A stretch of 10,780 nt of DNA from Halobacteriaceae archaeon (GCA_042216675.1 JBDGTS010000056.1:1-10780), one strand, 5' to 3'. Shown: positions 1 through 10,780, counted from the stretch's first letter. Notes: a model not told the origin generated them from the letters alone. Made by a program: numbers and translations.

Positions 1-2
1 CT

Positions 3-28
3 CGCGCCGCTCACGTCCGAGCGGCGCG
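3..28. repeat. Perfect 10-bp inverted repeat (hairpin)
   Basis: CGCGCCGCTC (3-12) and GAGCGGCGCG (19-28) are exact reverse complements, with a 6-nt loop. Confidence 0.7.
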
Positions 29-48
29 TGTCGTCGATGTGAGGGCTG

Positions 49-108
49 TTTGAACGAGAGAACGCGACCGGAGGGAGCGTTCGCGTAGTTCAAATCCGCC
101 CGAACCCA
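49..108 (+). repeat. Palindromic element ending in a tRNA 3'-end fragment (T-loop, 3' T-stem and acceptor strand; tRNA-Val-like); not a complete tRNA
   Basis: GTTCAAATCCGCCCGAACCCA (88-108) reads as T-loop TTCAAAT, stem CCGCC, acceptor strand CGAACCC and discriminator A. The matching 5' tRNA half is absent. Instead TTTGAAC (49-55) pairs with GTTCAAA (88-94) and GAACGC (60-65) pairs with GCGTTC (77-82). A pyrimidine tract CTCTTCTTCC follows. Confidence 0.6.
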
Positions 109-280
109 CTCTTCTTCCGTCGATGCGTTGCATCCGGTCCCTGATGCGGTCCGTCCGATAACTATCTTCAGTACCCGACAATAGCGCGGGGTGATGCGCG
201 TCCCGGCCCGAAAATCGGGCGTCGTGGAGGCGCGGACGCCGTCCAGAAGGACTTTTGCACGTCAGGAAATTGAAAGAACA

Positions 281-1067
281 ATGAGCGACCGCACGGGCCC
301 GCGAGCGGAGGCCGTCGGTGGGGGGCTGGTCCTCGCGGGGGCAGCGCTCGTGGCCGCCGTCTCGCCGCTGAATCTGGTCCGTGACACGAACCTCTGGGAC
401 GTGGCCGAACCGGCGCCGTCGTGGGTGCTGGTGGGCGTCGCCGTGGCAGTCGCCGTGCAGTGGGTCCGCGGCGGGTCCGGGGTGCGGCGAGGGGTGACCG
501 TTCTCGCACTCGTCGGCAGCCTCGGGGGCTGGTTCGTCGCGGAACTCCTCTCGTCGGATCCCGGTTTGTACCCGCGGCTCTCGGTCGGGTGGGCCATCGC
601 GTTCGCCGTCGCCGCCCTGTTTCTCGGCGTCGGCCTCGTCGGTATCCGCTCGTCGGCAGACCGGCGGGATGCGGCCAGCCACCGCGTCGCGACGGGGCTG
701 GTGGTCGTCGGCGCACTCCTCGTCGTGGGTCTCTCGATGGACCGCATCTACGTCGGCCCGCCCGACTGGGTGCAGTTCCGATACACGGACCCGACCGGAC
801 TCGTGTTCGGGACCGTGGCCGTCGGCGTCGCGGCGGAGTGGCTGCTCGCGCCCCGGGGGTTGGTCCCGAGCGACCAGCGCCGCCGTCGCCGGCGCCGCTC
901 TGACGGCGTACTTCGTTACAGTCGTGGTGCAGACGCCGGCGGGGAGTGTGACGACGGCGGCGGGATGGGCCGGTACCATCGGGAGCGTCGCTGTTCTGTT
1001 GGGCGGGATTCTCACGGCGCTGTTGCAGTCGCCCGTCGGGGCGCCCGTTGGGCGACAGGGCGCTTGA
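281..1067 (+). pseudogene. Multi-pass membrane protein gene with an apparent 1-nt frameshift near 851-860 (pseudogene or sequencing error); about 261 aa if corrected
   Basis: From ATG 281 (MSDRTGPRAEAVGGGLVLAGAALV...) the frame is a series of hydrophobic helices up to ...EWLLAPRG, then turns Arg-rich and implausible. The hydrophobic pattern continues in the next frame (WSRATSAAVAGAALTAYFVTVVVQ...GSVAVLLGGILTALLQ) to TGA 1065-1067. The switch falls at CCCCGGGGG (851-859). Confidence 0.7.
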
Positions 1068-1073
1068 ACACCC

Positions 1074-1679
1074 TCACTGACGGTCGGCGATGAAAAACGG
1101 CTTCTCCGAATCCTCTGTGGTCGGGTCCGGCACGTCCCACCGGCCGCGGACGTCGAAGCCACACGCCAGCAGGTCCTCGCGCGTCGCGTCGGGACCGGCC
1201 ATCGACCAGTGCATCTCGGTGCCGCTGTCGAGCCAATCCGGGTTCGACCCGGACCACTCCATCCCGCCTTCGGACACCAACAGCGTGCCGCCCGGGTGGA
1301 GGACGCGCGCGAACTCCGCGACGACGGCGCGGTGGTCGTCGAGAGGCACGTGAATCAGCGAGTAGAGCGCGGCGACGGCGTCGAAGGAGTCATCGGCGAA
1401 GGGGAGCGCCGTCATGTCGCCTTGCACGAGTCGCGCCGATACGGTTTCGCGCGCCGCGTCCAGTTGCTCGCGGGAGAAGTCGAGGCCCACGCCCCTCTCG
1501 CCGGCGACGTCGAGTGGCGCGTCGCCCCCGCCACATCCCGCGGAGAGGAGGTCGTCGTCGGGGTCGAGGTCCGCACAGAAGCGTTCGACCGGTTCCGGCA
1601 TCGACCCGATGGCTTCGCCGTCGTTGAACTCGGCGGCCATCTCGTCGTAGGCCCCCTGTATCGCGCGCCGCCTGTCCAT
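1074..1679 (-). CDS. Class I SAM-dependent methyltransferase (Methyltransf_11/25-like), about 201 aa
   Basis: Motif I variant LLSAGCGGG, then GLDFSREQL, QGDMTALPFADDSFDAV, YSLIH and ARVLHPGG. Acidic composition. Start placed at ATG 1679 (MDRRRAIQGAYD) rather than the upstream ORF limit at 1745. Confidence 0.9.
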   Translation of the reverse strand: MDRRRAIQGAYDEMAAEFNDGEAIGSMPEPVERFCADLDPDDDLLSAGCGGGDAPLDVAGERGVGLDFSREQLDAARETVSARLVQGDMTALPFADDSFDAVAALYSLIHVPLDDHRAVVAEFARVLHPGGTLLVSEGGMEWSGSNPDWLDSGTEMHWSMAGPDATREDLLACGFDVRGRWDVPDPTTEDSEKPFFIADRQ

Positions 1680-1788
1680 ACTGTCGTGTGTGACCGTGGA
1701 CACTTCAGCGTTCGCCGATTCACGTGTCGCGCCGGACCAGCGCATCTCCGACGGGGCGGGCGGTGTCTGAACCGTGTTCGTCTCGAAA

Positions 1789-2052
1789 CTACTCGCGCAG
1801 GGCTTCCGCGATGGCTGTCAGTTCGGCCTTCCGGAACGGGCGGTCCGCGCTCTCGGCGTCGGCGCCGACCCGTTCGAGAATCGCCGCGCGCATCTCCGCC
1901 TTCGGCGGGAGACTGCCCGACGGCACGTCGTGGCCCACCGCCTCGCAGATGGCGGCGAGTGCCTCCTTCGTGAACGCCGTCGACGCCTCCCGCTCGTATC
2001 GGCCGACTGCCACCCGAATCTCGTTTCTGAGTGCCGCGACGGTTTCGGTCAT
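1789..2052 (-). CDS. Small hypothetical alpha-helical protein (87 aa)
   Basis: MTETVAALRNEIRVAVGRYE...FRKAELTAIAEALRE has protein-like composition and fills the gap between neighbouring genes. A TATA-like GTATA lies about 27-31 nt upstream of ATG 2052 on the minus strand. Confidence 0.75.
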   Translation of the reverse strand: MTETVAALRNEIRVAVGRYEREASTAFTKEALAAICEAVGHDVPSGSLPPKAEMRAAILERVGADAESADRPFRKAELTAIAEALRE

Positions 2053-2127
2053 GGTCTCACGGAGGGACCCCACCACCCTATACGAACCGGTTGGGTCGCC
2101 GACGCGTTGCTCCCTGAGACGCGCACG

Positions 2128-2134
2128 TTAAGTA
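2128..2134 (+). promoter_or_regulatory. Probable TATA box of the leaderless thiBPQ operon
   Basis: TTAAGTA at -30 to -24 relative to ATG 2158, the usual spacing for haloarchaeal leaderless mRNAs. Confidence 0.6.
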
Positions 2135-2157
2135 CAACTGGGTAGCACCATGCTGTA

Positions 2158-3210
2158 ATGGATAGACGGAAGTTCCTCGCGACGGCCGGTGCGGCGGCGT
2201 CCACGGCCATCGCTGGCTGTTCGGGTTCGGGCGGAGACAGCGGCGAGGACACCCTCGTCGTCGCCACGTACGGGTCGTTCATCGACTCACCCTCGTCGAG
2301 TCCCGGCGCGTGGCTGAAGCAGCGCTTCGAGGAGGAACACGACGCCCGCCTCGTGTACCAGACGCCCTCGAACGAACTCAACCACTACGTCGAGCGACGG
2401 AAAGCCGGCGTCAGCATCGACGCCGACGTGTATCTGGGTCTCAACACCGAGGACCTCGTGCGCGTCGACCAGAACCTCGACAGCGCCCTGTTCACAGAGG
2501 CCGGCGATGTCGAGGGCCTGAACAAGGTCAAAGACGGCCTCGAAATCGACCCGAAGGGCCGCGCTGTTCCCTACGACACGGGCTACGTCAGCCTCGTCTA
2601 CGACGGCACCAAGATGACGGCGCCCGAGACGTTCGATGGCCTCCTCGCCGAGGAGTATCAGGGCGACCTCATCGCACAGAACCCCTCCTCGTCCTCGACG
2701 GGTCGGGCCTTCCTCCTGCACACCATCCACCAGTACGGCGCGGACGGCTACCTCGACTACTGGGCGGACCTGCAGGACAACGGCGTGAAAGTGCTCGGGG
2801 AGTGGGGCGACGCCTACGGCGCGTGGCAGGGAGGCGAGGCGCCGATGGTCGTCTCCTACTCCACGGACCGCGTGTTCGCCGACCAGAGCGACGCGAACAT
2901 GGCGAAGCACAAGATTCGCTTCCTGAACGACGAGGCGTACGCCAACCCCGAGGGGATGGCTATCTTCGAGGACGCGGCCCGCCCGGACCTCGCGCGGGAC
3001 TTCATGGAGTTCGTCCTCCAGCCGGAGATTCAGGGCCAACTCGCCGTGCAGAACGTCCAGTTCCCGGCGACGACGAACGCGAACGTGCCCGCGGACTACG
3101 CGGATCTCGCGAAATCGCCGCCGAAACCGGTCACTTTCACGTACGACGAACTGCAGGGTAACGTCAGTGGCTGGATCGAAGCCTGGACCCAGCAGTTTGC
3201 GAGCAACTGA
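2158..3210 (+). CDS. thiB: Thiamine ABC transporter substrate-binding lipoprotein (TbpA/ThiB family), Tat-exported
   Basis: Twin-arginine signal MDRRKFL and lipobox IAGC. TbpA-like segments LVVATYGSF, ADVYLGL, VPYDTGYVSLVYD, QNPSSSSTGRAFL and WGDAYG...GEAPMVVSYST. Followed by permease and ATPase genes. Confidence 0.9.
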   Translation: MDRRKFLATAGAAASTAIAGCSGSGGDSGEDTLVVATYGSFIDSPSSSPGAWLKQRFEEEHDARLVYQTPSNELNHYVERRKAGVSIDADVYLGLNTEDLVRVDQNLDSALFTEAGDVEGLNKVKDGLEIDPKGRAVPYDTGYVSLVYDGTKMTAPETFDGLLAEEYQGDLIAQNPSSSSTGRAFLLHTIHQYGADGYLDYWADLQDNGVKVLGEWGDAYGAWQGGEAPMVVSYSTDRVFADQSDANMAKHKIRFLNDEAYANPEGMAIFEDAARPDLARDFMEFVLQPEIQGQLAVQNVQFPATTNANVPADYADLAKSPPKPVTFTYDELQGNVSGWIEAWTQQFASN

Positions 3211-4981
3211 GGACCGTCTCCACGCGACTGCGGAGCGCTGGGCGCTCGCCGGCACGGCGCTTCTCACCGCCGTGATTCTGCTCGTCGTCTTCTACTACCC
3301 GGTCAGCCGCGTCTTCGTCGACGCCGTCGTCGTGGATGGGCGCGTCACCCTGCGCGTCGTCTGGCGGGTCCTTCGGGACCCCTTCTACTTCGGGGAGTTC
3401 GCGCGCCTGCTCCGGGGCGCGTCGCCGGGCGGCGTCGCGCACCGAGTGCTGACGGGCCGGGCACGTCTGGGCATCGTCGGCTTCACCGCGTATCAGGCCG
3501 CGCTCTCGACGGTGGCGAGCGTCGCACTCGGACTGCCGGGCGCGTATCTGCTCGCCCGCTACGAGTTCCCGGGGCGGGGCGTCGTCCGTTCCCTGACGAT
3601 GCTCCCCTTCGTCCTCCCGTCGATGATGGTGGCCGTCGGCTTCGTCGCCACCTTCGGCCGGACGGGGACGCTCAACGCAGTCCTCCGGACGCTCGGCCTC
3701 GGACGGGTCAACCTCCTCTACACGCTCGAAGCGATCGTCGTCGCTCACGCGTTTTACAACGCGCCGCTGGTGACGCGCATGACGACGGCGGCGTGGGAGT
3801 CCGTGGACGCGAGCGCCGTCGAGACGGCCCGGAGCCTCGGCGCGAGTCCGCTCCACGCGTTTCGAACCGTCGTCGTTCCCCAACTCGTCCCCGCGGTGCT
3901 GATGAGCGCCGCGCTCACGTTCGTGTTCACGTTCGGGTCGTTCCCCATCGTCCTCTCTCTCGGCGGCCTCCAGTTCGCGACGGTGGAGGTGTTCGTGTTC
4001 CAGTTGATTCGGGACTTCAGTTACGCCGAGGCGGCGACGCTCGCGCTGATCGAACTGGCCGTCTCGCTCACGCTGATGTACGGGTACCTCCGCTACGAGG
4101 CGGCCCACTCTGCCCGCTCGCGGGGCGTGCGTCGTCTTCCCCGCCGGTCGCTCCGGCCGCCGCGGCTCTCGGCTCGCGAACTGCTCCCGCGCCTCGGACT
4201 GGCGCTGTACGGTGTCGTCGCAGTCGTCGTCTTCGTCGTCCCGATCGCGTCGATGGTCCACGCCAGCGTGACGGGGCCGACGGGAATCACCCTTGACCAC
4301 TACCAGTTCCTCGTGGAGCGACAGACGACTGGGGCGGCGTTCGAGGTGCGCCCGTGGCCCGCGGTCAGGAACTCGCTCCTGTTCGGCGTCGGGTCGCTCC
4401 TGCTCGCCCTGCCGATGGGCGTCGTCGTCGCGGTGCTGACGACGCGGGAGTTCGTCGGCCGGAAAGTCGTGGACGCCATCGCGATGGCCCCGCTTGCCGT
4501 CTCGGGCATCGTCGTCGGCCTCGGACTGCTTCGGGGCCTCGTCTTCGGCGTCGAAATCGCCGGGACGCGCTACGCCGTGACGGGCGCGTTCGCCATCGTC
4601 GCCGCGCACGCCGTCGCCGGCTATCCGTTCGTCGTGCGCGTCGTCGCGCCCGGCTTGGAGCGGTTGGACCCGGCGCTCGTCGAGTCGGCACGGGCACTCG
4701 GGGCGCCCCGCGTCCGTGCGCTCCTCGACGTGGAGTTACCGCTCGTCTGGCCCGCCGTCGTCGCGGGCGCGGCGTTCGCCTTTGCCATCTCCATCGGAGA
4801 GTTCACGTCCACCGCCGTCCTCGCGTCGGGCACGGGACAGTACACGATGCCGGTCGCAATCGAGCGCTTCATCGGCCGCCGCCTCGGCCCGGCGACGGCG
4901 ATGGGCGTGGTGTTGCTCGTCGTGACGGCCACGAGCTTCGTCGCCATCGAACGGCTCGGGGGTGAGCGCGATGGCCTCTGA
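3197..4981 (+). CDS. thiP: ABC transporter permease with two fused BPD_transp_1 halves (ThiP family); start codon uncertain
   Basis: Two EAA-loop motifs (VETARSLGAS, VESARALGAP), AHAFYNAPLV and many TM helices. It lies between the binding protein and the ATPase. There is no N-terminal ATG; TTG 3197, overlapping the thiB stop, was chosen (GTG 3167 and GTG 3272 are alternatives). Confidence 0.88.
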   Translation: MRATEDRLHATAERWALAGTALLTAVILLVVFYYPVSRVFVDAVVVDGRVTLRVVWRVLRDPFYFGEFARLLRGASPGGVAHRVLTGRARLGIVGFTAYQAALSTVASVALGLPGAYLLARYEFPGRGVVRSLTMLPFVLPSMMVAVGFVATFGRTGTLNAVLRTLGLGRVNLLYTLEAIVVAHAFYNAPLVTRMTTAAWESVDASAVETARSLGASPLHAFRTVVVPQLVPAVLMSAALTFVFTFGSFPIVLSLGGLQFATVEVFVFQLIRDFSYAEAATLALIELAVSLTLMYGYLRYEAAHSARSRGVRRLPRRSLRPPRLSARELLPRLGLALYGVVAVVVFVVPIASMVHASVTGPTGITLDHYQFLVERQTTGAAFEVRPWPAVRNSLLFGVGSLLLALPMGVVVAVLTTREFVGRKVVDAIAMAPLAVSGIVVGLGLLRGLVFGVEIAGTRYAVTGAFAIVAAHAVAGYPFVVRVVAPGLERLDPALVESARALGAPRVRALLDVELPLVWPAVVAGAAFAFAISIGEFTSTAVLASGTGQYTMPVAIERFIGRRLGPATAMGVVLLVVTATSFVAIERLGGERDGL

Positions 4982-6023
4982 GTCGGCCCTCGAACTCCGG
5001 GCCGTGACGAAGCGATACGGCGAGGCGACGGCCGTCTCGGACCTCTCGCTCTCGGTTCGGGAGGGCGAGTTCTTCACGCTCGTCGGTCCCTCCGGATGTG
5101 GCAAGACGACGACGCTCCGTCTCGTCGCCGGATTCGAGGCCCCCACGGCGGGCGAAATCCGCTTCGGCGGCGAGAGCGTCGCTGGCGTCCCCCCCGAGGA
5201 CCGCGACGTCGGCGTCGTCTTCCAGAACTACGCGCTGTTCCCGCACATGACCGTGGGCGAGAACGTCGCCTACGGCCTGCGGTTCGCCGACCCGCCCGCG
5301 GGCCGCACGCGAGCGGAGCGGGTCACCGAACTGCTCGAACTCGTCGACTTGCCCGGAATGGCCGAGCGCGACCCGGAGACGCTCTCGGGCGGCCAACGAC
5401 AGCGGGTGGCGATGGCGCGCGCCCTCGCGCCCCAACCGGACGTGCTGCTCTTGGACGAGCCGATGAGTGCCCTCGACGCCCAGTTGCGAGAGCGTCTGCG
5501 CGTGCAGGTCCGGGCGATACAGCAGGAACTGGGCATCACGACGCTGTACGTCACACACGACCAAGAGGAGGCGCTGGCCATCTCCGACCGGGTGGCCGTC
5601 ATGCAGGGCGGCACGCCCGAACAGGTGGGGACACCGCGGGACATCTACCGACGGCCCGAGACGGAGTTCGTCGCGGAATTCGTCGGCGACAACAACGTCC
5701 TCACCGGCGAGGTGACGGCGGTTGCGGCGGCCGAGGCGTCCGTCCGCGTCGACGGGACGACGTTCACCGTGGCCCGGCCCGACGAGTCGGTGACTGTCGG
5801 GGATCCACTCACGTTCTGCGTGCGGCCCGAACGGCTGACCGTCGGTGCGGAGGCGAACGCCGTCGAGACGACCGTCGAGAGCGCGGAGTTCCTCGGCGAG
5901 GCGACGCGTCTCCACCTCGACTGGCAGGGGCGGGAACTCCTCGTGCGCGCCGCCGACCCGGTGACGGGTGCTGTGACCGTCGGCTTCGACCCGAGCGACG
6001 CGCACGTCGTCGGCTCACTCTAG
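4971..6023 (+). CDS. thiQ: ABC transporter ATP-binding subunit (ThiQ/PotA-like, with C-terminal TOBE-like domain)
   Basis: Walker A GPSGCGKT, Q-loop VFQNYALFPH, signature LSGGQ, Walker B LLLDEP and H-loop VTHDQEEA. An SD-like GGGGTGA precedes ATG 4971, which overlaps the thiP stop. Confidence 0.9.
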   Translation: MASESALELRAVTKRYGEATAVSDLSLSVREGEFFTLVGPSGCGKTTTLRLVAGFEAPTAGEIRFGGESVAGVPPEDRDVGVVFQNYALFPHMTVGENVAYGLRFADPPAGRTRAERVTELLELVDLPGMAERDPETLSGGQRQRVAMARALAPQPDVLLLDEPMSALDAQLRERLRVQVRAIQQELGITTLYVTHDQEEALAISDRVAVMQGGTPEQVGTPRDIYRRPETEFVAEFVGDNNVLTGEVTAVAAAEASVRVDGTTFTVARPDESVTVGDPLTFCVRPERLTVGAEANAVETTVESAEFLGEATRLHLDWQGRELLVRAADPVTGAVTVGFDPSDAHVVGSL

Positions 6024-6521
6024 GTACGGCCGCAGCACCGCGCCGAACCCGGCGGCGCCGACGCAGATGGCGACGAGCGTTCCGATGCCCGTCAGCGTCA
6101 GCAGGCCGTTCATCCCCGCCGCGACGAGGAGCGGTTTGCCCCAGCCGTCCTCGTGGCCCACGAGGCGATCCGCGATGGCGAGAAACGCCACCGCAGAGCC
6201 GACGCCCCACGTGAGATAGGCGGCCACCACGAGCGGAATCGCGACGACGATGCCGACGATGCTGAACACGAGCGCCACCGTCAGCGAGACGAGTGCGAAC
6301 AGCGCGAAGACGCCGTAGGCGAGTGACTGGAACGGCTCACCGACGACGGCGGTCATCAGTCGCTCGGTGGCGTCGGGGAACAGCGCCACCAGCACCGCGC
6401 CGAGGAGGAGCGTCGTGAGGAACGCGCCGACGGCACCTCCAGCGAGGCCCTCGCCGAGCGTGACGGTCACGTCGACGCCCGGCGGCGTCTGCGCGAGGAC
6501 GGCTGTCCGTGGGAGGGGCAT
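6015..6521 (-). CDS. Membrane protein (168 aa, about 4-5 TM); resembles the C-terminal membrane domain of haloarchaeal bactofilin-like proteins
   Basis: Hydrophobic helices FLTTLLLGAVLVALFP, LAYGVFALFALVSLTVALVFSIVGIVVAIPL and others. ATG 6521 has TTTAT about 24-28 nt upstream on the minus strand. The extension to 6806 looks non-coding. The family resemblance is from memory. Confidence 0.8.
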   Translation of the reverse strand: MPLPRTAVLAQTPPGVDVTVTLGEGLAGGAVGAFLTTLLLGAVLVALFPDATERLMTAVVGEPFQSLAYGVFALFALVSLTVALVFSIVGIVVAIPLVVAAYLTWGVGSAVAFLAIADRLVGHEDGWGKPLLVAAGMNGLLTLTGIGTLVAICVGAAGFGAVLRPYLE

Positions 6522-6566
6522 GCCCGTCGTTCGTCGCTTCGATGCATAAAGCCCGCCGCGAGTCGG

Positions 6567-6581
6567 CGAAACAGTTAATAT
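6567..6581 (+). promoter_or_regulatory. BRE + TATA promoter (CGAAA-cag-TTAATA)
   Basis: Matches the haloarchaeal BRE/TATA arrangement. It lies 27-32 nt upstream of ATG 6607 (the uORF) and about 180-210 nt upstream of the methyltransferase start. Confidence 0.6.
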
Positions 6582-6606
6582 CTGGACCTGTCTTGTTCCG
6601 CCCACG

Positions 6607-6690
6607 ATGTCCGCTTCCGTCATCGGATGGCCGCCGACCCCGGAAGCGGACAGTCCCGTCGGCGCGGTCACCCGGGCCTCACTCGGCTGA
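6607..6690 (+). CDS. Putative leader peptide/uORF (27 aa, MSASVIGWPPTPEADSPVGAVTRASLG)
   Basis: Open frame from ATG 6607 to TGA 6688-6690, at leaderless spacing from the TATA box. It contains a 12-bp perfect stem. Too short for the ORF track. Confidence 0.45.
   Translation: MSASVIGWPPTPEADSPVGAVTRASLG
6608..6652 (+). promoter_or_regulatory. 12-bp perfect stem-loop in the leader of the methyltransferase gene
   Basis: TGTCCGCTTCCG (6608-6619) pairs with CGGAAGCGGACA (6641-6652). Additional TCGG/CCGA pairing is possible inside the loop. Confidence 0.6.
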
Positions 6691-6786
6691 CCCGTCGCGG
6701 ACGCTCCCTCCGTTTTCCGCTCGCATCGCGTTCGACCGACAGTCTCGACCACGACCATGACACGACAGCACCGACGGAACACAGAG

Positions 6787-7641
6787 ATGAGCAAGTACCC
6801 CAGCATCCGGCCCGAGAACTACTACGACGAGTACGGCGAGGCCGAATGGGAGCGTCTCGACGCCGACCCGAAGACCCGCTACGAGTTCGAGAACACTGTC
6901 GCGTATCTCGACGAGCGCCTACCGGACTCCGGCCACGTCCTCGACGCGGGCGGCGCGGCGGGGCGCTATGCGGTGTGGCTCGCCGAACGCGGCTACGAGG
7001 TGACGCTGGCGGACGTCAGCGACACCCAACGGGACATCGCCCGCGAGAAGGCGGCCGAACACGGCGTCGCCGACTGCGTGACGGTCGAACACGGGGACGT
7101 GCGCGACTTGCCCTACGACGAGGCCGCCTTCGACGCGGTGTGCTGTCTCGGCGGTCCGCTCTCCCACGTCGTGGACTCGCTGGAACGGGCGCGGGCGGCC
7201 CGCGAACTGCGGCGCGTCGCCGCGCCCGGCGCGCCCGTCTTCGTCTCGGTGATGGGCCTCGTCGCCGTTCTCCAGCAGTTGGTCCGGTTGGCCGGCGAGC
7301 ACGAACAGGAGGCGCGCCAACTCCCGGGCCTCCTCGACGGCGGCACGTACGACGCGTCGCTCCTCGCCGACGCCGGCGTGACGGACCCCAACTTCGTCGA
7401 GTGCCACTTCTTCCGGGCCGCGGAACTCCGGCGGCTGCTCACGGAGGCCGGCCTCTCCGTCGACACCGTCGCCGGGTTGGAGGGCGTCGCCTCGAACGCC
7501 GGCGCATCGCTCTCCGACGCCTCCGAGACGGCGCTGGGCCACGTCGACGAGGTGGTGACCGACCCCGCGTTCCGCGAGGACCCCACGGTGGCCGACCTCT
7601 CCGAACACATCTTGGCCGTCGCCATCGCGCGCTGTCGGTAG
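6787..7641 (+). CDS. Class I SAM-dependent methyltransferase, about 284 aa
   Basis: N-terminal YYDEYGEAEWERL, motif I VLDAGGAAGRY, VTLADVS, HGDVRDLPYDEAAFDAVCCLGGPLSH and RRVAAPGAPVFVSVM. The start is ATG 6787 or ATG 6757. Confidence 0.9.
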   Translation: MSKYPSIRPENYYDEYGEAEWERLDADPKTRYEFENTVAYLDERLPDSGHVLDAGGAAGRYAVWLAERGYEVTLADVSDTQRDIAREKAAEHGVADCVTVEHGDVRDLPYDEAAFDAVCCLGGPLSHVVDSLERARAARELRRVAAPGAPVFVSVMGLVAVLQQLVRLAGEHEQEARQLPGLLDGGTYDASLLADAGVTDPNFVECHFFRAAELRRLLTEAGLSVDTVAGLEGVASNAGASLSDASETALGHVDEVVTDPAFREDPTVADLSEHILAVAIARCR

Positions 7642-7677
7642 CCGGGATTTATCAGGCCCCGACACGCTCGCGGTGAC

Positions 7678-8163
7678 ATGGTGTCGGACGCGTCCGGCCC
7701 CCGGAGCGCGCTTCGCTTCCCGTGGGGCTTCGGTCTGCTCTACGGGTTCTTGGCGGCCGTCGCGGGTGCGGCGACGACGCTCGCCGTCATCGTCGTCGAC
7801 TGGTCCGGCCTCCCGCCGCGACTCGGGGCGTTGACCCTCCGAATGCTGTACGAGGCCCACGGCGTGGGCGTCGCCGGCCCGCCGCCCGTCGTCGGCCCCG
7901 CCCTCCCCGGCGCGGCGACGGCGCTCGTCCCCGTCGTCGTCCTCACCGCCCTCGGGTACGCGCACGCGGGTGGCTACGTCGGCACGAGCGCCCAGCAGGC
8001 CGTCCTCGCGGGCGCGTCGATCGCCGTCGGCTACGTCGCCGCGGCGCTGGCGGGCGTTCTCCTCGGGGTTCGTGCCTCGCCGCTCGCCGCTATCGTGGCG
8101 TTTGGCGGCTACGCCCTCGTCTTCGGCGGTCTCGGTGGCTATCTCGCCCGGTCCCGGTCGTGA
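7678..8163 (+). CDS. Hypothetical membrane protein (161 aa, about 4 TM)
   Basis: Hydrophobic helices, an LYEAHGV segment and a C-terminal GYALVFGGLGGYLA. Its own TATA-like TTTAT is at 7648-7652 (-30 to -26). Confidence 0.8.
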   Translation: MVSDASGPRSALRFPWGFGLLYGFLAAVAGAATTLAVIVVDWSGLPPRLGALTLRMLYEAHGVGVAGPPPVVGPALPGAATALVPVVVLTALGYAHAGGYVGTSAQQAVLAGASIAVGYVAAALAGVLLGVRASPLAAIVAFGGYALVFGGLGGYLARSRS

Positions 8164-8450
8164 ATCGTCTCGTGGGCGCCGATGACCATCGCCGGGACGA
8201 CGAGCATGAACAGATGCTCCTCGACGGGGATGCCGAGCAGATTCACGCCGGTGCGTAACTCGATGGCGAAGACGCCGATGTGGAGCGTGTACCAGTCCCA
8301 GAGGTAACCCACCGGGTAGAGGACGGCGACGGTGACGCCCGCGCGGCGGAGCGCCCGCGCCCGGTAGCAGAGGACGAGCGCCACCGCGCCGAACACGACT
8401 TCGGAGGCGAGATAGGTGTACGGCCCGAAGACGGCGCCCAAATCGAACAC
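8139..8450 (-). CDS. Lycopene cyclase domain-containing membrane protein (single domain, about 103 aa)
   Basis: YTYL at the N-terminus, YLWDWYTLHIGVF and LLGIPVEEHLF (the PxEE motif of CrtYc/CrtYd/archaeal-type cyclase domains). The start is probably GTG 8450 (MFDLGAVFGPYTYL). Confidence 0.8.
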   Translation of the reverse strand: MFDLGAVFGPYTYLASEVVFGAVALVLCYRARALRRAGVTVAVLYPVGYLWDWYTLHIGVFAIELRTGVNLLGIPVEEHLFMLVVPAMVIGAHETIHDRDRAR

Positions 8451-8562
8451 TCTGATGTCTTCGCGCGCCGAGACCAAAACGGTGCCGGACGGCCGTAATG
8501 TATAGGAGTGGGACCAAGGTTCAATAGGCCCGGGGTGAGACACTTAAACGAGGCCGCTCACC

Positions 8563-9705
8563 ATGGATATCTCCAATATTGCCACCCGCGAGTACATCGA
8601 GGTCGACGGCGACGAACGTCTCGGCAAGGTTCGGTCTATCTTCGAGGACGAGAGTCCGAAGGCCATCGTCGTGACCGAGGACGGCGAGTACGAAGGTGTC
8701 ATCACCGAAAAGCAACTGCTCCAGTCTCACATGCAAGACGAGGCGAAGGCGTCGGGCCTCGTCTGGCCGGTCCCGAAAGTCGAGCGTCACGAGGACGTGC
8801 GGGAGACGGCCCGGATGCTCGTGGAGGGCGACACGAAGGTGGCGCCTGTCTTCGAGGGCGAGAATCTCTGGGGCATCGTCACCGACGACGCCATCCTACG
8901 CGCGGTCATCGACAGCCTCGACGCCATCACCGTCGGTGACATCTACTCGGACGAACCCATCACCATCGAGGAGGACACGACCATCGGACGCGTCGTGAAC
9001 CTGATGCGGGAACACGGCATCTCCCGGCTCCCGGTCCTGAACGAGAACGGCTACCTCACCGGCATCGTCACGACCCACGACATCGTCGACATGGTCGTCC
9101 GCCGGATGGACAACCCCACCGTCGGCGAGCGCGCGGGGGACAACGACCGGATGCTCGACCTGCCCGCTTACGACGTGATGTCCGAGCCGGTCGAAACCGT
9201 CGCCGCGCCCGAAACCGTCGACGAGGCCGTCCGCGGAATGCTAGACCGCGACATCGACGGTCTCGTCGTCACGCCCGACGACGACCGAATCGTCGAGGGC
9301 GTGTTGACGAAGACGGACGTGCTCCGTGCGCTCTCCTACACCGAGGAGGAGCACATGGACGTCCAGATAACCAACATCCACCTGCTGGAGGACACCATCA
9401 CGCGCCAGCAGATCCGCGAGGACGTCGAGGGCATCGCACGCAAGTACGAGAAGATGACCGTGCGCCACGCCCACGTGCGCTTCCACAAGCACAAGGAGAC
9501 CCAGCGCGGGACGCCGCTGATTCGGTGCCAGATCCGCCTGCGCACCGACCGGGGGCAGGTGGCCGGCACCGGCGAGGGCTACGGCACCGAGAACGCCTTC
9601 GACGTGGCGCTCGACCTGTTGGAGCGCAACCTCCTCGAACTGAAGGGCGTCCGCTCGGACGAGGAGTACCGCGGCCAGTTGCTCCGCAAGCTCGGCCGCC
9701 TGTAG
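8563..9705 (+). CDS. Protein with four CBS domains (two Bateman modules) and a C-terminal HPF/RaiA-like domain; probable archaeal ribosome hibernation factor (380 aa)
   Basis: CBS signatures YEGVITEKQL, LWGIVTDDAI, ISRLPVLNENGYLTGIVTTHDI and VEGVLTKTDVL. The region from M265 onward has a beta-alpha-beta-beta-beta-alpha pattern ending GEGYGTENAFDVALDLLERNL, like HPF/RaiA (S30AE) domains. CBS call about 0.95; HPF-domain call about 0.8. Confidence 0.88.
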   Translation: MDISNIATREYIEVDGDERLGKVRSIFEDESPKAIVVTEDGEYEGVITEKQLLQSHMQDEAKASGLVWPVPKVERHEDVRETARMLVEGDTKVAPVFEGENLWGIVTDDAILRAVIDSLDAITVGDIYSDEPITIEEDTTIGRVVNLMREHGISRLPVLNENGYLTGIVTTHDIVDMVVRRMDNPTVGERAGDNDRMLDLPAYDVMSEPVETVAAPETVDEAVRGMLDRDIDGLVVTPDDDRIVEGVLTKTDVLRALSYTEEEHMDVQITNIHLLEDTITRQQIREDVEGIARKYEKMTVRHAHVRFHKHKETQRGTPLIRCQIRLRTDRGQVAGTGEGYGTENAFDVALDLLERNLLELKGVRSDEEYRGQLLRKLGRL

Positions 9706-10410
9706 TCAGCGCGACTCGGCGGCTTCCAGCCCGCTATCGGTGATCTGAAACGTCACCGACTCGCCGGTCGGCTTCGACCGGTGTTTCTCCAGCGTCGCCC
9801 GCCGGCGGCCACCCCGGAACCGTTCGAGGGAGACGATGGTACTCGTCCAGTGTGCGAGCGTGTGCCCGCCGAGCGGCCGCGACGTGTCGGAGTCGGAGTC
9901 GGGGTCCGTGTACACCTGATTCGTCACCAGCACCGCGAGGTCGTGACGACGCGCGAGCGACAGCAGGTGCGTTATCTGCCGGGCCACCTGCCTGAGGGCT
10001 TCGCCGTCTTCGCCCCCGGCCTCCGTGCGGCGGAGCCGATAGAAGCCGGTGGCGCTGTCGAGGACGACGAGGTCCGCGTTCGCGGCGAGGTCCTCCGCGT
10101 CTCGGACCGCCTCGGCCTGTTCGTCGAAGTCGCGGGCCGCCGAGACGACGACCCGACTCGACGCCGCGTCCACGTCGTCGACGCGCCCGGCGAGCAACTG
10201 CTCGAAGCGCTCCGGCGAGATACCCTCCGTGTCGACGTAGACGGTGCGCGCGCCGTTCGCCGCCGTCTCGACGGCGGCCCTCAGCGCGACGTTCGTCTTC
10301 CCCGCCGCGGGCGGGCCGTAGAGTTGGGTCACCGCGCCGCGTTCGAGGCCGCCCCCGAGCAAGTCGTCGATGGGGTCGGCCCCGGTCGGAAGCCGGTCTG
10401 TGCGTTCCAC
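9706..10410 (-). CDS. radB: DNA repair and recombination protein RadB (234 aa)
   Basis: RecA-family core lacking the RadA N-terminal domain: LPTG...IDDLLGGGLERG, Walker A GPPAAGKT, YVDTEG, Walker B LVVLDS, TNQVY, PLGG and the RadB basic patch LEKHR. GTG start. Confidence 0.95.
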   Translation of the reverse strand: MERTDRLPTGADPIDDLLGGGLERGAVTQLYGPPAAGKTNVALRAAVETAANGARTVYVDTEGISPERFEQLLAGRVDDVDAASSRVVVSAARDFDEQAEAVRDAEDLAANADLVVLDSATGFYRLRRTEAGGEDGEALRQVARQITHLLSLARRHDLAVLVTNQVYTDPDSDSDTSRPLGGHTLAHWTSTIVSLERFRGGRRRATLEKHRSKPTGESVTFQITDSGLEAAESR

Positions 10411-10430
10411 TGCCCGCGGCTACGGCGCTC

Positions 10431-10445
10431 CCGAAGAAAAACCCC
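10431..10445 (-). promoter_or_regulatory. T-rich tract: possible radB TATA-like box and/or terminator of the upstream glycosyltransferase gene
   Basis: The minus strand reads GGGGTTTTTCTTCGG. The T5 is about 27-31 nt upstream of the radB GTG and about 10 nt downstream of the glycosyltransferase stop. Confidence 0.4.
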
Positions 10446-10451
10446 GCGACC

Positions 10452-10780
10452 CTACCGCACGTCGTCGAGCACCCGCTCCGCGATGGCCGCGACGCCGTTG
10501 GTGTGCGCGGGCGCCGCCGGCGGGTCGTCGAGGGCGGCCACCGCGCCCGCGGCGTCGTCGGCGACGACGAAGCCCTCGACGGAACGGAGTCGACGGGCCA
10601 CCCCTCGCTGTTCGTTCGTCTCCGGGACGACGACGCAGGGCGTCCCCGCGACGGCGGCCTCCATCACCGTCGAGTAGCCCGCACACACCACGGCGTCTGC
10701 GCGTTCGAGGACGGGCAACAGCGCGGGCACCGCCTCCCAGTCCGGGTCGCCGACGTGGGTCACCGTCCGCCCGGCGTCCC
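10452..10780 (-). CDS. Glycosyltransferase (GT-B fold, GT28 C-terminal/MurG-like), 3' part only; the gene begins beyond the window
   Basis: LERADAVVCAGYSTVMEAAVAGTPCVVVPETNEQRGVARRL matches the nucleotide-sugar-binding motif. The frame stays open to the window edge. Confidence 0.85.
   Translation of the reverse strand, partial: DAGRTVTHVGDPDWEAVPALLPVLERADAVVCAGYSTVMEAAVAGTPCVVVPETNEQRGVARRLRSVEGFVVADDAAGAVAALDDPPAAPAHTNGVAAIAERVLDDVR

Follow-up and report, generated by a model that had tools for sequence, protein, structure and literature searches.

The gene at positions 8563-9705 of a 10,780-nt stretch of DNA from a Halobacteriaceae archaeon (GCA_042216675.1, JBDGTS010000056.1:1-10780; the whole stretch is hereafter termed the window) is, with a probability that we put at roughly 93%, a core-type ortholog, from a haloarchaeon, of the archaeal ribosome hibernation factor AHA/HibA. 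We regard this result as the correct re-identification of a system that has already been described and not as a discovery. Cryo-EM structures, knockouts and AMP binding are part of the family's published description from 2025-2026 (PMC13324472, PMC13728122). Hib, or HibA, was reported on bioRxiv in October 2025 (10.1101/2025.10.11.676729) and in Nat Commun in April 2026 (PMC13324472), where the characterized proteins are Pyrococcus abyssi Pab0961 and Thermococcus barophilus TERMP_00697, while AHA, which is Haloferax volcanii (Hfx. volcanii) HVO_2384, followed on bioRxiv in February 2026 and in EMBO J in October 2026 (PMC13728122). A preliminary description of the window had linked the gene to archaeal CBS-HPF fusions named 'Hib' and 'AHA'; this was correct, as the bioRxiv preprint 10.1101/2025.10.11.676729 and the two articles attest. 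With >3,000 homologs surveyed in the published work, the present gene carries little weight as a discovery.

An acidic protein with a basic C-terminal domain

The open reading frame (ORF) begins with ATG and has a third-position GC content of 0.91, the signature of a real gene in a window with 69% GC and many spurious long ORFs. A full-length match in all 121 genomes sampled from the class, including the window's own, further argues against a chance ORF. The encoded protein has a computed mass of 42,876 Da and a pI of 4.67 and is strongly acidic overall, in line with expectation for a halophile. Its charge is unevenly distributed, with a pI of 4.25 for residues 1-262 versus 8.88 for residues 263-380, which contain 21 Lys and Arg and six His residues. 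The preliminary description was, therefore, right about a basic patch in a protein that is acidic elsewhere, as it was about the four N-terminal CBS repeats, for which Pfam returned four CBS stretches (E = 1.5e-39), and about its coordinates, all of which proved correct, including residue 265 at nt 9355. A scan of positions 8100-10500 for sigma-70 promoters and terminators, a method that does not apply to archaeal promoters, gave nothing above shuffled sequences. All features of the window are listed in Table 1.

Table 1. Genes of the window and subdivisions of the protein encoded at 8563-9705.
Feature	Position (nt)	Strand	Description
SAM methyltransferase	1074-1745	-	Upstream of aha
ABC importer operon, binding protein	2158-3210		Upstream of aha
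ABC importer operon, permease	3167-4981		Two matches to ABC membrane-component domain (BPD_transp_1)
ABC importer operon, ATPase with TOBE domain	4962-6023		Upstream of aha
Second methyltransferase	6757-7641	+	Upstream of aha
Small, very hydrophobic ORF	7678-8163	+	Upstream of aha
Lycopene-cyclase-domain gene, divergent	8139-8543	-	TIGR03462, 45.8 bits versus cut-off of 39.4
aha/hibA gene (probable assignment)	8563-9705	+	380-aa protein with four CBS motifs and HPF/RaiA domain; stop codon 9703-9705
CBS1	8563-8730	+	About residues 1-56, boundary approximate; Pfam CBS stretch, AF2 secondary structure
CBS2	8746-8925	+	About residues 62-121, boundary approximate; Pfam CBS stretch, AF2 secondary structure
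CBS3 with T170 and D173	8932-9102	+	About residues 124-180; best Pfam CBS stretch 124-178
Extended loop after CBS3	9103-9168	+	Residues 181-202; gap-free alignment with P. abyssi HibA loop region
CBS4 with T249 and D252	9169-9342	+	About residues 203-260; Pfam CBS stretch, AF2 model
HPF/RaiA-like core	9355-9648	+	Residues 265-362, basic motif around K309 and K311; pI 7.97
Last-helix extension and tail	9649-9702	+	Residues 363-380; one long helix 342-379 in model
radB, convergent	9706-10410	-	234 aa; NCBIfam RadB equivalog NF006861, 386 bits versus cut-off of 278
Gene with weak glycosyltransferase matches, 3' part	10452-10778	-	5' end beyond window

Relationship to ribosome-bound HibA

Family membership was evident from a sequence search against chains of the Protein Data Bank (PDB). 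The window protein aligned end to end with 9sr9_H (392 aa; residues 3-377 versus 6-388, E = 7.5e-47), and this alignment takes in the C-terminal domain. Entries 9SR9-9SRF and 9T7H are described as P. abyssi HibA on the 70S ribosome (PMC13324472). The two proteins share both modules, and their sequences align without gaps through the loop region. HibA is nevertheless a distant relative, given that similarly ranked family representatives are ~30% identical to the window protein, and it differs from the strongly acidic haloarchaeal protein in charge. The best match in the search was 9l96_a (406 aa), a chain deposited as 'CBS domain-containing protein' that likewise combines four CBS domains with an HPF domain; its loop after CBS3 exceeds that of the window protein by about 20 residues, which splits the alignment into two pieces (E = 2.8e-67). 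Our literature search found no paper citing PDB 9L96.

The C-terminal domain has an HPF/RaiA fold

Pfam Ribosomal_S30AE (PF02482) matched residues 280-361 of the window protein with E = 0.0023 and 19.0 bits, below the gathering cut-off of 23.7. Across 113 family members, the model reached E <= 0.01 in 29, with 5.6e-8 as the best value. A six-frame search of the window's own genome, an 80%-complete bin, with PF02482 gave no match at E <= 1, which we attribute to the archaeal HPF domain being too divergent for this model. When a profile of the C-terminal domain was compared to PDB sequences, it matched the HibA chain with E = 1.7e-13, and it reached the bacterial factor RafH with an E value of only 0.059. 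At the level of sequence, the link of this domain to bacterial HPF is, thus, a weak one.

The fold was assessed by structure prediction, as the preliminary description had suggested. AlphaFold2 (AF2), supplied with an alignment of the 113 full-length family members from an exhaustive search of representatives, modelled the window protein with a pLDDT of 92.2. The C-terminal part of this model consists of a strand (266-270), a helix (281-294), three strands (300-314, 317-328 and 331-340) and a final helix (342-379), which is the topology expected of an HPF/RaiA domain. A Foldseek search with the full-length model returned CBS tetrads only; the C-terminal 118 residues were, therefore, modelled and searched separately. 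Modelled alone (pLDDT 82.9), the domain again showed the expected topology. All eight of its matches to solved structures at E <= 0.001 were HPF, pY or RafH chains on ribosomes, among them 5mmj_y (E = 3.0e-5) and 8uu4_w, 5zep_x and 6h4n_x (E < 1e-3), followed by YfiA, RaiA and HPF of Escherichia coli, Vibrio, Thermus and others. Across these bacterial and plastid factors (HPF, RaiA (YfiA, pY) and RafH), E values ranged from 3e-5 to 5e-3 and TM scores normalized to the target reached 0.73, the value for 4hei_A. The structure library covered entries to 2026-04-08, evidently without the HibA and 9l96 chains. The preliminary description had assigned an HPF/RaiA fold to this domain and named the lack of any structural match as the outcome that would speak against it; with eight of eight matches at this threshold belonging to the HPF family, the assigned fold is present and that objection fails.

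In contrast to bacterial HPF, the window protein misses the Pfam gathering score, carries a CBS tetrad fused at the N terminus and has a longer last helix; for AHA, too, the terminal helix is reported to be longer than in E. coli HPF (PMC13728122). The dimerization domain of long HPF is absent from the window protein. The site on the 30S subunit is described as the same for bacterial HPF and the archaeal factors (PMC13728122, PMC13324472).

The CBS tetrad and its probable adenylate sites

In the AF2 model, the CBS domains form a compact tetrad. Foldseek matches to this part were CBS tetrads with E values between 1e-17 and 1e-23, including 9znf_4 (E = 2.7e-23) and 9e6q_3 (E = 4.2e-17); they comprised Sri proteins (Methanosarcina ribosome, E = 2.7e-23) and Dri as well as SSO3205 and MJ1225. 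AMPK-gamma and SNF4 contributed many chains to the top 50 with a similar tetrad fold (E ~1e-18, TM ~0.7 normalized to the target), and 8bik_F (E = 7.4e-19, TM 0.71 normalized to the target) bears out the earlier characterization of the tetrad as AMPK-gamma-like. Sequence identity to AMPK-gamma is about 15%. The two systems also differ in that the tetrad of AHA and HibA is not known to belong to a kinase complex and is itself reported to bind the 50S subunit (PMC13728122, PMC13324472). The fused HPF domain, together with the published ribosome complexes, argues for an effector different from the AMPK kinase. The archaeal hibernation factors SriA-D or ARC-A,P of Methanosarcina and Methanolobus and Dri of Thermoproteota are likewise ribosome-binding CBS tetrads and, as far as the accounts of them go, lack an HPF domain. 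Dri is described as docking to the 50S subunit the other way round (PMC13728122).

The loop at residues 181-202 is the counterpart of 'loop 3' in AHA and the 'PTC loop' in HibA (P. abyssi residues 190-207). The span 178-203 has a length of 26 residues, which is the mode of the family and is shared by 76 of the 113 members. Residues 181-200 form the sole weak part of the AF2 model, with block means of pLDDT 60-77, as would be expected of a loop that becomes ordered only on the ribosome. Compared with the family consensus, this loop carries fewer basic residues; the window protein has N184 where 84 of the 113 members have Arg or Lys, and D193-N194 where most members have Glu-Lys.

Within the tetrad, conservation is concentrated in the second half. 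T170 and D173 of CBS3 and T249 and D252 of CBS4 are near-invariant in the family alignment (n = 113), with D173 kept in 101, T249 in 111 and D252 in 108 members, while the equivalent Asp position is variable in the other two domains and is occupied by Q51 in CBS1 and A110 in CBS2 of the window protein. We take these Thr/Asp positions to be ribose contacts of CBS domains. Their pattern of conservation fits the adenylate sites at the CBS3/CBS4 interface published for both AHA and HibA (PMC13728122, PMC13324472), and adenylates, with a preference for AMP, probably bind at this interface in the window protein as well. Two AMP molecules are described between CBS3 and CBS4 of AHA, in sites equated with AMPK-gamma sites 3 and 4 (PMC13728122), as opposed to one adenylate per CBS module by isothermal titration calorimetry (ITC) in HibA, with reported Kd values of 12 uM for AMP, 65 uM for ADP and 113 uM for ATP (PMC13324472). 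According to the HibA authors, neither AMP nor ATP had a clear effect on ribosome binding (PMC13324472), and the AHA authors propose that AMP stabilizes loop 3 (PMC13728122). Even for the characterized homologs AHA and HibA, energy-charge sensing and control of ribosome engagement by nucleotides are, thus, putative.

A core copy and long-loop paralogs in Halobacteria

We examined the distribution of the family at two taxonomic levels. In the phylum, 102 of 201 genomes contained a match to the window protein. In the class Halobacteria, a core-type copy was present in all 120 other genomes sampled, but the single copies of two genomes, G003 and G026, group with a different, long-loop clade described below. 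Identity to the window protein was 58-69%, including orthologs in other Halobacteria families, with the exceptions of G003 (51%) and G026 (47-54% in two pieces). About a third of the class genomes (41 of 120) contained additional matches. Most of these aligned in two pieces (residues 1-19x and 187-36x) with 35-51% identity, and a few were full-length, at 47%, 43%, 42%, 39% and 35% identity. One gene of this additional set, encoding 405 aa, matched 9l96_a with E = 1.6e-185. The 9l96 chain, therefore, represents a second haloarchaeal paralog class that occurs in addition to the core gene.

Phylogenetic relationships were assessed with a quick maximum-likelihood search and SH-aLRT support values. 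All Halobacteria sequences fell into a single clade (support 99). The long-loop genes formed a clade of their own (support 100), which the single copies of G003 and G026 joined at 97. The window protein fell among the core haloarchaeal sequences, a clade that contains members of the Haloferacaceae, with SH-aLRT support of 55-89. The bin from which the window comes comprises 2.15 Mb in 58 contigs; only the core copy, and no long-loop paralog, was found in this 80%-complete assembly.

Correspondence to Haloferax volcanii HVO_2384

HVO_2384 was compared to the window protein by its reported properties. Both come from the same class of organisms and combine four CBS domains with an HPF domain. The reported mass of 42,521 Da and pI of 4.87 (PMC12607858) place HVO_2384 near the window protein (42.5 versus 42.9 kDa) and within the range of core orthologs (41.9-43.2 kDa, versus 44.4 kDa for a long-loop paralog). 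Acetylation of HVO_2384 has been reported at K311 and K313 (PMC12607858). Among 44 core orthologs in which the basic motif was found, its lysine positions correspond to residues 311 and 313 in 31, all of them 380 aa long, and HVO_2384 shares this register. RadB is HVO_2383 and adjoins AHA HVO_2384 (PMC7776575), as radB adjoins the gene studied here. Mass and pI, the acetyl-lysine register and the radB neighbour are three independent pointers that indirectly identify HVO_2384 as core type. Together with the position of the window protein in the core clade, they likewise indirectly place it in the ortholog group of HVO_2384 rather than with the long-loop paralog. The window protein differs at the motif itself, where it keeps K311, has T313 at a position that is mostly Lys in the orthologs and carries an extra Lys, K309.

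Separately, both reported acetyl-lysine positions of HVO_2384 map to a conserved basic motif of the HPF domain, located where its second strand ends. Together with the distribution of core and long-loop copies and the radB adjacency described below, this observation could guide work on how archaeal hibernation is switched.

Proposed mode of action

For AHA and HibA, the published structures are described as placing the HPF domain inside the 30S mRNA/tRNA channel and the CBS tetrad on the 50S subunit, with the long CBS3 loop entering the peptidyl transferase centre (PTC; PMC13324472, PMC13728122). HibA was reported on ~75% of hibernating-like particles (PMC13324472), and deletions of AHA and HibA were reported to slow regrowth from stationary phase and to deplete 70S ribosomes (PMC13324472, PMC13728122). 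From homology to these proteins, we infer ribosome binding, PTC insertion and a corresponding physiological role for the window protein. Its basic C-terminal HPF/RaiA domain would occupy the 30S mRNA/tRNA channel, as in the solved complexes, and its acidic four-CBS disc would lie on the 50S subunit and cover the A and P sites, from where the loop following CBS3 may enter the PTC. A single polypeptide would, thereby, span both subunits, block translation and protect idle 70S ribosomes in stationary phase. Two features caution against a simple transfer of this mechanism: the less basic loop (N184, D193 and N194) and the Thr at residue 313.

Gene neighbourhood and alternative readings

The stop codon of radB directly abuts that of aha. 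In the loci of Halobacteria with enough flanking sequence, radB lay next to aha in 25 of 67 cases, 23 of them convergent and two with both genes in the same orientation.

The cyclase-domain gene adjoined aha in 36 of these 67 loci. None of 20 loci in the phylum's other classes had a RadB homolog within 3 kb of the gene. Within this set of 67 and 20 loci, the aha-radB adjacency is specific to the class Halobacteria. We treat radB as genomic context of aha and not as a demonstrated part of the hibernation system. Keyword searches of the main texts of the AHA and HibA cryo-EM papers (PMC13728122, PMC13324472) found no mention of gene context, lysine acetylation or Sir2; the pull-downs described below do appear in the HibA discussion (PMC13324472).

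Two further readings concern regulation and partners. In the first, which we consider unlikely, the hibernation factor would be regulated by lysine acetylation and a recombination partner and not by adenylates alone. In purifications of an inactive Pat2 acetyltransferase, HVO_2384 was recovered as well (PMC12607858). This association, the recovery of Pab0961 together with RadB and Sir2 and the neighbouring radB gene would fit a network of acetylation and partner binding. Ribosome binding could be turned off when Pat2 acetylates K311 and K313 and restored when Sir2 removes the acetyl groups. The basic motif with these two lysines lies inside the basic patch of the HPF domain, where they may contact rRNA. 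If this reading is true, DNA repair and energy state could be coupled to ribosome storage.

The second reading is distinctly improbable: the main role of the protein would be to assist or regulate, in an adenylate-dependent manner, the recombination mediator RadB (as well as RadA, or proteins of replication), with ribosome binding being secondary or a means of storing the protein. Its basis is the convergent radB neighbour and the recurrence of that arrangement across Halobacteria, combined with a reported pull-down of Pab0961 with RadB and a Sir2-family deacylase, an in vivo interaction of Hvo_2384 with RadA and RadB cited as a personal communication (both PMC3820547) and the suggestion of a sequestering partner by the HibA authors (PMC13324472). 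The absence of RadB homologs near the gene in all 20 loci of other classes means, however, that the adjacency may be inherited synteny inside one class. Moreover, the phenotypes described for knockouts of AHA and HibA lie in ribosome pools and in the return from stationary phase (PMC13324472, PMC13728122), and the occupancy of hibernating-like particles by HibA (PMC13324472) likewise favours a ribosomal function. A predicted complex of AHA with RadB, run without controls, scored 0.00 and is evidence for neither side. An ortholog of AHA/HibA with a primary role at the ribosome, thus, remains the preferred assignment.

That the protein is instead a generic CBS regulator, such as a transcription regulator of the HhpR type, whose C-terminal domain resembles HPF but does not bind ribosomes, is scarcely credible: the sub-threshold Pfam S30AE score and an NCBIfam search in which no family exceeded its cut-off and only CBS-containing families appeared, far below theirs (HhpR at 44 bits versus 520), are outweighed by the alignment to ribosome-bound HibA through the C-terminal domain, by the match of the C-terminal profile to the HibA chain, by top Foldseek matches that are exclusively ribosome-bound HPF-family chains and by the description of HhpR-type proteins, in the parts of PMC13728122 and PMC13324472 that treat them, as devoid of an HPF domain. 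A further point for a generic regulator is the naming of homologs. As the preliminary description had anticipated for automated annotation, NCBI names them just 'CBS domain-containing protein'. With NCBI-style pipelines assigning this name to AHA/HibA genes and Pfam S30AE missing most of them, the assignment reported here is of use for annotation. Among the 120 homologs listed, about 20 have JGI names in which 'ribosome-associated translation inhibitor RaiA' is already included.

Convergence of the hibernation-factor gene with radB

The hibernation-factor gene (aha/hibA) and radB converge, with abutting stop codons. This adjacency matches that in Hfx. volcanii, where HVO_2383, encoding RadB (PMC7776575), adjoins HVO_2384, encoding the AHA protein. 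The two genes were neighbors at 25 of the 67 Halobacteria loci compared and at none of the 20 taken from the phylum's other classes. Earlier pull-downs, reported in PMC3820547, tied the hibernation factor and RadB proteins to each other. A word search of the main texts of both cryo-EM papers, on HibA (PMC13324472) and AHA (PMC13728122), found no mention of the radB gene neighborhood. The tblastn matches that a long ORF on the strand opposite radB gives in related loci arise solely from its mirroring of the conserved radB frame. This ORF has a GC3 of 0.80, versus 0.89 for radB, and probably does not represent a gene.

Coordinates of the analyzed features (window positions unless a locus from a sampled genome is named).
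Feature	Location	Strand	Remark
SAM methyltransferase gene	1074-1745	-	
ABC importer operon	2158-6023	+	gene ends overlap
SAM methyltransferase gene	6757-7641	+	
Lycopene-cyclase-domain gene, small	8139-8543	-	TIGR03462 above cut-off; divergent to aha
Hibernation-factor gene	8563-9705	+	380-aa product
HPF-domain basic motif	9487-9501		residues 309-313
radB	9706-10410	-	
Long antisense ORF	9781-10677	+	antisense to radB
Single AHA gene, G003	L099:494-1681	+	395 aa
Single AHA gene, G026	L100:509-1702	-	395 aa
Long-loop paralog	L094:639-1856	+	other loci of class from G090, G115, G058

AHA paralog classes and HPF-domain lysines

Besides the core type, haloarchaea possess a second AHA paralog class of about 392-411 aa, with a post-CBS3 loop ~20 residues longer. 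These long-loop paralogs accompany the core gene, with more than one match in 41 of 120 Halobacteria genomes, and in G058 and G113 the two lie about 1-6 kb apart. PDB 9l96_a belongs to the long-loop class; a literature search found no paper citing 9L96. G003 and G026, both of family f3, each have one AHA gene, which shares only about 51% identity with the window protein and, in a quick maximum-likelihood tree, clusters with the long-loop rather than the core clade. The acetyl-lysines reported for HVO_2384 (K311 and K313) fall in the HPF-domain basic motif conserved in 380-aa orthologs, where the window protein carries K309, K311 and T313.

Other neighboring genes

Of 67 Halobacteria loci, 36 keep the lycopene-cyclase-domain gene in its position beside aha. 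The start annotated for it at 8543 probably lies too far upstream, since conservation covers only about 95 of 134 residues. The ABC importer operon encodes a solute-binding protein, a permease of 604 aa that matches the ABC membrane-component domain (BPD_transp_1) twice, and a TOBE-domain ATPase. Unrelated SAM methyltransferase genes, one on each side, border the operon.
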